Source: a virus. From it: a DNA stretch of 64,000 bases. The first letter of the stretch is position 1. Each line of letters starts with the position of its first letter. Both the position numbers and the translations under genes were made by a program. The notes beneath the pieces are model-generated. The model made no database searches and was not told the DNA's origin. It was given only the letters and a program-made list of their open reading frames with translations. Below, one piece after another: positions 1 to 64,000 of the stretch. The stretch is taken from IMG/VR virus record IMGVR_UViG_3300023179_000089, positions 8,563 through 72,562 of that record, one strand, 5' to 3'.

Positions 1-91
1 ACCATGTATATGACAATGATAAAGCAGCATAGACAAAAATATGGCTTCTAATCAATTAGAAGTTTTTGTAAACCAATAAATAGAAACATGA

Positions 92-343
92 GTGATGGCA
101 GTAAGCAAAATCGTGCAAAATTTAAAGAAACGATTGTGGTTAGAGAGAATATCTCTTTGTTGCATGATGCTAGCAGTTTTTTTCAACCCAATGGGGTTCG
201 ACCTGGTCCAATATTGGTTGATAAAGAATACTGGAAGTATTTGGCAAGCGAATTTGGTTTTGTATGCGTTGTCGGGTCTATGCTTTGGATTATCTATTTT
301 ATTTCGCAAATTATATAAACAATCTACCTCGAAATTTATATGA
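92..343 (+). CDS. small membrane protein (2 TM)
   Basis: Two hydrophobic segments around FFNPMGFD; 4-nt overlap with next gene. Confidence 0.65.
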   Translation: MMAVSKIVQNLKKRLWLERISLCCMMLAVFFNPMGFDLVQYWLIKNTGSIWQANLVLYALSGLCFGLSILFRKLYKQSTSKFI

Positions 344-633
344 AAAAATCTACATTAATTCAAATAATTCGAGAAGAAATTCAAAAAGAGTTACGTGAAG
401 CATATGGAATGGAGTCTTTATACTACTCTGCTCCAAGCGGTTATGAACAGTTACCTAAAGGACGAGATGTTCGCATACAACATTTTACCAATTACGAAAA
501 ATGGAAAGTTATTGCAATGCAATTAGGGGCTGTTATTCAAGACCGCGGCGATGATTGGATTGCAGTAATGCCAAATCAAGATAAGCTCGGTACATTTTCC
601 AAGCTTAATCGAATGGGCACACTTTCTATTTAA
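340..633 (+). CDS. hypothetical protein with MKKSxLxQIIREEI leader (putative internal head protein)
   Basis: N-terminus MKKSTLIQIIREEIQKELREA shared with ORFs at 5939, 32033, 32403. Confidence 0.7.
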   Translation: MKKSTLIQIIREEIQKELREAYGMESLYYSAPSGYEQLPKGRDVRIQHFTNYEKWKVIAMQLGAVIQDRGDDWIAVMPNQDKLGTFSKLNRMGTLSI

Positions 634-638
634 TCATA

Positions 639-797
639 ATGGCAACAAAAAAGAAATTATCAGTAAAAGACACGCGCACTCAAAAAATAACTTTCGGAAC
701 GAAAAAGTCTCGTAAAGGCGTACATTCAAAATCAAAAAATTCCAAATTAAAACAAAGTAAAAATTATCGAAAAAAATATCGCGGTCAAGGTAGATAA
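639..797 (+). CDS. small very basic protein, 52 aa, ends KKYRGQGR
   Basis: Hand translation MATKKKLSVK...NYRKKYRGQGR*; fills the gap; YRGQG ending resembles small proteins of T4-like phages. Confidence 0.7.
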   Translation: MATKKKLSVKDTRTQKITFGTKKSRKGVHSKSKNSKLKQSKNYRKKYRGQGR

Positions 798-798
798 A

Positions 799-830
799 TT
801 TGGTACTTTCAATTTTAATTCTTATATTTA
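799..830 (+). promoter_or_regulatory. Bacteroidota-type sigma70 promoter
   Basis: TTTG-N20-TATATTTA; similar at about 24811, 34001, 36943, 41606, 61907. Confidence 0.55.
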
Positions 831-837
831 AGAAAGA

Positions 838-1119
838 TTGAATCCAATGTTATTAATTGCAGTGATACTTTTATCAATAATTACTGTTTTAACTTCGACT
901 ATGATAGTCGTTGCTTTCACACAAATTAAAAATTTACGTCAATCTCTGGATCGATTGCAAGAAACGCAGTCACTACATTCTAGAGAAATTTCAGGATTGA
1001 TTCAACATGGTCAAAATGTCGCTGTTGGATTAAATGATGTCATTTTATCTTTACAAAATAGAGATCGATTCATATTATCAAAAACTATGCTTAATCCAAC
1101 TGTTATGGGCGAAGCTTAA
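838..1119 (+). CDS. membrane-anchored coiled-coil protein
   Basis: N-terminal TM then heptads; ATG at 847 is an alternative start. Confidence 0.65.
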   Translation: MNPMLLIAVILLSIITVLTSTMIVVAFTQIKNLRQSLDRLQETQSLHSREISGLIQHGQNVAVGLNDVILSLQNRDRFILSKTMLNPTVMGEA

Positions 1120-1129
1120 TTTAACGACA

Positions 1130-1840
1130 ATGAAATTTAATACACTAAGCTCTTCATTTTTTATTTTTGCTGTAATATTAGTAGCAGCTGTAATAATACT
1201 TAAATTTTGGTCTGGACCAGTATCATACGTAAAAGATGCTGAATTTTACAATGCAATACGAAAGCAACAATTAGTTATCGACAGCTCAAAACGAAAAGTT
1301 GATAGTTTAAACAAAGTAGAATCAAATTTGCGAATTCAGTTAAACCAAATAAACACTAAACTACAAAAAGACAGCATAAAAATTTTAAACTTAAAACTTA
1401 AATTAAATGAAACACATTCTAACATCGACACTTTTAGTTCTCGCGACGTTGTTGACTATTTCATAAACGTTACGGCGCAAACTAAAGAAGACTCTATAAC
1501 TTGCGTTCCTACATATCAACTCAAATCGGCAATTAAAGATTTAGAATCATTCGACGTATGTAAAACTGAAAACGATTACTTAACTGAGCGAGTAACTACA
1601 TTACAACATCAGGTTACACTCGCAACTTCAATAATAGAAGTAAAAGATTCAAAAGAGTCTGAGTTGAATTTGCAAATTCGATCATATGAAATTTCTCAGG
1701 ATTTATTCACAAAGCGAGTAGACGAGTTAAACAAGCAAATTCGTAAACTTCAATTAAAAAATAAAGCTCTAATTTTAGGATCTTCGACATTTGCGATTGC
1801 AGCTATTACATTATTTACCACGTCATTTTTAATAAAATAG
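1130..1840 (+). CDS. coiled-coil protein with N- and C-terminal TM, spanin-like
   Basis: Start moved to ATG 1130 (MKFNTL); TM at both ends, long heptad region, two Cys. Confidence 0.55.
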   Translation: MKFNTLSSSFFIFAVILVAAVIILKFWSGPVSYVKDAEFYNAIRKQQLVIDSSKRKVDSLNKVESNLRIQLNQINTKLQKDSIKILNLKLKLNETHSNIDTFSSRDVVDYFINVTAQTKEDSITCVPTYQLKSAIKDLESFDVCKTENDYLTERVTTLQHQVTLATSIIEVKDSKESELNLQIRSYEISQDLFTKRVDELNKQIRKLQLKNKALILGSSTFAIAAITLFTTSFLIK

Positions 1841-1853
1841 TAAATTAACTGAA

Positions 1854-2453
1854 ATGAATTTAACTTTTACAGAAACATTCGCAAAGTCCTTGAAAAAAGT
1901 ATATTGGCAAAATACTTGGTTATATAAGGTATATTCTTTTTTGAGATATGACTTACCTAGATTTTTTAAAAACATTTGGAAATTCAGAAAAGCTCTTTAC
2001 AACCACTATTGGTTTGATCATCACGGAACTCTTATGTTTATAGAGATAGGTCTTACGGATATTGCCGACAACGTCGAAAAATATGGTATTGAAGTGGATA
2101 GTTCTAGATTGAAAAAAGTTGAAAAAATGCGTAGAGCAGCACAACTCATCAAGAATTACAATGAAGATTTATACATTGAAATGGCCGAAGCTGAGTTAGG
2201 AGAAATTATACTTCGTGGGTTTAAATTTGTTCCATTTGAAGACAAAAAAGATTTGTTTGAATGGGTTGATGATTTATCGAGTGAAGAAAAAGAACATAAC
2301 AATAAAGTATATGCTCGAGCTAGAGAAGTTGGAGAGCAAGAGTGGAAAGAATTGTTTTCTATTTTAGAAGGTCAAGACTATACTAAATTTGATAAAGACA
2401 AAGACTTTGATGAACAGTTTGATGGTTCAGGTCTTCGTGGATGGTGGGATTAA
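1854..2453 (+). CDS. hypothetical phage protein
   Basis: 199-aa ORF ending DGSGLRGWWD. Confidence 0.75.
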   Translation: MNLTFTETFAKSLKKVYWQNTWLYKVYSFLRYDLPRFFKNIWKFRKALYNHYWFDHHGTLMFIEIGLTDIADNVEKYGIEVDSSRLKKVEKMRRAAQLIKNYNEDLYIEMAEAELGEIILRGFKFVPFEDKKDLFEWVDDLSSEEKEHNNKVYARAREVGEQEWKELFSILEGQDYTKFDKDKDFDEQFDGSGLRGWWD

Positions 2454-2464
2454 ATATTAACAAA

Positions 2465-2752
2465 ATGATAAAATGGATATATAAACCTTCAGGAGCATGT
2501 CCAGTGCAAGCCGAAGGTTATTTTTTAGGACATTACTTTTACTTTAGAAGTAGATGGTCGGTAGCAAGAATAGAATTTGCTAAAACTGAAGAATGTTGGA
2601 AGAAAGACAATTTAACAGCTAGTTTTGACTTATATCATACCAAAGATACATTTGCTGCTGGTTGGTTAAGTGAAAGATTTTGTACTAAATTAATTTATAA
2701 AGGCTGTTTAAAGTTTTCTTGGTTTATTTTAAAAAGATTGGTGATTAAATAG
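2465..2752 (+). CDS. hypothetical phage protein
   Basis: GACPVQAEG...FYFRSR; start moved to ATG 2465. Confidence 0.7.
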   Translation: MIKWIYKPSGACPVQAEGYFLGHYFYFRSRWSVARIEFAKTEECWKKDNLTASFDLYHTKDTFAAGWLSERFCTKLIYKGCLKFSWFILKRLVIK

Positions 2753-2770
2753 TCATCTAGTATTACTCGT

Positions 2771-2796
2771 AAAAAGCCTCATTCAGAGGCTTTTCT
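2771..2796 (+). terminator. intrinsic terminator
   Basis: AAAAGCCTC-ATTCA-GAGGCTTTT. Confidence 0.7.
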
Positions 2797-2805
2797 ACTG
2801 TTAAA

Positions 2806-2813
2806 ATATTTAT
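2806..2813 (+). promoter_or_regulatory. putative late promoter ATATTTAT
   Basis: Same octamer shortly upstream of starts at 5654, 32009, 32379, 39377, 46846, 53355, 57711, 59698, 63587, several of them virion genes. Confidence 0.5.
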
Positions 2814-2854
2814 ATCAAAGGTTTCGTACCATTTAACGTATAATTGTTGTATGT

Positions 2855-4522
2855 ATGAATTCCTTCGATCCAAAAATTTCAGATCTTAACCAAAAAATTT
2901 CAGATCTTAACCAAAATATGTTAATACAACATGATTTAGATCATATACAAGACCTCAAATACATTCAATCGCTAAATCAAGTTTTAGTAGAGCAATCGCG
3001 CAATAATTTATTTTTTCAAGGAAAAGTTTCAGAAGGAGCAAAAGTTTTAACCAAACAAGTTGCTAATATTGTCAATACCGACAGATGTTCTTTTTGGTTA
3101 TTTAACTTAGATAGAACGTCGATAAAATGCGAACAATTGTATATTAAAGCTGACAACGAATGGTATCAAGGCTTTGAGTTGTACAAAAAAGATTATGAAC
3201 CGTATTTTAATGCATTAAATGAAAATCCAATCATAGTAGCTGATATTGTAGAAACGCATTACGCCACGTCTTGTTTTACAGAATCATATCTTAATTTGTA
3301 TGGAATTAAATCAATGCTTGACGTTCCAATTTTCTATCAAGCAAATTTAATTGGCGTTATTTGTGTAGAAAGTTTGACATATAGAAAGTGGAGCAGCTTT
3401 GAAATTGACTTTTTACAAATTTTATCTTCGTTTTTTTCATTTGCATATTCAGTTAAAGAACAAACTAAAGAATGGAAATATGGATTTTTTGATCAGGTTA
3501 AAAAAATAAATGAATTTGAAAAATTTGCAGATGAGTCGACAATTATTACCAAAGCAGATGCCAATGGTAAAATTACTTACGTTAACCGAAAGTTTACGGA
3601 AGTTTCAGAATATGAACTAGACGAAGTAGTTGGAAAAGATCATAACATTGTTAATTCCGGAATACATCCAAAAGAGCTATGGACTGATATGTATAAAACA
3701 GTTATAAAAGAAAGAAAAATTTGGAATTCAATCATTACTAATAAAACAAAAAGTGGTAAGTTGTATTATGTAGATACGTTTATCAAAGCTGAATTTGAAA
3801 ATGAACAATTAACTGGGTTTATTTCCATGCGCCAAGACGTAACTAAAATTTACGAAACGTTAAATGCTATTGATGAAAAGAATGTATATTTAGAACACGC
3901 AGCTAAAATACTTCGTCATGATATGCATTCCGGAATAAATACATACATTCCTAGAGGGTTTTCTTCTTTAGAGCGAAGACTGACTCCTGAGGTAATAGAA
4001 CAACTCAAAATAGAGTCTCCGTTAAAAATGATTCGAGAAGGATTGAAGCATACACAAAAAGTTTATAAAGGTGTGTATGAGTTTACTAATTTAGTGAAAC
4101 CAGATTCTAAATTAACTAAAATAAATGTTGATTTAAAAGAAATTTTAACAAGTTATTTACGCTCTACTTCATACTCAAGCCAAGTAATAATAGATACACT
4201 CGGCCGTGCGGATGTAAATGAATCATTATTTTGTACTGCCGTTGATAATTTAATTCGAAATGGTTTGAAATATAATGATTCTGAAACTAAATTTGTTCGT
4301 ATATTTATAGATGAAGATGTACTCTGTATACAAGACAACGGTCGAGGTATGACACAAATGGAATTTGAGAAGTTATCTCAGCCGTATGTAAGAAAAGAAA
4401 ATCAAAAAGAAACGGGATCAGGATTAGGATTAAATATTTGCATCGCAATTTTAAAAGAGCATGGATTTTCTATATCCTGTGAACGTCTTAATAATGGAAC
4501 TAAAATAAAAATAAAAATTTAA
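2855..4522 (+). CDS. GAF-PAS sensor histidine kinase
   Basis: GAF (SMLDVPIF..LIGVICVE); PAS (GKITYVNRKF..GKDHNIVNSGIHP..NKTKSGKLYYV); H-box LRHDMH, N-box DNLIRNGLKY, G1 DNGRG, G2 GSGLGL. Confidence 0.92.
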   Translation: MNSFDPKISDLNQKISDLNQNMLIQHDLDHIQDLKYIQSLNQVLVEQSRNNLFFQGKVSEGAKVLTKQVANIVNTDRCSFWLFNLDRTSIKCEQLYIKADNEWYQGFELYKKDYEPYFNALNENPIIVADIVETHYATSCFTESYLNLYGIKSMLDVPIFYQANLIGVICVESLTYRKWSSFEIDFLQILSSFFSFAYSVKEQTKEWKYGFFDQVKKINEFEKFADESTIITKADANGKITYVNRKFTEVSEYELDEVVGKDHNIVNSGIHPKELWTDMYKTVIKERKIWNSIITNKTKSGKLYYVDTFIKAEFENEQLTGFISMRQDVTKIYETLNAIDEKNVYLEHAAKILRHDMHSGINTYIPRGFSSLERRLTPEVIEQLKIESPLKMIREGLKHTQKVYKGVYEFTNLVKPDSKLTKINVDLKEILTSYLRSTSYSSQVIIDTLGRADVNESLFCTAVDNLIRNGLKYNDSETKFVRIFIDEDVLCIQDNGRGMTQMEFEKLSQPYVRKENQKETGSGLGLNICIAILKEHGFSISCERLNNGTKIKIKI

Positions 4523-4534
4523 AAAAAAACAAAA

Positions 4535-4972
4535 ATGATAAACTCGCTTATGTTAGTAGACGATGAAGATTTATTTCATCTAGTGTTTGAAGATGCATGC
4601 TCACTTTTAGATATCAGCTTATCGCTGAAATCGCTAAATAGTGCAGACGAAGCTGAAAAGTTATTTAAAAAATGGTTTCATGAAGGGGATACTAAGCATA
4701 GACCAGAATGCGTGTTTGTCGACTTAAATATCATTGGGTCATCTTTTGATGGTATTGAATTGATAAGAAAAATTAATTTTGAGTATGGCAATCATGTAAT
4801 TATCGGAATAATTTCTTCATCGAATGAACCGGCAGAACAAACTAAAGCTTTACAAGCCGGGGCGCAGTTTTGGATTATAAAATCAGATGACATTGAACCA
4901 AGACTTGAAGATTTCAAAAAAGACTATGAAAATTACAAAAATAGAACAGCGCCATTTAAAGTTTATAAATAA
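4535..4972 (+). CDS. single-domain response regulator (REC)
   Basis: LVDDED acidic pocket, FVDLN phospho-Asp, ISSS, WIIK; no output domain. Confidence 0.9.
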   Translation: MINSLMLVDDEDLFHLVFEDACSLLDISLSLKSLNSADEAEKLFKKWFHEGDTKHRPECVFVDLNIIGSSFDGIELIRKINFEYGNHVIIGIISSSNEPAEQTKALQAGAQFWIIKSDDIEPRLEDFKKDYENYKNRTAPFKVYK

Positions 4973-5652
4973 TGTTACGAATACATGATAAATTAAAAAA
5001 AGAGTTAATCGCTTTACTCGATGAAAAAAATATTGCTTTAGAAGGTAATATTGTAAAAATGATCGATGCAGAGGATGACAAAGACTTTCAAGATTATATT
5101 GCAATTTGTTTAGAAAAGGATCGAGAATCTAGAAAAAAGCGTCTTGATATAACAAGACAGGTGCAAATTCAAAATAAAGAGCTAACAGCTCTTAACGAGC
5201 AAAACACCAAAATAATGCAGGAGTTGCAGCAAACTCTTGAAGATATGGAAACTTCAAAAACTCATATCGAATTACAAAACAGAGAGCTTATTGCGTGGAA
5301 GCAAGACAACGAGCGAATGTCAATAGAATTGAGAGATGAAATGATAAAGTCTGAAACTGCGAGAATAGAGGCTGAAAATGCTAAAAAAGCAGCAGAATCT
5401 GACTTAGATCTACTTCAAAAGAAAACTCAAACTGAATTAATTGGTAAAATAGTTACGATTGCTCTTTATGTAATAATCGGGGTTGGAATTTCTACGACCT
5501 TAATGTATGTATTTTCCATGATAACAAATAAAGATACTCAAATGATAGGATCTACATGGTCTAATATGTTTGGAATACTATTAACAAACGCATTTAGTAT
5601 TATAGGAACAATAATGGGTGTTAAATATGCATCTGAAAAAAAGGAAGAGTAG
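4972..5652 (+). CDS. coiled-coil protein with two C-terminal TM helices
   Basis: Stop/start overlap with REC gene; long heptad region, 2 TM, charged tail. Confidence 0.75.
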   Translation: MLRIHDKLKKELIALLDEKNIALEGNIVKMIDAEDDKDFQDYIAICLEKDRESRKKRLDITRQVQIQNKELTALNEQNTKIMQELQQTLEDMETSKTHIELQNRELIAWKQDNERMSIELRDEMIKSETARIEAENAKKAAESDLDLLQKKTQTELIGKIVTIALYVIIGVGISTTLMYVFSMITNKDTQMIGSTWSNMFGILLTNAFSIIGTIMGVKYASEKKEE

Positions 5653-5673
5653 AATATTTATATTAAATAAATT

Positions 5674-5958
5674 ATGAGTCAAAAGTACTTTTTCGGGTGG
5701 TCAAACTTAAAATGGGGCATAAAAGAACTTATTAATATTTACAGCAATAAAGACTCGTACTTTTCAAAAAAGCGAATTGAATCAGGTGCTGCATTTGCAA
5801 TAGCTCAGTTTGGAATGATTGCATATTTTATAACTCACTTACATACACTAAACGTTTCCGATGTATTGCTTTGGTCAGCTGCTGAATTTGCAATTGCCGG
5901 ATATGTAGTATCACAAATTCAAAAAGAAAAACAACAAAATGAAACTTCAGGAACTTAA
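5674..5958 (+). CDS. holin-like membrane protein
   Basis: 94 aa, 2 TM after SKKRIESG, charged C-terminus; ATATTTAT upstream. Confidence 0.5.
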   Translation: MSQKYFFGWSNLKWGIKELINIYSNKDSYFSKKRIESGAAFAIAQFGMIAYFITHLHTLNVSDVLLWSAAEFAIAGYVVSQIQKEKQQNETSGT

Positions 5959-6280
5959 ACAAATCATACGAAAAGAGATATTAAGTGTAATAAACGAAGC
6001 TCCTCAAGAATTCGGAGCGTTTCGTCGATTAGTAATTACTACTTCCCAACCTGATGCAGTAAAAAAAGAAATCGATCGTTTTATGAAACAGCCTAACATC
6101 AAAGCTGATTATAAAATGAATAAATTTACTGTAAAAGATGGTGCAAAAGCTGGAGTAATCGTAGTAGATATGGAAGGACAATCTGCTACAGGATTAAGTT
6201 TAAAGATGCAAGATGCTATTAAACGTGTCGACCGTAATGCAGATGTCAAGGAGCGTAAAGAAATTAAATTAACTAAATAA
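5939..6280 (+). CDS. hypothetical protein with QIIRxEI leader
   Basis: MKLQELKQIIRKEILSVINEA. Confidence 0.7.
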   Translation: MKLQELKQIIRKEILSVINEAPQEFGAFRRLVITTSQPDAVKKEIDRFMKQPNIKADYKMNKFTVKDGAKAGVIVVDMEGQSATGLSLKMQDAIKRVDRNADVKERKEIKLTK

Positions 6281-6302
6281 TTCTTACATAATCTATAAAA
6301 AG

Positions 6303-6325
6303 AAGCCCGTAGTACGGGCTTTTTT
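6303..6325 (+). terminator. intrinsic terminator
   Basis: AAGCCCGT-AGT-ACGGGCTTTTTT. Confidence 0.8.
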
Positions 6326-6358
6326 CATGTGCAAATAATTATTTAAAATAGGTTTATA

Positions 6359-7084
6359 ATGAAAGGAAATAAATCTGGAAAAGGCGTATTCGGTCAATAT
6401 AAAGGATACCAACTAATGGAAAGCCAGATTCGTTATGCGATGAGCAATACTACTTCAAATGCAGAAGCGGCAAAATGGCTACATGTATCATTTTCTACAT
6501 GGAAGAAATATGCAAAACGATATATCGACTCGGAAACGGGTAAAACGCTATTTCAGCTACACAAAGAGACTGGGTTTGCACAAAGATTAGTGCTACCAAA
6601 AACAAAATACAGAAGAAAAGCTTCTTCGCCATGGGCATTTCAGCCTCTTCCAATGGCCGACATCTTTGCAAACAAACATTTAAGATACTGTATTAGTCGA
6701 TTCAAAGATCGTTTAGTAAAAGAAGGGTGGAAGGAAGAGCGATGCGAAATATGCGGATATCAAGATCGAAGAGTTTCAGATTATGAAGTACCGCTGCGAA
6801 TTAATTGGCTCGACGATAATAAACGTAATTATTCTTTGGAAAATATTCAGTTAATCTGCCACAACTGTTATTTCATACATGTAGGAAACTTAAACGGCGG
6901 TAAATCAAAACAATTTAAAATTGACGAAGTTACCGGTGAAGTAGTACCTGCAGTTCCAGATCGAAAAACAATACGAGACCAAACTGTACCTCTCGGTCCT
7001 TATTTCAAACCTAGAACTTATGGTCAGCCTCTGCCGGAGTCTCTGGTGAAGAATCTAAAGTCAGATCCGAACCAAGATCATTAA
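6359..7084 (+). CDS. HTH plus degenerate HNH/Zn-finger protein
   Basis: AEAAKWLHVSFSTWKKYA HTH; CEICG...NYSLENIQLICHNCY; catalytic His not evident. Confidence 0.6.
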   Translation: MKGNKSGKGVFGQYKGYQLMESQIRYAMSNTTSNAEAAKWLHVSFSTWKKYAKRYIDSETGKTLFQLHKETGFAQRLVLPKTKYRRKASSPWAFQPLPMADIFANKHLRYCISRFKDRLVKEGWKEERCEICGYQDRRVSDYEVPLRINWLDDNKRNYSLENIQLICHNCYFIHVGNLNGGKSKQFKIDEVTGEVVPAVPDRKTIRDQTVPLGPYFKPRTYGQPLPESLVKNLKSDPNQDH

Positions 7085-7187
7085 TCTTTGTCATCAGCCA
7101 TTGTTGGTATTCATAATCAGAATCAATATACGATTCTACATACACTTCTTCATCAGAAGCCGCTAATTGTCTTTTAATTAAACTCAT
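7011..7187 (-). CDS. small acidic protein, 58 aa
   Basis: Hand translation MSLIKRQLAASDEEVYVESYIDSDYEYQQWL...; own promoter TTTG-N20-TACATTTA at 7222-7191. Confidence 0.55.
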   Translation of the reverse strand: MSLIKRQLAASDEEVYVESYIDSDYEYQQWLMTKINDLGSDLTLDSSPETPAEADHKF

Positions 7188-7244
7188 ACTTAAATGTAAG
7201 TAATTCTTTTGTAATTTACAAATTTATTTTGAATATTTTAATCA

Positions 7245-7350
7245 ATTGATTATTAATCGATTACGCAACTAATTGATAATTAATGTATTAAAATTGCCAA
7301 AAAATTTGGTGCGTGTAGATGAATTACTTATTTTTATGTATAGTAATTAA
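7245..7350 (+). promoter_or_regulatory. composite early promoter copy 1
   Basis: IHF-like CAACTAATTGATA, CCAAAAAATTTGG dyad, TACTTATTTTTATGTATAGTAATTAA. Confidence 0.8.
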
Positions 7351-7357
7351 TTAATCA

Positions 7358-7648
7358 ATGAAAGAAAGTACCCAAAACCAGGCAATGACAAATTTAGTTT
7401 ACAATGCAGTTGAATGTTTTATTTCAAGTGCGTATTTATATGAACGTCGTGACACGGAATTTGAGATAGATCAAAGATGGCATAATGCATACGCTGCTGA
7501 ATGTGAATTGTATGCGCATTTACGTGCGATGTCTGAATCGGAAAAAGAAACTTATACTAAGTTTGTTAATTGGCTTGAATACAGTCAATTGTATAAATCG
7601 GATTTGACAGTAAACAAACTTTATTCCGTATTTAAATCTATTAAATAA
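7358..7648 (+). CDS. hypothetical protein
   Basis: Directly after promoter copy 1. Confidence 0.7.
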   Translation: MKESTQNQAMTNLVYNAVECFISSAYLYERRDTEFEIDQRWHNAYAAECELYAHLRAMSESEKETYTKFVNWLEYSQLYKSDLTVNKLYSVFKSIK

Positions 7649-7663
7649 TAAAACCGATTCGAA

Positions 7664-7876
7664 ATGACAACAGTAGATAAAAAATCCAACAAAATACCTC
7701 AAGGAGCATTTTCAGAAATGATGTCTGCTTTTGTTTATTTTGACAAAGTAGATGAAGGATGCGGGTACGATAGATTAAATGCTAAAATGCGAATAATACA
7801 AATGAATTATGACCTAACCGATAATGAGTTAGGTATAGTCGAAAAATGGGCTTATGAAAAGTATTACAAAAACTAG
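7664..7876 (+). CDS. hypothetical protein
   Basis: Flanked by 16-bp direct repeat TAAATAATAAAACCGA (7642, 7921). Confidence 0.65.
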   Translation: MTTVDKKSNKIPQGAFSEMMSAFVYFDKVDEGCGYDRLNAKMRIIQMNYDLTDNELGIVEKWAYEKYYKN

Positions 7877-7945
7877 AGCTGGAAACGCAAAAGAGCAAAT
7901 TATCAATTTAAAGGCAAAAGTAAATAATAAAACCGAGATAAAATC

Positions 7946-8335
7946 ATGAAAATTTTCTTAGACGATGTAAGAATACCAAGCGATTGTATTGGATATATGT
8001 ATACTAGAATTGGATCATTGAATCCGATTTATTTAGAAAATTGGACTATTGTAAGAAATTACAATGAATTCGTAGATGTTGTAACAAATAACATTACGGA
8101 AATCACGCATATTTCTTTCGACCACGATTTAGCAGATGAGCATTACGATCCTGCAATGTATCATGGCACGGAAAAGTATATGGAGTTAGCTGGAAAGTTT
8201 AAAGAAAAAACTGGGCTAGATTGCGCGATATGGTTAAACGAATTTTATTTATCAGCTGGTAAATCTTTGCCGATCATGTTTGTTCATTCAATGAATCCTG
8301 TCGGAACTAAAAATATAATAGACGTTTTTAAATAA
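7946..8335 (+). CDS. cyclic-phosphate-processing receiver (cREC)-like protein
   Basis: IFLDDVR, ISFDHDL, KTGLDC, VHSMNPVG motifs. Confidence 0.75.
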   Translation: MKIFLDDVRIPSDCIGYMYTRIGSLNPIYLENWTIVRNYNEFVDVVTNNITEITHISFDHDLADEHYDPAMYHGTEKYMELAGKFKEKTGLDCAIWLNEFYLSAGKSLPIMFVHSMNPVGTKNIIDVFK

Positions 8336-8336
8336 A

Positions 8337-8519
8337 ATGAAAATAGTAGTAAAAAGAAACGAACAACAACCTGAAGTTACAATTGACTTAAAAGATGTGC
8401 ATTATCCTTATGCTATTAGAGATGCAATTCAATTAGCATTAGAAATTGATGGTTTTACAAAAGAAACTATTGCAGAGGTGTTTAATCAAATGCCCGATGC
8501 TAAATGTGAGGCATCATAG
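8337..8519 (+). CDS. hypothetical protein
   Basis: 60 aa; stop followed immediately by attC-like site. Confidence 0.6.
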   Translation: MKIVVKRNEQQPEVTIDLKDVHYPYAIRDAIQLALEIDGFTKETIAEVFNQMPDAKCEAS

Positions 8520-8525
8520 CATTGC

Positions 8526-8619
8526 ACCTAACGATTGGGTATATATGCAGTACCCAATGCAGAAACTTTAAAATTAAATATAAACCTTAATAGGGTATTG
8601 CATATATACCTTGTTATAC
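8526..8619 (+). mobile_element. attC-like recombination site 1
   Basis: ACCTAAC ... 18-bp inverted repeat (8538-8555 / 8593-8610, one G.T) ... GTTATAC. Confidence 0.6.
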
Positions 8620-8630
8620 CACGTAAACTT

Positions 8631-8951
8631 ATGAAAAGAAATATAAGCGAAACCCCCGAAAGATGGGTGATATTAAAACTACCAAACAATTACTATAAAG
8701 TTTTTGGAACTTGGGCTGGTGGATATTTAGATGGTGATAGATGGAAGTTGAACTCTGGAATAGAAAAAATTGAACAGGATGACGATTACTATTATTTTAT
8801 TGGATTTAGTGGGAGTTGTTATAAATGTCACAAAAAGGGATATGGAATATCAACATCCTACGGGCTATTGGTACTGAATAAAATAATAGAACAAGGGAAT
8901 AGTCAGATTGAACTAATGGAAGATTGTGATGATTGGTCAACAGTGGTATAA
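8631..8951 (+). CDS. hypothetical phage protein in an integron-like cassette
   Basis: PERWVILK..YKVFGTWAGGYLDGDRWKLNSGI; start moved to ATG 8631. Confidence 0.75.
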   Translation: MKRNISETPERWVILKLPNNYYKVFGTWAGGYLDGDRWKLNSGIEKIEQDDDYYYFIGFSGSCYKCHKKGYGISTSYGLLVLNKIIEQGNSQIELMEDCDDWSTVV

Positions 8952-9027
8952 CTATTATATATACGCAACCCGATTGGTTAACTAACCGAATCAATACTTC
9001 AAATTGAAAACGTATAAAGTGTTGTAA
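8946..9027 (+). mobile_element. attC-like recombination site 2
   Basis: GTATAAC-N6-ATATACG ... CGTATAA-N3-GTTGTAA, same register as site 1. Confidence 0.5.
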
Positions 9028-9253
9028 ACGCGCGTTTATCGTCTATTTTACTAGTAACTAGCAGAAGTGTCGACGCGTAAATGGATGAATATATACTATT
9101 ACTCTTATTACTTTGGCAGAATAGTATCGGTGTAGTACGGTAGGTGTACGTAGGTGTAGAACGGGTAGGATGGATAGGCTAGAAAAGACCCGTTCATACA
9201 CCGCCTCGAGAAAGTTTTTTGCATATAGACCAGACGCCGCGAAAGATTTATCA

Positions 9254-9359
9254 ATTGCTACTCAATAGGTTACGTAACCAATTAATTGTCAATGCATTAG
9301 ATCGATCGATCGATTTGGTTCTTCAACGCAAATCACTTATCTTTATGTATAGTAATTAA
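9254..9359 (+). promoter_or_regulatory. composite early promoter copy 2
   Basis: GGTTACGTAACC palindrome, TTTG, CACTTATCTTTATGTATAGTAATTAA. Confidence 0.75.
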
Positions 9360-9366
9360 TTAAAAA

Positions 9367-9525
9367 ATGACTCGTAAATTGAATTCAGTAGAGCAAGTGT
9401 TATTTAAAGCCACTTACAACTTTCATCGCGAATTAGGTGACTCGGATCAAATAGCTCTGGAAAAAGCTCATCTTAAAATTGCTTCAAAGCGTCGGTTAAG
9501 CGCAAGTTGTTCTTTTAAATATTAA
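9367..9525 (+). CDS. hypothetical protein, 52 aa
   Basis: Hand translation MTRKLNSVEQVLFKATYNFHRELG...; directly after promoter. Confidence 0.6.
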   Translation: MTRKLNSVEQVLFKATYNFHRELGDSDQIALEKAHLKIASKRRLSASCSFKY

Positions 9526-9550
9526 AAAACAATCGCAAGCTTGCGCTCTT

Positions 9551-9667
9551 GTACGTACAGAACTGAATGATTTTGTTGAGTGTAGTGTACGGCGGTGTAC
9601 GGGGAATGTACATCAATAGTATTGTCATTCAGGTCGTTCACGTACGTACAGAACTGAATGATTTTGT
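9551..9667. repeat. 26-bp perfect direct repeat pair
   Basis: GTACGTACAGAACTGAATGATTTTGT at 9551 and 9642. Confidence 0.9.
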
Positions 9668-9700
9668 GTATAGCTAGGTTGTTTCAGTAAAAACAAGCTC

Positions 9701-9806
9701 CTTGAGTATTAATAGGTTACGTAACCAATTAATTTTCAATGAAATAAATTCACCAAATTATTTGGTACATGTAGATGAATTACTTATTTTTATGTATAGT
9801 AATTAA
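9701..9806 (+). promoter_or_regulatory. composite early promoter copy 3 (upstream of RNA cluster)
   Basis: GGTTACGTAACC, ACCAAATTATTTGGT, TACTTATTTTTATGTATAGTAATTAA. Confidence 0.8.
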
Positions 9807-9837
9807 TTAATTACTAAAAGTTCATTGAAAGAAATTT

Positions 9838-9910
9838 AGTCAGGTGGCAGATTGGGATGCAGGTTGCCCGAAACGGTCGCTCTATACAGGTTCGAATCCT
9901 GTCCTGACTA
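9838..9910 (+). tRNA. tRNA-like RNA 1 (pseudo; nominal anticodon CGA)
   Basis: Acceptor AGTCAGG/CCTGACT, T-arm ACAGG-TTCGAAT-CCTGT; anticodon stem has three G.U pairs and C33. Confidence 0.55.
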
Positions 9911-9927
9911 CTAAAATAAATAAAGTT

Positions 9928-10029
9928 ATGAAAAATGAAAAATGGTGGAATGGTTTCCTATTAGGACTTTTTATCGGGGGTATACTTGGTATAGTTATAC
10001 TTGATTTAGTTCAAAGAGGAATACTATAA
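9928..10029 (+). CDS. small single-TM protein, 33 aa
   Basis: MKNEKWWNGFLLGLFIGGILGIVILDLVQRGIL; true start downstream of tRNA-like 1. Confidence 0.55.
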   Translation: MKNEKWWNGFLLGLFIGGILGIVILDLVQRGIL

Positions 10030-10033
10030 ATTT

Positions 10034-10139
10034 AGTCAGGTGGCGGAATGGTAGACGCTCATAGTCGGATTGAATGAATTGGGGGACGATCCTCCAACCA
10101 CGGAGTGCCCAAATACAGGTTCGAATCCTGTCCTGACTA
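10034..10139 (+). ncRNA. tRNA-like RNA 2 with expanded central domain
   Basis: Same acceptor/T-arm, Leu-type D-arm GCGGAATGGTAGACGC, no canonical 7-nt anticodon loop. Confidence 0.65.
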
Positions 10140-10140
10140 C

Positions 10141-10432
10141 AATGAGTAAGAGATACTCAGCAGACTTGCCAATGTCTCATTTAAACTTGGTAGGGTATTG
10201 GACTGGACATCCTTAAACGCCAGTCTCAGTGGGAATAAAGGCAGGTAGCAGAGCCTCCCAGTAGCTTGACTAATTTTATGAGGGATGCCTCGCAGGTTTA
10301 TTGAAAGCAAGAAAACCGAAATAACTACTCACCAGTAATCTCAAGGTGGGGTCTGTAATGATAAAAAACAAAGGGCAGGGCGCAAAGACACTGAACAACG
10401 GGAGAGGCTGAGGAACTTCCATTATCATTACA
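10141..10432 (+). ncRNA. candidate structured ncRNA
   Basis: GC-elevated, no ORF in the track, consecutive stems e.g. TGAGTA/TACTCA, GACTGG/CCAGTC, TGGGA/TCCCA, CTCACC/GGTGGG, TGTAATGATAA/TTATCATTACA. Confidence 0.55.
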
Positions 10433-10435
10433 AAT

Positions 10436-10552
10436 AGTCAGGTGGCGGAATTTGGTTAGACGTACAGTACTTAACCTTGCAACACAGGTAACTCTGTTTA
10501 GTTGATTTGCTCACGGTACTGGGATATACAGGTTCGAATCCTGTCCTGACTA
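10436..10552 (+). ncRNA. tRNA-like RNA 3 with extended anticodon arm
   Basis: Same acceptor/T-arm; CAGTAC/GTACTG stem enclosing about 45 nt. Confidence 0.65.
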
Positions 10553-10589
10553 CAAATAACAAAATAATAGAAATAAAACTAAATTAAGC

Positions 10590-10793
10590 ATGACTAACAA
10601 AGTAGAAATAAAATCAATTATTCAAGACCTTAACCTTATGAATGAAGGAGTAGGTGTTGACGGTGAAACAATGCAGTATATTTTACAGCAAGTGGGAATG
10701 GAATGGCAAATGCTTCGACAGTTAATGTTAACAATGCCACCGCAGCAAGTACAGTATTTACTGCAAGAGCGTGAAGAGTTACAAATATTATAA
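10590..10793 (+). CDS. hypothetical protein
   Basis: 67-aa ORF with A-rich leader. Confidence 0.65.
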   Translation: MTNKVEIKSIIQDLNLMNEGVGVDGETMQYILQQVGMEWQMLRQLMLTMPPQQVQYLLQEREELQIL

Positions 10794-10845
10794 TCTAAAA
10801 TTACAAAAACACATAATCCTGACTGCTAAATTAAATAACATACAC

Positions 10846-11085
10846 GTGCGTATTCAAGATTTAAAATCTAAGCTTAGATTATCCAGACTGTTACTAAAAA
10901 CCGTTTCTTACAGAATACTCGCTACTGCTACGACTGTGGCAATTGCTTATTACTTAGGAATGTCTCTTCAAATTTCTTCTTTACTAGGCCTCAGTGAGCT
11001 AATTGTAAAACCAATTCTTTATTTTCTACATGAATTGTGTTGGCTACCTTACTTGTCAAGCTTGAAGATTCAATCGAACAGTTAG
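10846..11085 (+). CDS. DUF2061-like membrane protein
   Basis: LLKTVSYRILAT...KPILYFLHELCW; start uncertain (GTG 10846 or 10771). Confidence 0.6.
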   Translation: MRIQDLKSKLRLSRLLLKTVSYRILATATTVAIAYYLGMSLQISSLLGLSELIVKPILYFLHELCWLPYLSSLKIQSNS

Positions 11086-11260
11086 TGTACACGTACGTAC
11101 TGCATTGATACTCAATCAGAAATAATTTTACTGTACGTGCGTACTGTATTCATTTAATTCTTATCTTTATACTGTTCGATAATTGGGACTATCCCGGAGC
11201 CAACAAAAAAGAGCCCGGTAGGAGTAAGGCGCCAACAGATTTTTTTAAAAAAAATAATCT

Positions 11261-11365
11261 ATTGATACTCAATAGGTTACGTAACGCATTGATAGACATG
11301 GTAATAAATTTACCAAATGATTTGGTTCGATTGTATTTTTACTTATCTTTATGTATAGTAATTAA
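11261..11365 (+). promoter_or_regulatory. composite early promoter copy 4
   Basis: ATTGATACTCAATAGGTTACGTAACGCATTGATA ... TACTTATCTTTATGTATAGTAATTAA. Confidence 0.8.
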
Positions 11366-11372
11366 TTAAAAA

Positions 11373-12200
11373 ATGAAAGCAGAAACCAAAACCCTAAAAG
11401 TTCGTAAAACTCGTAAAGCTCGTAAAACTCGTAAACCGCGTACTCCGAGAGCAATGCAAGTTGCATTTAATCCTGATATTGTAAAATTAATTAGAGGTCA
11501 GGAATTAGACTTTTCAGACGCCGCTTTAGACCCTATGCCTACCGGAAAAGAGATTGACATTTTATTGTCGACTGAAGGAGGATTAATGCCTGGAACCAAC
11601 TTAATGCTTTGTGGTGGACCTGGATCGGGTAAGACAACTATCGCGTTAGACATATTATCTAACTTAACTAAATCAGGTTATAAGTGTTTATTCGTGTCAG
11701 CTGAAATGGATGAAATACAGCATTATAAGTATTGTAAACGTATGCCACATATAGGTTGTGTGCAGACATTGTTTTTGAAAAATTATGCAGAAAACCCGCA
11801 ACCGGTATTAGAATATGTATTCAATCAAGGTTATGATGTTGTATGTATAGACTCCTTTGCAGAAGTAATAGAATTGCTCCGCGACGCTTATAAATACTCT
11901 GAAGCGACAGCTGAAACTTGGTTATTGCATATTCAGGATAGAATGAAAAAAGGTGATAATCCTAACAAGTATTTTACGACATTTATTAATATTCAGCAAG
12001 TAACTAAAGGAGGTGACTTTGTGGGATCAAATCGTATTAAGCATATGACAGACGCTATGGGACATGTAGAAAGAAGTAAAGATGGAATGGAAAGAAGTAT
12101 ATACTTTTCCAAGCATAGAGATTGTGATAAAGATTATAAATTGCTTTTCGCAATAGGATCTGAAGGAGTTCATTATAGTTATGAGCCTGTTAAAGACTAA
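11373..12200 (+). CDS. RadA/Sms-like RecA-family ATPase
   Basis: Walker A GGPGSGKT, FVSAEM, Walker B VCIDS, QVTKGGDFVGSNRIKHMTD. Confidence 0.8.
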   Translation: MKAETKTLKVRKTRKARKTRKPRTPRAMQVAFNPDIVKLIRGQELDFSDAALDPMPTGKEIDILLSTEGGLMPGTNLMLCGGPGSGKTTIALDILSNLTKSGYKCLFVSAEMDEIQHYKYCKRMPHIGCVQTLFLKNYAENPQPVLEYVFNQGYDVVCIDSFAEVIELLRDAYKYSEATAETWLLHIQDRMKKGDNPNKYFTTFINIQQVTKGGDFVGSNRIKHMTDAMGHVERSKDGMERSIYFSKHRDCDKDYKLLFAIGSEGVHYSYEPVKD

Positions 12201-12203
12201 TGC

Positions 12204-12282
12204 ATTGAGTATCAATGTAATTAATTTACCTAAATATTTGGTAGTTTAAAACGATATACTTATCTTTATGTATAGTAATTAA
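12204..12282 (+). promoter_or_regulatory. composite early promoter copy 5
   Basis: ATTGAGTATCAAT, TTTGG, TACTTATCTTTATGTATAGTAATTAA. Confidence 0.8.
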
Positions 12283-12293
12283 TTAATCAATAA

Positions 12294-13025
12294 ATGAAAA
12301 ACCACTTAAAACTTTATCAGATCCCTGACAGTTTAGACGCTGCGCAAGCTTTTGCAAAAACAATCTCTGGAAAATACATTCATCCATCTTTACGCAATGC
12401 AAATTACATTCCTAGTATTCAACCTGTCGAAGAATTTCGCAAATTAGGATGGCAAATTACCGGTGTAAGAGATTGGAATACAAATGGAAAACCTTTAGAG
12501 AATTCAGTTCAAATGACGCATCCTGACTTCGCAGATTCAGAATCTAAATTAAATTTATTAATTAATAATTCTGCGAATGGAAATTGGCCAATGACAATGT
12601 CGCTAGGACTTTATCGAAAAGTATGCAGTAATGGATTAGTTGCATTTCGCGAAAATGCGACAGCTGTGATTCAACATAAAGCAGGTGTAGATCTTCAATC
12701 TTATATTGATGTACTTAATTCGCAAGCCGCGGAAATACATAAAGACTTTGCGCGAATGAAAGACGTCGTGTTGTCGACAGCTCAAATTGAAGAATTTGCG
12801 AAAGCAGCTATTGCAAAACGTTATCAACTTTCTTTAGAAGAAGAATCGAAAATAGATGTCACTCCATTTTTAACGATTAGAAGAGAAGAAGACGCGGGGC
12901 AGGATTTATGGAAAGTATTCAATAGACTGCAAGAAAATCTTTCTTTAGATTTTACAGATGCAAAACAATATGTAGCATTTAATCGAGAAATTTCTTCTAT
13001 GGCTTCGACTTTAGTAACTGCATAA
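12294..13025 (+). CDS. DUF932/DUF945-family protein
   Basis: LLINNSANG..MSLGLYRKVCSNGLV, RREED..DLWKVFNRLQENL. Confidence 0.75.
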   Translation: MKNHLKLYQIPDSLDAAQAFAKTISGKYIHPSLRNANYIPSIQPVEEFRKLGWQITGVRDWNTNGKPLENSVQMTHPDFADSESKLNLLINNSANGNWPMTMSLGLYRKVCSNGLVAFRENATAVIQHKAGVDLQSYIDVLNSQAAEIHKDFARMKDVVLSTAQIEEFAKAAIAKRYQLSLEEESKIDVTPFLTIRREEDAGQDLWKVFNRLQENLSLDFTDAKQYVAFNREISSMASTLVTA

Positions 13026-13038
13026 TCAATATATATAC

Positions 13039-13173
13039 ATGAACTCAAAACCTACCCTGACCTGGAATCAATTCACTCAACGTGTTGAAGAGATAGCGCG
13101 ACAGTATGAATCGAAATCAATAGCTATTCGATTAGCAGTAGATAAAATGGCAGAGTGTCGAAAATGGTCGTAA
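13039..13173 (+). CDS. hypothetical protein, 44 aa
   Basis: Hand translation MNSKPTLTWNQFTQRVEEIARQY... Confidence 0.45.
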   Translation: MNSKPTLTWNQFTQRVEEIARQYESKSIAIRLAVDKMAECRKWS

Positions 13174-13176
13174 TTT

Positions 13177-13540
13177 CTAGGGTTTATTATTAAGTAAATC
13201 TAGGGTGATACGAGAGTACACCTAGGGTTTTTTCCGTATAGATCTAGGGTTTACATGCTAATACACTAGCAGAAACCCTAGATATTGGCCGGAAATCAAG
13301 GGTGAAAATCAAGGGTGAATTTCCATGAAAACCAAGCGAACAAATCGGCGAGCGGGCGTGCATAATTGATTTTTATTGAGACAATAAGTTTTTTCATATA
13401 GACCTTGGTCGCAATGGTTAAGGTACCCTTACCACCCTCAACCGATACTATCAATACATTAACCGATACTATCCACCCTCAACCGATAATTTATCGATAC
13501 TATCCACCCTCAACCGATCCGTATCCGATCCGGGCCCGAT
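13177..13540. repeat. non-coding iteron-like repeat locus
   Basis: 4x CTAGGGT, 2x AAATCAAGGGTGA, then 3x CCACCCTCAACCGAT (13432, 13473, 13504) and 3x CGATACTATC. Confidence 0.8.
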
Positions 13541-13584
13541 AAAAACCAATACCTTTAAACACGTAATCATCAGACTCTATTAAA

Positions 13585-13827
13585 TTGAAACCAATACACG
13601 CAATCCATCAAATCTATCGTCAATTTACAAGCGCAACACGCATTGCACTATTCAGTTGTGTATTCCATTGCTCGTGTATGCCAGTACGCACTACACACTG
13701 CATTTCCGTGCAGCACGTAGATTCCAATTGGCAATCTGTATGGGTTGAAGAGCGTGATACCATTGTACGCATCGATTCCATACCACTCTTCACCGTCGGA
13801 GATTCCGTGCAATACACGCGCTTTTAA
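13585..13827 (+). CDS. hypothetical protein
   Basis: ORF ends just before promoter copy 6; start uncertain. Confidence 0.35.
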   Translation: MKPIHAIHQIYRQFTSATRIALFSCVFHCSCMPVRTTHCISVQHVDSNWQSVWVEERDTIVRIDSIPLFTVGDSVQYTRF

Positions 13828-13831
13828 TTTC

Positions 13832-13936
13832 ATTGAATTTCAATCGGTTACGTAACCTATTGAGTATCAATGGAATTAATTCACCAAATGATTTGGTAAA
13901 TTGCTCTTAATTTCATATTTTTATGTATAATAATTA
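13832..13936 (+). promoter_or_regulatory. composite early promoter copy 6
   Basis: ATTGAATTTCAATCGGTTACGTAACCTATTGAGTATCAAT near-perfect palindrome; ACCAAATGATTTGGT; TATTTTTATGTATA. Confidence 0.8.
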
Positions 13937-13947
13937 AATAATTGAAA

Positions 13948-14160
13948 ATGAGAAAATTTGAATCCCACTCCAAACCTATTCGCAGTAAATGCAGCGAGCA
14001 AGAATTTGCGACCGTAGCCGCGCGCGATACCAATGCATATCGATCCGTTTACAAGCGTCAGCCATTGGCGACCATTTCGAAATACCAGATGATTCAAGGT
14101 GTGCCGCATAAATTGGTTGCGGGTCAATTTCAACCGTTAACTAGTAAATTGGTAAAATAA
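13948..14160 (+). CDS. hypothetical protein
   Basis: After promoter copy 6. Confidence 0.6.
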   Translation: MRKFESHSKPIRSKCSEQEFATVAARDTNAYRSVYKRQPLATISKYQMIQGVPHKLVAGQFQPLTSKLVK

Positions 14161-14162
14161 TC

Positions 14163-14393
14163 ATGAGTAGCGTAACAAATTCACAAGATCCGATCAATCC
14201 AAATTCTAAAGGGTGGAATGTATTTACTGTATTGTTTTTGATTTTTCTAACTCTTAAGTTAGGAGAGTTCGGAGTAGTGCGAGAATGGAGCTGGTGGATG
14301 GTTACTAGTCCTCTATGGGGGCCGGTGGTTGTAATAGGGATGATTTTGCTACTTGCTTTAATTGCGAAATGTATTGATGATTTATTAAAATAA
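14163..14393 (+). CDS. 2-TM membrane protein
   Basis: LIFLTLKL..WSWWMVTSPLW pattern typical of small phage membrane proteins. Confidence 0.7.
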   Translation: MSSVTNSQDPINPNSKGWNVFTVLFLIFLTLKLGEFGVVREWSWWMVTSPLWGPVVVIGMILLLALIAKCIDDLLK

Positions 14394-14408
14394 TAATTGT
14401 AATTGAAA

Positions 14409-14663
14409 ATGAAAAAAATTAAAACGTTTTCTGTAGATCATTTGTTAGGAATGCGTATGAGCTCGGATCGGCCGATGACAGTTAACTTTCGGCAAGGAAA
14501 GAAAAATCAAATAACGTGTAGCGAAGTGCAAGTGCTTGAAGCGAATTGCACAGGACGAAGACTTACGTTGCAGTTCGCAAATGCAAATCGAGAAGTACTT
14601 CGACGTCGAGTGTATTTCGAGCATTTCGAGAAAATAGCTGAAACGTTCGGAGTAGATATTTAA
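14409..14663 (+). CDS. hypothetical protein
   Basis: ORF in operon. Confidence 0.6.
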   Translation: MKKIKTFSVDHLLGMRMSSDRPMTVNFRQGKKNQITCSEVQVLEANCTGRRLTLQFANANREVLRRRVYFEHFEKIAETFGVDI

Positions 14664-14705
14664 TTTTTAAGATTTGCGATTTATTTACTTAAATATACTC
14701 AACTC

Positions 14706-15089
14706 ATGATAAGAATAAACAACATAGAATTTAAAAAATACAATTCTAATAAAACAAAAAAACCTTTGTATGAAATAATTAAATGGGAACCTAATCCTTA
14801 TTACGGTAAAAAACTAGAATATTTTAAAGAAGGTTATAAAGTAAATCATGAAGGATGGGGTTTAACAAAAAATGGTCATACTATTGATATGGAATTTTTT
14901 AATACTCGCGAAACTTGTTTTGTTATAGCTTTTATAGAAAAAGAAAGTGAAAGTTGGGAACTTAGAAGTGTTGGAGAAAGACTATTAGATTTAACACCTG
15001 AAGAATGGAATGATTTTTATCAAGTTTATAGATTAGGACAAGCTAAATTAAATAAAAATGCAAAAATTGTCATTTCTAAAAGCATTTAA
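14706..15089 (+). CDS. hypothetical protein
   Basis: 127-aa ORF. Confidence 0.7.
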   Translation: MIRINNIEFKKYNSNKTKKPLYEIIKWEPNPYYGKKLEYFKEGYKVNHEGWGLTKNGHTIDMEFFNTRETCFVIAFIEKESESWELRSVGERLLDLTPEEWNDFYQVYRLGQAKLNKNAKIVISKSI

Positions 15090-15642
15090 TTCACCATTCA
15101 AGCGACCTAAACTTAAATGGTATTGTGGTAAAACAGCCATAGGTACTCCTTATTTCTATCCTAGAAAATGGGTAAAAGGTACACCAAAATTAATTCATGA
15201 AGCTGTATTAAAACATATACAAAAAGAAGAAAACTATAATAAACTTAACCCAAATTATGCTCGTAAAATAAAATCTTATGATGAACTTTATGAAGAAAAG
15301 AAAAATTATCTTTATGCAGTTCCTAAAAAGATAGGATTTGATTTTGTTGGCTTAGGTTGGAAAACAAAATGGTCAGAAACTGATTATAGATTTGAATGGT
15401 CTCCAATGTTTTCATTTGTATTTTTTGGTTATCAAATAGCTGTAATGTTTATTGTACCTGATCAATCTCATTATTGGGAAGCTTGGTTATATTATGAACT
15501 TAATACAGATAAAACTAAGTCTAAAAAAGAAAGAATTGAACAATGTAAAAAAGAATTTTCTTTAAATTGTACAGTTTATTCTCAAAAAGTAGAAACTAAA
15601 GTAAATTATTATGACACAGTACTAAAAGCTAAGTATATATGA
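15058..15642 (+). CDS. hypothetical protein, paralog of 17762-18358
   Basis: Shared GKTAIGTPYF, KIGFDFV.LGWKTKW..TDYRFEW, SHYWEAWLYY. Confidence 0.8.
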   Translation: MQKLSFLKAFNSPFKRPKLKWYCGKTAIGTPYFYPRKWVKGTPKLIHEAVLKHIQKEENYNKLNPNYARKIKSYDELYEEKKNYLYAVPKKIGFDFVGLGWKTKWSETDYRFEWSPMFSFVFFGYQIAVMFIVPDQSHYWEAWLYYELNTDKTKSKKERIEQCKKEFSLNCTVYSQKVETKVNYYDTVLKAKYI

Positions 15643-15956
15643 AACTAATTAAAATTAACACAGACCACTATGTAGTAGTAGATGATTCAGAGATTAAAAA
15701 AGGGGATTGGACTTATCATCATGTTAAAGGTATATACAAAGCGGTTACAGATGATGCATATACCAATCAAAAGAAAATCACCCACTCAACACAACCACTT
15801 GAATATACAAATGAAGACCATTTACATTGGGATAAAATTAAACATATATCTCTCCAAGAAGTAAAAGAACTAATTGGTGAGAAAAGTTGGAAAGGTTATA
15901 TTGATGGTACAGAGTGGGAAGTAGAAATAGTAGATGGTAAACTTAAATTAAAATAA
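15639..15956 (+). CDS. hypothetical protein
   Basis: Overlapping start/stop; KKITHSTQPLE. Confidence 0.7.
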   Translation: MKLIKINTDHYVVVDDSEIKKGDWTYHHVKGIYKAVTDDAYTNQKKITHSTQPLEYTNEDHLHWDKIKHISLQEVKELIGEKSWKGYIDGTEWEVEIVDGKLKLK

Positions 15957-15957
15957 C

Positions 15958-16200
15958 ATGGAAGACGAATTTATAATTATCAACAAGACAGCTATTCAAC
16001 AAAAAATAGAAGAGTTACATAAACTTTGTGTTGAAGGTGAATATCCTTTATCAGCTTTTAATGTAGATTTAGAACACCTTCTATCCCAATCAGTTCCTTT
16101 AATTCCTGAAATTGAAAAGGCTTTTGGTGCTGGATGCAGATGTAAAGATTGGATAGATGGTAGGCAAAACTACATCTCAAACTTAAAACTTGATATATGA
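15958..16200 (+). CDS. hypothetical protein
   Basis: ORF in operon. Confidence 0.65.
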   Translation: MEDEFIIINKTAIQQKIEELHKLCVEGEYPLSAFNVDLEHLLSQSVPLIPEIEKAFGAGCRCKDWIDGRQNYISNLKLDI

Positions 16201-16586
16201 ACACACTAGTAAAATTTGAATTAGCTAAGTTGCTAAAAGAAAAAAGGTTTGATAAACCAATTAATTCATTTTATACTGATACAGGTAAATTATGGAAACA
16301 AAGAAAACAAATACCCACTGCTAATTACAATGCTTATCCTAAAAATCCTAATTCAAAGTTATTTTACAAGTATGGCTACTCTGCACCAACTATTGCAAAG
16401 GTTGTTATGTGGTTATATGAGAAACATGGGATTTGGATTGCAGTTACTCAAGAATTAGGTTATACTACTACATTTTGTTACCAAATAATGGGAGAACATA
16501 TATCAGCTACTTATAAACCATATTTTAAAACACCAACAAAAGCTTATGAAGCTGCTATTGAATTCACACTTGAAAATTTAATTTAA
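16197..16586 (+). CDS. hypothetical phage protein (FELAKLLKEK..APT..WLYEKH type)
   Basis: Motif pattern related to next gene. Confidence 0.7.
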   Translation: MNTLVKFELAKLLKEKRFDKPINSFYTDTGKLWKQRKQIPTANYNAYPKNPNSKLFYKYGYSAPTIAKVVMWLYEKHGIWIAVTQELGYTTTFCYQIMGEHISATYKPYFKTPTKAYEAAIEFTLENLI

Positions 16587-16954
16587 TGGAAAAAGAATTT
16601 ATCCCTTACGAACAAGCATTAGCTTTGAAAGAACTTGGATTTGATGAACCTTGTTTTGGGTATCACAATATAGACCCCTATTTAAAAATTCCTGCATTTA
16701 ACTTGGTTAAACCTTTTGAGCATGAATGGTGTTTACCAGCACCACTCAAACAACAAGTGTTTAGATGGTTTAGAGAGAAACATGGGTATTATATCTCTGT
16801 TTTTAGAACTCATGATAATAATTGGGGAGTTGATTTATGGTTATTAGGGGTACATAAACCAAAAGCTACAATTTTTGGAGAAACCTACGAAGAAGCAGAA
16901 AATGCTTGTCTAAATAAATTAATTGAATTGACTACTAATAGGTTACGTAACTAA
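16586..16954 (+). CDS. hypothetical phage protein (YEQALALKELGFDEPC type)
   Basis: APLKQQVFRWFREKH, TYEEAENACL. Confidence 0.7.
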   Translation: MEKEFIPYEQALALKELGFDEPCFGYHNIDPYLKIPAFNLVKPFEHEWCLPAPLKQQVFRWFREKHGYYISVFRTHDNNWGVDLWLLGVHKPKATIFGETYEEAENACLNKLIELTTNRLRN

Positions 16955-17032
16955 TTGATTTTTAATAGAAATAACTTACCAAATTATTTGTTTCATTGAA
17001 ATTGATTACTTATTTTTATGTATAGTAATTAA
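16927..17032 (+). promoter_or_regulatory. composite early promoter copy 7
   Basis: GGTTACGTAACTAATTGATT ... TACTTATTTTTATGTATAGTAATTAA. Confidence 0.8.
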
Positions 17033-17041
17033 ATAATAAAA

Positions 17042-17266
17042 ATGAAAAATAAACAGACAGCAGTAGAATGGTTAGTTGATTGGATGGATAAAAATCAATA
17101 CTTTATTGGTAATGATTTAATTCAAGCAGTTGAACAAGCTAAACAGATGGAAAAAAACCAGATGTTTGATTATATCAAAGAAAACTATGTTAATGGGGAA
17201 AATTCATTAAAGTTCCATCAAGAACAATTTGAACAATATTACACTGAAACTTTTAAATCAGAATAA
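17042..17266 (+). CDS. hypothetical phage protein (KQTAVEWL type)
   Basis: KQTAVEWL..EQAKQMEK..EQYYTETF. Confidence 0.7.
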   Translation: MKNKQTAVEWLVDWMDKNQYFIGNDLIQAVEQAKQMEKNQMFDYIKENYVNGENSLKFHQEQFEQYYTETFKSE

Positions 17267-17267
17267 A

Positions 17268-17507
17268 ATGGAAAATAAAATAACATATGAAGAAGCATAC
17301 AATAAAGCAATAAAAGTAAAATGGAAAGTAGAACCATGTTTTTCAGGTGAAGATTGTTGGTGCAGGATTATTGTACCTGATGAACCTATAAAATATGGTC
17401 CTAATGATGTTGAAGAAGTACAAATTGTTAGTTCAGCATCTATAAATAAAAAAATGGCAGAACATATTGTAAACATTCACAATCAATGTATAAATAATGG
17501 AAACTAA
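17268..17507 (+). CDS. hypothetical protein
   Basis: CFSGEDCWCR; start moved to ATG 17268. Confidence 0.7.
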   Translation: MENKITYEEAYNKAIKVKWKVEPCFSGEDCWCRIIVPDEPIKYGPNDVEEVQIVSSASINKKMAEHIVNIHNQCINNGN

Positions 17508-17772
17508 ACAATATCAACCTAGATGGGAAGTAGATTTTAGTAATCCTAATGCTAATAATATAATTACAGGAACTACTACAGGAAAACCTATAGAAAATAA
17601 ACAATACACAAGAAATGAAGTACATGAGTTAATGTGTAAAGCATTTTTAGCTGGTTATAAAAAAGCTGATGTAGTTGAAGCTGGTTTAGAGCCTTTAGAA
17701 GAAAAAACTGAATGTGCTTGGATATTAACTAAATATGACAGTACACCTAATAAAAATAACAATGAGAAATAA
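17497..17772 (+). CDS. hypothetical protein
   Basis: ORF in operon. Confidence 0.65.
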   Translation: METKQYQPRWEVDFSNPNANNIITGTTTGKPIENKQYTRNEVHELMCKAFLAGYKKADVVEAGLEPLEEKTECAWILTKYDSTPNKNNNEK

Positions 17773-18358
17773 CTTTACATTTCTAAAAGCATTTTTCAGT
17801 CCATTTGTAAGACCTAAAATTCGTTTATACATTGGTAAAACAGCCATAGGTACACCTTACTTTTTTCCTAGAAGATGGGTTAAAGCAACTCCAGAATTAG
17901 CCCATAAAGCTGTTGAGGATTACATTAAGCGTGAAGAAAATTACAACAAAGCGAATCCTAATTATGCTCGTAAAATAAAACCATATAATGAAGTTTATCA
18001 AGAAAAATTAAGGTATGAATATGCAATACCTAAAAAAATAGGTTTTGATTTTGTTGATTTAGGTTGGAAAACTAAATGGAAAGAAACAGATTATAGATTT
18101 GAATGGAATCCAGTATGGTCATTTGTATTTTTTGGTTATCAAATAGCTCTTACATTTACACCTGTAGAATCAAGTCATTATTGGGAAGCATGGTTATATT
18201 ATACTAGAAATACAGACAAGTCTAAATCTACAAAAGAAAGATTAATAGATTGTATGAGCAATTTTTCATTAACATACACATCTTACCCAAGCGAAAAAGA
18301 AATAGATTATTATAAACATATACTTAAAAACAAATGGAAAAATTCAATGACAGAATAG
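17762..18358 (+). CDS. hypothetical protein, paralog of 15058-15642
   Basis: See paralog; start moved to ATG 17762. Confidence 0.8.
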   Translation: MRNNFTFLKAFFSPFVRPKIRLYIGKTAIGTPYFFPRRWVKATPELAHKAVEDYIKREENYNKANPNYARKIKPYNEVYQEKLRYEYAIPKKIGFDFVDLGWKTKWKETDYRFEWNPVWSFVFFGYQIALTFTPVESSHYWEAWLYYTRNTDKSKSTKERLIDCMSNFSLTYTSYPSEKEIDYYKHILKNKWKNSMTE

Positions 18359-18738
18359 TATACAATGCTATTCAAACACCTGATGGTACTGTAATTCAAT
18401 CTAAATACAGACATGATTATGTAGAATATACAGATAAAAATGGTCAATATTATATGGTTGATGGTGGTTTAGATTATCCTAGAAGAGGTTTTGATAAAAA
18501 TGACTATATTGATTTGTGCAAATTATTTAAAGACTGTACTTTAGATGAATGTACTCAATATTTAATGTGGGGTCAGAACTATGATAAAGACATGAATAAA
18601 CTACCTGAAACAATATTTAAACCTATATGTGAATTAACTACTGATCATATAGAAGCTATTATAAATGGTAATTACTGTAGTAATGAAATGTATTTGTATG
18701 TATTTAATTATGAATTAAATAAAAGACTTTGTAAATAA
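18334..18738 (+). CDS. hypothetical phage protein
   Basis: NAIQTPDGT..SKYRHDY..MVDGGLDY. Confidence 0.75.
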   Translation: MEKFNDRIVYNAIQTPDGTVIQSKYRHDYVEYTDKNGQYYMVDGGLDYPRRGFDKNDYIDLCKLFKDCTLDECTQYLMWGQNYDKDMNKLPETIFKPICELTTDHIEAIINGNYCSNEMYLYVFNYELNKRLCK

Positions 18739-18744
18739 ATTATA

Positions 18745-18829
18745 TAACTAATTGATAATTAATTCAATTAATTTACCAAAGAATTTGTTTCGTGTAGATG
18801 AATTACTTATCTTTATGTATAGTAATTAA
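18745..18829 (+). promoter_or_regulatory. composite early promoter copy 8
   Basis: TAACTAATTGATA, TTTG, TACTTATCTTTATGTATAGTAATTAA. Confidence 0.8.
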
Positions 18830-18837
18830 TAAAAAAA

Positions 18838-19119
18838 ATGATTAGATCAACAAGCAACAAAGGGTTCTCCCTTACTTTTGAAAATGGTTGGACAATTTCA
18901 GTTCAATTTGGTTATGGTAACTATTGCGATAACAAACATCATCCCGATGGATGGGACTTTAGCAAAAAACAAGAAGTAACTCAATCTTCTGATGCTGAAA
19001 TTGCAATTTGGGATGCTAATGGAGAGTGGTATAATTTTGATTCAGATACCGTTAAAGGATATTGTTCTGCCAATGAAGTAGCTGAATGGATTACAAAAGT
19101 ATCTAAATTTAAACCTTAG
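18838..19119 (+). CDS. hypothetical phage protein (GFxxTFxNG type)
   Basis: Related to 24036-24353. Confidence 0.7.
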   Translation: MIRSTSNKGFSLTFENGWTISVQFGYGNYCDNKHHPDGWDFSKKQEVTQSSDAEIAIWDANGEWYNFDSDTVKGYCSANEVAEWITKVSKFKP

Positions 19120-19149
19120 TCTATTATAACAGTAATTAAAAAATAAAAA

Positions 19150-20304
19150 ATGACCAAACAAAAAATTTACGCAACCGTAATATCAGAAGGACGATTTATC
19201 AAAGCAATAACCCAGGAAGGCCTGGACGTATCTAATCAAATCGATCGTTCTTTACGTAGAAAAGCATTGGAATCTAATTTAGATTTAGAATTTGATTCTG
19301 TAGCTAATTGTTGGAATTTTGCAACTAGAAATACTTCTATAGCCCCGGCTCTCGAAGAAGAGTTAGCAGAACCAAATTCAGATCACGAAACTATTAAAAA
19401 CTTTATTCATAGTTCAGCAAGGCTGAAGCCGGCACAATTAATGATCAGCGACTTGAAATGGAAATATCTAGTTCGCTCAGCGATGCGTGGAAAGAACATT
19501 ATGATGACGGGTCCTGCAGGTACCGGCAAAACTTTGGCAGCGAAATATTTAGTGCAAGCCTTAGATCGCCCTGACTTCTATTTTAATTTAGGGGCTACGC
19601 AGGACCCGCGTTCCACGCTTATTGGTAACACTCATTTCTCTAAAGAGACAGGAACATACTTTTCAGAGTCGCTTTTCGTAAAAGCTATTCAAACAGAAAA
19701 TGCCGTAATTTTATTAGATGAGTTATCACGCGCACATCCTGAAGCTTGGAATATTTTAATGACCGTGCTTGATGTAAACCAGCGTTATTTACGTTTAGAT
19801 GAAAAGGACGGCTCGCCAACTATTAAAGTCGCTTCTGGTGTCTGTTTTATCGCAACGGCAAATATTGGAAATGACTATACTTCAACTAGAAAATTAGATA
19901 GAGCATTAGAAGACCGATTTACAACCATTGAAATGGATCAGTTAAATGCCGAAGCTGAATTTGAACTTTTACAAATGAAATTTCCATTAGCGGTAAAATC
20001 GTCACTAAAAGATTTAGCTACAATAGCTGACACTACAAGAAAAGAATGTAAAGGATCTAATCCAAAATTGACTAACTCTTTATCTACAAGATCTTCAGTG
20101 GAAGCAGCCTCGTTGATATACGACGGCTTTTCGTTAGCAGAAGTAGCTGAAATTGCAATTTACCCATTCTTTAATGATGATGGAGGCGTTGACTCTGAAC
20201 GTACTTTTGTTAAGCAAGTAGTGCAAAAATATTGCACTAACCCAATAGAAGAGTCTAAGAAGCCGCTATTCGGATCAGACGATATTGAAGATACTCCTTT
20301 TTAA
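19150..20304 (+). CDS. MoxR/CbbQ-type AAA+ ATPase
   Basis: GPAGTGKT, ILLDELSR, IATAN, LDRALEDRF, STR sensor 2. Confidence 0.9.
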   Translation: MTKQKIYATVISEGRFIKAITQEGLDVSNQIDRSLRRKALESNLDLEFDSVANCWNFATRNTSIAPALEEELAEPNSDHETIKNFIHSSARLKPAQLMISDLKWKYLVRSAMRGKNIMMTGPAGTGKTLAAKYLVQALDRPDFYFNLGATQDPRSTLIGNTHFSKETGTYFSESLFVKAIQTENAVILLDELSRAHPEAWNILMTVLDVNQRYLRLDEKDGSPTIKVASGVCFIATANIGNDYTSTRKLDRALEDRFTTIEMDQLNAEAEFELLQMKFPLAVKSSLKDLATIADTTRKECKGSNPKLTNSLSTRSSVEAASLIYDGFSLAEVAEIAIYPFFNDDGGVDSERTFVKQVVQKYCTNPIEESKKPLFGSDDIEDTPF

Positions 20305-20326
20305 TTATTAATTACTATATGGTGTT

Positions 20327-20350
20327 TAGGCTACTACTATTAGTAGCCTA
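20327..20350 (+). terminator. intergenic hairpin
   Basis: TAGGCTACTA-CTAT-TAGTAGCCTA; weak U tract. Confidence 0.45.
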
Positions 20351-20401
20351 TCTCCATTTTGGAATTAAATATTTATCTTTTTATATTAAATTATTTATCG
20401 A

Positions 20402-22480
20402 ATGTCTAAACAGTATTCAAAATACGATTCATACAAATATCAACCCGTAAACAAGAAATATCAAAATTCTTCTTTTTGGCTTGGAAATGACTTTCTTGAA
20501 GGCCAAACTCAAATTAAACATGATATTATAAAATTAGCAGCGTATAAACGAGCAATATCTAACTTTGTACGAATAGTAACCAATCGCAGTGACATCAAAG
20601 TTTCATACTCGTCAGGACAACAATCTTACACTGACGGTAAAGCCGTTGTAATTTCATCGAAAATTTCCGACGGCGAATTTGATTGTACTGTCGGCTTAGC
20701 TTTACATGAAGGCAGTCATATTGCGTTAACTGATTTTCAATTTTTGAAAACTGCATTTAAGTTTACACAGTATGATAGACAAACCGAATTCGGTGCATTT
20801 ATGTTAGATAATTTACATTATATAAAAGAATTAACTAATATTATTGAAGACCGAAGAATAGACTATTACGTATACACGCAATCTCCAGGATATCGAGGTT
20901 ATTACAATTCGCTTTACGATACATACTTTAATAGTAAAGAAATTGACATAGCATTAAAAACTAATTTAAAAACTTCAGGATCAATTGACGATTATATATT
21001 TCATATCTGCAACTTTGCAAATTCTAATCGACAACTCGATTCAATGCCCGGGCTTCGCGAAATATGGGAATGTATAAATTTACCAAACATAAAACGTTTA
21101 AATTCTACATCAGAAGTATTTTCAATAGCTTGCGATGTAATGAAATTAATTTTAAAACATCAAAACACCGAATCTTCAAATCAAGAAACAACTCAATCTG
21201 AAAGCTTAGAGAAAGTTAAACTAAATCAAAATTATAACGAGCATGAAGATCCAAATTTAGATACGTCAAATTATAATAACACTGAAATTAGTAGTAATGA
21301 TGATTCAAATCCAATAGATTCGCAATCAAATTCATTGAATTCGAATCTTTCAGATAAAGAGCAAAAGAAGCATGACAAACTATTAAATAGTCTAGAAAAA
21401 GCAATTAATCGACAAAAAGAATTTCTCAACGGAAATGTTAAAAAGAGTAAACTTTCAGCTGCTGAAAATGCAAAAGTTAACGCTGCAGCTGAATCTTCTA
21501 TTTCTATAGAAAATGTCGGAGGATCGGTCATTAATGAACAAAAAGACGGATCTAAGAAAGAAATAAACAAAGGTACCGCACAATGCATTGTAATTCGTGG
21601 TATTACGCAATCAGGAATAGATAGTAATTTATATGGATGCAATTACAGGCCAGAAGAAAAGAATTACAATCCAATTTCTGAAGGTATTGCTTTAGGAACT
21701 ATGTTAGGAAAGAGATTGAAAACGCGAGATGAAAATCGAACTTTAACTAGTACTCGAGCAGAACATGGTCGTATTGATCGACGTCTGTTAGCCGAACTAG
21801 GTTTTGGGAATGACCGCGTTTTTCAAAATACCACTCATTATCAAGTAACGCCTGGTTTAGTACATATTTCTATTGACGGGTCTGGATCAATGTCAGGTAG
21901 CAAATGGGACGCTGCAATTAAATCAACTATCGCAATTTGTAAAGCGGCTACGATGATTTCTTCAATTAACGTAATTGTATCTGTAAGATCAACTATACAT
22001 TACGGTTCACAATTTCAGCCGCTGATGTGGATAGTTTATGACTCTAGAAAAGATAAATTGGTTACGTTTTGTAAACACGCAGCGAATTTAATTCCGGCCG
22101 GGTCTACGCCTGAAGGATTATGCTTTCAATCAATTACATCTGAAATTATAAAAGATTCTAATGGGAAAGCTGCATTTTTTATTAATCTATCTGACGGAGA
22201 ACCGTCATTTGTAAATAACCGAATAAATTATAACGGAACCTATGCACTATTACATACAAAAAATCAAGTTGATAGTTTAAGAAAACATAACATTCACGTT
22301 CAATCTTATTTTATATATAACAAGTATCGAGATGATTGGTCAATATCCGATTTCGCGCAAACTTCTTCAGCTAACAATTTTCGTACAATGTATGGGTCTG
22401 ACTCAAAATTTATTGACGTAACTAATCTATCGCATTTAGCAAATTCATTAAATGATTTGTTTGTGCGCGGAATTGAATAA
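20402..22480 (+). CDS. vWA-domain protein with N-terminal HExxH region (CobT-like MoxR partner)
   Basis: LHEGSH, NIIEDRRID, acidic linker, MIDAS DGSGS / GSTP / SDGEP. Confidence 0.85.
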   Translation: MSKQYSKYDSYKYQPVNKKYQNSSFWLGNDFLEGQTQIKHDIIKLAAYKRAISNFVRIVTNRSDIKVSYSSGQQSYTDGKAVVISSKISDGEFDCTVGLALHEGSHIALTDFQFLKTAFKFTQYDRQTEFGAFMLDNLHYIKELTNIIEDRRIDYYVYTQSPGYRGYYNSLYDTYFNSKEIDIALKTNLKTSGSIDDYIFHICNFANSNRQLDSMPGLREIWECINLPNIKRLNSTSEVFSIACDVMKLILKHQNTESSNQETTQSESLEKVKLNQNYNEHEDPNLDTSNYNNTEISSNDDSNPIDSQSNSLNSNLSDKEQKKHDKLLNSLEKAINRQKEFLNGNVKKSKLSAAENAKVNAAAESSISIENVGGSVINEQKDGSKKEINKGTAQCIVIRGITQSGIDSNLYGCNYRPEEKNYNPISEGIALGTMLGKRLKTRDENRTLTSTRAEHGRIDRRLLAELGFGNDRVFQNTTHYQVTPGLVHISIDGSGSMSGSKWDAAIKSTIAICKAATMISSINVIVSVRSTIHYGSQFQPLMWIVYDSRKDKLVTFCKHAANLIPAGSTPEGLCFQSITSEIIKDSNGKAAFFINLSDGEPSFVNNRINYNGTYALLHTKNQVDSLRKHNIHVQSYFIYNKYRDDWSISDFAQTSSANNFRTMYGSDSKFIDVTNLSHLANSLNDLFVRGIE

Positions 22481-22488
22481 TTCAAATA

Positions 22489-22965
22489 ATGAAACGAACT
22501 ACATCAGATGAAGAGCGACGCCAATTGCTCGCGACGCAACAGTATTTGCTAGAATATATTTATTCAATGAATTTTGAAGTTAATTTACGGTCGTCATGGT
22601 TTGCAATCTTTCCGGAAGAGCAATTAATAACTTGCAACGTACGTTGTCGAAACGAATGGTTAAAAACTATTTCTATTGCACATGAAGCGGGGCATATTAC
22701 TGCAACTCGTCCTCGATACATGAAGTCATGGAGAAAATGTAAAACTGCAGTGCATACTGCTATTCTTCATGAAGAATGGGCTGCTTGGGAACATGGTTGG
22801 ACGTTGATTGACGAATGGCAAAAACAATCCAATATATTTACGCACAATTTTTATAACACTCTTCAAACTGAATATTGGAAATGTGCACGAATTTCATGGA
22901 ACAAATACATACAATACATTGCATCTGCGCCGACAACGGACGCGCTTGTAAATGCTTATTGGTAA
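22489..22965 (+). CDS. zincin-like metallopeptidase (ImmA/IrrE-like)
   Basis: IAHEAGH ... HEEWAAW. Confidence 0.65.
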   Translation: MKRTTSDEERRQLLATQQYLLEYIYSMNFEVNLRSSWFAIFPEEQLITCNVRCRNEWLKTISIAHEAGHITATRPRYMKSWRKCKTAVHTAILHEEWAAWEHGWTLIDEWQKQSNIFTHNFYNTLQTEYWKCARISWNKYIQYIASAPTTDALVNAYW

Positions 22966-22972
22966 ATTTATA

Positions 22973-23057
22973 TAACTAATTGATATTCAATGTAATTAAT
23001 TTACCAAAAAATTTGGTTCGTGTAGAACAATTACTTATTTTTATGTATAGTAATTAA
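22973..23057 (+). promoter_or_regulatory. composite early promoter copy 9
   Basis: TAACTAATTGATATTCAAT, ACCAAAAAATTTGGT, core motif. Confidence 0.8.
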
Positions 23058-23066
23058 ATAATAAAA

Positions 23067-23321
23067 ATGACATCAGTAATTTCAAAATCTCAAGTAGTTG
23101 AGTTTCTAAATGCAAAATGCAAAACAACTGCCGCTCATGTAATTGACGGAATAAAAAATGTTGTTTTTCTAAAAGAAATAGAAGGAGAATTTATTTTCAT
23201 ACATGATATGTGTAATCTGTTGACCAAGTCACTTACCGACGATATAGAATGTAATATCATTCAATTTATGGTCGACGAAGATCAACTAATTTCTGAAATT
23301 AATCTTTACATTAACAAATAA
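23067..23321 (+). CDS. hypothetical protein
   Basis: After promoter copy 9. Confidence 0.65.
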   Translation: MTSVISKSQVVEFLNAKCKTTAAHVIDGIKNVVFLKEIEGEFIFIHDMCNLLTKSLTDDIECNIIQFMVDEDQLISEINLYINK

Positions 23322-23332
23322 TAAATAATAGT

Positions 23333-23461
23333 ATGACTCACGCAATTCAAACCTTAAAAGATGCTTTTCGTAACGACCCTGTAGAGTTTTCAAAAGCAAT
23401 AGTATTTTTACTAGTAATGAGTGTATTTACATATTTATCTTTAGTTATTGCTGCTATATAA
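23333..23461 (+). CDS. small membrane protein, 42 aa
   Basis: Hand translation MTHAIQTLKDAFRNDPVEFSKAIVFLLVMSVF... Confidence 0.5.
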   Translation: MTHAIQTLKDAFRNDPVEFSKAIVFLLVMSVFTYLSLVIAAI

Positions 23462-23462
23462 T

Positions 23463-23954
23463 ATGCGTTATTGTAATAATTGTAATCAACCTATTCCGGT
23501 GCAACGACTTAAAGTAGTACCGACAACAGAAACTTGTGTATCTTGCTCTAATGTCAATCGACTATCAGCAATTCCAGTTATTCATCATAAAACAGGAAAT
23601 GAAATACAAATCGTAAAAGACCCAGAAGTAGCAAAAGAATTTTACCGACTGTCGTCGCGTGTTGGGTTTGGTTGTCTCCGAGGTCTGAAATCAGGAAAAT
23701 CAAGCTCGAGTCAAGTAAAAAAATATTCGACAGCTCCGACAACAAAACTTTCTTTAGGAATGGCATCAAGAAATATGTTTGAAGAGTTAGGCACTAAAAT
23801 AATGAATACTTTTGACTATGCAGGGGCGTCAGCAGCAAAATCTCAAGCTCAGGAATATTTAGACACTAGACTAATAGATAGAAACCAATTTAATAAATTA
23901 ATTACTATAATCGACGCGTGTATTGTGTCAAAAGCTCCAATGGAGCAGCGCTAA
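23463..23954 (+). CDS. TraR/DksA C4-type zinc-finger protein
   Basis: YCNNCNQPIPVQRLKVVPTTETCVSC at N-terminus. Confidence 0.7.
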   Translation: MRYCNNCNQPIPVQRLKVVPTTETCVSCSNVNRLSAIPVIHHKTGNEIQIVKDPEVAKEFYRLSSRVGFGCLRGLKSGKSSSSQVKKYSTAPTTKLSLGMASRNMFEELGTKIMNTFDYAGASAAKSQAQEYLDTRLIDRNQFNKLITIIDACIVSKAPMEQR

Positions 23955-23988
23955 AACTTAAGGTTTAAGGGGTTAGGCCTAAGTTTAT

Positions 23989-24022
23989 AAGGGAGGTTGA
24001 AATAATACCTCCCTTTTTTTTT
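23989..24022 (+). terminator. intrinsic terminator
   Basis: AGGGAGGT-N9-ACCTCCCT plus long T run. Confidence 0.8.
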
Positions 24023-24035
24023 AAACATTAATGTA

Positions 24036-24353
24036 ATGAATATTATCAATCATTCGCCTTTAATAAAAATTTTCGGAAATGGATTTCAAATAACATTTCC
24101 AAATCGGTATTCAATCGTCGTAAAAAACGGGCCAGGTGCAAAATGTACTCAACCTGATAAATTAAATGACGACCCCGCTTCAATGATTATGGCAGCAAGA
24201 TTTGGAGGAACTCAATCTCCAGATTGTGAAGTTGAAATTTACAATGCAAAAAAAGAAAATGTATCTTTAAATTTCGGAGAAGAAATAAGCTTATCAAATA
24301 TTTCTCCGTTTCAATTAGCAAATTTATTTTACATTATTTCAGGACTTAAATAA
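24036..24353 (+). CDS. hypothetical protein, distant paralog of 18838
   Basis: NGFQITFPNRYSIVV..QSPDCEVEIY. Confidence 0.65.
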   Translation: MNIINHSPLIKIFGNGFQITFPNRYSIVVKNGPGAKCTQPDKLNDDPASMIMAARFGGTQSPDCEVEIYNAKKENVSLNFGEEISLSNISPFQLANLFYIISGLK

Positions 24354-24356
24354 ACA

Positions 24357-24803
24357 ATGAACCGTTTTGTCGACAATCAAATCTTTAAAAATTTTCTCGA
24401 ATGTTCTGAACAAGAACAAACATTGGTATTAAAAACAATTTCAGAAAACGTATGGAGTTTTAATGATGAGTTGCGTGGTATAGATTTTAATATAGAAAGT
24501 TATTATGAACGCAGAATAGCGGATCGCGACCCGAATATAACATGGCCAAAGAATCTTTCAAAAAAAGAACGAGTTTTATGTAAAATTACTTTACTAACAA
24601 AACTATTGCGTAACTGTAGCTCATCTAATACTGATAATGACTACATTTACCATTGGTGTAGTAACTTTGTTTATTCTATAAAAAATAACATTTTCAAACC
24701 TAAAGATAGCACCTGGAAAGGATTATCGAAAATAGAAGCTTTAATATTAAACAGTATTTATGAATCTTTAACTCGTTGTTACCGACAACAAATTGTTTTT
24801 TAA
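24357..24803 (+). CDS. hypothetical protein
   Basis: 148-aa ORF. Confidence 0.65.
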   Translation: MNRFVDNQIFKNFLECSEQEQTLVLKTISENVWSFNDELRGIDFNIESYYERRIADRDPNITWPKNLSKKERVLCKITLLTKLLRNCSSSNTDNDYIYHWCSNFVYSIKNNIFKPKDSTWKGLSKIEALILNSIYESLTRCYRQQIVF

Positions 24804-24858
24804 AAATTATTTTGTACATTCAAAAGAATTTCTTATATTTAATAAATCAATAAATAAT

Positions 24859-25059
24859 ATGTATTACATCGCAAAAGTAAAACTCGAATTCGAGACTGAC
24901 AAAGGTCAGCTAAAGAAAAAAACAGAAACTTATTTAGTTCAGGCAGAGTCCGTCACAGACGCGGAAGCTATCGTACACACAAAATTTTCCGATTGGAAGT
25001 ATGAATTTGAAGTTAAATCAGTATCTCAATCAAATATTTTAGACGTTTATTCAGTATAA
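24859..25059 (+). CDS. DUF4494-like protein
   Basis: KKKTETYLVQAESVTDAEA..EVKSVSQSNILDV. Confidence 0.7.
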   Translation: MYYIAKVKLEFETDKGQLKKKTETYLVQAESVTDAEAIVHTKFSDWKYEFEVKSVSQSNILDVYSV

Positions 25060-25060
25060 T

Positions 25061-25435
25061 ATGGCTCGTATCAAAAAAAGATTTTCGACTAATCAAGTCG
25101 TAGTATTTCGGTTCAGTGACCGTAAAATGGTAGGTCGCGTTGTAATGGTAAGACCTATAGGTAAAATTTTCAATTACGATGTACTGGCAGAAGACGGTAA
25201 AATTTATGAAGAATTAGCCGTTGATTCAAATATGAATCATAGTATAGATACTTATTTAACAAGACTGTTTTATAGAAAGTATAACATTAGCGAATCAGAA
25301 ATTCCGGTTACGGCAGTAAATGTACCAGAAATTGATCCTTCTCAATATTTACAAGAGAGTAGTATCATATCAGATGACTACCGGCCGGATATGTCGAAAT
25401 TTGCGGATCAATCTTTTAATGAATTAGAAGATTGA
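25061..25435 (+). CDS. hypothetical protein
   Basis: 124-aa ORF, beta-rich N-terminus, acidic tail. Confidence 0.65.
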   Translation: MARIKKRFSTNQVVVFRFSDRKMVGRVVMVRPIGKIFNYDVLAEDGKIYEELAVDSNMNHSIDTYLTRLFYRKYNISESEIPVTAVNVPEIDPSQYLQESSIISDDYRPDMSKFADQSFNELED

Positions 25436-25441
25436 TTCATT

Positions 25442-25828
25442 GGGGGCGAATGGTATAGATTGACAGAATAGTTCTTTGAGATGATGCACGCAGTGCTAGT
25501 ATTGGAAGCACTTAAATATCCTATATAACGAATAACTGGAAACGAAATCTCTGATTTCACTTACGAAGACGCTATGGCGTTCGTAAGCGGCGAATATGCT
25601 TTAGCAGCTTAATTGCCAACGGGTCGGCGCACATATAACCTAGGAACAGAAGTGAATGGATTGGTGAAAAAACAATTGAACCTTAAATCGAATTGTCCAT
25701 TGGTTGTTAGTTTACGATGGCTGAAGAACAAACTAAATATTTTGAGTCGTTAGAAAATGACATCTAAGCGTGTGAATGAGTCCTTAAATTGTCTGGGCAA
25801 GACGAGGGTTCGACTCCCTCCGCCTCCA
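25442..25828 (+). ncRNA. ssrA: tmRNA
   Basis: GGGGGCG/CGCCTCC-A acceptor with G3.U; T-arm GAGGG-TTCGACT-CCCTC; ATAACT then tag frame 25538-25612 GNEISDFTYEDAMAFVSGEYALAA*. Confidence 0.92.
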
Positions 25829-25866
25829 CTAATTCACGGAGTATTAACCTTTAAATTGAATCGAAT

Positions 25867-26034
25867 ATGAAAAAGATCTTTTTCTTGTTTGTAACAATTT
25901 CATTGCTAACGAGCTGTACAACCAGCAGTACAGAGCAACTTTCAACCGCAGATTCTTGCGTAGTTGAAACCGTTGCAGCTGATACAACTGTATCAGACTC
26001 GATAGCAGTAGTTGCTACTGACACTGTAAAGTAA
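25867..26034 (+). CDS. small lipoprotein, 55 aa
   Basis: MKKIFFLFVTISLLTSC lipobox, then T/D/S/V-rich tail. Confidence 0.7.
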   Translation: MKKIFFLFVTISLLTSCTTSSTEQLSTADSCVVETVAADTTVSDSIAVVATDTVK

Positions 26035-26045
26035 AATGTAAAATT

Positions 26046-26137
26046 TCGAACGGTGCACAAGAAGTGCAAGCCTAACGTGAGGTTGTGAAAGGAAACGTAA
26101 ACTTCCTTAACTTCGGTAAAAGTCCGACCCGCATCGA
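26046..26137 (+). ncRNA. candidate multi-stem RNA element
   Basis: Four hairpins TGCAC/GTGCA, AGCCT/AGGTT, AAGGAA/TTCCTT, TCGG/CCGA closed by CGG/CCG. Confidence 0.4.
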
Positions 26138-26152
26138 TTTAATTGTTATTAA

Positions 26153-26560
26153 ATGAAATTTACTCATGGTTATCAAGGATATGAACTATATCCTGAATTA
26201 GATGAGCATCAGCGTTGTTGTAATAACGGTTGCTCGTTTCCTAGAAGAAAAACTGGTGCTAATAAAACTGCTTACGTTTTAGCCCCTGTATGTATACATT
26301 GTTTTCATGCAGCTATTGAACCTCCGAGGCATGGTTATCGAGACGGAGTTACTGCTATCAAAAAAGACTTTTGTGAAAATAGAGATGGTCGTTTAGGATT
26401 TAATTGCACTGCAACGATCATACATCGTCGTCAGTTAGATTTAGATCATATCGACGGAAATCACGATAATAACATTCCAGAAAATTTGCAGACTATATGC
26501 AAAAACTGCCATGCACAAAAAACTTGGGCAGATCGAAATCATATTAAATCTATAAAATGA
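26153..26560 (+). CDS. HNH endonuclease
   Basis: LDLDHIDGNHDNNIPENLQTICKNCHAQKT. Confidence 0.85.
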   Translation: MKFTHGYQGYELYPELDEHQRCCNNGCSFPRRKTGANKTAYVLAPVCIHCFHAAIEPPRHGYRDGVTAIKKDFCENRDGRLGFNCTATIIHRRQLDLDHIDGNHDNNIPENLQTICKNCHAQKTWADRNHIKSIK

Positions 26561-26841
26561 GCTTATTACAAAATCTTAAAGAAAATCAATTTCCTTGTTT
26601 GGAATTACTAAATTTTGAAGGTCCGGTGCTAACAGCGATTAAGGTAGAAAATAATTTTGTTATTATCGATCAATGGAACAAACTTTGTAGTATACTTACG
26701 TTTGATCAGATGCTTCATTTTATTTACGAGTATAATTCAATTACTGACTCAAGCGGAAAGAAATGGATTTATCCTAAAGAATCTAAAGAAGCAAAACCAA
26801 AAGAAGAAATACTATTAGACTTTTTATCATTTAAAAATTAA
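26557..26841 (+). CDS. hypothetical protein
   Basis: ORF in operon. Confidence 0.65.
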   Translation: MSLLQNLKENQFPCLELLNFEGPVLTAIKVENNFVIIDQWNKLCSILTFDQMLHFIYEYNSITDSSGKKWIYPKESKEAKPKEEILLDFLSFKN

Positions 26842-27233
26842 TGGCAACACTGCAAACACAATACCAAAACTATCTTAAAAAAAATCCACACTGTAGTTAT
26901 GATGAGTGGCTTGATATTCTCAGCGATAAATTTTTAACAATAATCAGACACGATGAACCAAGAGTGTCTGACGATTTTCAAATCGGACCTGATGGGGCGT
27001 ATGAGCACACTGATATCTATCTAATAGATAGAGAAATTAATTTCAAAGACACTATAAATTCTTTAATCACCAGATTAGGCTCAGTTGAATACGATAACGG
27101 AGACTTGTCAGATTTGGGTAATGAAATTGGAATTGGATTAGGCAATGTATTGTCTGACTTGTCCACAGATGAAATAAGTATGTTCATATCAGGTTTTAGA
27201 CACGGAGTTAGTTTAACAAACGGAACACATTGA
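26841..27233 (+). CDS. hypothetical protein
   Basis: SDDFQIGPDGAYEH; GFRHGVSL. Confidence 0.7.
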   Translation: MATLQTQYQNYLKKNPHCSYDEWLDILSDKFLTIIRHDEPRVSDDFQIGPDGAYEHTDIYLIDREINFKDTINSLITRLGSVEYDNGDLSDLGNEIGIGLGNVLSDLSTDEISMFISGFRHGVSLTNGTH

Positions 27234-27259
27234 TTTAATAGTAATCATACTTAAATGTT

Positions 27260-27472
27260 ATGAGTAATAAACCAATAACAAGAGAACATTTCTCACAACA
27301 ATCACAAATAAATTCAAACGCTAATAAGTTTTTTGCGTTAGTGAAAACAGACGATTATTTAGACAATTTTAAATTAACTGAATTGCCAGAATATTTGTTT
27401 GATGATTATGAATTCATTACAAATAGAGGGATATTTCCAGTTGTCAAACAAATTACGAAATTAAATAAGTAA
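27260..27472 (+). CDS. hypothetical protein
   Basis: 70-aa ORF. Confidence 0.5.
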   Translation: MSNKPITREHFSQQSQINSNANKFFALVKTDDYLDNFKLTELPEYLFDDYEFITNRGIFPVVKQITKLNK

Positions 27473-27477
27473 AAAAG

Positions 27478-27520
27478 ATTTGTAGAATTGAAAAATTATT
27501 CTTATCTTTATGTATAATAA
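27478..27520 (+). promoter_or_regulatory. early promoter core, copy 10
   Basis: TTTG..CTTATCTTTATGTATAATAA. Confidence 0.7.
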
Positions 27521-27531
27521 AAATTTAAACT

Positions 27532-27777
27532 ATGGCAAAAGTAACATTAGAATTTGACTCTTACGAAGAGGCAGTAGAATTAGAAAATGCGCTAAATGGA
27601 AGTAAATGGAGTTCTGCATTTTGGGAATTAGATCAAGCTTTACGAAATACTACTAAGTATGGAGTTCCTTTAAGAGGATTTACCGAAGGAGCGACTTCTG
27701 AAGAAATAGAAGCTGCAGACCGCTGCCGAGAATTAATTCGAGAAGTATTATCTGAATATAGTCTTAAATTAGGCTAA
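27532..27777 (+). CDS. hypothetical protein, paralog of 28042
   Basis: EFDSYEEA..LDQALR.TTKYG..EIEAA.RCR. Confidence 0.8.
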   Translation: MAKVTLEFDSYEEAVELENALNGSKWSSAFWELDQALRNTTKYGVPLRGFTEGATSEEIEAADRCRELIREVLSEYSLKLG

Positions 27778-27781
27778 CAAT

Positions 27782-27940
27782 ATGGGACTAGTTGAACACG
27801 CAAAAACAGAATTACAAATAGCCGGACTATTTGATGAAGACTCCGACTACAATGGAACGCTTGGGTGTGGTTATGAATTACTACCAAATGAAACTCCTCT
27901 TGAATGTTTAATGAGAATGGAAAAAGAAAGAGAATTTTAA
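27782..27940 (+). pseudogene. truncated chimeric copy of 28299 gene
   Basis: MGLVEHAKTELQIAGLFDEDSDYNG fused to unrelated TLGCGYELLPNETPLECLMRMEKEREF. Confidence 0.65.
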
Positions 27941-27989
27941 TAATATAAAACAAATGATTAATACACATACAAAGAAACAATAATAAAAG

Positions 27990-28030
27990 TTTGGTAAATT
28001 GTAAAATTCTACTTATTTTTATGTATAATA
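27990..28030 (+). promoter_or_regulatory. early promoter core, copy 11
   Basis: TTTGG..TACTTATTTTTATGTATAATA. Confidence 0.7.
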
Positions 28031-28041
28031 AAATATAATCT

Positions 28042-28293
28042 ATGGCAAAAATAACATTAACATTTGAATTCGACTCTTATGAAGAAGCTGAAGAAATAGA
28101 AACCACTTTAAATGCAAGTAAATGGAAAGCTGCATTTTGGTCTTTAGATCAAGCGTTACGTGACACTACTAAATACGGTGCTTCTTTAGAACGCGGCGGC
28201 GGTGAAGCTACGCCTGCAGAAATAGAAGCTGCAGAACGTTGTAGAGATTTAATTCGTGAAAAATTAAATGAATATAATCTTTTTTTAAATTAA
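28042..28293 (+). CDS. hypothetical protein, paralog of 27532
   Basis: See paralog. Confidence 0.8.
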   Translation: MAKITLTFEFDSYEEAEEIETTLNASKWKAAFWSLDQALRDTTKYGASLERGGGEATPAEIEAAERCRDLIREKLNEYNLFLN

Positions 28294-28298
28294 ACAGT

Positions 28299-28871
28299 AT
28301 GGGACTAATAGATCACGCAAAATTAGAATTACAAATAGCAGGACTATTTGATAGCGACTCTGATTATGGAGGAATGGTAGCGCAAGATGTATTAGAATTA
28401 ATAGAAGTATTTTCTAAACAAGGCCATTCAGGTATGTCAGCTCCTTATGTTGCAAGTATATTTAATAAGTTAGCCAACTATGAACCACTAATACCGATTA
28501 CAGGTAAAGATGAAGAGTGGGGCGATGTAAGAAATTTAGGTGATGGAAAACCTTGGTATCAAAATAAAAGATGTTCAGCACTCTTTAAAGATGGAAAAGA
28601 CGGTAAGCCATACTATATTGACGCTATTGTAAAACGAGACCAAAATAGAACTTGCTGGAGTGGATTTGCTTGGTTAAGTGAAGAAGATTATAAAACAGGA
28701 GACAGAAGTAAAATGGTTGGTAAAAAAGGTTACATTAAGTCATTTCCATTTACACCTAAAACATTTTACATTGACGTAAAGGATGTAGAAGTAGCAAAGG
28801 ATGATTGGGAGTCATTTATAGTCGATCCTTCTCAATTAGACGAAATTCGTAAATATTACGATCTAGATTAA
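28299..28871 (+). CDS. hypothetical phage protein
   Basis: FSKQGHSGMSA, PITGKDEEW, QNKRCSALFK. Confidence 0.8.
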   Translation: MGLIDHAKLELQIAGLFDSDSDYGGMVAQDVLELIEVFSKQGHSGMSAPYVASIFNKLANYEPLIPITGKDEEWGDVRNLGDGKPWYQNKRCSALFKDGKDGKPYYIDAIVKRDQNRTCWSGFAWLSEEDYKTGDRSKMVGKKGYIKSFPFTPKTFYIDVKDVEVAKDDWESFIVDPSQLDEIRKYYDLD

Positions 28872-28881
28872 ATAGAATAAA

Positions 28882-29496
28882 ATGATTGATAATTTATCAT
28901 TAATAAAACCGATTTTAAGCTTTCATGAAGAAGGTGATTTTTATATGCTTTATGTTTTCAAACGTAAGAAAGATCAACCGGAAGATGAAAGAGATAATCA
29001 CCAATCAGTTAGAACTATTAAAACTTACTGTATCGAAAGCATAGAACATTTAGATCGTCGTTACGAAGAAATTAAACAGCTTTGTGAAATGTTTAAAGCT
29101 AGAGCATATATACATGTTCAAAAACAAAATCATAAAGATGTTTCTCTTAATATGATGGTTGATCTTGCTCAAAGAATTCAAAATGGGCAACATGATCAGA
29201 AAGGTCTATTTGATTCGGTAGTCGGTCAAATAAAAACAAAAGAAAAGAGATGGATAGTTGATATCGATACAAAAGATCAAACAGAAATTGATGCAGTTAA
29301 ATTTGCAATCAACAAATTCTGTCGTCCTGAAGGTGATAAAATTGAAGCTATCATTCCTACCAAGAACGGGTTTCATCTAATCACCGAAAGATTTGATGTT
29401 CAAGAATTTACCAAACATTTTCCTAACATCGATATTCAAAAGAAAAATCCTACTCTTCTTTATCTACCAAATACATTATCTAACGACTTATCATGA
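28882..29496 (+). CDS. possible AEP/PrimPol-like protein
   Basis: WIVDID (motif I-like) and TKNGFHLI (motif II-like). Confidence 0.5.
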   Translation: MIDNLSLIKPILSFHEEGDFYMLYVFKRKKDQPEDERDNHQSVRTIKTYCIESIEHLDRRYEEIKQLCEMFKARAYIHVQKQNHKDVSLNMMVDLAQRIQNGQHDQKGLFDSVVGQIKTKEKRWIVDIDTKDQTEIDAVKFAINKFCRPEGDKIEAIIPTKNGFHLITERFDVQEFTKHFPNIDIQKKNPTLLYLPNTLSNDLS

Positions 29497-29666
29497 GAAG
29501 TAAAACAATACAACGAATTATAGATGAGATGGATAAAGATACATGGTATATTAAACTTAAACGTTGGATTAGACTTCAAACGTGGGTTTATATATGTTTA
29601 ACTAGAAAATATTGGGACAAAAAATATGAACATTACATTTTTAAAAAATTCATTAAATCAAATTAA
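29493..29666 (+). CDS. hypothetical protein, 57 aa
   Basis: Hand translation MRSKTIQRIIDEMDKDTWY...; coupled to both neighbours. Confidence 0.55.
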   Translation: MRSKTIQRIIDEMDKDTWYIKLKRWIRLQTWVYICLTRKYWDKKYEHYIFKKFIKSN

Positions 29667-29932
29667 TGGAAAATAATCTAATAGACAAAATTACTTATTC
29701 GCATTACTGCCATGTTTGCTCAGGTTGTGGAGAAGAAGGATGTTGTTCTCCATTAATGTGTAAACAAAGTCCTGAAGGGAACTATTGCGAATCTTATTTG
29801 AAAGATTTAAAATTTGGGTATAAAATGTATGAACATTTGATGGAACTGGTTGGTGACGATGAGAAATATAAAGAACAAATTGACGAGTTATGGGATAAAA
29901 CTTACGATAGAATTTACACTTCAATAGAATAA
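29666..29932 (+). CDS. Cys-rich hypothetical protein
   Basis: YCHVCSGCGEEGCCSPLMC. Confidence 0.7.
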   Translation: MENNLIDKITYSHYCHVCSGCGEEGCCSPLMCKQSPEGNYCESYLKDLKFGYKMYEHLMELVGDDEKYKEQIDELWDKTYDRIYTSIE

Positions 29933-29936
29933 AAAT

Positions 29937-30104
29937 ATGAATAAACTAAATTTAACCAATCTTCTAGTAGGAATTATGGTAATTCTCTTAGCCTTAGTTA
30001 CAGAAAACACATTTATGACACCTATCTTACTTATTTTAGGTTCAATAAATTTAGTTATCGGTCTTAATGGTATTGAGTTTATTAGAAAAAAACTAAATAA
30101 ATAG
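29937..30104 (+). CDS. small 2-TM protein, 55 aa
   Basis: Hand translation MNKLNLTNLLVGIMVILLAL... Confidence 0.55.
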   Translation: MNKLNLTNLLVGIMVILLALVTENTFMTPILLILGSINLVIGLNGIEFIRKKLNK

Positions 30105-30120
30105 TAGACGAAATAAAAAG

Positions 30121-30210
30121 ATGAACAAACTAGACCAAGACTATTTAGCACTCCTTCAAGATATACTTGATAATGGAGTTGAAAAGAAAGACAGAACGAC
30201 AAACCAATAG
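30121..30210 (+). pseudogene. thyA 5' fragment
   Basis: MNKLDQDYLALLQDILDNGVEKKDRT vs thyA MNKLDKDYLALCQDILDNGTKKETRN. Confidence 0.8.
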
Positions 30211-30216
30211 AAAGTT

Positions 30217-30372
30217 ATGAATAAAGAAAGAAGAATAATTAAAGTACCTGTCCCAAAAGAAATTTGGGATGCTGATATGTCAATATGGAATGTACTCTTT
30301 GGGAGAAGAGATATTATGGGAGCTTGGATGAATAGTATAAAAGATGTAATTAAACAAATGAATTATGAATAA
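30217..30372 (+). CDS. hypothetical protein, 51 aa
   Basis: Hand translation MNKERRIIKVPVPKEIW... Confidence 0.5.
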   Translation: MNKERRIIKVPVPKEIWDADMSIWNVLFGRRDIMGAWMNSIKDVIKQMNYE

Positions 30373-30583
30373 TAACATAGACAAATTAATAGAGCAAGGC
30401 GCTGAATTGGCACGTAAACACGAAGAGCTACGTGATGAAATTTTAAACAATCCTGATATGCCGCAGGAGTTGAAAGACATTATCATTAAAAACAGAATAC
30501 CTGATGATAAGATAGTTGATTTGACAGGGGGTAAGAAAATTAAGTATATTAATCCTGATACATTTGAAATTGAATATGAATAA
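30365..30583 (+). CDS. hypothetical protein
   Basis: 72-aa ORF. Confidence 0.6.
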   Translation: MNNNIDKLIEQGAELARKHEELRDEILNNPDMPQELKDIIIKNRIPDDKIVDLTGGKKIKYINPDTFEIEYE

Positions 30584-30727
30584 CATAGATAAAACAATAG
30601 AAAGTTATGAGTAACGAAATAAAAAACCAAAATATAATTCAAATAGATTTGAGTGGTTGTAAAAATTGGAATGAATGTATGAAGGTAATAGAATTAATTA
30701 CATTAGGTAGAGTTAAAATTAAAGTAA

Positions 30728-32005
30728 ATGAACAAACTAGATAAAGATTATTTAGCACTATGTCAAGACATTCTTGATAATGGTACTAAAAAAGAAACAA
30801 GAAATGGTGACACCATATCTGTATTCGGTAGACAGATAAGACATTCTATGAAAGATGGCTTTCCATTGCTTACAACCAAGAAAATTCATTTCAAATCAGT
30901 AGTAACTGAGTTGCTTTGGTTTTTACAAGGTAGAACTGATTTAAAATGGTTGTTAGAACAAGGTAATACTATTTGGGTGGGTGACGCATATAAGAATTGG
31001 TGTAAACAATTTGAAGTTGACCCAAACAATTTTGATGGAGAGGAGATTGCTAAAGGTCATAATGACCAATGCTGGGGATATCCTATACTGGACCATGTTA
31101 AACCTACATCAAAGGAATATAAGAGAGGACAGATAAATGCTTATTTAGAAGGTAAAGCAGAAAAACCATTTTTTTACTTAACACAAGAAGAATTCATCAA
31201 CAAAATCAAACTAGATGATGAGTTTGCTAAGAAGTGGGGGTCACTCGGAAAAATTTATGGGGCGCAGTGGAGAAGTTGGACAAACTATACTGGTAATGAA
31301 ATTGCTGAAGGTACTTATGAAATGACTAATGAACCGATAGACCAAATCCAAAACCTAATCAACGACCTTAAAACAAATCCTGATTCTCGCAGACTTATCG
31401 TGAATAGCTGGAATGTAGGTGAGCTCGACCAAATGGTTCTTCCACCTTGTCATTATGGATTTCAAGTTTATACAAGAGAGTTGAGTTTTGAAGAAAGGTA
31501 TAATAAATGGTTCACCTATAATTACGAAACAGGTATGGAAAGATTTTTTGACCCAAACAACTTACCTGACTTTGACAACGAATATTATGTTCGAACTCCA
31601 ACCAGAGCAATCTCTCTAATGTGGAATCAACGTTCAGTAGATACATTTTTAGGTTTACCGTTTAACATAGCATCTTATGGTTTACTACTTGAAATCATTG
31701 CTAAAGCTGTAAATATGGTTCCTGATGAATTGATTGGTAACTTAGGTGATGTGCATTTATATTCAAATCATATTGAACAAGCAAAGGAACAGATTGGTAG
31801 AACACCTTATGAACTACCTAAACTAAACATCAATACAGAGTTTTGGCCATATGAAGGTGGTGAGTGCGGTGTAGGTCCTTTAGATGCAGTTGCAGTATTT
31901 GAATCATTTAAAGATGAAAACTTTTGTAAGTGTTTGTTGGAAGAAGATATTCAGTTAAGTAATTATGAATCACACCCAACAATTAAAGCCATTTTATCAA
32001 ATTAA
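30728..32005 (+). CDS. thyA: thymidylate synthase with in-frame insertions
   Basis: GFPLLTTKK, ELLWFL, YGAQWR, PDSRR, LPPCH, QRSVD..GLPFNIASY, DVHLYSNH. Confidence 0.97.
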   Translation: MNKLDKDYLALCQDILDNGTKKETRNGDTISVFGRQIRHSMKDGFPLLTTKKIHFKSVVTELLWFLQGRTDLKWLLEQGNTIWVGDAYKNWCKQFEVDPNNFDGEEIAKGHNDQCWGYPILDHVKPTSKEYKRGQINAYLEGKAEKPFFYLTQEEFINKIKLDDEFAKKWGSLGKIYGAQWRSWTNYTGNEIAEGTYEMTNEPIDQIQNLINDLKTNPDSRRLIVNSWNVGELDQMVLPPCHYGFQVYTRELSFEERYNKWFTYNYETGMERFFDPNNLPDFDNEYYVRTPTRAISLMWNQRSVDTFLGLPFNIASYGLLLEIIAKAVNMVPDELIGNLGDVHLYSNHIEQAKEQIGRTPYELPKLNINTEFWPYEGGECGVGPLDAVAVFESFKDENFCKCLLEEDIQLSNYESHPTIKAILSN

Positions 32006-32032
32006 TCGATATTTATTAATAAAAGCATAAAC

Positions 32033-32341
32033 ATGAAAAAATCAGAATTACAACAAATTATTAGAGAAGAAATTCGTAAAGTATTAAACGAAGCAAGTAA
32101 TTTGCCTGTGACTATAACATCAGTAAATGGAAAGTCATTTTATTTTACTAAAGATTCCTTTAACTCACCTAAAATAGATGGAGCTGGATTTATCCAACAA
32201 TTAAGAGACTTAGAAGCAACAGCTCCTGACGGATATACTTCAGCTGAAATGTGGGTACATGATAAAGAAACAAGACGTACTCCAGGTGCAAGTGCTAATA
32301 TTAAAGTGAATCCATCTAAGTTTTCTGCCTATTTCAAATAG
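32033..32341 (+). CDS. putative internal head protein with MKKSELQQIIREEI leader
   Basis: ATATTTAT upstream; first 38 nt identical to 32403 gene. Confidence 0.7.
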   Translation: MKKSELQQIIREEIRKVLNEASNLPVTITSVNGKSFYFTKDSFNSPKIDGAGFIQQLRDLEATAPDGYTSAEMWVHDKETRRTPGASANIKVNPSKFSAYFK

Positions 32342-32402
32342 GGAAAATAATAATTAAAGCACCTTTATCAAATTAATGATATTTATATTAAAAGTATAAA
32401 CC

Positions 32403-32672
32403 ATGAAAAAATCAGAATTACAACAAATTATTAGAGAAGAGATTCAAAAGGTATTAAGTGAAAATAAAGAACTTATTAAGTTTAAACAACTAATTGATAA
32501 AGGGGAGATAAAAAAAGCAGCTAGACTGTATTACGGTACTGGGGCTATAACAGGTAATGATGCTAGAGAAGCACTTAAATATGTTAAATCAAAGGGATTA
32601 GAAAAACAATTTGATGATTTAGATCCGGATGTTGATCCTGCTGGAGGTAGTGGACTATATTCACATATATAG
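32403..32672 (+). CDS. putative internal head protein with MKKSELQQIIREEI leader
   Basis: ATATTTAT upstream; body unrelated to 32033. Confidence 0.7.
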   Translation: MKKSELQQIIREEIQKVLSENKELIKFKQLIDKGEIKKAARLYYGTGAITGNDAREALKYVKSKGLEKQFDDLDPDVDPAGGSGLYSHI

Positions 32673-32722
32673 ACTATAATCACACCCAACAATTAAAGCA
32701 CTTTTAACCAATTTAAAAAGTT

Positions 32723-32860
32723 ATGAATTTACAATTTAATAGCATTGATTCGCAATGTTATATACTCCCTTACATAAAAATTACCTACAGTAAATGGTTA
32801 ACAGGTAATTATGAAATTATCATAGGTTGGCTTACTAAAGAAATATGCATTTCATTTTAA
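32723..32860 (+). CDS. hypothetical protein, 45 aa
   Basis: Hand translation MNLQFNSIDSQCYILPYIKITY... Confidence 0.55.
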   Translation: MNLQFNSIDSQCYILPYIKITYSKWLTGNYEIIIGWLTKEICISF

Positions 32861-32863
32861 ATT

Positions 32864-33559
32864 ATGAAAATAGAAGCGTTATTTATTTCAGACGTACATT
32901 TAGGATCTAAAGGCAGCTGTTCAGCACAGCTGCTTGAAGTTTTAAAAAGTTACGAACCTAAACATCTTTTCATTGTCGGAGATTTTATTGATGGATGGAT
33001 TTTAAAGAAACGACATTATTGGTGTAATGATTTTAATTCAGTAATCAAAAAAATTATACAGTTATCACAACGAGGTACGCGTGTAATTTACATTACCGGA
33101 AATCATGATGATTTTTTACGTGGGTATTCTCCTATGTCGTTAGGAGACTCGATTCAAATTGTTGATGAATATATTTGGAACGGATATTACATTTGTCATG
33201 GAGATAAATTTGATGGTATAGTTAAACTTAAATGGTTAGGAGTTTTAGGATCGGTAGGATATGAGATAGCTATATCATTTGATCGTTTAATCAAGCGATT
33301 CGGATATAAATTTTCTTTAAGTTCGTTTCTGAAAAAGAATGTAAAAAATGCAATAAAATTTATTACTAATTTTGAAACGCAACTTGCATATCAAGCAAAA
33401 CATCATAGATGTCATGGTGTAATTGCCGGTCATATTCATACCCCGGACAATAAAATAGTCGACGACATTCATTATTTAAACTGCGGTGATTGGGTAGAAA
33501 ATTGCAGTTATATTATATACGACAAACACGAATTTTCAGTTAAATTTTACAATCAATAA
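32864..33559 (+). CDS. LpxH-like metallophosphoesterase (UDP-2,3-diacylglucosamine hydrolase family)
   Basis: SDVHLG, GDFIDGW, GNHDD, HGDKFD, GHIH, YLNCGDWVE. Confidence 0.85.
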   Translation: MKIEALFISDVHLGSKGSCSAQLLEVLKSYEPKHLFIVGDFIDGWILKKRHYWCNDFNSVIKKIIQLSQRGTRVIYITGNHDDFLRGYSPMSLGDSIQIVDEYIWNGYYICHGDKFDGIVKLKWLGVLGSVGYEIAISFDRLIKRFGYKFSLSSFLKKNVKNAIKFITNFETQLAYQAKHHRCHGVIAGHIHTPDNKIVDDIHYLNCGDWVENCSYIIYDKHEFSVKFYNQ

Positions 33560-33563
33560 AGTT

Positions 33564-34013
33564 TTGGAACTTATTACTACATACATATGTAAGCAAGGAG
33601 ATATTGGCGTACATAACAATATGTTCGGTGGAACGATATTATCTATTATCGACGACGCTTCAGCTTCATACGCTGCGCAAATTTGTGATACGCAACGTAT
33701 CGTAACTGTAAAAATAGATGAACTAGTTTTTACTAAACCTGTTAAAGTCGGAAACATTTTAAAAGTATACGGGCAAGTCGTTGAATTTGGGACTACGTCA
33801 ATTTCAATTTATATTGAAGTGCGAAAGCATAATGTATACACCGGCGCGCAAGAAACTGTCACTCATACAAAAATTAAATTTGTGCGAATTGATGATGACG
33901 GAAAACCGTTACCAATTCATGAGTTTGTAAAAGTTCGATATTTTGACCGAGTATCAAAATACGGAAAAGGTTTATTAAGTCAAGAAGAAAAGATGCATAA
34001 TTTGGCACTTTGA
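33564..34013 (+). CDS. acyl-CoA thioesterase (HotDog, YciA-like)
   Basis: NNMFGGTILSIID, FTKPVKVG, GTTSI, FVRIDDDGKPLP. Confidence 0.85.
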   Translation: MELITTYICKQGDIGVHNNMFGGTILSIIDDASASYAAQICDTQRIVTVKIDELVFTKPVKVGNILKVYGQVVEFGTTSISIYIEVRKHNVYTGAQETVTHTKIKFVRIDDDGKPLPIHEFVKVRYFDRVSKYGKGLLSQEEKMHNLAL

Positions 34014-34036
34014 TAATTTTGTCTTATATTTAAGTA

Positions 34037-34195
34037 ATGACAGAATTATTACATATACTAGGTGGTTGCCCAGACCACATATCACATCTAAATTTTCTAG
34101 ATTTAATAGCTGCTGATTACAACAGCATTTCCGGTTTGTTACAAAACTTTAATTTTTTTAAACTTAAATGTATACAGCTTCTCAAAAGTATTTAG
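34037..34195 (+). CDS. hypothetical protein, 52 aa
   Basis: Hand translation MTELLHILGGCPDHISHLNFLD...; follows promoter at about 34001. Confidence 0.5.
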   Translation: MTELLHILGGCPDHISHLNFLDLIAADYNSISGLLQNFNFFKLKCIQLLKSI

Positions 34196-34392
34196 ACATT
34201 CAATCTAGAATTGTCGATATTATTTACAGCTGCACTACTGTTATTCAGTTAGAAGCATGCGAAAAATTAATTGAAAATTTTACAATAATTACAAATCCAT
34301 CTAACATTTACGATCGGTTTTTAGTTGAAGAATGTGCTATACATTTACAGGCTCGCGTTAATTTACGTAGAAAACTTTTAACCTGTAAGTAG
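34168..34392 (+). CDS. hypothetical protein
   Basis: IIYSCTTVIQLEACEKLIENF. Confidence 0.65.
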   Translation: MYTASQKYLDIQSRIVDIIYSCTTVIQLEACEKLIENFTIITNPSNIYDRFLVEECAIHLQARVNLRRKLLTCK

Positions 34393-34393
34393 A

Positions 34394-34478
34394 TAACTAA
34401 TTGACTTTCAATTGAAAAAGTTTACCAAATAATTTGGTACTTTGGCAAATAAATACTATTTTTATGTATAGTAATTAA
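34394..34478 (+). promoter_or_regulatory. composite early promoter copy 12
   Basis: TAACTAATTGACTTTCAAT, TACCAAATAATTTGGTA, TATTTTTATGTATAGTAATTAA. Confidence 0.8.
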
Positions 34479-34483
34479 AAAAT

Positions 34484-35791
34484 ATGACAGATTTTTCTTT
34501 AGTGCAAAAAGTAGTTGATGAGCTAAATTCAACCAATTCAATCAATGACAAAAAAGAGATTCTTGCAAAATATGCAAATAACGAATTTCTGAAAAAAGTA
34601 TTGTATTATACATATAATCCATTTTATCAATATTATCTAACGCCTGATAACTTGGATAAGTATTATGATGAAGATCTTGGATCATTGTATGAATTTACAG
34701 ATTTGTTTGAAATGCTTGATATTTTACGTAAACGTGAAGTTACGGGTCATAAAGCAATCAATTCTGTAAATTACTTTTGTCTTCGTAACGAAAAATATAA
34801 AGATCTTATTTATAAAATTATTGGTAAGGATTTAGAAATCAGAATGGGTGTCAGTTTAATTAACAAAGTCATTCCTGAGTTAATTCCTTCATTTGATGTT
34901 GCATTAGCTACGCCGTTTGAAGATGTAGCAGTTGATTTTACAAAAGACTCTTGGTATGCGTCTCGTAAATTAGATGGAGTAAGATGTTTGGCCGTTATAG
35001 ATGAAAATGGTCAGATATCTCTTTGGTCTCGTCAAGGTAATGAGTTTGAGACTTTACAAAAAGTTAAAGATGAAATTGCTAAACTTAATTTAAAAGATAA
35101 AGTGTTAGACGGAGAAATTTGTTTAGTAGATGGTAACGAAAATGAAGATTTTCAAGGGATAATGAAAGAGATACGTAGAAAAAACCATACAATTACTAAT
35201 CCGAAATATTTAATATTTGACGTCATTGACGGTAGCGATTTTCGAACCAAGTCGGGAAATACGTCATATTCTAGCAGATACGAAGAATTGAATGATTATC
35301 TGTACAATTACAAAGAAAAAGAATTAAATCATTTGCAGATAGTAACCCAGTCTAAAATCATTAATGAAAAGCATTATGTTGAATATATGGAAAATGCTGA
35401 TAGTATCGGTTGGGAAGGACTTATTTTACGTAAAGCTGATTCAGTATATGAAGGCAAACGAAGTAAAAACATGCTCAAATGTAAATCATTCCACGACGCT
35501 GAATATACAGTTATTGATTTAGAATTTGGTCCTTTTAGAATGATTGAAAATGGATTGGAAGTAACTAAAGAAGTTCTTTCCAATGTAGTTATCGAGCATA
35601 AAGGAAATAGAGTTTCAGTAGGATCTGGATTTAGTATTGAAGAAAGAGAATACTTTAAAACTAACCCAAATGAGATTCTTAATAAAGTCATAACTGTTAA
35701 GTATTTTGAAGAATCAAAAAATCAATCCGGTAATTATAGTCTCAGATTTCCGACCGTAAAATGTATACATGGTAATAAAAGATTAGTATAA
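34484..35791 (+). CDS. lig: ATP-dependent DNA ligase
   Basis: KLDGVR, VLDGEI, IFDVI, WEGLILR, MLKCK, OB-fold VGSGFS..LRFP. Confidence 0.95.
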   Translation: MTDFSLVQKVVDELNSTNSINDKKEILAKYANNEFLKKVLYYTYNPFYQYYLTPDNLDKYYDEDLGSLYEFTDLFEMLDILRKREVTGHKAINSVNYFCLRNEKYKDLIYKIIGKDLEIRMGVSLINKVIPELIPSFDVALATPFEDVAVDFTKDSWYASRKLDGVRCLAVIDENGQISLWSRQGNEFETLQKVKDEIAKLNLKDKVLDGEICLVDGNENEDFQGIMKEIRRKNHTITNPKYLIFDVIDGSDFRTKSGNTSYSSRYEELNDYLYNYKEKELNHLQIVTQSKIINEKHYVEYMENADSIGWEGLILRKADSVYEGKRSKNMLKCKSFHDAEYTVIDLEFGPFRMIENGLEVTKEVLSNVVIEHKGNRVSVGSGFSIEEREYFKTNPNEILNKVITVKYFEESKNQSGNYSLRFPTVKCIHGNKRLV

Positions 35792-36057
35792 TGGCAAGAC
35801 CAAAAAAAGAACAAACTCCGATCGAACAAATGAAAAAACCAAAATGGAAAATTGGAGAGATCGTCGACATTACCTTTTTAGGAGCATCTAAAAAAGTTAG
35901 ATTAACTGAATTACGTACTCATCCGCAACATTCCGAGCGTTGGATTTATACAGGAGTATCTATTAATGACAGTATCATTATCCCGTTTATTGGAATCGAT
36001 GGATCTGAACGATTTGCTAATATTTGGTCGAAAAAGAAACTTATTACGAAAGATTAA
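35791..36057 (+). CDS. hypothetical protein
   Basis: Coupled to ligase stop. Confidence 0.65.
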   Translation: MARPKKEQTPIEQMKKPKWKIGEIVDITFLGASKKVRLTELRTHPQHSERWIYTGVSINDSIIIPFIGIDGSERFANIWSKKKLITKD

Positions 36058-36088
36058 TTTAATTATATAAACTTTAAATCAAATAATC

Positions 36089-36400
36089 ATGAAACAAGTT
36101 TGGATTAAAATTCAAAGCTACGTTAAACCTACATTAAATGTAGCTTTATTTGCCGGAGCGGTAACCGGAGCTTTTTTCGGAGGATATTATTATACTTCCA
36201 TGAAAAAAGTCGTTAACAGTTCTGAAATTGAATCTGTAAAAGTTATATCGTCAACAAGCTGCTCAATAGCAGTAACCGAACGAGGAGAATTGTTAGTTTT
36301 AAACCGAATTGATGGCACGTATAAATTATATGACGAAACTATCGGATTATCAGTTTTCAAAGCTTACGGTAACAGAATAACTTCTAATCAACCTAAATAA
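36089..36400 (+). CDS. membrane-anchored hypothetical protein
   Basis: One TM; precedes SLT gene. Confidence 0.7.
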   Translation: MKQVWIKIQSYVKPTLNVALFAGAVTGAFFGGYYYTSMKKVVNSSEIESVKVISSTSCSIAVTERGELLVLNRIDGTYKLYDETIGLSVFKAYGNRITSNQPK

Positions 36401-36401
36401 C

Positions 36402-36935
36402 ATGAAACGTAAATTAGTTACAATAGCAGTGCTAGCAGCTTGTATGATTGCAAGTTTATCAATGACTTCAGGTACTTCAAAAAAAGATCCGTATGTATAC
36501 GGTAAAGATAGCATAGGTATCGTTAATTCTTCTCCGTCAATACAAATGTATTTCTATATTAAAAAATACGCAAAATTGTATGACATTCCAGAAGCATATG
36601 CATTTTCATTAGCATATCAAGAAACCAATTATCGCGGGCCATTACATTTTTCATATAATCCAGAGCAAGTATCAACTGCCGGTGCACTCGGCCCAATGCA
36701 AATTATGCCAAACACATTTAAAATGGTTAATAAAAAATCTATTTCTAATCGTAGATTGAAATCAGATATTCAGTTAAATGTAATGACTTCAATGAAACTT
36801 CTTCGTATGTTACATAATCAATACCAAGATTGGGGACTAGCTTTTGGCGCGTATAATACTGGTAAGCCTTGCATCAATGAATATTCACAGAACATTCTAA
36901 ACAAAGAATTTTTTTGGATTTCTGGTAAAATTTAA
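36402..36935 (+). CDS. secreted lytic transglycosylase (SLT domain)
   Basis: Signal peptide; AYQET catalytic Glu, GALGPMQIMP, AYNTG. Confidence 0.85.
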   Translation: MKRKLVTIAVLAACMIASLSMTSGTSKKDPYVYGKDSIGIVNSSPSIQMYFYIKKYAKLYDIPEAYAFSLAYQETNYRGPLHFSYNPEQVSTAGALGPMQIMPNTFKMVNKKSISNRRLKSDIQLNVMTSMKLLRMLHNQYQDWGLAFGAYNTGKPCINEYSQNILNKEFFWISGKI

Positions 36936-36987
36936 AATTAACTTGTTTTTTTGAAATTTAATTCTTATATTTAAAAAATAATCAATC

Positions 36988-37194
36988 ATGAATACAATAT
37001 CTTTAAACATTAAAAAAAATATTTTGACAATAGCTGAAAAAGTTTATGTTAATCGTTTCGCTTTGCAATACATTTCGTCATTAATTTTTGCAATAACTTG
37101 CCTTTTTTTAAATCAATTGAATTTTTCATTTTTATTTCTTCTAATGGCATCTTTAATGGATGGAATGAATTCTATATATAGAAAAAACAATTAA
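36988..37194 (+). CDS. small membrane protein
   Basis: 2 TM; promoter at about 36943. Confidence 0.55.
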   Translation: MNTISLNIKKNILTIAEKVYVNRFALQYISSLIFAITCLFLNQLNFSFLFLLMASLMDGMNSIYRKNN

Positions 37195-37206
37195 GATAAT
37201 TACTAT

Positions 37207-37281
37207 CGCGGGATGGACTGGAGATGGTACCAGCTCGGTCTCATAAGCCGAACGACGTAGGTTCGAATCCTACTCCCGCTA
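37207..37281 (+). tRNA. tRNA-Met(CAT), initiator-like
   Basis: C1 mismatch, GCGGGA/TCCCGC, TCGGT-CTCATAA-GCCGA, GTAGG-TTCGAAT-CCTAC; CCA not encoded. Confidence 0.9.
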
Positions 37282-37309
37282 CTAAATGCGATCGTTTTTC
37301 TTAAATCAA

Positions 37310-37338
37310 GCCGGTTCTTAAAGACCGGCCTTTCTTTT
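37310..37338 (+). terminator. intrinsic terminator
   Basis: GCCGGT..ACCGGC plus T-rich tail. Confidence 0.65.
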
Positions 37339-37359
37339 GTAACTTGTTATTATTTTTAA

Positions 37360-37803
37360 ATGAAAAAACATATAAAACTATGGTTGCGATATCGATTCGC
37401 ACGAACTCGAGTTGTATTTCGAAGATTTAGTCGATACTTTGAAACTGTATTAGACTCAAAACTTGAAGAGAGCGAAACAAAAGATTTAGCTATTGCAATA
37501 GTGCGAAGAGCGATTGCTAATCCAACATCGACTATGCTAATTGCGCCCATATCCGGGACTCGATACATTCATTTTGATGAAATTTTCATAAAACTAAATG
37601 AAAATTTAATTACCATTGTTAACGGTACATATACATATCAAATTTCTATTTCAGATAAAGAAACTGAAGTTCTGCTTGACAAATTTAATTTTCGATTAGA
37701 ATTTATTAGGAAACAATGGGAAAATTCTATAATGACAAAAACTAAAAAAAGCTTAGGAAATATTCTTGAAGAATTGAATAGCAAATTCATAAAATCAATT
37801 TAA
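37360..37803 (+). CDS. hypothetical protein
   Basis: 147-aa ORF, LIAPISGTRYI. Confidence 0.7.
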   Translation: MKKHIKLWLRYRFARTRVVFRRFSRYFETVLDSKLEESETKDLAIAIVRRAIANPTSTMLIAPISGTRYIHFDEIFIKLNENLITIVNGTYTYQISISDKETEVLLDKFNFRLEFIRKQWENSIMTKTKKSLGNILEELNSKFIKSI

Positions 37804-37821
37804 TTTTAGATAATTTTTCTA

Positions 37822-37927
37822 ATTGATATACAAATAGTTACGTAACCTGTTGGTAGTCAATAGATAAAACTAACCAAATAATTTGGTTAGTATTAACTAA
37901 TCTCTTATTTTTATGTATAGTAATTAA
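37822..37927 (+). promoter_or_regulatory. composite early promoter copy 13
   Basis: GTTACGTAAC, CTAACCAAATAATTTGGTTAG, CTTATTTTTATGTATAGTAATTAA. Confidence 0.8.
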
Positions 37928-37938
37928 ATAATTAAAAA

Positions 37939-38181
37939 ATGAGATTAGAAACCGAAGCCCCAGTTAGTGATTTAGAAAAATCAATTGAAGCCATTTTAAT
38001 GTTAAATGGCTATGAGCAATCAGAAATTCAATTTAGACAAGAAGAGCGTTATTTACGTATAGGATATTGGAAAGCCTTATCTGAAAAAGCATTGGCTCAA
38101 CTTGAATCATTTATTGATTATAAAGTAGATTGGGATGACGATGATTGTGGATACCTTTGTTTTTATAGATTGAAAAAATAA
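37939..38181 (+). CDS. hypothetical protein
   Basis: LRIGYW..DDDDCG. Confidence 0.7.
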   Translation: MRLETEAPVSDLEKSIEAILMLNGYEQSEIQFRQEERYLRIGYWKALSEKALAQLESFIDYKVDWDDDDCGYLCFYRLKK

Positions 38182-38238
38182 TTTAAAAAGATTTGGTACT
38201 TAACTAATTAATTCTTAACTTAAAGCTCAATAAATCAA

Positions 38239-38478
38239 ATGACAAAAAAACCAATACCAGCAACGACTAACGCAGTTAAATTTGACAGATTTGCAATTGT
38301 ACTTGAAAAAGAACAACTTTCGTATTATAATAAAGGAGAGTTGACTCGAGTTGCAGATGTAGGAGTTGATTTTTCAAATAAAGACCTTTTCGATTTAGCA
38401 ACGAGAATTTCTGAAAAAAATTCATATGGTCCTGTAGAATATACTTCAAAAGATTTAGTAATTAAAACCCGTAAATAA
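38239..38478 (+). CDS. hypothetical protein
   Basis: ORF in operon. Confidence 0.65.
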   Translation: MTKKPIPATTNAVKFDRFAIVLEKEQLSYYNKGELTRVADVGVDFSNKDLFDLATRISEKNSYGPVEYTSKDLVIKTRK

Positions 38479-38480
38479 TC

Positions 38481-38690
38481 ATGAGACAGAAAAAATCAAA
38501 ATTTCGAATCGTTCCAGCAACGCATCCTAAATTTGGATCATGTTGGTCTTTAAAAGAAGGTGAATTTGTAATCGGTACTTTTGTTAATAAACAAGCTGCC
38601 GAGTCTCGTAAATTGCAATTAGAAAAATCTAATTTAGAAAATTTCCTTTTAGTAAAAACCGCAAACCAAGAACTTAAAATCGAAGAATAA
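38481..38690 (+). CDS. hypothetical protein
   Basis: ORF in operon. Confidence 0.65.
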   Translation: MRQKKSKFRIVPATHPKFGSCWSLKEGEFVIGTFVNKQAAESRKLQLEKSNLENFLLVKTANQELKIEE

Positions 38691-38944
38691 TGCCAACCTT
38701 TTATCAAGAAACCGAAATAGATATTTCCATAGAAGAATTTGTCGATCAATTATCAGATTGGGAATTAGAAGAATTGAAAGATCGAATTAATGATGCGCTC
38801 GATGTAAATGTAACAAAAAACATCGGAGACAGAATTGCAAATGACGAAACTAACATTGCTTTAGACAAGCTAGCTCGTAATTTAAGTCTCTTGACTGTTG
38901 AAGAAGAAGACTATATTAAGAAACTTGCAGAAAGATTCTTATAA
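38690..38944 (+). CDS. acidic hypothetical protein
   Basis: Coupled start; EIDISIEEF..LTVEEE. Confidence 0.7.
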   Translation: MPTFYQETEIDISIEEFVDQLSDWELEELKDRINDALDVNVTKNIGDRIANDETNIALDKLARNLSLLTVEEEDYIKKLAERFL

Positions 38945-39030
38945 GGAACTAGACTTTATTTTTTACCGATTATATAGCGTATTTCATCGTATACATTCGT
39001 TCTTAATCACTCAGTATATTGATAATCAAA

Positions 39031-39387
39031 ATGACAAAACTTTTAGATACCGATAAAAAACTCATAGAAAAATATAAGAAAAAAGTACATAAACAGTTTC
39101 CCGGGGCGTATTTATTAGCTACTGCAAATGGATATACAATTGTACAAGAGCAGGAAAATTTGCAATTAAAAGATATTTTATCTGAATTTTTCATTGCTCC
39201 GACTACAACGCCTGTCAAAGCTTGGGAGTATGCACAAAGTAATGCTAGAATTTTTCAAAATTTAAATCGCACTCATCCGCTTCGAATCGAAGGAATGGAA
39301 ATGGAAGATAAATTAGCACGTATTGAAGCTAGAAAAAATCGTCGCGATGAAAGACCGATTAAATCATCGAAATTTGATATTTATTAA
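39031..39387 (+). CDS. hypothetical protein
   Basis: QNLNRTHP; start moved to ATG 39031. Confidence 0.7.
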   Translation: MTKLLDTDKKLIEKYKKKVHKQFPGAYLLATANGYTIVQEQENLQLKDILSEFFIAPTTTPVKAWEYAQSNARIFQNLNRTHPLRIEGMEMEDKLARIEARKNRRDERPIKSSKFDIY

Positions 39388-39402
39388 TAAATTAGTTTAG
39401 TT

Positions 39403-40131
39403 ATGTGGAATTCAATAAAAACACTTTTTGATAAAAACAGCGAGCGAGTCGCAATGCAAGATCCGGAAATTATAGAAGAAGTTTCTGAAGAAATTGTTAA
39501 TGAATCAGCTTCTATAGAAGTCGACAACTTACCAGAAACTGAGTTAAATGAACCTGTGTTCGATGCTGATTATTTATTAACGAATCCTTTAGTTGTTGGA
39601 TGGCTATCTACTGTCGAGCAAGAATTATTATTTTCGGCATTATGTTATTTTTCGCAACAAAATAATTCATTTCTTGATGTAGGCTGTGGTCGTGCAGATT
39701 TATATGGTTATTTACAGACAGTATTTCAAACCGATCAAATTCAATATAAAGGCATTGACCTTAATCCTAATTTAGTAGAAATTGCAAAACGTAAATTTGT
39801 TAACGCAAATGTCGAATCTGCAGATATTCTAAAGTTTAAAACGGAAAATTATGATTGGGTAGTAGGGTCAGGTCTTTTCAATTTAAACGATCATCCTGAT
39901 ATGGTTGAATATGCAAAAAAAGTAATAGATCAAATGTTTTCTGTATGTAATATCGGAGTCGCTGTTAATTTTTTAACAGGAGTGCCTGAAGATTTAGCAG
40001 ATGAAGATTTAAAGGCTTTAATCGTTCATGATCCCGGCATATGGCTAAACTATTTAGTAGAAAAATACAATAAAGTTATTACACGTGCTGACTATTTAAC
40101 TGGAGACATTACATTTTACATTTTAAAATAA
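39403..40131 (+). CDS. class I SAM-dependent methyltransferase
   Basis: FLDVGCGRAD, YKGID, YDWVVGSGLFN. Confidence 0.85.
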   Translation: MWNSIKTLFDKNSERVAMQDPEIIEEVSEEIVNESASIEVDNLPETELNEPVFDADYLLTNPLVVGWLSTVEQELLFSALCYFSQQNNSFLDVGCGRADLYGYLQTVFQTDQIQYKGIDLNPNLVEIAKRKFVNANVESADILKFKTENYDWVVGSGLFNLNDHPDMVEYAKKVIDQMFSVCNIGVAVNFLTGVPEDLADEDLKALIVHDPGIWLNYLVEKYNKVITRADYLTGDITFYILK

Positions 40132-40132
40132 C

Positions 40133-40372
40133 ATGACCGCAAGCTTAATACTATCTATTTCTGGATTTGTAATATTCATTTCTATTGCATTTTACAATTA
40201 TCATTTACGACAACTTATTCAAGTTCATGAATTAACAATTGAATCAAAATACCATATTATATCAGCATTACAAGATTATGTTTCCAAATTGGAAGAAAAA
40301 AATGCTGACTTGGTAGACGAAAATAATTCTTTAAAAACTAAAAAGTCTGCAACTCGAAAAAAATCAAATTAA
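40133..40372 (+). CDS. membrane-anchored coiled-coil protein
   Basis: N-terminal TM. Confidence 0.65.
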   Translation: MTASLILSISGFVIFISIAFYNYHLRQLIQVHELTIESKYHIISALQDYVSKLEEKNADLVDENNSLKTKKSATRKKSN

Positions 40373-40783
40373 ATGTCTAAGCCGCTTTCATTAGAAGAAT
40401 TTTTTCGAAATTTTGAAACTCACGTTTCACAAATCGCATCGAATTCTGGAAGTATGCATACAGACATAATTTGGGATTTACCTGCAAATTCTATAGCCTC
40501 TTCTTCTAAATTAGAAAGCGCAAAGTTACTTCTCGAAGCATGTATTGACAGACAGAAACAATATTCAGATTTAACTAAACAAGAATCAGTAATTAAAAAA
40601 TTAAATACATTAAGAAATCTTATATCTGCAAATTACAACGCCGAGTCGACAAACATAGTTACAGAACAAGTCGAGGTTGATTTATATTTACTTGACAATT
40701 GTATACGAGCCGTTAAAAATAAAATAACGCTTTCTCATTATGGATTAATCATTTTAAATAAACTTCATGAAAAATATACATAA
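40373..40783 (+). CDS. hypothetical protein
   Basis: ORF in operon. Confidence 0.65.
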   Translation: MSKPLSLEEFFRNFETHVSQIASNSGSMHTDIIWDLPANSIASSSKLESAKLLLEACIDRQKQYSDLTKQESVIKKLNTLRNLISANYNAESTNIVTEQVEVDLYLLDNCIRAVKNKITLSHYGLIILNKLHEKYT

Positions 40784-40985
40784 TTCTTCAAAAACTATTC
40801 AATTCTCAAAGTCTCAATGGATTGAGTTAGAAAAGTTAGCTGCGATTGAAGATATTGATCAGCGTCGTATAGCATTTCGTAATTATTTTCATAATCAAGA
40901 AATGTTTGATTATATAAAAGACAAAGTCGACCCTTCTTGGCTTGCTCATGATATGTCCGTAAATTCTGAGTCATATGGATTATAA
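40767..40985 (+). CDS. hypothetical protein
   Basis: ORF in operon. Confidence 0.6.
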   Translation: MKNIHNSSKTIQFSKSQWIELEKLAAIEDIDQRRIAFRNYFHNQEMFDYIKDKVDPSWLAHDMSVNSESYGL

Positions 40986-41412
40986 TGATATTGAATTTGA
41001 CGAGTCGGATTATGAATTTTTCGTTTCGTTACCGACAGACGAAAAAATATTATTTTTGTTTGACTTGTTATGCACTAATCTTTTTGAAGATTATTCAAAT
41101 GACAAAATTTCAGAAATAATTCCAGCTTCATATGAAGATTTGACAGGCCCTTTGAAATCGACAGTAGTCGAAGCTATTGACTTTGCTTTTTCAAAAGAAG
41201 CTGACGTAAATATTGTTTTTGTAAATGATTTTATTGTAATTAATAGCGATAACGAAAAAATTTTAAAAACATCTGTACGAGAAATATTCATGCGCGGATA
41301 TGTACTTTCAGAAATGAAAGTGTCGTCCCGCGAAATGAAATTATTTCAACGAAGTACTTTTTGTAAAATCTATTCTATAATCGGTCACAACGACCCTATA
41401 CTTAAAAATTAA
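40975..41412 (+). CDS. hypothetical protein
   Basis: ORF in operon. Confidence 0.65.
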   Translation: MDYNDIEFDESDYEFFVSLPTDEKILFLFDLLCTNLFEDYSNDKISEIIPASYEDLTGPLKSTVVEAIDFAFSKEADVNIVFVNDFIVINSDNEKILKTSVREIFMRGYVLSEMKVSSREMKLFQRSTFCKIYSIIGHNDPILKN

Positions 41413-41413
41413 C

Positions 41414-41617
41414 ATGTTTTCAATTAATAGAACGTTTGTTAACTTTCAAAATAATTTATATGAAGTAGTAAGAGTATTCAGCGAGTCGCAAGTAAAAAAT
41501 ATAGAATTAATAAAGGAATATTTGGATACATCATTGGCATTGCGTAAAAATGGCAAAATATACTTTTGTCGATTAATTGAAGAAGCTGCCATTCTTGAAG
41601 AAAAATTTGGTAATTAG
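41414..41617 (+). CDS. hypothetical protein
   Basis: ORF in operon. Confidence 0.65.
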   Translation: MFSINRTFVNFQNNLYEVVRVFSESQVKNIELIKEYLDTSLALRKNGKIYFCRLIEEAAILEEKFGN

Positions 41618-41667
41618 AAAATTTTAACTTATATTTAATAAATAAAAATTAATAAATAAAAATTGTT

Positions 41668-42603
41668 ATGAGTAACATTGGTTATGCATGTATCAACATG
41701 ACTTTAGGTAAGAAACATATTCTAACCGGCCGCGCGATGCGTAAAGCAACGCTTGAAGCTAAAGGATTGCAACATGCTTCTGAATTGGCATTGTTAAATG
41801 CACGAGACTTAGAAACAATTCTCAAATGGAATTTAGAAAATGACATTTATTTTTTCCGATTAGGAAGTGACTTATTTCCATGGGGTAATAAAGTTGATGT
41901 ACGAAAATTTCCTGACTTTGACGAAATTTGCGCAACTCTTAAACGTTGCGGTGATTTTGCTAGTAAACATGGAATTCGCATTACAACCCACCCTGGTCCT
42001 TTTAACTTACTTGCTTCGTCAAATGAAGAGGTAGTGCAAAATACTATTAAGGATTTGGAAATGCATGCACTGTTATTTGATTTAATGGGATTATCGCGAA
42101 CCCCATACAATAAAATTAACATTCATATCGGAGCTACATATGGTAATAAATTCAGCGCGGCTGAAACTTGGTGCGAAAACTTTCTCAGGCTATCGGAGGG
42201 TGTTAGATCCCGTTTAACTGTTGAAAATGACGATAAAGCTACTATGTTTTCAGTGTTGGATTTATATGAATTAGTGTATCGAAAAGTCGGTGTACCAATA
42301 GTATTTGACTTTCATCATCACACATTTAACACAGGTGATTTAACAGCCGAGCAAGCGCTTCGATTAGCAGCTACGACTTGGAATGACATAAAACCTGTAG
42401 TGCATTATTCTGAGTCGAAGTCGATTCATGAAAATGACAGTTCAATTAATCCGCGCGCACATTCAGATTTTGTGTCTGAATATATAGATACGTTCGGTGT
42501 AGATGTTGATGTTATGATCGAAGCTAAAAGTAAAGAACTGGCTTTGTTAGAATATCGTAAAAAATATTCAAAAATTTTAAAAGAAAATTTACAAATTCAA
42601 TAA
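41668..42603 (+). CDS. uvsE: UV-damage endonuclease
   Basis: IGYACIN, FFRLGSDLFP, THPGPF, INIHIG, LTVENDD, FDFHHH, HYSES, AHSD, MIEAK. Confidence 0.93.
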   Translation: MSNIGYACINMTLGKKHILTGRAMRKATLEAKGLQHASELALLNARDLETILKWNLENDIYFFRLGSDLFPWGNKVDVRKFPDFDEICATLKRCGDFASKHGIRITTHPGPFNLLASSNEEVVQNTIKDLEMHALLFDLMGLSRTPYNKINIHIGATYGNKFSAAETWCENFLRLSEGVRSRLTVENDDKATMFSVLDLYELVYRKVGVPIVFDFHHHTFNTGDLTAEQALRLAATTWNDIKPVVHYSESKSIHENDSSINPRAHSDFVSEYIDTFGVDVDVMIEAKSKELALLEYRKKYSKILKENLQIQ

Positions 42604-42662
42604 TTATTGTTAAAATATTAATATTTATTTATTATATTTTATTAATATTAATTTAATAAATT

Positions 42663-42842
42663 ATGCGTTATAAAGAACATACAATTAGAAAAATTGAAGC
42701 ACAGACTTTTAAATTACAGTCTCTTCAACGTGCTATCGAAATGAAATCAATGTCAGGAAACGAAGCAATCAATTTCATTGAATCCATTGTTAAAGATTTA
42801 AAAGTAATAGTCGATCGACTCGAGCTTGAACCTAATGAATAA
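42663..42842 (+). CDS. hypothetical protein, 59 aa
   Basis: Hand translation MRYKEHTIRKIEAQ...LELEPNE; overlaps next start. Confidence 0.55.
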   Translation: MRYKEHTIRKIEAQTFKLQSLQRAIEMKSMSGNEAINFIESIVKDLKVIVDRLELEPNE

Positions 42843-43848
42843 ACTTCTATTAAAAATTCTTGTCGGCGTTATCGCTCTATCATTAGCAATTTGCGCGGCA
42901 TTTTTTTCAATAGTAGGTCTATCAAAACTTTTCGCCGGAGCCTCAGTTGCTGTCATAATTATGGCTTCAACACTCGAAGCTTCGAAATTAGTAATAGCAT
43001 CGTTTTTACATAAACATTGGAATACAGCAGCTGCTGCGCTTAAATTTTATTTAATAACATCAATGCTTATTATTATGAGCATTACATCGATCGGTATTTA
43101 TGGATTTTTGTCAGCAGCGTATCAGCAAACTAAGTCAAAATACGATTTAACAAAAACGTCAGTTGATAGTTTAACAGCTAAACAATTATATTATGAGTCG
43201 ACAATTAAAATGAATATGACTCAGCTAGATGCGAAAAATAAGCAATTAGCAAATTATTTAAACTTGCAAAATTTGCAAGAGCAACGTGCAAGTCAATTAG
43301 TATCACAAAACAAGGCGTCTAGAACAGCAGATAGAAGTTCTGCTAAATCTGAACTTTCAATTAATCGATTAAATGAAGAAATTGAAGTTTTAAACCAAAA
43401 ATTAGTTGCATATACCGATTCAGTGTCAAAAATAAAAGTGGCAATAACGCAATCGTCTATTCAAAATGATATAGGTTCAGAGTTAGGATCGTTAACGTAT
43501 ATTTCTAAATTATTAAACGTGCCCATGGATAAAATAGTTAATATACTTATTATCTTGTTTATTATAGTTTTCGATCCATTAGCAATTTGCATGGTTTTAG
43601 TTTTTAATTTTCTTTCACTCAGCGAATTTCCGAGTATTAAAATCGAGACTGAAATTCATGATGCTGCATCAACTATTCAGGATCAAATATTGACGATTGA
43701 CAATACTGAGCCAATTATTGATCGGCCACCGGTTGAAGAAAAAATTGAAGATAAAATTGAAGATATCACGGCAATAGAAAAAAGGTACCCGGAGCCTCCT
43801 AAAAAAAATAAAGCAGCTGCGCAATATACAGGCGGAATTAAAGTTTAA
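42835..43848 (+). CDS. multi-TM coiled-coil membrane protein
   Basis: 3 N-terminal TM, coiled coil, C-terminal TM with IVFDPLA. Confidence 0.75.
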   Translation: MNKLLLKILVGVIALSLAICAAFFSIVGLSKLFAGASVAVIIMASTLEASKLVIASFLHKHWNTAAAALKFYLITSMLIIMSITSIGIYGFLSAAYQQTKSKYDLTKTSVDSLTAKQLYYESTIKMNMTQLDAKNKQLANYLNLQNLQEQRASQLVSQNKASRTADRSSAKSELSINRLNEEIEVLNQKLVAYTDSVSKIKVAITQSSIQNDIGSELGSLTYISKLLNVPMDKIVNILIILFIIVFDPLAICMVLVFNFLSLSEFPSIKIETEIHDAASTIQDQILTIDNTEPIIDRPPVEEKIEDKIEDITAIEKRYPEPPKKNKAAAQYTGGIKV

Positions 43849-43866
43849 TTTTAAAAGTTATAAATT

Positions 43867-44406
43867 ATGAGTGTAAATTCAAATTCTCAAACAGGAAGAA
43901 ACTATCCTAAAACAGAATATAAAGTAAAATTTGATGAACGAAATCGAAGAATGATGATTTGCAGTAATTCCATTCCAGATGGAAAGTATTGGAAAGGAAA
44001 AGAATGCAAAAATTATTCTTTAGTAGGCGATAAAGCAATTGCCGTGTTATGCTGGAAATGCGCACAAAGTTATTGCGAACCTCCGGTAATACGATCTGCG
44101 CAAAATAATTCAGGAAAACCTAAAGGATGGAAATTCATGAAAGAGTATGTAGATTCTGAAGGAAATGTATTTTTTAAAGGCGTCGAGCAGCCTTCATTGA
44201 AAGGAACGATAAAACCTTCAGTAATCGAACCAAAGCAAGAAAAACAAAAGTTAACAAAGCAAGAAAAAGAAACGCTAACTCATGAACTAGCTAAACGTAT
44301 TCAGACATTGAAGGTTGAGTTATTTCATGAAAAACGTAAAGGCAAAAAAGCTGAAATGTTACGTGAATTGAAAAAAGCTAATAAAGAATTGTCAAAACTA
44401 ATTTAG
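43867..44406 (+). CDS. hypothetical protein, possible Zn ribbon
   Basis: LCWKC; KPKGWKFMKEYVD..GVEQP. Confidence 0.7.
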   Translation: MSVNSNSQTGRNYPKTEYKVKFDERNRRMMICSNSIPDGKYWKGKECKNYSLVGDKAIAVLCWKCAQSYCEPPVIRSAQNNSGKPKGWKFMKEYVDSEGNVFFKGVEQPSLKGTIKPSVIEPKQEKQKLTKQEKETLTHELAKRIQTLKVELFHEKRKGKKAEMLRELKKANKELSKLI

Positions 44407-44444
44407 ATACAAAAGAAATTCATATATTTCTTAAAATAATTAAT

Positions 44445-45062
44445 ATGCGAAAAAATATATATGGCGACGAGCCTATTAAAAAGAAACAAGTAGCATCGAC
44501 AGAATCGTCCGACGTCGATTATACATTTAATGAAGTTGAATATGGATTAAACATTGACGATTCAATTGTATATTTACATGGAGATATTGTAATTGGATGT
44601 TTATTTGATTTCATTTCAAAAGTAAGAATTATATTAAATAACAGACCCGAAGATAAAAAATCAGATCCTGTTACATTAATGATAAATTCCAATGGCGGCG
44701 ATGTATATGAAGCTTTAGGAATTATTGATTACATATCAACATTATCTGTTCCAGTTAATGTTATTGTACGAGGTCGTGCAATGTCAGCAGCTGCAATGAT
44801 TCTTTGTTGTGGTACAGGAGTTCGAGCAGCATCAAAATCATCCACTATTATGTTGCATGAAGTGTCAGCTGAAATTTTCGGAAAATCGGCTGATATAAAA
44901 GCAAATGCAGAGCATATCGATTATATCGAAGATGAGTTTTTTAAATTAATGTCAGTTAAGACTAACCAAAATGACGAATTTTGGAGAAAATCTTGCAGAA
45001 AAGATTTTTATATGAACGCTGAAAAAGCATTGGAATTTGGAATTATTGATAAAATTATATAA
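44445..45062 (+). CDS. clpP: ClpP-like serine protease
   Basis: INSNGGDV, GRAMSAA (Ser), IMLHE (His), KDFYM.AEKALEFGIIDKI (Asp). Confidence 0.9.
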   Translation: MRKNIYGDEPIKKKQVASTESSDVDYTFNEVEYGLNIDDSIVYLHGDIVIGCLFDFISKVRIILNNRPEDKKSDPVTLMINSNGGDVYEALGIIDYISTLSVPVNVIVRGRAMSAAAMILCCGTGVRAASKSSTIMLHEVSAEIFGKSADIKANAEHIDYIEDEFFKLMSVKTNQNDEFWRKSCRKDFYMNAEKALEFGIIDKII

Positions 45063-45065
45063 ATC

Positions 45066-45797
45066 ATGGGAAAACAAGACACGCATGCACAATGGGAGAC
45101 GTTAATGTCGTATATCGACAAGTATATTTCTTCTCCGAGAAAAGAAGCGATGATAAAAATGTATGAAGAATTAGCTGATCGCATTTTAACAGCTCCGGCT
45201 TCATCACACTCAACAAGACATAATTGCTTTCCAGGAGGATATATTGATCACGTTAACCGTGTAGTTAAAGTTTCTATTTCGCTATATGAAACTTGGAGTA
45301 AATTAGGAGCCGACGTAAATAAATTCACTCTTGAAGAAGTGGTATTCGCAGCAATCAATCATGATTTAGGTAAAATTGGATCGAAGACAGAAGACTATTA
45401 TGTGCCAAACGATTCAAAATGGCACGTAGAGCGTGGTCAAATTTATAAAATTAATCCTGCTTTAAATTTTATGAAAGTACCTGATCGAAGCGTGTTTACA
45501 TTGCAACAATTTGGAGTATCCTATTCTGAAAATGAATATCTAGCTATTAAGTTGCATGACGGCTTGTATAGTAAAGGAAATGAGTCGTACTTAATGGCAG
45601 GTCAGCCTGAATTTTCTTTGAAAACGGATTTACCTATTTTACTTCATCATTCTGATCATTTAGCTACGTTAATTGAGTCTAATCAAAAGCACGTGACAGA
45701 ACCGGCAATTACAAAACCAAAAACAAAAATGAATTCAGTAAATGATCCAGTAGCTGATGAAAGTCTTAAATCTGCATTTGATAAAATTTTCGGATAA
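45066..45797 (+). CDS. HD-domain phosphohydrolase (YhaM-like)
   Basis: APASS..HNCFPGGYIDH, HDLGKIG, LHDG, HHSD. Confidence 0.85.
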   Translation: MGKQDTHAQWETLMSYIDKYISSPRKEAMIKMYEELADRILTAPASSHSTRHNCFPGGYIDHVNRVVKVSISLYETWSKLGADVNKFTLEEVVFAAINHDLGKIGSKTEDYYVPNDSKWHVERGQIYKINPALNFMKVPDRSVFTLQQFGVSYSENEYLAIKLHDGLYSKGNESYLMAGQPEFSLKTDLPILLHHSDHLATLIESNQKHVTEPAITKPKTKMNSVNDPVADESLKSAFDKIFG

Positions 45798-46096
45798 TGT
45801 TTACATTTATTATACTAATAATTGCAATTGGAATAATTGCTGCACTTTCAATTGGCTGTTATAATTTAACAGTTCAATCAGAACTTCTTGAAGACGAACT
45901 TTTATTTTATTATAATAAGTTAGAAGAAATTCGAAAAGTCGTTTTAGAAACTGAAATACAGCTTAAAGAAATTGATCTTCGCGGTTCATTTGAAGCCGAT
46001 GATGAAGTAGGATTTACATTTAAAAATATTAAATCTTTATCTGAAGATTTAACAAAAACTATCGAATCAATATATGAGTACAGAGACACTGAATAA
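45797..46096 (+). CDS. membrane-anchored hypothetical protein
   Basis: N-terminal TM; GSFEADDEVG. Confidence 0.7.
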   Translation: MFTFIILIIAIGIIAALSIGCYNLTVQSELLEDELLFYYNKLEEIRKVVLETEIQLKEIDLRGSFEADDEVGFTFKNIKSLSEDLTKTIESIYEYRDTE

Positions 46097-46844
46097 TCAA
46101 ACGCAGCCGAAAACGCGTGGTAGAAAATCAAAAAACAAGCAGTATTTTACTAAAGATACTGAAAACGCAATATTGCGCTACAATCAATTAACAAATGATA
46201 TTGATCGTAATAGACTTTATGAATCGCATATTAAATATCCGTTTGATAAGCTAGTCGAAAACATAATTCATACGTTTAAATTTTATCAATTTGACGTTCC
46301 ATATGAAGATGTTAAACATGAAGTCGTAGCATTTTTAAATGAAAAAATTCATAAGTATACCGATCCTAGTAAAGGAAAAGCATTTTCATACTTTTCAATT
46401 ATCGCTAAAAACTATTTGATTATTCATAATAACAACAACTATCATAAGTTTAGGAATTCTGAAGATTTACAAGTAGTCGACGATTCTAGAAGCGTAATCA
46501 ATGAAATTGTTCGTGAGCAAGATTTGCAAGAGAAAACAGAATTCATGGATTTATATATAAAATTCATGGATGATAATTTAACGAACTTTTTTCATAAAAA
46601 TTCTGATTTAGCAGTAGCCGATTCAATTTTAGAACTTTTTCGGCATAGAGAAAATATTGAAAATTTCAATAAAAAGGCATTGTATATATTAATTCGAGAG
46701 CGAACCGGAGTTAAGACTCAATACATAACTCGAGTAGTTAATATAATGAAAGGCGCGTATTTAGAAATGTATATGAATTTCAAACGCACAGGTATTGCGA
46801 CTTTAAATAAAGATTATTTTACAAAATCAGAATTCCTCGAATAA
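46074..46844 (+). CDS. phage sigma factor (gp55-like, putative late)
   Basis: Region-2-like EDVKHEVV..KYTDPSKGKAFSYFSIIAKNYLI; precedes structural block. Confidence 0.7.
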   Translation: MSTETLNNQTQPKTRGRKSKNKQYFTKDTENAILRYNQLTNDIDRNRLYESHIKYPFDKLVENIIHTFKFYQFDVPYEDVKHEVVAFLNEKIHKYTDPSKGKAFSYFSIIAKNYLIIHNNNNYHKFRNSEDLQVVDDSRSVINEIVREQDLQEKTEFMDLYIKFMDDNLTNFFHKNSDLAVADSILELFRHRENIENFNKKALYILIRERTGVKTQYITRVVNIMKGAYLEMYMNFKRTGIATLNKDYFTKSEFLE

Positions 46845-46864
46845 AATATTTATTTAAAAAGTCT

Positions 46865-47296
46865 ATGGATTTTGATGTTGAAATATTTAAAGGAAAAAGC
46901 TTTTCTGAATTAATGAAAGACATTTATCAGAATAGCTCTAAAAAGGACAGACAAATTAATTTGTTAATTGCAGAACTCAAACCGCTGATAAAAAATATCG
47001 GCGATGCGACAGTAATAGTCCCTTTAATTAAAGAATATTTAGAAATTAGCGTTAAAAATGACGAAGCGCTAGTAAAATTAGCTGCTGTCGTTCAGCGATT
47101 AATTTCTACAAATAGTCGAGTTCAAGCCGAAACCGGAAACTCTTGGATGTTATCTGAAGAAGAGAAAAAACAGTTGTTAGGAGAATTAGACCAGATTACT
47201 GGCACTGAGACAAATATAAATCAAAAAGTTATTGATTTATCTGCTAAGCAATCGCAGTTAGAGTCAGAGATTGATAATTTACAAGACGGATTATAA
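46865..47296 (+). CDS. hypothetical late protein
   Basis: Helical; VPLIKEYLEISVKNDE; ATATTTAT upstream. Confidence 0.7.
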   Translation: MDFDVEIFKGKSFSELMKDIYQNSSKKDRQINLLIAELKPLIKNIGDATVIVPLIKEYLEISVKNDEALVKLAAVVQRLISTNSRVQAETGNSWMLSEEEKKQLLGELDQITGTETNINQKVIDLSAKQSQLESEIDNLQDGL

Positions 47297-48424
47297 ATGT
47301 ATTTCGCTGAAGTTAAAGAAGTAATTTATGTAGATGACAACCCTAATTTAATTTACGGGGTAAAGGTCGCTCCGTTAGGATTATATCCAAAAACAGAAAA
47401 AAATTCTGCATCTATTGTTACTGTAAGACCTTTTAATATTTCAGTAGTTCGAATTCCAATTGTCGGTGAAGTAGTCGCAATTATTCAAGCTCCTGGATCA
47501 TTCGCATCAGGTTTGGATAGTGCACTTGAACATTACTACGTAGATGTTGTAAGTTTGCAAGGTAATATTCATCATAATGCTATCCCGACAGTTCAGTCTA
47601 AAGAAGTAAGTGGAGCCACTTCTGGAAATTCAAATTCATATCAAGAAGCGTCTGCAGGAAATACTAATGATTCAAAATCTGCAGAAATTGACTCTGACTT
47701 TACTGAAAATGAAAATATTGGAATCCTTCAACCGTATATCGGAGATGTAATTTTTTCCGGTAGATATGGTCAATCAATACGATTTAGCACAACGCCTAAA
47801 TCAGGAAAATTTTCATTAACTCAAAATTGGTCGGCAGGATCTGAAGCTGCTCCGATTACAATAATTCGTAATTCAGAACAAAAAGAATCGCCGGGCAAGG
47901 TAAACGGGTTTATAACTGAAAATTTTACTGATGACGACAATTCTATTATTATGGCATCTGGTCAGGAACTTGTATTTGAGCAAGCTTCGCAAGTACTTAC
48001 TTCAATCAATACAAATGAAATTACGTCCTGGCGCAGCGAAAAATGGGGCAAAACTCCGCAAACGTTAATCAATTCTGGGAGAATTGTACTTAACAGTCAA
48101 CAGCAAGAAATTATCGCGTTTGCTAAAAATGGAATTGGTCTTTCATCTGAAACAAATATAGCTATTGACGCGAATGACGTTATAGCACTTAATTCAGAAA
48201 AAATTGAATTAGGCGACAAGGCTGATCAGTCTCTTATTTTAGGAAATGATTGGGAAGAGTGGATGAAAGATTTAGTAAATGCAATCGGCAATCTAACTGC
48301 TATTACTCCTCAAGGTCCTACATTGCCTTTTCGCTTAGCTCCGCAATGGCCGCAAGTAGAACAAATTATGTCTAAAATTAATGAATTGCTCAGTAAGTTG
48401 TCATACACTAAAAAGAGCAGTTAA
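47297..48424 (+). CDS. putative baseplate hub/spike protein (gp5/gpV-like)
   Basis: IPIVGEVV OB-like N-terminus, GDVIFSGRYGQSIRF, beta-repeat C-terminus; near gp25. Confidence 0.55.
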   Translation: MYFAEVKEVIYVDDNPNLIYGVKVAPLGLYPKTEKNSASIVTVRPFNISVVRIPIVGEVVAIIQAPGSFASGLDSALEHYYVDVVSLQGNIHHNAIPTVQSKEVSGATSGNSNSYQEASAGNTNDSKSAEIDSDFTENENIGILQPYIGDVIFSGRYGQSIRFSTTPKSGKFSLTQNWSAGSEAAPITIIRNSEQKESPGKVNGFITENFTDDDNSIIMASGQELVFEQASQVLTSINTNEITSWRSEKWGKTPQTLINSGRIVLNSQQQEIIAFAKNGIGLSSETNIAIDANDVIALNSEKIELGDKADQSLILGNDWEEWMKDLVNAIGNLTAITPQGPTLPFRLAPQWPQVEQIMSKINELLSKLSYTKKSS

Positions 48425-48456
48425 TTTTCAAACTAAATAATTATTAAAAAAAGAAT

Positions 48457-48918
48457 ATGAATTCCAAAGAATTTATACAGTCTCTTAGAAAACTAATTCG
48501 TGAAGAAGTGCAAACAGCTGTTCGTACAGAAGTAGCTAAATTAGTAAATGTAATTACAGAATCTAAAACGCAAGAGATTGGCACGTTTAAACCGACAGCA
48601 CCTAAGCCGAAAAAACGAACATTTTCGGAAAATCCTTCATTGAATGATTTATTAAATGAAACTGCTGGATTTTCTTCTTCAGGACCGCAAGTAAGTTACG
48701 AGTCAGAAATTAATTATAATGATTTTTCTGAATGGCCAACGATGCGCGGAAACTCAATGATTGCGTCTAAAGCTCCGATGGTCATGACAGATGTTAATGG
48801 CTCGGCTGTTGATATGAAACAGTTAGCTAAGACTGAAGCTGGTGCGGCAGTTGTTGACGCATTAACAAAAGACTACTCTGCGTTAATGAAACGTATTAAT
48901 GATAAAAAAGGAATGTAA
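48457..48918 (+). CDS. hypothetical virion protein with LIREEV leader variant
   Basis: LRKLIREEVQ..VITES. Confidence 0.65.
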   Translation: MNSKEFIQSLRKLIREEVQTAVRTEVAKLVNVITESKTQEIGTFKPTAPKPKKRTFSENPSLNDLLNETAGFSSSGPQVSYESEINYNDFSEWPTMRGNSMIASKAPMVMTDVNGSAVDMKQLAKTEAGAAVVDALTKDYSALMKRINDKKGM

Positions 48919-49367
48919 TGTCGATTGAACAAAGATATTTTCCGATTGATCTTCAACCCGACGTTGCTGTCGGAATAAAAATTCCATGGACAAGATTAGA
49001 TGGAGTTTTATTTAATCAATCGTATTCTACTATCGATCAATTACTTTCCAATGTAAAAAATTTAATTTTAACGAGACAAGGCGAACGAGTTATGCAACCT
49101 TTGTTCGGAACGAATTTGCAAGATTCTTTATTTGAACAAAATACAGAAAGTTTGCGAAGTTCAATTCGAAACTCAATATCAAGAGCAATTGAATTTTGGC
49201 TTCCATACGTGTCAATTGATCGTTTAGATGTTGAGCCTGTAATTGCTGTGTTAGGGCCTGACGAAGAGCATGGCGCGAAAGTGGTATTGTACATTTCTTT
49301 AAATGGGCAGCAAGCAGAACAACCTATAACATTTTTAGTAACACCGTCTGGAGTAGAATTAATATAA
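48918..49367 (+). CDS. baseplate wedge / sheath initiator gp25-like
   Basis: NLILTRQGERVMQPLFGTNL..LFE..WLPYV. Confidence 0.9.
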   Translation: MSIEQRYFPIDLQPDVAVGIKIPWTRLDGVLFNQSYSTIDQLLSNVKNLILTRQGERVMQPLFGTNLQDSLFEQNTESLRSSIRNSISRAIEFWLPYVSIDRLDVEPVIAVLGPDEEHGAKVVLYISLNGQQAEQPITFLVTPSGVELI

Positions 49368-49368
49368 A

Positions 49369-51246
49369 ATGGCACAACTTAGCAAAAAAGACATACGTTA
49401 TCTAAATAAAGATTTCAGTCAGTATAGAGCAAATTTAATTGAATTTGCTAAAAATTATTTTCCATATACTTACAATGATTTCAACGAAACGTCTCCTGGA
49501 ATGATGTTTATTGAAATGGCTGCGTATGTCGGAGACGTTCTATCATACTATACAGACAGTCAATTAAAAGAGTCTTTTTTAGAATTTGCCGGCAGTCGGC
49601 CAAATGTTTTAGCGCTCGCAGCTAACGTTGGATATAAAATAAAAAATACAATTCCAGCTACTGTTGATCTAGATGTATTTCAGTTATTACCTGCGAAAAC
49701 AGTATCCGGTTCTAAAGTGCCAGATTTTTCGTACGCATTGACAATTAAAGAAAATATGTTGGTTGGAGCTGAAGGCACTACTGTTGAATTTCGCACATTA
49801 AATTTAGTTAATTTTGCAATATCTAGTAGTATAGATCCTTTAGAAGTATCAGTATATCAAACCAATTCAGTTACCAATGAGCCTGAATATTATCTTCTTA
49901 AAAAGAAAGTAAAAGCAATTTCTGGCACGGTGAAAACTAATACATATGCTTTTGGTGCTGCAAAACGGTTTGATAAAATTTTAATTTCTGACACTGATAT
50001 TATAGACGTCGTTTCTATTACAGACTCAGACAATAATGAGTGGACTGAAGTACCATATCTTGCTCAGGATACTGTATTTCAAGCCATTGCAAATACACCT
50101 CAAAATGATCCAGATTTGTATGGATATACAAATGTACCATATCTTTTAAAATTAAAGAAAACTTCTAGAAGATTTGTAACAAAATTTCGTTCAGATAAAA
50201 ATTTAGAAATTCAATTTGGCCCTGGAATTACAGACACAGATGATCAAGAGTTAATTCCAAATCCAGATAATGTAGGATCTAGTTTAACTGGATTGCAAAT
50301 TCAATTTGACCATCCAATCGATCCTTCAAATTTTATGTATACAAAGTCATATGGCGTGGCTCCATCAAATACTACATTAACTGTTAAATATACAACAGGC
50401 GGTGGAATTGCTTCAAACGTGGCTTCGTTTACATTAAAAAATATCAATGACATTCAATTTCTAATTGACAGTCAAAATTTAAGTAAAGCTTTATTAGATA
50501 GAATAAAAGCCTCTGTAGCATGCACAAATCCACTTCCGGCCACCGGAGGTAAAAGTGAAGAGTCTTTAGACGAGATTCGTCAAAATGCTATGGCAACATT
50601 TGCGAGTCAGCAGCGATCAGTAACTGCTCAAGATTATGTAATACGAACATATTCTATGCCATCAAAATTTGGGTCAGTTGCAAAAGCATATGTAATTCAA
50701 GATCAACAAATTAGTCCTAGAAATAAAGATTTAATGATACCAAATCCGTTAGCAATAAATCTTTACACACTTGGATATGACGGAAATGGAAATTTAATTC
50801 CGTTAAATTTAGCAGTTTTAGAAAATTTAAGAAATTATCTAGGAATGTATCGAATGTTAACGGATGCAATTAATATTAAAACGGCGTATATTATAAACAT
50901 AGGAATACGATTTGAAATTATCACGTTTCCAGAATATAATTCAAATGAAGTTTTATTAAAATGTATTGATAAATTAAAATCAATATTTAATAACAAACTT
51001 TGGCAAATTAATCAACCAATCGTTTTATCTAAAATTTACACTGAATTAGATAAAATTGAAGGTGTGCAAACAGTATCGAATTTAGAGATTGTAAACTTAT
51101 ACGGAACATCTGGCGGATATTCAAGTAATTTTTACGATATAAAAGCCGCTACAAAAGCTGGTGTAATATATCCTTCATTAGATCCGAGTATTTTTGAAAT
51201 AAAATATCCAAATTCAGATATTATTGGAAGAGTAGTGTCATTATAA
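49369..51246 (+). CDS. baseplate wedge gp6/J-like
   Basis: YNDFNETSPGMMFIEMAAYVGDVLSYY, ATGG..ES..EIR, RSVTAQDY. Confidence 0.9.
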   Translation: MAQLSKKDIRYLNKDFSQYRANLIEFAKNYFPYTYNDFNETSPGMMFIEMAAYVGDVLSYYTDSQLKESFLEFAGSRPNVLALAANVGYKIKNTIPATVDLDVFQLLPAKTVSGSKVPDFSYALTIKENMLVGAEGTTVEFRTLNLVNFAISSSIDPLEVSVYQTNSVTNEPEYYLLKKKVKAISGTVKTNTYAFGAAKRFDKILISDTDIIDVVSITDSDNNEWTEVPYLAQDTVFQAIANTPQNDPDLYGYTNVPYLLKLKKTSRRFVTKFRSDKNLEIQFGPGITDTDDQELIPNPDNVGSSLTGLQIQFDHPIDPSNFMYTKSYGVAPSNTTLTVKYTTGGGIASNVASFTLKNINDIQFLIDSQNLSKALLDRIKASVACTNPLPATGGKSEESLDEIRQNAMATFASQQRSVTAQDYVIRTYSMPSKFGSVAKAYVIQDQQISPRNKDLMIPNPLAINLYTLGYDGNGNLIPLNLAVLENLRNYLGMYRMLTDAINIKTAYIINIGIRFEIITFPEYNSNEVLLKCIDKLKSIFNNKLWQINQPIVLSKIYTELDKIEGVQTVSNLEIVNLYGTSGGYSSNFYDIKAATKAGVIYPSLDPSIFEIKYPNSDIIGRVVSL

Positions 51247-51257
51247 ATTAACATAAC

Positions 51258-52376
51258 ATGATTTGGTCTATACCAGCAACATTAGATACGACAATTTATG
51301 AATCAGACCCATATAGAAATACTGGGTTAGATCCTGTCATTGAGCTTTCAAAGCTAGGCGATACTTCTACAAACGATTTAACAGAGTCTAGAATTTTAAT
51401 TAAATTTGATATAACTGACTTAAATTCTATTTTATCGACAAATGGAATTTCAATAACTGACATCACTGCTAGTATACAATTATATGCAGTTCAGTCATAT
51501 GCATTGCCGAAAACGTATACTATCGAAGCAAGACCAATTTCAGTTCCATGGGACAATGGTTCGGGATATTTTGTATATCCTGAAGCAGCGCAAACTAATG
51601 CTTCTATTACAGACGGAGCTACATGGATAACTACTGCCGGTACCGGGTCTATTTCATGGACAGGATCTTTATCAACCGGCGCTGCTATGTTATTTAATTC
51701 GTCAAGCACTATAGGCGGCGGAACATGGTATACATCGTCAGTTGCAAGTCAATCATTTTCATTTAAATCTTCTGATTCAGTTTCCATAAATGTTACTGAT
51801 ATTGTGCGAAGTTGGTATACAGGCTCGTTATCAAATAACGGATTTATTTTAGCATTTAATCATAACAGTATTACGGCCAGTAATTATCCAGAGACAAGAA
51901 TTGAATTTTACAGTAGCGATACGACATCAGTACTTGAACCTCAATTATACATTAGTTGGTCACCTGGAGTTTCATACTCTACAGGTTCATTAACGGTGGC
52001 CACTACTAACGACAATCCAATAGTATACGTAAACAATTTCAATGCCGTTTTCAAAAAAGATCAAAAAGTTCGTATACGAATTGCAGCAAGAAAAAAGTTT
52101 CCTAGACCGGCATTTGCTCAGAATTCAGTTTTTTCAGACGTTCTAGCTCTTCCTGCGAATTCATATTACAGAATAAAAGACGCGCATACTAATTTAATTT
52201 TAATTGATTACAGCGAGAATACAAAAATCAGCGCAGACTCAAATGGAAATTATTTTGATTTTTACGCTACAATGATGTATCCGGAAAGATTTTATATGTT
52301 TGAAATAAAATCTGAGTATCTTGATGCAACACGATATTACGACGCAAAAGAATTTACATTTAAAATAGTAAACTAA
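51258..52376 (+). CDS. virion structural protein (DNRLRE-like)
   Basis: DTTIYE..SRILIKFD..INVTDIVRSW..NNGFIL..PQL. Confidence 0.6.
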   Translation: MIWSIPATLDTTIYESDPYRNTGLDPVIELSKLGDTSTNDLTESRILIKFDITDLNSILSTNGISITDITASIQLYAVQSYALPKTYTIEARPISVPWDNGSGYFVYPEAAQTNASITDGATWITTAGTGSISWTGSLSTGAAMLFNSSSTIGGGTWYTSSVASQSFSFKSSDSVSINVTDIVRSWYTGSLSNNGFILAFNHNSITASNYPETRIEFYSSDTTSVLEPQLYISWSPGVSYSTGSLTVATTNDNPIVYVNNFNAVFKKDQKVRIRIAARKKFPRPAFAQNSVFSDVLALPANSYYRIKDAHTNLILIDYSENTKISADSNGNYFDFYATMMYPERFYMFEIKSEYLDATRYYDAKEFTFKIVN

Positions 52377-52377
52377 T

Positions 52378-53328
52378 ATGTCTATTTACGAATTACATGA
52401 ATTTCAGCCAGACCGTTTATTGTCTGGGCAAATAGTTCCTACTCGAGTCATTCCTACAAAGTATATATCGTATGCTACGGCTTCAAATGGAATTACGGTA
52501 ATAAATGAAAATACTAATATAAGCAACAATAGATCGTTTATTAGTTTATATACTACAAAAATTTCTGACGTAAAATTTAATCAAATAATAGATTTAGAAT
52601 TTAAAGAATTTCCTCCGATCATTATTGACACGACTATTAGAGACTTGCAGACTAGAATTTCAGAACTTGAAGCCTCGTCATCAGTGCTGTTAGCTACAGA
52701 CGCCGCAAATAAAAATCTGATAAATACATTAAACGATCAGATAGATTCATTGAATAAAATTAATTTGATTGTCGATCAAAGCGTTCAATCATCGAATAAT
52801 AATCCTAACTTAATTCCAAGTGAGTTCAAAGTCGGAACAAAACTTCTGTCAAATTCTTCAAGTCAAAACAAACTTCAGTCTCCGAATGGAAAATATATAT
52901 TCCAGTTAAATTACGACGGGTCTATAAGTCTTTATGAAAATCGAAGTACTGACAGTAATACAGTACAGTTAATATTAGTACAAGAAATAGCGTCGATAGC
53001 ACCGGATGGTGCTTTGGACGAGCGTCAAGAATTGCGAGCTACCAAACCAGGATTGTATTATGCGGCTGAAATTTCTCCGAGTCCAAACAACGGAAATTTT
53101 AGTAGATCAAAATTCAGAGTTAGAGCGTATTATAAACTTGATGGTAATGACGAGCCTTCAGTAATTATTCATGAATCGCAACAAATCGATTCTATAGAAA
53201 GTACCGTTGTACGATTATTAGATGATGGTCGTTTAGTACTAACTCTTGAAAATGAATACGATTTTAATGTATTGAATCCAGGATTGACAACTTCAACGAC
53301 TATTATATCTCCTACATATCCTTTTTAA
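52378..53328 (+). CDS. virion protein, coiled coil plus bulb-lectin-like motifs
   Basis: LQSPNGKYIFQLNYDGSISLY and LLDDGRLVL. Confidence 0.5.
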   Translation: MSIYELHEFQPDRLLSGQIVPTRVIPTKYISYATASNGITVINENTNISNNRSFISLYTTKISDVKFNQIIDLEFKEFPPIIIDTTIRDLQTRISELEASSSVLLATDAANKNLINTLNDQIDSLNKINLIVDQSVQSSNNNPNLIPSEFKVGTKLLSNSSSQNKLQSPNGKYIFQLNYDGSISLYENRSTDSNTVQLILVQEIASIAPDGALDERQELRATKPGLYYAAEISPSPNNGNFSRSKFRVRAYYKLDGNDEPSVIIHESQQIDSIESTVVRLLDDGRLVLTLENEYDFNVLNPGLTTSTTIISPTYPF

Positions 53329-53377
53329 GTATTAGCCTAGAATATCTTATTAAGATATTTATTTAAAAGGCTAATTA

Positions 53378-56300
53378 ATGTTATCCGTATATACTAATCA
53401 ACAAGACCTTTTAAGGACATCAGTACCTATACCGACAACGCGGTATCAAACTGTTGATAAAGAACTATTCGATAAAAGACAATTTTCCGTAACGCTTAAA
53501 GACACGCCAGTTAAACCAAAGTTGGAATTTCATGTATATTCCAATGACGGCGTTTATTTAACAGGCGATCACGGTGCGTTATTTTCCATAGAAAAAAACA
53601 ATACATCGACTAATACCGAAGCGTATGAATATTTAGCGGTAAATTCTCGAGATGTATTTGCTAGATTAGGAATAAGTAGAGGTCAATATCGAGTTGTATA
53701 TAACTTTTTTGATAATTTAATTGGCTCGTTTGAAGGCGAAAAATTATTTATAAAAGAAATATCTCCTTCTCGCCGAGAATTGCGTTTACAGCTTTCAAAC
53801 AATGACGGCATTACTTTACGTAACCAATATCAAAGTTTTAAAGATCGGTGGGATGAAACTCGTAAAAATGATTTATTTGATTCGTTTGTATTAAACTTTG
53901 GGTTTAATGAAACATTTCAAATTGTAAATCTTCGATTTGAAGAGCAGGAATATTTAGAAATTATAGTAAAGCTGTATCAACCTTTGCCGGCCCGGTTCGG
54001 AGAAAGAGTAAAGCTATGGATTTCTGAAGAAATAATTTCTCCGATTGTCGAAGTTATATCAATCGTACCAAAAGAAGTTTCCGAGGCTTATAATCGTTTA
54101 TCCGGTCCAAATTTTGATTTAGATGAGTTCGAAGGATTTTCAACTGCTACTAGTTATAAGTCTTGGAATGATTTACTCGCTGCAAATATTCAGACATCAC
54201 AGCAAATTATAGACAGTCAATTTTCAGGCTCACTTTCAGGGTTGAAATTAAATATAAGTTATCGTATATTTGATAATTTTGTGCATTACAGTTCAGCAGT
54301 TGAGCGAGTAAAGAATTTCAAATACAAACTTGAAGTAATTGAAAATTACACAAACCAAATTAATAATGTAGCTGTTATTCCAGGCGGAGCGATAATTCAA
54401 ACAAATTTAGCTGATTTATACAATAAACGAAATAATATAGTAAGTAGTTTTGATGATTTTGAAAAATATTTATTTTTCGAATCGACAGGAAGTCAGTTAT
54501 ACACTCACGTCGACGAAACTGCAAATTCTATAATTACCGGTTCTGGAATTATCAATCCATGGCCAAAGACAACTCCGGTTTCTGCTACATGGCAAACAGC
54601 ATTTTCGTTATGGAGTACAATGACATCGCAATGGTCCATTGCTAGTAATCCTGACCCATACGGATATTTTTCTATTCAAGAACTTACTACGTCGGCTACT
54701 GCAGAAGCATATTATGCTGATTTACTTGAAAAAGCAGAGTTATACGATACGCTGAATATACATAAATTACAAAATACAGTTCCAATGCACTTGCAGGGCT
54801 TGAGTGACTCTGACGAGTTTTTACTGTTCGTGCATATGCTTGGTCAACATTTTGATATTTTATGGACTTACATAAAAGCGCTTTCTACCATACATACTCG
54901 AGAAGAGCATCCAAAAGATGGTATGCCTAGCGATTTGCTGTACAACGTAGCTAAATCTTTAGGATTTCAGTTATTAAATGGCAAATCTACTTCAGATTTA
55001 TGGAGGTATGCTTTAGGAGTAGACGCTAATGGAACTGCATTGCAAACCAATGTCAATGGAATTTCGTCAATTTCTGATTCAGATGCTACAAAAGAAGTTT
55101 GGAGAAGAATAGTAAACAACCTTCCATACATTTTAAAATCAAAAGGAACGTCTAGAGCTATTAAAGCATTGGTTACATGTTTTGGAATTCCAACTTCTAT
55201 TTTAACTATAAAAGAGTATGGAGGACCTTCGACATTTACCGACAATGACCACTATCCAGAATACGTGCATGACACGTATCGTTATGCGTGGTTATCAACA
55301 ACAGGAAGCATTCAAATACCAATTACTAGGTATCGTAACTCACTGAATACTTTAGTATTTCCTGATTCTTTAGAGTTTCGGTTTAAAACTGACGCTAACT
55401 TTACTTACAGCACTGGTACGCAATATAATATTTTATCAGGTTCTGGAATTAGTCTGTATTTAACTAAAGATTCTGCAGATGACAATCAAGGTACTGTAAC
55501 TTTTGTCGTTAATAATACTTCTGGAAGTATTGCAGATTTAGAAATTTTTGATCATTCTTGGCAACATGTAGTAATTTCAAAAGTTGCAAATGTAACTGCT
55601 AGTTTACAAATTGCAAAATCGCTGTACAGTAAAACAATATATTTACAATCGGCATCTTTTGTAACTGGGTCTGGAGTTTCCAATCCATTACTAACTAATA
55701 CAATTACATTCGCAACCGGATCAAATAAATTATTTGGACACTTTCAAGAAATTCGTTTATGGTCTGGATCGCTTAATGACAATACAATTCGCGAGCATGC
55801 TGCGTCTCCAAATACATACACTATTAATGTAGATCGTACAGCAATTACGACAGGCGATGAAGGCGATGCTCCTTATGAGCAATTGCTGCAACGTTTTTCG
55901 CTAGCAAACACGCAAATAGATGTTAGTGCTTCAAAATTTGTACAGCCGTCGATACATCCAAATCAAAAGATTAATACAGGTTATATAGTATTTCAAAACT
56001 ATGCAGCTAGCTCATCAATTGAATTTGAAGGATTTGAAGAAACATACTATACCCCTTCCCCTTCGCTTGGAGGTGCAAGTTTGTATACGAATAAAGTACG
56101 AATTGAATCATCCAGTTTACGACCCGGTACTCGATTAAATATCGATTCCAGAGTGGAGCGATCTTCATTTGATAGATATTCCATTGACTCAAACCGTTTA
56201 GGAGTATATTTTTCACCCCAAACTGCAATCAATGAAGATATTTTCAATCAATTAGGATATTTTGAAATAGATGATTATATTGGAAATCCTGGAGATTTAT

Positions 56301-57694
56301 ATAAAGATTACTATTCAGATTTAACAAATTTTGCAATTAAGTATTGGAAAAAATATGATAATCGAAACGATTTTGAGGCATATTTTCGAGCTTTGGAAAT
56401 TTACGATTTCACACTTTTCAAATACATTAAACGAGTTCTTCCTCAACGAGTAAACGGAATCATAGGTTTAGTAGTTGAACCGAACGTGTTAGAGCGTAGC
56501 AAGGTTAAATTACTAAACAAGCCAATTGTAGAAGATTTGTCGTATAGTGCATTAATTACTGCACCTGAAACAGTAATTCCTAGCGCCGAGTTTCACTCTA
56601 TTGAAGGAACGATAGAAAATAATATAGCACAGCCTTCAGGCGAAGTGCAAATCAATGAAGGAATAATTGAGTATGAAGTCGACGTAAATAAATTACCATC
56701 AACATACATACAACATAGATATATAGGAAAATACAAAGTAACAGAAACCGGTTCATATGAACCAATACAAACAATTGTATTAAATTCAACACCTTCATTT
56801 CATACTACGATACAAAATACAACAAATTTAACTGATCAATTATATGGAACTGGGTCTTTTAATTTAGGATCATATTATGCACAAAACGTGCCTTCATTTT
56901 CGGCAGTAACCGAGTCGTTAATTGGACTCAATTTAGATTTAAGATCTATACGAAATACATTTCCCCCTACAACGGATAGATCGCTAGTATTTGTGTCGTA
57001 TAATTTTAGTACGCCGTCGACTTTAGAATTAGCTAGTTCAGGTAGTACAATTGGTGGGGATACAAGAACAGATTCCTTTGACGTTGAAATTCCATATAAT
57101 TCATTAGACGACTCAAATTACATTTTAAATGAAAATAATTCATATAAAATTTTATTTGAGTGGACCGCTAGCTTTACGGTATCAAATCTGCACTCAAATG
57201 ATTATAGTTTATCTACTTTCTGCAGTAATCGATTCGGGCAAAATAGTGTATACTTTTTTTCAGAGACGCTAGCAGCTGCCCCGACGACTACATATGTATA
57301 TTCAGGATCTGTTAGCAGAATAGTATATCCTACATCGACTTCATTTACATTTGGAATAGCCTTTAATGCTTTGTATGACGATCAAGGAGTGGGCACTCCG
57401 GCGTATAATCCTGTTAATATAAAATACAAAAATTTTAAAATTCAGAAAAATGATGTCGCATCTGATATACAAGATTCTCATTTCAGTGATAACGGATTTT
57501 CTGGATTTTTAAATTTAAGATATTTCGGAAGTAAATTGACAGGTCCGGGAATTAACATTGACACGCCAAACACTATCGACGGAGGTCCAGTTGTTAAAAT
57601 AACAACAGTCAATCCAAATCAGTTAGTATTTGCGAGCAATCAAATTTCAACTATTGATCAATCTGCTACCGGAACTCAGCGAAGATCTATTTAA
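53378..57694 (+). CDS. large baseplate/virion protein with LamG-like region
   Basis: NNLPYILKSKGT..GIP..IKEYGG (gp7/tail-I-like), GHFQEIRLW; 1438 aa. Confidence 0.7.
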   Translation: MLSVYTNQQDLLRTSVPIPTTRYQTVDKELFDKRQFSVTLKDTPVKPKLEFHVYSNDGVYLTGDHGALFSIEKNNTSTNTEAYEYLAVNSRDVFARLGISRGQYRVVYNFFDNLIGSFEGEKLFIKEISPSRRELRLQLSNNDGITLRNQYQSFKDRWDETRKNDLFDSFVLNFGFNETFQIVNLRFEEQEYLEIIVKLYQPLPARFGERVKLWISEEIISPIVEVISIVPKEVSEAYNRLSGPNFDLDEFEGFSTATSYKSWNDLLAANIQTSQQIIDSQFSGSLSGLKLNISYRIFDNFVHYSSAVERVKNFKYKLEVIENYTNQINNVAVIPGGAIIQTNLADLYNKRNNIVSSFDDFEKYLFFESTGSQLYTHVDETANSIITGSGIINPWPKTTPVSATWQTAFSLWSTMTSQWSIASNPDPYGYFSIQELTTSATAEAYYADLLEKAELYDTLNIHKLQNTVPMHLQGLSDSDEFLLFVHMLGQHFDILWTYIKALSTIHTREEHPKDGMPSDLLYNVAKSLGFQLLNGKSTSDLWRYALGVDANGTALQTNVNGISSISDSDATKEVWRRIVNNLPYILKSKGTSRAIKALVTCFGIPTSILTIKEYGGPSTFTDNDHYPEYVHDTYRYAWLSTTGSIQIPITRYRNSLNTLVFPDSLEFRFKTDANFTYSTGTQYNILSGSGISLYLTKDSADDNQGTVTFVVNNTSGSIADLEIFDHSWQHVVISKVANVTASLQIAKSLYSKTIYLQSASFVTGSGVSNPLLTNTITFATGSNKLFGHFQEIRLWSGSLNDNTIREHAASPNTYTINVDRTAITTGDEGDAPYEQLLQRFSLANTQIDVSASKFVQPSIHPNQKINTGYIVFQNYAASSSIEFEGFEETYYTPSPSLGGASLYTNKVRIESSSLRPGTRLNIDSRVERSSFDRYSIDSNRLGVYFSPQTAINEDIFNQLGYFEIDDYIGNPGDLYKDYYSDLTNFAIKYWKKYDNRNDFEAYFRALEIYDFTLFKYIKRVLPQRVNGIIGLVVEPNVLERSKVKLLNKPIVEDLSYSALITAPETVIPSAEFHSIEGTIENNIAQPSGEVQINEGIIEYEVDVNKLPSTYIQHRYIGKYKVTETGSYEPIQTIVLNSTPSFHTTIQNTTNLTDQLYGTGSFNLGSYYAQNVPSFSAVTESLIGLNLDLRSIRNTFPPTTDRSLVFVSYNFSTPSTLELASSGSTIGGDTRTDSFDVEIPYNSLDDSNYILNENNSYKILFEWTASFTVSNLHSNDYSLSTFCSNRFGQNSVYFFSETLAAAPTTTYVYSGSVSRIVYPTSTSFTFGIAFNALYDDQGVGTPAYNPVNIKYKNFKIQKNDVASDIQDSHFSDNGFSGFLNLRYFGSKLTGPGINIDTPNTIDGGPVVKITTVNPNQLVFASNQISTIDQSATGTQRRSI

Positions 57695-57730
57695 GAATTT
57701 TCAAATACTAATATTTATTTAAAAGGAAAA

Positions 57731-58408
57731 ATGGGATATTTAAACAATAGCACAATTACTGTCGACGCTATTCTCACTAAAAAAGGCAGAGAATTGCTCG
57801 CAAAAGGTCAGAATGAATTTAAAATTACACAATTTGCTTTGTCAGACGATGAAATTGATTATGATCTTTGGAACCCTGCGCATCCGCTAGGCTCTGATTA
57901 CTATGGAATTATCATTGAAAATATGCCTCTAGTTGAAGCGTTTACTGATGAATCTAATATTATGCGTTACAAACTCGTGTCATTGCCGAAACGTACTGCC
58001 AGGATTCCGGTTATCAATGTACCTCAAACTTCAATTACATTAACTTCCCCAGGTCAAGTTGCGTCTATCGTACCGACTACGACAAACTTTACTTCAGGAA
58101 ATGCTACGTTAGGATATACTGCTATTCTTTCTGATTCAGATGCTGCTACGCTGCAAGTTACTCGTCCTGTAAATGCCGGCGTAAGCCCTACCGTGCCTAG
58201 ATTTATTGGCGACGAAGAATCAGCCCAATCTGTTTCAGCTGTTGGATTTAGTTTCAATGTCATTGCTAAACAGCAGCTTGTTTCTGATATTAACGCTACA
58301 GTTACTATTATAGGAAATGAAACTGGCGGAAGAACTACTATTAATTTACTCGTTAAGAAAACTCAATTAGCAACCGCAACTAACGTTGCTATTACAAACG
58401 CACAATAA
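57731..58408 (+). CDS. virion structural protein
   Basis: DAILTKKGRELLA..ITQFALSDDEIDY. Confidence 0.7.
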   Translation: MGYLNNSTITVDAILTKKGRELLAKGQNEFKITQFALSDDEIDYDLWNPAHPLGSDYYGIIIENMPLVEAFTDESNIMRYKLVSLPKRTARIPVINVPQTSITLTSPGQVASIVPTTTNFTSGNATLGYTAILSDSDAATLQVTRPVNAGVSPTVPRFIGDEESAQSVSAVGFSFNVIAKQQLVSDINATVTIIGNETGGRTTINLLVKKTQLATATNVAITNAQ

Positions 58409-58417
58409 TAATACAAT

Positions 58418-59662
58418 ATGGGACTTATTAGATCAAATCCTGCATCATTGTCTAGCCCTCTCTTACCAGCCGGCACCGGCATAAATACAGCCGGAGCTAC
58501 GATCGGAGGAAGCTTGCTAGCCGAAATCGAGGCTCGTGCTAACGAAATTGCCGATCAACGCGAAAGAAATAACGATCCTCTTAGATCTAACTCAAACGGA
58601 AGAGTGTTCACTCGGTTTGATTTAAGTTCAGATGTAGTTGGAAATCAAAAAACAATTGTAACGACAGGTCTTTTTTCAGGAAACGCAGCTACAATGTCTG
58701 TAATGTACACGAGTTCATTACAAACAGACTCTTCAAAAAATTATTATTATGAAGCTTGGAATGGAACTTCTACATCTTCAGAACCGCAATTTTCTATTGC
58801 ATATGGAAATAGACTCGGATCGGGGTCGTCAGCAGCCGGGACATTAAATGATTCGCCATCTCGAGCAATCTATTCGCAATATCGATTATTGCTTTTAGAA
58901 CCTGGAGATACTACATTTACAACTGGATTAGGCGATACAGATTCAATTTTTGCATTGAATTTTAACAGAGCTCGAATTAAAGATAAATTAGATCCAGGTA
59001 ATTGGCAATTAACTATTGGAGAATTAAATGGTGACGCCGTTGCTAACAATGTTCATACTGGGTCCAATGTTAAAATTAACACGTCAAGTCCGAAATTTTT
59101 CAATTTAATTGACGATTCTGGTCAAACTCAAGAAACAAATTTAACATCCGCGGGTCGCGTATTTAATATTGTTTCAGGATCTATTACGTCGGGTATTTAC
59201 AATTCCACTAATCCAGTATATTTTGGATTATGCTATCCGGACATGGGAATATTAATATTAGATGGAAATATGTTAAATGCTTCAGCGTCGTTTAATATCG
59301 TGTCTGGATCAAATATTGCCGGAGACAATGCTTGGAAACTTTTTACTTCTATATCAGGGTCTATGTCAAATAATAGGATCGACTATGCAATGCAGGCTCG
59401 TAATGCAGAAACAGTAACTTCAACGCATTATTTTGTACGAGTAAAAAATGCAGAATATAATTTTTCAAACAATCCATCATTTGTAACCGGATCAGTAGGA
59501 GAATTAGCTCAGCCAACATTTATTGGAGACCCGAAAGTTTACATTACGACAATTGGATTGTATAATGACCGTCAGGAACTTCTTGCAGTTGCTAAACTTT
59601 CTCAGCCTGTACAAAAATCATTTAGTAAAGAAGCTCTAATAAAAGTTAAGTTGGATTTTTGA
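58418..59662 (+). CDS. virion structural protein
   Basis: C-terminal YITTIGLYND..LLAVAKL..KLDF, shared with next gene. Confidence 0.7.
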   Translation: MGLIRSNPASLSSPLLPAGTGINTAGATIGGSLLAEIEARANEIADQRERNNDPLRSNSNGRVFTRFDLSSDVVGNQKTIVTTGLFSGNAATMSVMYTSSLQTDSSKNYYYEAWNGTSTSSEPQFSIAYGNRLGSGSSAAGTLNDSPSRAIYSQYRLLLLEPGDTTFTTGLGDTDSIFALNFNRARIKDKLDPGNWQLTIGELNGDAVANNVHTGSNVKINTSSPKFFNLIDDSGQTQETNLTSAGRVFNIVSGSITSGIYNSTNPVYFGLCYPDMGILILDGNMLNASASFNIVSGSNIAGDNAWKLFTSISGSMSNNRIDYAMQARNAETVTSTHYFVRVKNAEYNFSNNPSFVTGSVGELAQPTFIGDPKVYITTIGLYNDRQELLAVAKLSQPVQKSFSKEALIKVKLDF

Positions 59663-59730
59663 CGTATTTATAAAAATGCTAATAAATAGGCTCTTTGATA
59701 TTTATATTAAAGAGCCTATCTACTTCAGTC

Positions 59731-61485
59731 ATGGGAAAACCCGGCGTATTTAAAAATATTAATTATCAAGATCGTACGATTACTCCATTTAAAGTTTATA
59801 AATCATGGAGATATGAAACGACATCAAGTTTAGATTCTGGAGGCCCGGATCGATTAGTTGCGATAAAACCAAATCCAAAACTATACACCGGAAATAAAGT
59901 TACACTTGATACCTGGCAATTGCAAGCAGATTCAGCATCGCTTTTATTTAATATTGAGCGAGATTTACCAACTTCAGTTTTTTGGTATAGCTTAAATCAC
60001 CTATACTATAAACGAGCTGGTAAGCCAGCAGAAACGTTTGGATATGCAGATCCTGCTGCTATAGAGCGTACAATTTTTGATGAGGCTTCTATAATTTCCA
60101 TACCACAAACGCAATTTGGAGAAGCTATTAAGCCCGGATCTGTTATTTTCAAACTAAAAAATAACAGTTTATATACCAACTTAATTACGCTGACAGACGA
60201 TGGGCAAGGAAATTTAATTGATACTGAACTAAGTAGCTCGATATCTCATGAAATGTTATATTTAGGATTTAATTCATCGACGTATGAGCGTAATTGGACT
60301 GACAGTCTTTCACAATTAACGACATCTACAAATGACATTATTACAATTTACACAGACACGATAATTCCAGATTATTCAGTGACATCGAAAAATGTATGGA
60401 TTTATCCAAAATCGCTATCAACGTCATCTATAAATTACGGCAATTCTGCATATTTTAATGGAACGTCGTATATTAGAATTCCAAATCATGAATTGATTAA
60501 TTTTAAGAAAAGTGAAGATTTTGCAGTATCATTTTGGATTAATCCAGATTCAATTTCTTCGTTTTTTGGTACTCGACCTCGTTACATTTTAACGAAACGA
60601 ACTACGGCTACGGGAAATTATTTATCTAGAACTCTTATTCGAACAGGAGATGTTAACGTTAACGCATCGCAATATCCAGTTGAAATAACATTCAATCCTG
60701 CTACTGCATTTACTACTACTCAAATCGTATGTAAACAATCTAATGGCCCGACAAAAACAACGTTACAAGCGTCAGTTCTTTCCGGACAAAACACTCATGT
60801 TTTAGTGCAGCAATCTGGGTCGTCATTTCAATTGTATATAAATGGAGCATTAGCAGCGTCTGATACATTGCCGGTAGAAGGGAATATACACAGTAAAGCC
60901 GATTGGTTTTTAGGATCGCTTGGTACCTCTACTTCTCAAATGTATGAAGGATGGCTAGACGACTTTTTTATTTTTAAGAAAGCGCTAACTGCAGATGAAG
61001 TACTTCAATTAGCATACACAGGCTCTGAAAACTTAATGGTTACTAATACCAATGCAGTTGGAAATGTATTTTATGAGCATGGAATGATAGTGCTATCAGA
61101 CCCTAGAGCGAAATACGGAACTTCATTGAATAGACCATTCAATGACAAAGTATATACATACACTTCTAATGTCACCGGCTCAGGCAATCTATCTCAATTT
61201 TATTTGGAATACAATTCGACAGTTACTTTGTATGAACATGAATATATTTGCAAAATAAAAGAAGATGAATTTAATTTTACTTCTAATGCAACTATTCGAT
61301 TAGACAATTCAGAAGATTCTGAAGTACCAAAATCTTTTGTAGCTAATGAAGAATTTTCACCTTACATAACAACTGTCGGGTTATTTGACAAGCATGGTCG
61401 GCTTTTAGCTGTTGGAAAATTAGGAACTCCAATTAAAAAACGAGATGACGTCGACTTAAATATAATAGTTCGATTTGATATATAA
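59731..61485 (+). CDS. virion structural protein with LamG/ConA-like domain
   Basis: FAVSFWI, LYING, GWLDDFFIFKKALT; C-terminal YITTVGLFD..LLAVGKL..RFD. Confidence 0.75.
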   Translation: MGKPGVFKNINYQDRTITPFKVYKSWRYETTSSLDSGGPDRLVAIKPNPKLYTGNKVTLDTWQLQADSASLLFNIERDLPTSVFWYSLNHLYYKRAGKPAETFGYADPAAIERTIFDEASIISIPQTQFGEAIKPGSVIFKLKNNSLYTNLITLTDDGQGNLIDTELSSSISHEMLYLGFNSSTYERNWTDSLSQLTTSTNDIITIYTDTIIPDYSVTSKNVWIYPKSLSTSSINYGNSAYFNGTSYIRIPNHELINFKKSEDFAVSFWINPDSISSFFGTRPRYILTKRTTATGNYLSRTLIRTGDVNVNASQYPVEITFNPATAFTTTQIVCKQSNGPTKTTLQASVLSGQNTHVLVQQSGSSFQLYINGALAASDTLPVEGNIHSKADWFLGSLGTSTSQMYEGWLDDFFIFKKALTADEVLQLAYTGSENLMVTNTNAVGNVFYEHGMIVLSDPRAKYGTSLNRPFNDKVYTYTSNVTGSGNLSQFYLEYNSTVTLYEHEYICKIKEDEFNFTSNATIRLDNSEDSEVPKSFVANEEFSPYITTVGLFDKHGRLLAVGKLGTPIKKRDDVDLNIIVRFDI

Positions 61486-61499
61486 ATTTTAAAAAAGTT

Positions 61500-61904
61500 A
61501 TGGCTCGCAAAAAATTTTCAAAAAAAGCTGTCGCAGCGATGTATGGATTTCGCTCAGGATTAGAACTTCAAATAGATGAATCGCTAAAGCAACGAGGTAT
61601 AGATGGTGAATATGAAAAACACATCATCAAATACGTCAAACCAGAAACGCATCACAAATATCATCCTGACTTCAGATTACCTAATGGAATATTCATAGAA
61701 ACTAAAGGTCGCTTCCTTTCTGACGACAGGAAAAAACATTTACTAATAAAAAGTCAATTTCCTGAAATAGACATTCGATTTTTATTTCAAAATGCAAAAA
61801 CAAAAATTAGTAAAGCTTCAAAAACTACATATGCAGATTGGTGCGATAAAAACGGATTCAAATGGGCAGAAAAAATGATTCCTGATTCATGGATTCTAGA
61901 ATAA
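61500..61904 (+). CDS. Holliday junction resolvase, T7 endonuclease I-like
   Basis: FRSGLE, YHPDF, IETKGRF, DRKKHLLIK, TTYADWC. Confidence 0.92.
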   Translation: MARKKFSKKAVAAMYGFRSGLELQIDESLKQRGIDGEYEKHIIKYVKPETHHKYHPDFRLPNGIFIETKGRFLSDDRKKHLLIKSQFPEIDIRFLFQNAKTKISKASKTTYADWCDKNGFKWAEKMIPDSWILE

Positions 61905-61943
61905 TTTTGTAGTTTGAAATGTTTATCTTATATTTTCTTGACG

Positions 61944-62876
61944 ATGGATACTAGATTATTGCACATAACCGAATCTATATTAGGAAAAGGAAAAGTTACT
62001 AACAAAGGGAATGTAGCGTTTAGCTGCCCATTTTGCCACTCAACTAAAAAGAAATTAGAAGTGCAAATGATTACTTCGGATAAAGGAGAAAACCATTGGC
62101 ACTGTTGGATTTGTAACGCAGCGGGTAAAAAAATGTCGACGCTATTCAAAGCTTTAAACGTAGGCAGAGATAAAGTTTCAGAGCTTTATAAGATTTTAAA
62201 AATTCAACCAAAAAGTTATGAAAAAAACTTTTATGATAATGTAATAGTCGAACTTCCAAAAGAATATACGCCGCTCTATAAAACTTCAGACTCTACAGAG
62301 TATAAAAATGCTATTCATTATCTTCGAAGTAAAAGAAATATTTCGTTGCCTGAAATTGTAAAATATGGAATTGGATATTGCGAAACTGGAGAATATGCTA
62401 AAAAAATTATAATTCCTTCATATGATGAAGTAGGAAAATTAAATTATTTTGTTGGTCGAGCGTATTATGACGTTGAAAGTTTTAAGCATAAAAATCCAGA
62501 AGCATCTAAAAATATTGTAGGATTTGAATTGTTTATTAATTGGTCACTTCCTTTAGTGTTAGTTGAAGGAGCATTTGATGCTATAGCAGTTCGGAGAAAT
62601 GCCATTCCATTATTTGGCAAAACAATATCAGAAGATTTACGTAAAAAGATTATAGAATATAAAGTATCAAAACTATATATTTGTTTAGATAAAGACGCCC
62701 AAAAACAAGCTCTTGCACACGCAGAATATTTTATGAACAACGGCGTAGAAGTTTATTTTGTAGATTTACATGAAAAAGATCCTGCAGAGATTGGGTTTGA
62801 CAGTATGTGTAAATTAATAAAATCTACAAAACCTTTAACATTTTCAAAATTTATAGAATACAAATTAGGATTATGA
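61944..62876 (+). CDS. DnaG-type DNA primase
   Basis: CPFC..HCWIC Zn finger, IIIP, FVGR, TOPRIM VEGAFD / LDKDA, KDP. Confidence 0.9.
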   Translation: MDTRLLHITESILGKGKVTNKGNVAFSCPFCHSTKKKLEVQMITSDKGENHWHCWICNAAGKKMSTLFKALNVGRDKVSELYKILKIQPKSYEKNFYDNVIVELPKEYTPLYKTSDSTEYKNAIHYLRSKRNISLPEIVKYGIGYCETGEYAKKIIIPSYDEVGKLNYFVGRAYYDVESFKHKNPEASKNIVGFELFINWSLPLVLVEGAFDAIAVRRNAIPLFGKTISEDLRKKIIEYKVSKLYICLDKDAQKQALAHAEYFMNNGVEVYFVDLHEKDPAEIGFDSMCKLIKSTKPLTFSKFIEYKLGL

Positions 62877-63565
62877 CAAAAATCAATATTGGAATTGATA
62901 AAATCGAAAAAATTTATCACATCAGTGACATTCACATTCGAAATCTTAAACGTCACCAAGAATATCGCATAGTTTTTAATCGAGCTGTAGAATTAATAAA
63001 AAAATCTTTAACGGAAAATGACATTATCTTTTTAGGCGGTGATATAGTGCACGCTAAAACTGACATGACTCCGGAACTTATTCAGGCAGTGCAAGAGTTT
63101 TTTAAACAATTTGCAGACATTGCGCCGACTATATTAATTACAGGAAATCATGACTGCAACTTAAATAATAAATCGAGGCTAGATGCATTGACGCCAATCG
63201 TTAATGCTTTAAATCATCCTAATTTATTCTATTTAAAAGACTCTGGGATATATGAAATTGCTGATAAGCATTTTGTCGTTATGTCAGTATTTGACAAGCC
63301 AAAAGACTTTATCAGGGCTAGTTCATTTACTGCTGATTATAAAATTGCACTTCATCACGGAGCCGTTAATAATGCAATGACCGACATTGGGTTTCGACTA
63401 CAAAATGACCATGTTGATATTGATTTGTTTGATGGATATTCGATTTGTATGTTGGGTGATATTCATAAACCCAATCAAACTTTGCAAGAATATTCATATG
63501 AAGAATTAGAAGTTGATGAAAGTGAATTAGATAAATATTTGTCAGAAGGATGGGAAATAATATGA
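62873..63565 (+). CDS. SbcD/Mre11 (gp47-like) nuclease, N-terminal part
   Basis: SDIH, GGDIVH, GNHD, HHG, GDIHK; ends before the usual YxGS strand. Confidence 0.8.
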   Translation: MTKINIGIDKIEKIYHISDIHIRNLKRHQEYRIVFNRAVELIKKSLTENDIIFLGGDIVHAKTDMTPELIQAVQEFFKQFADIAPTILITGNHDCNLNNKSRLDALTPIVNALNHPNLFYLKDSGIYEIADKHFVVMSVFDKPKDFIRASSFTADYKIALHHGAVNNAMTDIGFRLQNDHVDIDLFDGYSICMLGDIHKPNQTLQEYSYEELEVDESELDKYLSEGWEII

Positions 63566-63610
63566 TTTTGTTTTTTTAGGTGTTATATATTTATAATAAA
63601 ATAAATAAAG

Positions 63611-64000
63611 ATGCCTAGAAAAATGCAAACTTTACATTGTAAAGAGTGTTCAAAAGAATTTAGTATTGAGTATTCCCAGTTCCGAGCTCGCGGCGGCGAC
63701 AATCGAATTAACTGGTTTTGCTCAAAAAAATGTTCAAACATATACCATAATCGAATTAAATCGAAATCAGCCCAAATTAAAAAAATATGTTTAAACTGTT
63801 TAAAAGAATATGTCACGTTGAAATGTGTTGAAAATACATCTAATTACTGTTCTAGAAAATGTAAAGATTTATATCAATCAGTACTATTTAAAGGAGACAA
63901 AAATCCAAATTTTAGAAATTCAATTTTAAAAGGAACGTCACGTCCTAAGGACGTTATTGAAAAAATAAAAATAGGTGTTACAGAAAGTTGGAAAGATCCG
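63611..64000 (+). CDS. homing-endonuclease-like protein, truncated by window edge
   Basis: Open to the end: CKEC..FCSKKC, CLNC..YCSRKC, KGDKNPNF; nuclease domain not visible. Confidence 0.6.
   Translation, partial: MPRKMQTLHCKECSKEFSIEYSQFRARGGDNRINWFCSKKCSNIYHNRIKSKSAQIKKICLNCLKEYVTLKCVENTSNYCSRKCKDLYQSVLFKGDKNPNFRNSILKGTSRPKDVIEKIKIGVTESWKDP

Follow-up and report, generated by a model that had tools for sequence, protein, structure and literature searches.

A conserved kinase, receiver and membrane protein module in uncultured T4-like phages, a candidate phosphorelay for the timing of lysis

In bacteria, some two-component systems, such as CheA-CheY and DivJ/PleC-DivK, work through response regulators that consist of a single domain. 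In phages, the timing of lysis is usually explained by holin accumulation together with a few antiholin tricks, and class II holins possess two transmembrane (TM) segments in an N-in/C-in arrangement and a charged C-terminus. In T4 lysis inhibition, which involves the holin T, the antiholin RI and RIII, a sensed signal acts post-translationally on a membrane lysis protein, and thereby on lysis timing, through direct binding by periplasmic and cytoplasmic domains, without a kinase or receiver. Two-component control of the holin-like Cid/Lrg proteins is reported to be exerted in Firmicutes by LytSR/LytST (PMC3507848).

We analyzed a 64,000-nt stretch of DNA (the window) from an uncultured, freshwater, T4-like phage, in which five ORFs on the + strand encode proteins of 555, 145, 226, 94 and 113 aa (Table 1). 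The core of the module consists of three genes, encoding a sensor histidine kinase, a stand-alone receiver and a coiled-coil protein with two TM segments, here called CC2TM. As in CheA-CheY and DivJ/PleC-DivK, the kinase has as its neighbor a stand-alone receiver in which the full set of phospho-acceptor residues is present. Unlike those systems, the pair is carried by a T4-like phage of lytic type, Pfam HisKA does not recognize the DHp region of the kinase, and the receiver is proposed to act on a new, tail-anchored membrane protein that contains a coiled coil and is translationally coupled. The locus resembles T4 lysis inhibition in that a post-translational signal onto a membrane lysis protein is proposed for a T4-like phage, but its signals would be received in the cytoplasm (GAF/PAS) and, where relatives have a second kinase, in the periplasm as well, and searches of PHROG and NCBIfam found no sequence relationship to the T4 lysis-inhibition proteins. 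It also resembles LytSR/LytST in linking a two-component system to holin-/antiholin-like membrane proteins; the bacterial system works transcriptionally via a DNA-binding regulator, whereas the phage receiver has no DNA-binding domain.

Table 1. Positions of the module genes, their domains and the flanking elements in the window.
Feature	Position (nt)	Strand	Evidence
Upstream hairpin, terminator-like, between A-run and U-run	2769-2798	+	folding -13.8 kcal/mol, z -5.77
ATATTTAT promoter-like motif, copy 1	2806-2813	+	42 nt upstream of kinase start
Soluble sensor histidine kinase, 555 aa	2855-4522	+	Pfam, PDB matches, invariant boxes
Kinase GAF, residues 64-197	3044-3445	+	Pfam E 3.6e-16
Kinase PAS, FAD-type by similarity, residues 231-331	3545-3847	+	PAS_9 28.1 bits, cut-off 27
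Kinase H-box, His355	3917-3919	+	alignment of 26 kinases
Kinase HATPase_c, residues 458-554	4226-4516	+	Pfam E 2.5e-13
Stand-alone receiver, 145 aa	4535-4972	+	Pfam Response_reg 35.1 bits, cut-off 30.2
CC2TM, candidate membrane effector, 226 aa	4972-5652	+	ORF, TM prediction, alignment, AlphaFold2
ATATTTAT motif, copy 2	5654-5661	+	13 nt upstream of start of 94-aa ORF
94-aa protein, two weakly hydrophobic helices, charged C-terminus	5674-5958	+	hydropathy
113-aa soluble protein, phage-specific	5939-6280	+	homologue search, hydropathy
Downstream hairpin, terminator-like, then T-run	6299-6325	+	folding -15.6 kcal/mol, z -4.58

The original prediction placed these genes between two terminators and behind a short motif. 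Both flanking hairpins are stable relative to shuffled sequences, none of 200 shuffles being equally stable in either case; a simple terminator scan listed the downstream hairpin, on the - strand, and did not list the upstream one. The motif, ATATTTAT, was confirmed ahead of the kinase gene. Although its copy number in the window is at chance level (17 observed, 17.5 expected), its placement is non-random given its strand bias, intergenic enrichment and short spacing to ORF starts: 16 of its 17 copies read on the + strand; of these 16, 12 are intergenic in a window with ~10% non-coding DNA, and 11 of those precede an ORF start by 12-26 nt, the kinase copy being farther off. The ORFs preceded by ATATTTAT include baseplate/tail-region genes, and this sharing of a motif with structural genes is part of the reason for reading the module as a lysis phosphorelay.

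The first gene was expected to encode a soluble GAF-PAS-HisKA-HATPase kinase. The GAF, PAS and HATPase_c domains were found as expected, and Kyte-Doolittle hydropathy detected no hydrophobic or TM segment in the kinase, indicating that it is soluble, unlike most related kinases, which are membrane-anchored by two N-terminal TM segments. Pfam HisKA did not match at E <= 0.1, but an H-box with His355 (YLEHAAKILRHDMHSGINTY, within LRHDMHSGIN) is present and invariant across 26 aligned kinases, as are the N, G1 and G2 boxes (DNLIRNGLKYND, DNGRG and G.GLGLNI). The PAS residue pattern quoted beforehand occurs in the kinase translation, and its suggested resemblance to Aer and NifL was recovered in the PDB, where the best matches to residues 223-349 were 3ewk (E 1.1e-17), 8dik (E 2.1e-14) and 2gj3 (E 5.4e-8), the structures of MmoS, Aer and NifL, respectively. 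GKDHNIVNSG.H of the kinase aligned with GQDHRIVNSGYH of 3ewk, and the best NCBIfam match of the PAS domain was NifL (E 7.7e-16), a match that falls far short of the equivalog cut-off of that model. The PAS domains of MmoS, Aer and NifL form a group of FAD-binding redox sensors, to which the phage PAS is closest by sequence at moderate identity; it is a candidate flavin/redox sensor. Some phage relatives differ from this group in swapping or supplementing the FAD-type PAS with a second PAS type.

The second gene encodes a receiver without an output domain, as predicted: Response_reg is the only Pfam domain, matching residues 6-117, and only a conserved C-terminal tail of ~28 aa follows. Across 36 receivers, in which column identity averages 84%, residues D9, D10, D63, S94-96 and K116 do not vary. 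Since the protein lacks a DNA-binding domain, its output must be protein-protein contact. Among relatives, the receiver is 66-88% identical, whereas identity is 40-67% among the kinases and 45-69% among the CC2TM proteins. A receiver search yielded 3859 clusters with E <= 1e-5, identity being 81-100% in the best 120, and contigs with receiver relatives reach 382 kb. One source labels such relatives 'CheY-like chemotaxis protein'. The predicted translational coupling to the membrane protein fits the receiver stop and the CC2TM start, which share one base (4972), and the two genes overlap by 1 or 4 nt in 72/75 loci, redundant copies included.

CC2TM begins with an N-domain of ~60-75 aa, marked by an LEGN motif, and a coiled coil whose length varies. 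A juxtamembrane stretch that is conserved comes next, then TM1 and TM2 with a short loop between them, and the C-terminus (KYASEKKEE) is charged. The two TM segments foreseen for this coiled-coil protein were confirmed at its C-terminal end (residues 154-185 and 199-217), and AlphaFold2 modelled a helical hairpin (pLDDT 86.5). TM2 follows a near-invariant pattern, W..N..GILLTN.FSI.GTIMG.KY, on contigs of 28% to 66% GC. Searches of Pfam, PHROG and NCBIfam returned no known family and no holin match, and by sequence CC2TM appears to be a new protein; its family profile matches 271 clusters, and the nearest clusters in Atlas are 96-100% viral. As judged from TM prediction and AlphaFold2, the C-terminal ~75 residues have the class II holin layout (two TM segments, N-in/C-in, charged tail), and relatives adjoin endolysin genes. 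CC2TM differs from class II holins in its cytoplasmic regulatory extension of 150 aa and in lacking a match to any holin family profile. At 226 aa the protein exceeds the typical holin size, which we counted against a holin-like reading.

The kinase-receiver-CC2TM order is kept in 74/80 related viral loci, the other six being cut by contig ends, and the contigs bearing the trio span 28% to 66% GC. Only 4 of ~185,000 species genomes contain the module, all four as MAG contigs, and phage genes flank it in both MAG contigs that were scanned. The receiver and CC2TM were not found in GenBank phages. The original prediction had called for a synteny comparison and named a recent bacterial import as evidence against itself; the ordered viral loci instead support a conserved phage module. 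Aquatic runs from 11 further studies, among them lake, reservoir and estuary runs, contain near-identical DNA. Several relatives have a patatin-like phospholipase gene inserted between kinase and receiver, and others a second kinase that possesses both a signal peptide and a domain on the outside. In two near-identical loci, a full CC2TM occurs without receiver or kinase in the available sequence, namely the 177-kb record of L137 (74% complete), searched for both, and the 74.5-kb record of L132 (14% complete), searched with the receiver protein only; we counted this against a phosphorelay.

Natural fusions connect sensor and membrane protein directly. In one of them, the kinase GAF (56% identity, residues 34-201) is joined to CC2TM residues 60-224 (52% identity); the cluster that contains it at 90% identity comprises 7 members on ~10 contigs. 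Response_reg and HATPase_c were both absent from the two CheckV-complete genomes carrying this fusion, in a search in which the positive-control record matched both. In locus L096 the GAF-CC2TM fusion heads a cassette in which the genes for two small TM proteins follow immediately, and then those for a GH19 endolysin and a nuclease. Fusions of PAS to CC2TM were also found, and the CC2TM N-domain is in turn fused to HisKA-HATPase cores. The sensor fusions and the N-domain-kinase fusions together indicate that both ends of CC2TM act as signalling modules.

The neighborhood of the trio was then compared among relatives. An endolysin-type gene lies within 2 kb in 61/110 non-redundant loci, which are phylogenetically related and therefore not 61 independent events, and within 300 nt in 23/110; chance proximity, as a rough estimate rather than a computed value, would be ~4-8% for one or two endolysin genes in a ~170-kb genome. 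Three unrelated families are represented among the linked genes: GH19/phrog_181, Phage_lysozyme PF00959 and a phrog_3000-like protein, the last classed as endolysin through a weak partial match only. The genes occur in at least five arrangements: directly downstream, downstream past a gene of the 94-aa type, divergent upstream, co-directional upstream, and convergent, the last together with a 2-TM holin-like gene. Of the 67 loci flanked by 2 kb or more on each side, 23 contain none of the lysis-like genes searched for. A lysis-cassette position beside an endolysin is seen in relatives; for the phage studied here, searches of the window and of its 72.5-kb record (41% complete) turned up no endolysin of the GH19 type, and the GH24 and phrog_3000-like queries covered the 64-kb window. 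Because related phages usually keep the trio beside lysis genes, this phage may use it to time host bursting. The earlier guess of a role in lysis timing gains genuine support from the neighborhood and the fusions in lysis cassettes, while the lysis role itself is what these associations suggest.

Of the two genes that follow CC2TM, the first had been called holin-like. Its 94-aa product contains two hydrophobic stretches, but these are weak (Kyte-Doolittle mean below 1.6, the TM threshold), and Pfam, PHROGs and NCBIfam gave no match to a holin or any other family. In 5 non-redundant relatives (L120, L122, L128, L131 and L135) a homologue separates CC2TM from a GH19 endolysin, and in many other loci it is ~3.3-3.9 kb off on the opposite strand; adjacency is occasional. 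The protein is possibly a lysis accessory or holin-like. The 113-aa product, previously described as leader-bearing, showed neither a hydrophobic leader nor any other hydrophobic segment; it had no match in Pfam, PHROG or NCBIfam and no relatives in 197 loci, and its gene probably lies outside the module.

We propose that the trio is a phage two-component phosphorelay controlling a holin- or antiholin-like membrane effector and not a transcription factor, a reading to which we give somewhat better than even chances. The phosphorelay part is based on the catalytic motifs, which are invariant across the 26 kinases and 36 receivers. The cytoplasmic kinase would sense a host-state signal via its FAD-type PAS and its GAF domain, autophosphorylate at His355, and pass the phosphate to Asp63 of the receiver. 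The start/stop overlap would keep receiver and CC2TM in a fixed ratio, and the receiver may act on the small N-terminal domain of CC2TM. From there the signal would run down the coiled coil into the C-terminal 2-TM hairpin of class II holin build, which would either make a lethal membrane lesion or control a holin, the module thereby setting the time of lysis.

The far higher conservation of the receiver than of kinase and CC2TM would also fit a conserved host target. The system would then act on the host and not on lysis, with the receiver as a CheY-like effector or phosphate sink on host proteins (motility apparatus, host kinases or proteolysis adaptors), CC2TM as a membrane scaffold or anchor, and the closeness to endolysin genes as general clustering of late/accessory genes. 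The chemotaxis label on receiver relatives, the membrane anchors already present in most related kinases and the full-flank loci lacking a nearby lysis-like gene are consistent with such a role. We consider it rather unlikely, since a scaffold leaves unexplained the GAF-/PAS-CC2TM fusions in kinase- and receiver-less genomes, the near-invariant polar TM2 across 28-66% GC and the repeated linkage to three unrelated endolysin families.

A slimmer chance still is given to CC2TM controlling a membrane process other than lysis that the two-component system tunes to host state, such as superinfection exclusion, a block of DNA injection, ion leak/depolarisation halting host metabolism, or phospholipase control. 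The recurrent neighbors of the trio are endolysin genes and small 2-TM holin-like genes, and the L096 fusion heads a lysis-type cassette, both of which speak against this alternative; the patatin-like phospholipase between kinase and receiver in several loci and the absence of a holin family matching CC2TM speak for it, and the outside-facing sensor domain of the second kinase would suit envelope sensing. Two-component genes are typically bacterial and GenBank phages lack the receiver and CC2TM, as might be expected if the trio were a passive host-derived 'moron' with no phage-specific function. Such passive carriage is highly improbable in view of the synteny, the invariant catalytic residues, the thousands of receiver clusters with the best 120 so closely related, the viral nature of the nearest CC2TM clusters in Atlas, and the restriction to four species genomes, all MAG contigs, with phage genes in both of those scanned.

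In the most specific form of the phosphorelay reading, which we put forward tentatively and think may well not hold, CC2TM is a holin or antiholin gated by the phospho-receiver, and a large clade of uncultured aquatic phages times lysis by a programmable phosphorelay beyond holin accumulation. If so, the phosphorelay would integrate the cytoplasmic redox/energy state and, in the second-kinase relatives, envelope or superinfection signals, and in some lineages the circuit would have become simpler through direct fusion of sensor and pore module. The modular parts and natural fusions would offer a compact system for signalling from cytoplasm to membrane hairpin, possibly a switchable lysis device. 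A virus-encoded phosphorelay onto a membrane effector would add a new decision layer in lytic phages, and because the module is common, it could shape burst timing in natural waters.

The gene content of the region agrees with the original prediction in that all five predicted ORFs are present, and stable hairpins (-13.8 and -15.6 kcal/mol) stand on both sides where terminators had been claimed, neither of them equalled by any of its 200 shuffles. GAF, PAS and HATPase_c domains and no hydrophobic segments were found in the kinase, as predicted of a soluble enzyme, the receiver ORF encodes a bare receiver with no output domain, and the coupled gene for the 226-aa coiled-coil/2-TM membrane protein (hereafter CC2TM) begins on the final base of the receiver stop codon and encodes two C-terminal transmembrane (TM) segments. 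The two genes 3' of CC2TM, named by their first positions, fared less well. The 5939 protein, claimed to bear a leader, has no hydrophobic leader and no relative among 197 loci, and the 5674 product, claimed to be holin-like, is only weakly hydrophobic and has no holin family match in Pfam, PHROGs or NCBIfam. We conclude that the observation is real and that its core is three genes (the trio of kinase, receiver and CC2TM), not five.

Coordinates and positions of features in the window and in related viral loci (L handles)
Feature	Coordinates	Position or spacing
Histidine kinase	window 2855-4522	+ strand
Receiver, 145 aa	window 4535-4972	+ strand
CC2TM, 226 aa	window 4972-5652	+ strand
5674 gene, 94 aa	window 5674-5958	3' of CC2TM
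5939 gene, 113 aa	window 5939-6280	3' of CC2TM
Patatin-like phospholipase gene (PF01734)	L005:7545-8537; L016:7547-8521	between kinase and receiver
Second histidine kinase	L048:2061-3449; L069:1992-3368; L032:7886-9199	between first kinase and receiver
Full-length CC2TM including N-domain	L132:3150-3806; L137:4824-5480	
268-aa protein	window 1034-1840	just 5' of the region
HNH homing-endonuclease-like gene	window 6359-7084	immediately 3' of the downstream terminator
Copy of the HNH gene	L096:~722-1261	
Thymidylate synthase ORF	window 30728-32005	
Paired ATATTTAT copies	window 32009-32016; 32379-32386	each 17 nt 5' of an ORF
ORF of 1438 aa	window 53378-57694	baseplate/tail region
Arrangement: GH19		directly 3', gaps about 15-27 nt
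Arrangement: CC2TM, 5674-type gene, GH19		in this order, 5 non-redundant loci
Arrangement: GH19, divergent		just 5' of kinase
Arrangement: GH19 or GH24		5', same strand
Arrangement: holin-like 2-TM gene, convergent		just 3'

Scans of viral contigs with the kinase and with CC2TM gave 80 loci; the trio is kept in order in 74, the remaining 6 being cut by contig ends. In 72 of 75 loci, counting redundant copies and that of the window itself, CC2TM starts 1 or 4 nt inside the end of the receiver gene. An extra gene lies between kinase and receiver in 10 of the 75, either a patatin-like phospholipase (E 5e-20 to 5e-26; several related loci) or a second kinase. This second kinase, present in some related phages, combines a signal peptide with a ~200-aa outside domain that matches no family, a single TM segment and the conserved catalytic core of the first, which points to two inputs into one receiver. 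Signal peptides encoded at the related loci look Bacteroidota-like. With the receiver as query, 3859 clusters (90% identity) were obtained at E <= 1e-5; the best 120 are 81-100% identical and occur on contigs of up to 382 kb. A tblastn search of the receiver and CC2TM against 50,697 GenBank phage records gave no match for either. Among ~185,000 species genomes the trio was found in four metagenome-assembled (MAG) contigs only, with GC contents of 38-66%, and the flanks of the two that were scanned (L083 and L084) carry phage genes. Because the trio is conserved across viral loci and the scanned MAG flanks carry phage genes, the alternative of a recent bacterial import unconserved in phages is ruled out. 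Full-text literature searches turned up no paper that connects a two-component system of a phage with lysis; passages of a jumbo-phage survey (PMC7824862) mention only a divergent receiver, never together with histidine kinases, and a preprint (bioRxiv 10.64898/2026.05.02.722434) mentions that phages of ammonia oxidisers have two-component genes.

In 26 aligned kinases the H-box (YLEHAAKILRHDMHSGINTY) and the N, G1 and G2 boxes show no variation. The same holds for D9, D10, D63, S94-96 and K116 across 36 aligned receivers, which have a mean column identity of 84% and share a conserved C-terminal tail of 28 aa. Judged from these alignments, both partners of the two-component pair appear intact, and both are conserved. 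The claimed likeness of the PAS domain to those of Aer and NifL was borne out, as its closest PDB chains are 3ewk (E 1.1e-17), 8dik and 2gj3, which we take to be the PAS domains with which MmoS, Aer and NifL bind FAD and sense redox state, and its closest NCBIfam model is NifL; the PDB labels 8dik an aerotaxis receptor and 2gj3 a nitrogen fixation regulatory protein. Kinase architectures among relatives comprise PAS only, PAS-PAS, GAF-PAS and GAF-PAS-PAS, and most GAF-bearing relatives possess two extra N-terminal TM segments that are absent from the window's kinase.

Alignment of 33 CC2TM sequences resolved five parts: a conserved N-domain of ~60-75 aa (LEGN, F39, Y42, RKKRLEITKQVQ.QN), a coiled coil that varies in length and lacks ~34 residues in 8 of the sequences, a juxtamembrane stretch that is conserved, a TM1 that is variable, and a polar, nearly invariant TM2 (W..N..GILLTN.FSI.GTIMG.KY) with a charged tail behind it. 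In the AlphaFold2 model (pLDDT 86.5) a short helix and a loop precede a single helix (37-184), which continues into TM1 and is joined to TM2 by a hairpin turn. CC2TM, the 5674 and 5939 proteins and the small TM proteins of two related loci (L096 and L028) belong to no family in Pfam, PHROGs or NCBIfam, and the failure of CC2TM to match the holin families of these databases counts against a holin reading. The nearest Atlas clusters are viral and hypothetical only. A predicted complex of the receiver with CC2TM 1-110, both supplied as alignments, scored 0.28 (mark 0.32) and counts neither way.

A CC2TM profile search of 1.8 billion representatives returned 271 clusters, some of which are domain fusions. 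The N-domain and coiled coil are fused to a HisKA-HATPase core in five clusters (318-349 aa, at most 8 members each, contigs up to 100 kb), one cluster (7 members, about 10 contigs) joins a GAF domain to the coiled-coil/2-TM part, and two single-member clusters carry PAS or PAS-PAS on that same part. Judging from these architectures, the N-domain behaves as a putative input module able to drive a kinase core too. Scans of viral and metagenome contigs with one N-domain-kinase fusion (P0128) gave N-domain or generic kinase matches only and did not recover its context, and its GenBank phage matches were generic kinases only. Another cluster, P0074, in which the N-domain, coiled coil and TM1 are joined to a FecCD permease, was set aside as a probable assembly chimera since it is found on a single 1.5-kb contig only. 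The GAF fusion combines the kinase's own GAF (56% identity, residues 34-201) with CC2TM 60-224 (52% identity) and has the appearance of an in-frame deletion that removed all sequence from the sensor to the coiled coil; its structure prediction (mean pLDDT 46) was too low for use. At the three viral loci that carry it, neither a receiver nor a kinase core lies within 5 kb. Response_reg and HATPase_c are absent throughout both complete genomes with this fusion (one of 160 kb with terminal repeats, the other of 181 kb), the control record being positive for both, which suggests that the coiled-coil/2-TM part behaves as an output that sensors can drive directly.

Lysis genes lie close to these loci. 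Genes for two small TM proteins, a GH19 endolysin (phrog_181, E 2e-61) and a nuclease come after the fusion at L096, at L097 the endolysin lies 440 nt upstream, and at L010 a Phage_lysozyme gene (PF00959, E 1.4e-41) is directly 5' of the kinase. When the fusion-locus proteins and the L010 lysozyme were run as queries against all loci, of which 175 contain CC2TM (110 once redundancy in the CC2TM DNA is removed), the 110 non-redundant loci gave an endolysin-type gene within 2 kb in 61 cases and within 300 nt in 23; counting two small-TM families too raises the former to 70. Flanks of 2 kb or more are available on both sides of 67 loci; an endolysin-type gene is found within 2 kb in 39 of these and any lysis-like gene in 44, and the other 23 have none of those searched. 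Chance proximity is expected at ~4-8% by our own rough, uncomputed estimate, given 1-2 endolysin genes per ~170-kb genome. Because the loci share ancestry, independent events are probably about as many as there are arrangements (Table), fewer than 61. Even so, the swap to unrelated endolysin families is difficult to account for unless the genes are functionally linked. In the window the 5674 gene adjoins the trio; no GH19-type endolysin was found in the record's 72.5 kb, which counts against a lysis reading, and GH24 and phrog_3000-like queries had no match in the 64-kb window. Two near-identical loci on 27.7% GC phage contigs, L132 and L137, encode full-length CC2TM. Neither receiver nor kinase was found in the L137 record (177 kb, 74% complete), and the L132 record (74.5 kb, 14% complete), searched with the receiver protein only, did not contain it; CC2TM without receiver or kinase in the available DNA is a point against the mechanism that we propose below.

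The window spans bases 8563-72562 of its IMG/VR virus source record (72.5 kb), which is 41% complete by CheckV. It has ~31% GC, its 37 ORFs of 150 aa or more all lie on the + strand, and it includes T4-like genes (baseplate-wedge, DNA ligase, thymidylate synthase). Near-identical DNA occurs in 19 runs from 11 studies besides the possible source (lake, freshwater, reservoir, estuary and aquatic metagenomes), with no RNA run among the sequencing runs listed for the stretch, and a DNA search of GenBank phages gave a single 116-nt match. The 268-aa protein has an N-terminal TM, a long coiled coil, a C-terminal TM and no family match. The HNH gene (phrog_14736, E 3e-11) has a 33%-identical copy in L096. 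Residues 1-422 of the 425-aa thymidylate synthase ORF span just PHROG profile positions 29-305, and it may contain an insertion; the 1438-aa ORF is without a PHROG match at E <= 1e-5.

The 8-nt motif ATATTTAT stands ahead of the kinase and also ahead of the 5674 gene. Its 17 copies in the window are at chance level (17.5 expected) and their placement is non-random: 16 are on the + strand, 12 of those intergenic in a window that is ~90% coding, and 11 copies lie 12-26 nt 5' of an ORF start, baseplate/tail region genes among them; the kinase's copy lies 42 nt 5' of its start. ATATTTAT is plausibly a phage promoter element. Its identification with the T4 late promoter on this strand was rejected; the window has just 4 copies of TATAAATA. 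The paired copies have near-identical 30-nt contexts and each precedes an ORF beginning MKKSELQQI, suggesting a tandem duplicated small gene; this N-terminus resembles those of the 5939 protein and small L096 ORFs.

The predicted phosphorelay that may set lysis timing is strengthened by the comparative evidence and stays a computational prediction. We infer a phosphorelay tied to a membrane effector and to lysis, in which the kinase would sense host state via PAS (probably flavin/redox) and GAF and phosphorylate the receiver, the receiver would act on CC2TM, made by coupled translation, at its N-domain, from which the coiled coil would pass the change to the holin-like hairpin, which may itself make the membrane lesion or may regulate a holin.

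What the first reader, a model, noticed from the sequence alone, without database searches (positions are those of the whole stretch)
9701..10552. Array of tRNA scaffolds with constant acceptor/T arms and swapped central domains
Seen: behind one promoter are three elements (9838, 10034, 10436) sharing TAGTCAGGTGGC at the 5' end and an identical 28-nt ATACAGGTTCGAATCCTGTCCTGACTAC at the 3' end. Their middles are unrelated (total lengths 73, 106 and 117 nt) and none has a sound anticodon arm. They alternate with cargo: a 33-aa TM ORF and a roughly 290-nt structured RNA. Inference: these are not decoding tRNAs. Options are RNase P/Z cut marks that release cargo RNAs, stable scaffolds displaying variable loops (guides, or decoys for anticodon nucleases), or recombination repeats for cassette exchange.
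Basis: partly seen in the sequence, partly recalled or inferred. Interest (0 to 1): 0.8.

Follow-up and report, generated by a model that had tools for sequence, protein, structure and literature searches.

The report
Anticodon-less leucine-tRNA-framed phage RNAs
Three small genes in this uncultured lake-type phage keep the ends and elbow of a leucine tRNA but carry unrelated folded inserts where the codon-reading arm should be; they belong to a very large phage RNA family that I did not find described and whose job is still unknown.

Summary
Elements at 9838-9910, 10034-10139 and 10436-10552 share a 12-nt 5' end and a 28-nt 3' end (0 expected by chance). All have an acceptor stem, a leucine-type D arm, a T arm and A73, but no sound anticodon arm.

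They are not decaying tRNA copies. The same frame occurs in at least 120 IMG/VR contigs, with middles that give total lengths of 54-259 nt. It occurs in no canonical cellular tRNA (14 MAG contigs only) and in no GenBank phage.

The frame is under RNA-level selection: the tertiary 15-48 pair covaries. It has the same flanks as genuine phage tRNAs. It keeps the elements that a LeuRS study reports as critical for charging, and that study found the anticodon arm dispensable (PMC2377443).

The units alternate with a conserved 33-aa membrane ORF and a composite RNA. One module of that RNA sits inside the same frame in other phages.

Best reading: non-decoding carrier RNAs cut out by tRNA-processing enzymes, possibly leucylated, with the insert as the working part. 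Function is unproven. Closest known are phage T5 RNA1 and RNA2. This scan has flagged the same family on many other genomes.

The parts
9689..9817 (+). Phage promoter/operator-like module upstream of the array. It holds the palindrome GGTTACGTAACC at 9715-9726 and the 22-mer TTTATGTATAGTAATTAATTAA at 9789-9810.
   Evidence: Three copies of the module lie within 2.8 kb (9242-9370, 9689-9817, 11249-11376); the other two end at ATG start codons. The 22-mer occurs 11 times on the + strand, 0 expected. The palindrome lies 73-78 nt upstream of 6 of those copies. Promoter activity is inferred, not shown.
9838..9910 (+). Unit 1: 73-nt Leu-tRNA-type frame with a short hairpin middle and no sound anticodon arm. 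C74 is at 9911.
   Evidence: Loop CCCGAAA lacks U33. No homologue of the middle was found.
9928..10029 (+). 33-aa single-pass membrane ORF (MKNEKWWNGFLLGLFIGGILGIVILDLVQRGIL) lying between units 1 and 2.
   Evidence: A homologue with one identical protein sequence occurs in two other IMG/VR contigs (L040, L148). In each it is followed 8-9 nt after the stop by AGTCAGG. Against L040 there are 13 synonymous and 6 nonsynonymous codon differences. There are no PHROG hits.
10034..10139 (+). Unit 2: 106-nt frame with a 55-nt middle that holds an 8-bp hairpin (TTGGGGGA/TCCTCCAA).
   Evidence: No homologue of the middle was found.
10140..10352 (+). ~213-nt structured RNA module that starts directly after C74 of unit 2.
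Evidence: Homologues lie wedged between tRNA genes in L044 (97.7% identity over 88 nt), L103, L018, L012 and L048. No Rfam match. RNA-library contigs match exactly at 10198-10339.
10353..10432 (+). ~80-nt hairpin module closed by GTAATGATAA/TTATCATTAC, lying free between the 213-nt RNA and unit 3.
   Evidence: The same module is the middle of a Leu frame in L069 and L080. It stands free beside a tRNA-like gene in L011. Relatives seen in RNA-run contigs lack it: position 10351 joins straight to a frame (table 5c).
10436..10552 (+). Unit 3: 117-nt frame whose middle is a long irregular hairpin (CAGTAC/GTACTG, GCAA/TTGC, ACAG/CTGT, loop GTAACT).
   Evidence: The whole unit is identical in 111 of 117 aligned columns in L147, where the flanks are unrelated.
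10590..10793 (+). 67-aa ORF downstream, with no promoter 22-mer in between. It is possibly on the same transcript.
   Evidence: the next 22-mer is at 11348. No Pfam or PHROG hit. Co-transcription is inferred.

Best explanation
The stretch is a phage RNA island transcribed from one phage-type promoter.

It encodes three non-decoding carrier RNAs. Each is built on the upper body of a leucine tRNA: a 7-bp acceptor stem, a leucine-type D arm, a T arm, A73, and the U8-A14, A15-U48 and G18/G19-T-loop contacts. An unrelated folded insert replaces the anticodon arm.

Inferred steps:
- The host's tRNA maturation enzymes (RNase P at the 5' end; RNase Z or exonucleases plus the CCA-adding enzyme at the 3' end) cut the units out of the precursor.
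- The same cuts free the 33-aa-ORF message and the 213-nt + 80-nt RNA that lie between the units.
- The frame gives exact ends, an L-shaped fold and metabolic stability, much as the engineered 'tRNA scaffold' does for recombinant RNAs.
- The insert is the working part: a protein- or RNA-binding module.

A further inference, which I hold at about 0.3: the frame can be leucylated, because it keeps the core-contact elements that the LeuRS study reports as critical (the variable-arm orientation is untested) and that enzyme did not need an anticodon arm.

Shown here: the anatomy, the family, the RNA-level constraint, the tRNA-like flanks and the modularity. Not shown: processing, charging, or what any insert binds.
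For: 1. Anatomy and non-chance repeats.
2. A large family. My scan of 134 loci plus the record found 213 units, 206 of them unique. Their median length is 103 nt and 126 of 206 exceed 95 nt.
3. The frames are intact, not decaying. Of 157 exact 3' sites, 146 have a fully pairing 5' strand, 5 are cut by locus ends, 4 have one mismatch and 2 lack the 5' half.
4. RNA-level selection on features I did not use to detect units. The 15-48 pair is A-U in 153 units and G-C in 7, against G-U in 2 and A-C in 5. On alignment A1, the D-stem pairs show 2, 9 and 6 double changes and the 15-48 pair shows 10. All measures exceeded 500 of 500 shuffles and all slid controls.
5. The same flanks as canonical tRNAs of the same loci. 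C74 occurs in 207 of 213 units against 159 of 162 tRNAs, A76 in 148 of 213 against 111 of 162, and T at -1 in 173 of 213 against 110 of 162.
6. Leucine type. The D arm is closest to the tRNA-Leu genes of the same loci, with a mean score of 10.8 of 19 against 5.8-9.2 for other isotypes. L096, L062 and L068 carry a near-canonical tRNA-Leu(UAA) on the same frame. A73 occurs in 203 of 213 units.
7. LeuRS. In Aquifex, A73 with U8-A14, G18-U55 and G19-C56 is critical. Deleting the whole anticodon stem-loop lowers tRNA affinity only 2.5-fold (PMC2377443, abstract and passages).
8. The cargo is modular. The 80-nt module is framed in L069 and L080 and free in the window and L011. Unit 3 is 111 of 117 identical in L147, amid unrelated flanks.
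9. Contigs from 4 RNA-seq libraries of 4 studies lie on the array. Some match exactly: 10198-10339, 10364-10514 and 10436-10541. This is weak evidence, because these are contigs and DNA carry-over is possible.
Against: - No read-level evidence exists for 5' or 3' ends, CCA addition or charging. The RNA runs were contigs only.
- No insert matched any Rfam family.
- No insert of units 1 and 2 has a known homologue, so conservation of those two cargos is untested.
- The near-invariance of the acceptor and T-arm sequence across unrelated phages is stronger than a carrier role alone requires, and I cannot name the partner that would read it.
- My unit detector required full pairing of the acceptor and T stems, so their 100% pairing and double changes are partly circular.
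- No conserved protein neighbour was found; the best cluster is present in 17 of 135 sources.
Confidence: 0.5

Rival explanations
1. The frame itself is the working part. Abundant anticodon-less, possibly leucylated tRNA look-alikes would soak up a host factor that acts on the acceptor end or elbow of tRNAs. Candidates are a defence toxin that modifies or cuts tRNA 3' ends, or LeuRS, EF-Tu or the CCA enzyme. On this view the inserts are tolerated filler.
For: The acceptor and T-arm sequences are almost invariant across otherwise unrelated phages: 185 of 213 units have the identical acceptor pairing and 154 of 213 the identical T arm. Copies within one phage are no more alike than copies between phages (0.850 against 0.860). 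That points to a family-wide, sequence-reading constraint. An RNA-end-processing domain protein (cREC_REC, 66.9 bits) lies 1.5 kb upstream.
Against: Individual inserts are conserved as units between phages: unit 3 at 111 of 117 columns, the 80-nt module at 88-90%, and recurring short cargos. Filler would not be conserved like this. A sponge does not need dozens of different structured inserts. No such toxin or partner was identified here.
Confidence: 0.15
2. The constant ends act mainly at the DNA level, as portable homology arms. Co-infecting phages would use them to exchange cassettes (inserts, small ORFs, other RNAs), in the way promoter-stem-loop repeats are thought to shuffle genes in T4-type phages.
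For: The same unit sits in unrelated flanks. The 33-aa ORF is kept while its upstream neighbour differs: a 73-nt unit in the window, a 106-nt unit in L040, and only the last bases of a frame in L148. One cargo occurs framed or free. Assemblies break at the frame in L040's and L148's contigs.
Against: Selection is visible at the RNA level, in the 15-48 and D-stem covariation and in G-U-preserving variants. DNA homology arms do not need that. The units also carry tRNA-type flanks and appear in RNA libraries. Exchange may be a side effect rather than the function.
Confidence: 0.12
3. They are decoding tRNAs of unusual shape. This could apply to unit 1 especially, read as a tRNA with anticodon CGA on a leucine-type body. 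Alternatively they are tRNAs whose middles are introns removed before use.
For: ARAGORN calls unit 1 tRNA-Ser(cga). Rfam tRNA scores for units 1 and 2 exceed the gathering score. A few family members carry a proper arm: L036, 71 nt, anticodon UUU; and L096, L062 and L068, Leu UAA.
Against: Unit 1 has C33 and three G-U pairs in the stem. Units 2 and 3 have no arm at all. Only 2 of 206 members have a strict arm. ARAGORN's 45 calls on 206 members scatter over many isotypes, and 12 have 2- or 4-base 'anticodons'. No intron family matched, and the middles are too short for group I introns.
Confidence: 0.04
4. They are tmRNA-like or Y-RNA-like molecules. The tRNA-like part would dock on the ribosome (with SmpB) or on a Ro60/PNPase-type machine, and the insert would be the functional domain.
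For: The topology matches tmRNA: an insert between the D region and the T arm. The phage has its own tmRNA. A YrlA-like RNA (40.4 bits, E 9e-08) lies in a related RNA island.
Against: There is no tmRNA or YrlA match on the units at E up to 10. Position 3:70 is U-A, not the G-U of alanine acceptors. No TROVE/Ro60 or RtcB gene lies in the 72.5-kb record, which is only 41% complete. Many inserts are too short to hold a tag frame.
Confidence: 0.04

Closest known systems
Phage T5 RNA1 and RNA2 (GenBank AY543070, 30501-30644 and 32959-33083, annotated 'tRNA-like stable RNA with unknown functions')
   Same: Both are oversized tRNA-shaped RNAs (144 and 125 nt) inside a phage tRNA gene region that also holds small ORFs, other stable RNAs and promoters. 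RNA1 has a leucine-type D arm (GCCGGAATTGGTAGACGG), a ~70-nt middle, a T arm and paired ends. RNA2 has a T arm almost identical to the one here.
   Different: The acceptor stems and middles differ. There is no blastn match between unit 2 and any GenBank phage at E 1e-3. T5 has single copies rather than a many-membered family with one invariant frame. Their function is also unknown, and I found no paper on it in the library.
Engineered 'tRNA scaffold' for recombinant RNA. The method is recalled; only the search listing of PMC3753655 and PMC3401473 was seen.
   Same: The anticodon arm of a tRNA is replaced by an RNA of interest, so that the cell processes and stabilises it as a tRNA. This is the same architecture.
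   Different: It is man-made and uses other tRNA bodies. Here the design is natural, leucine-type and present in hundreds of variants.
tmRNA
   Same: It has a tRNA-like acceptor/T module with a large functional insert between the D region and the T arm. It is processed by tRNA enzymes and aminoacylated without an anticodon (established knowledge; abstract start of PMC3985003 seen in the listing).
   Different: tmRNA has alanine identity (G3-U70), no D stem, pseudoknots and a tag reading frame, and it needs SmpB. None of these is seen in the units, and the Rfam tmRNA model does not match them.
Bacterial class II tRNA-Leu
   Same: Shared features are A73, U8-A14, A15-U48, a 3-bp D stem with G18G19, and the T loop TTCGAAT. 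The D arm is closest to the tRNA-Leu genes of the same loci.
   Different: The units have no anticodon arm and no regular long variable arm. The 25-mer 3' end is found in no canonical tRNA among one genome each of 185,579 species.
YrlA / bacterial Y RNAs (Rfam RF02553; abstract start of PMC4201824 seen in the listing)
   Same: They are non-coding RNAs that mimic tRNA and occur in phages. A YrlA-like RNA lies in a related island.
   Different: In YrlA the tRNA-like module is internal and permuted, and the free ends form the Ro-binding stem. Here the acceptor ends are free. The units give no match.

Membership tests
Canonical tRNA (Rfam RF00005) | 7-bp acceptor stem, T arm with T-loop, D arm | tested here: met
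   all three units have them. Bit scores are 38.2, 40.1 and 17.9, against a gathering score of 29.
Canonical tRNA (Rfam RF00005) | Anticodon arm: 5-bp stem and 7-nt loop with U33 and a purine at 37 | tested here: not met
   Unit 1 has loop CCCGAAA (C33) on a stem with three G-U pairs. Units 2 and 3 have none: the model skips 52 nt in unit 2 and 21+12 nt in unit 3. In the family, 2 of 206 members have a strict arm.
Bacterial tRNA-Leu | A73 plus the tertiary core (U8-A14, A15-U48, G18/G19 with the T loop) and a leucine-type D arm | tested here: met
   Units 2 and 3 have all of these. Unit 1 has U15-U48. The identity set is taken from PMC2377443.
Bacterial tRNA-Leu | Leucine anticodon and a long variable arm in the proper orientation | tested here: not met
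   No leucine anticodon loop is present. Only unit 2 has a hairpin that could stand for a variable arm, and 17 further bases follow it.
Bacterial tRNA-Leu | Aminoacylation by LeuRS | not testable with these tools
   This needs an enzyme assay or charged-RNA sequencing.
Uncatalogued phage 'AGTCAGG' Leu-frame family (this scan; no published name found) | 5' AGTCAGG-TG-(leucine-type D arm), 3' ACAGGTTCGAATCCTGT-CCTGACT-A-C, with a variable middle | tested here: met
   All three units carry the exact ends. There are 213 such units in 134 loci plus the record.
T5 RNA1/RNA2-type tRNA-like stable RNAs | Stable, processed RNA species seen in infected cells | not testable with these tools
   Only contigs of RNA libraries were available, and they cannot show ends.
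T5 RNA1/RNA2-type tRNA-like stable RNAs | Sequence homology to T5 RNA1 or RNA2 | tested here: not met
   There is no blastn match to any of 50,697 phage records at E 1e-3. Only the D arm (RNA1) and the T arm (RNA2) look alike by eye.
tmRNA (RF00023) | G3-U70, a tag reading frame and pseudoknots | tested here: not met
   Position 3:70 is U-A, and the units give no RF00023 match at E up to 10. The true tmRNA of the phage is at 25442-25831.
tRNA-Leu with group I intron | A self-splicing intron of 200 nt or more in the anticodon loop | tested here: not met
   There is no intron family match at E up to 10, and the middles are 23-65 nt.

The most novel reading that the evidence does not exclude
Freshwater phages run a natural 'plug-and-play' RNA expression system. 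One invariant leucine-tRNA chassis is cut out by tRNA enzymes, carries a pool of exchangeable functional RNA modules, and is actually charged with leucine. That would create a class of aminoacylated, anticodon-less RNAs. Through the charged end they could engage EF-Tu, the ribosome or aminoacyl-transferases, or blunt defences that act on tRNA ends, while the insert does its own job.
Probability: 0.2. Interest if true: 0.9.

Novelty: new variant of a known kind. Interest (0 to 1): 0.7.

Why it matters
If these units are what they look like, phages evolved the 'tRNA scaffold' trick long before biotechnologists did: one invariant tRNA body used to make, trim and stabilise many different small RNAs.

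The family is large, seemingly phage-only, absent from Rfam and from GenBank phages, and not found in the papers searched. A whole layer of phage RNA biology would therefore be unannotated.

The frame keeps the LeuRS elements A73 and the tertiary core (the variable-arm orientation is untested), which raises a directly testable question: do cells under phage attack contain leucine-charged RNAs that cannot decode?

Phage T5 has two look-alike RNAs of unknown function and grows on E. coli. That gives a laboratory handle on a question left open since those RNAs were annotated.

Tried and rejected
Relatives of the phage. A search through the 275-aa ATPase at 11373-12200 gave 7 pattern matches, none confirmed. 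No syntenic relative could therefore be compared.

Homologues of the middles. The 17-mer of unit 1 hit 9 contigs, all inside unrelated protein-coding DNA, so these are chance hits. The 19-mer of unit 2 hit nothing. blastn-short of all parts against 134 loci found nothing for the three middles.

GenBank phages. There was no match at E 1e-3. At E 10 there were 822 records, but they matched only generic T-arm pieces of ordinary tRNAs, with at most 38% of the query covered.

Guide idea. The longest exact same-strand or antisense words between each cargo and the rest of the 72.5-kb record were no longer than in 200 shuffles.

Phage-encoded partners.
- No PolyA_pol/CCA enzyme, TROVE/Ro60 or RtcB was found in the record, which is only 41% complete, so absence means little.
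- No conserved neighbouring protein was found. The best cluster is DUF932-like and present in 17 of 135 sources.

RNA runs. Only assembled contigs were available, so no ends, strand or CCA could be read. The bins 9600-9845 and 10584-10800 had no cover in any of the 4 RNA runs.

Other steps that led nowhere.
- Constrained MFE folds of the family gave a noisy picture of how the insert joins the frame, and I draw nothing from it.
- Within-phage copies are not more alike than between-phage copies, so I dropped local gene conversion.
- T5 record AY587007 carries no misc_RNA lines at these places.
- Larkin et al. 2002 (PMC115294) is not held. I know it only from the reference list of PMC2377443 and from recall.
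- Supplements of PMC10690425, which lists 8,495 IMG/VR RNA candidates, could not be seen and may include some of these inserts.

Searches behind 'not found described'.
Full report
WHAT IS THERE

The window is bases 8563-72562 of a 72.5-kb IMG/VR virus record that CheckV rates 41% complete. It is AT-rich (32.4% G+C), and all 54 ORFs of 120 aa or more lie on the + strand.

At 9838-9910, 10034-10139 and 10436-10552 lie three units of 73, 106 and 117 nt. Each starts with AGTCAGG-TG-G and ends with ATACAGGTTCGAATCCTGT-CCTGACT-A, followed by C. The 28-mer and the 12-mer (which includes a T at -1) each occur exactly three times in the window. None is expected by chance.

Each unit has these parts:
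- a 7-bp acceptor stem, AGTCAGG/CCTGACT;
- U8;
- a 3-bp D stem with a GG-bearing loop (GCGGAATGGTAGACGC in unit 2);
- a 5-bp T stem with loop TTCGAAT;
- discriminator A73.

The middles are unrelated to one another.
- Unit 1 has a short hairpin whose loop, CCCGAAA, lacks U33.
- Unit 2 has 55 nt that include an 8-bp hairpin.
- Unit 3 has a 65-nt irregular hairpin.

ARAGORN calls only unit 1, as tRNA-Ser(cga) with the anticodon at an odd position. The Rfam tRNA model reaches 38.2, 40.1 and 17.9 bits only by jumping over the middles. No other Rfam family matches 9400-10900 at E up to 1; at the E 10 limit there were only two chance-level hits outside the units (CRISPR-DR22 at 9665-9694, E 8; Histone3 at 9400-9436, E 8.7).

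THE SURROUNDINGS

A ~130-nt module lies directly upstream, at 9689-9817. It recurs at 9242-9370 and 11249-11376, where it ends at the start codons of two genes.

Its 3' part, TTTATGTATAGTAATTAATTAA, occurs 11 times in the window, always on the + strand, with 0 expected. Six of these copies have the palindrome GGTTACGTAACC 73-78 nt upstream. The sigma-70 scan finds nothing there. I read the module as a phage-specific, probably regulated promoter, which is an inference. The copy at 9789-9810 lies 27 nt before unit 1, and the next copy is at 11348.

The likely transcript therefore runs: unit 1, a 33-aa membrane ORF (9928-10029), unit 2, a ~213-nt RNA (10140-10352), an ~80-nt hairpin RNA (10353-10432), unit 3, then a 67-aa ORF and a 104-aa DUF2061 membrane protein.

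THE FAMILY

I wrote a detector for tRNA-shaped units and ran it on 134 fetched loci plus the record. It requires a T loop TTCRANN, a fully paired 5-bp T stem, and a fully paired 7-bp acceptor within 260 nt. It found 412 units.
- 213 have this acceptor in at least 5 of 7 positions on both strands. Of these, 206 are unique, their lengths run from 54 to 259 nt (median 103), and 126 exceed 95 nt.
- Most of the remaining 199 are ordinary tRNAs of 70-90 nt.

Only 2 of the 206 have a strict anticodon arm next to the D arm, and one of those is a plain tRNA-Asp admitted by my loose filter. ARAGORN makes 45 calls on the 206. They scatter over many isotypes, and 12 have 2- or 4-base 'anticodons'.

Three loci (L096, L062, L068) hold a near-canonical 90-nt tRNA-Leu(UAA) on the same frame. 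The D arm is most like the tRNA-Leu genes of the same loci: a mean score of 10.8 of 19, against 5.8-9.2 for every other isotype. The frame is therefore a leucine-tRNA derivative.

The family looks phage-only.
- Among one genome each of 185,579 bacterial and archaeal species, the 25-mer occurs in only 14 contigs.
- All 14 are from metagenome bins of inconsistent taxonomy, 5 of them Bacteroidota. All carry oversized units of 81-196 nt, and none is a normal tRNA.
- None of 50,697 GenBank phage records holds it.

IS IT A DECAYING tRNA?

No. Of 157 exact 3' sites:
- 146 have a fully pairing 5' strand;
- 5 are cut off by locus ends or masked bases;
- 4 have a single mismatch;
- 2 lack the 5' half.

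RNA-LEVEL SELECTION

My detector forced pairing in the acceptor and T stems. Their 100% pairing and double changes are therefore partly circular, and I do not lean on them.

Two features were not used for detection.
- The tertiary 15-48 pair. It is A-U in 153 units and G-C in 7, against G-U in 2 and A-C in 5; U-A occurs 3 times and C-G twice. G15 thus goes with C48.
- The D stem. On a 150-row alignment (56 'bystander' units that lack the exact 25-mer, 91 units that have it, and the three window units), the three D-stem pairs show 2, 9 and 6 double changes, and the 15-48 pair shows 10.

Every measure on that alignment exceeded all 500 shuffles and all six slid controls. This says the RNA folds as an L-shaped tRNA body.

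Copies within one phage are no more alike in the frame than copies from different phages (0.850 against 0.860). The near-invariance of the frame is therefore a family-wide constraint, not local gene conversion.

PROCESSING SIGNALS

The units share the flanks of the genuine tRNA genes of the same loci:

| Position | Units | Canonical tRNAs |
|---|---|---|
| T at -1 | 173 of 213 | 110 of 162 |
| C at 74 | 207 of 213 | 159 of 162 |
| C at 75 (rare) | 10 of 213 | 16 of 162 |
| A at 76 | 148 of 213 | 111 of 162 |

Whatever matures these phages' tRNAs should handle the units in the same way. That is an inference.

The RNAs between units abut them exactly. The 213-nt RNA starts right after C74 of unit 2, as its homologue does after a tRNA in L044. 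Unit 3 starts 3 nt after the hairpin module.

Contigs from four RNA-seq libraries of four studies lie on the array. They include exact pieces at 10198-10339, 10364-10514 (which crosses into unit 3) and 10436-10541, and a piece at 9896-10059 with one difference. These are assembled contigs and DNA carry-over cannot be excluded, so they show presence in RNA libraries and no more.

MODULARITY

- The 80-nt hairpin module is the insert of a Leu frame in L069 and L080. It stands free, beside a tRNA-like gene, in L011 and in this window. Relatives caught in the RNA runs lack it altogether (table 5c). A cargo can therefore live with or without the frame, which argues that the cargo has its own function and the frame is a carrier.
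- Unit 3, frame plus insert, is identical in 111 of 117 columns in L147, where 150 nt on either side align at only about 50%. The two changes in its basal stem turn A-U pairs into G-U pairs.
- The 33-aa ORF recurs in L040 and L148 with one identical protein sequence. Against L040 there are 23 base differences in the 102-nt gene: 13 synonymous and 6 conservative nonsynonymous codon changes. Each time a frame follows 8-9 nt after the stop codon. The upstream neighbour differs: a 73-nt unit here, a 106-nt unit in L040, and only the last bases of a frame in L148.
- Both of those contigs end at the frame, so the next insert could not be compared.

WHAT THE FRAME COULD DO

[quoted passage not shown] The anticodon arm is dispensable: deleting it lowers tRNA affinity only 2.5-fold, though it is needed for editing. 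For E. coli the same paper lists A73 with U8-A14, A15-U48, G18-U55 and G19-C56 as the leucine identity set (PMC2377443, abstract and passages).

The units keep all of these except a regular variable arm. Leucylation is thus plausible but untested, and I put it at about 0.3.

Even without charging, the acceptor/T half plus the elbow is what RNase P, RNase Z and the CCA enzyme recognise (established knowledge). It is also the part that the engineered tRNA scaffold exploits (recalled; only a listing was seen).

WHAT THE INSERTS DO

This is unknown.
- No insert matched Rfam, either in the window or in 20 further loci totalling 66 kb. There the units hit only tRNA-clan models.
- The inserts are not complementary to the rest of this record beyond chance.
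- No protein is a regular neighbour.
- The record holds no CCA enzyme, Ro60 or RtcB gene, though it is incomplete.

COMPARISON WITH WHAT IS KNOWN

The nearest annotated things are T5 RNA1 (144 nt) and RNA2 (125 nt), labelled 'tRNA-like stable RNA with unknown functions' in AY543070. RNA1 has a leucine-type D arm, a ~70-nt middle and a T arm. RNA2 has nearly the same T arm as here. The T5 tRNA region also mixes tRNAs, other stable RNAs, promoters and small ORFs, one of them with two membrane helices. This is the same kind of island, but there is no sequence homology by blastn.

tmRNA has the same topology but a different identity and different parts. YrlA is a permuted mimic. The three tRNA-mimic families of a 2026 preprint (skipping-rope, DUF2693-FD, salivarius-1) are bacterial motifs with a different connectivity, according to its abstract.

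Five literature searches found no description of this family.

Earlier notes of this scan describe the same family on many other genomes, also with unknown function. From them I took the T5 lead and the 213-nt-RNA lead, and I checked both here.

VERDICT

I commit to tRNA-framed carrier RNAs that are matured by the tRNA pathway, with the insert as the working part (confidence 0.5). Possible leucylation is the boldest live extension.

Relative to print, this is a new variant of a known kind, the phage tRNA-like stable RNAs. It is made striking by one invariant chassis and hundreds of inserts.

Noticed in passing
window 25442-25831: The phage encodes its own tmRNA (Rfam 75.7 bits; ARAGORN tag peptide GNEISDFTYEDAMAFVSGEYALAA). 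Another family-bearing locus, L056, also holds a tmRNA.
   Followed up: no
window 7946-8335: A 129-aa protein matches the Pfam cREC_REC 'cyclic-phosphate processing receiver domain' (66.9 bits). This is an RNA-end-processing domain, and it lies 1.5 kb upstream of the array. Similar proteins lie in 7 of 135 sources near family units (cluster 14).
   Followed up: partly
window, 11 sites from 7333 to 37931: The 22-mer TTTATGTATAGTAATTAATTAA (up to 2 mismatches) occurs 11 times, all on the + strand. Six copies have the palindrome GGTTACGTAACC 73-78 nt upstream. This is probably a class of regulated phage promoters.
   Followed up: partly
window 9544-9576, 9635-9667, 11087-11108: A further repeat (CGTACGTACAGAACTGAATGATTTTGT-like) has two copies 91 nt apart just upstream of the promoter module and a weaker third copy. 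It is unexplained.
   Followed up: no
whole window: Only 2 of 54 long ORFs have a Shine-Dalgarno-like motif upstream, and the leaders are A/T-rich. Together with 5 of the 14 MAG hits being Bacteroidota bins, this hints at a Bacteroidota host. It is a hint only.
   Followed up: partly
window 37207-37282: One ordinary tRNA-Met gene (ARAGORN; Rfam 36.5 bits). It is the only canonical tRNA in the window.
   Followed up: no
L123 4495-4593 and 5497-5635; L018 4124-4186: Related phage RNA islands also hold a YrlA-like RNA (40.4 bits, E 9e-08), the 5' part of a GOLLD RNA (68.7 bits, cut by the locus end) and a freshwater-1 RNA (70.1 bits, gathering score 72).
   Followed up: partly
L148 about 11430-11545: An oversized leucine-type tRNA-like unit has a different acceptor stem (GCGGGA/TCCCGC) and T stem (GCAGG/CCTGC). 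Other oversized units with other acceptors occur in L012, L004, L033, L065, L076 and L136. More than one chassis therefore exists.
   Followed up: no
window 6359-7084 and 12294-13025: An HNH endonuclease-like ORF (PHROG 14736) and a DUF932 protein. DUF932-like proteins are the commonest neighbour of family units, in 17 of 135 sources.
   Followed up: no
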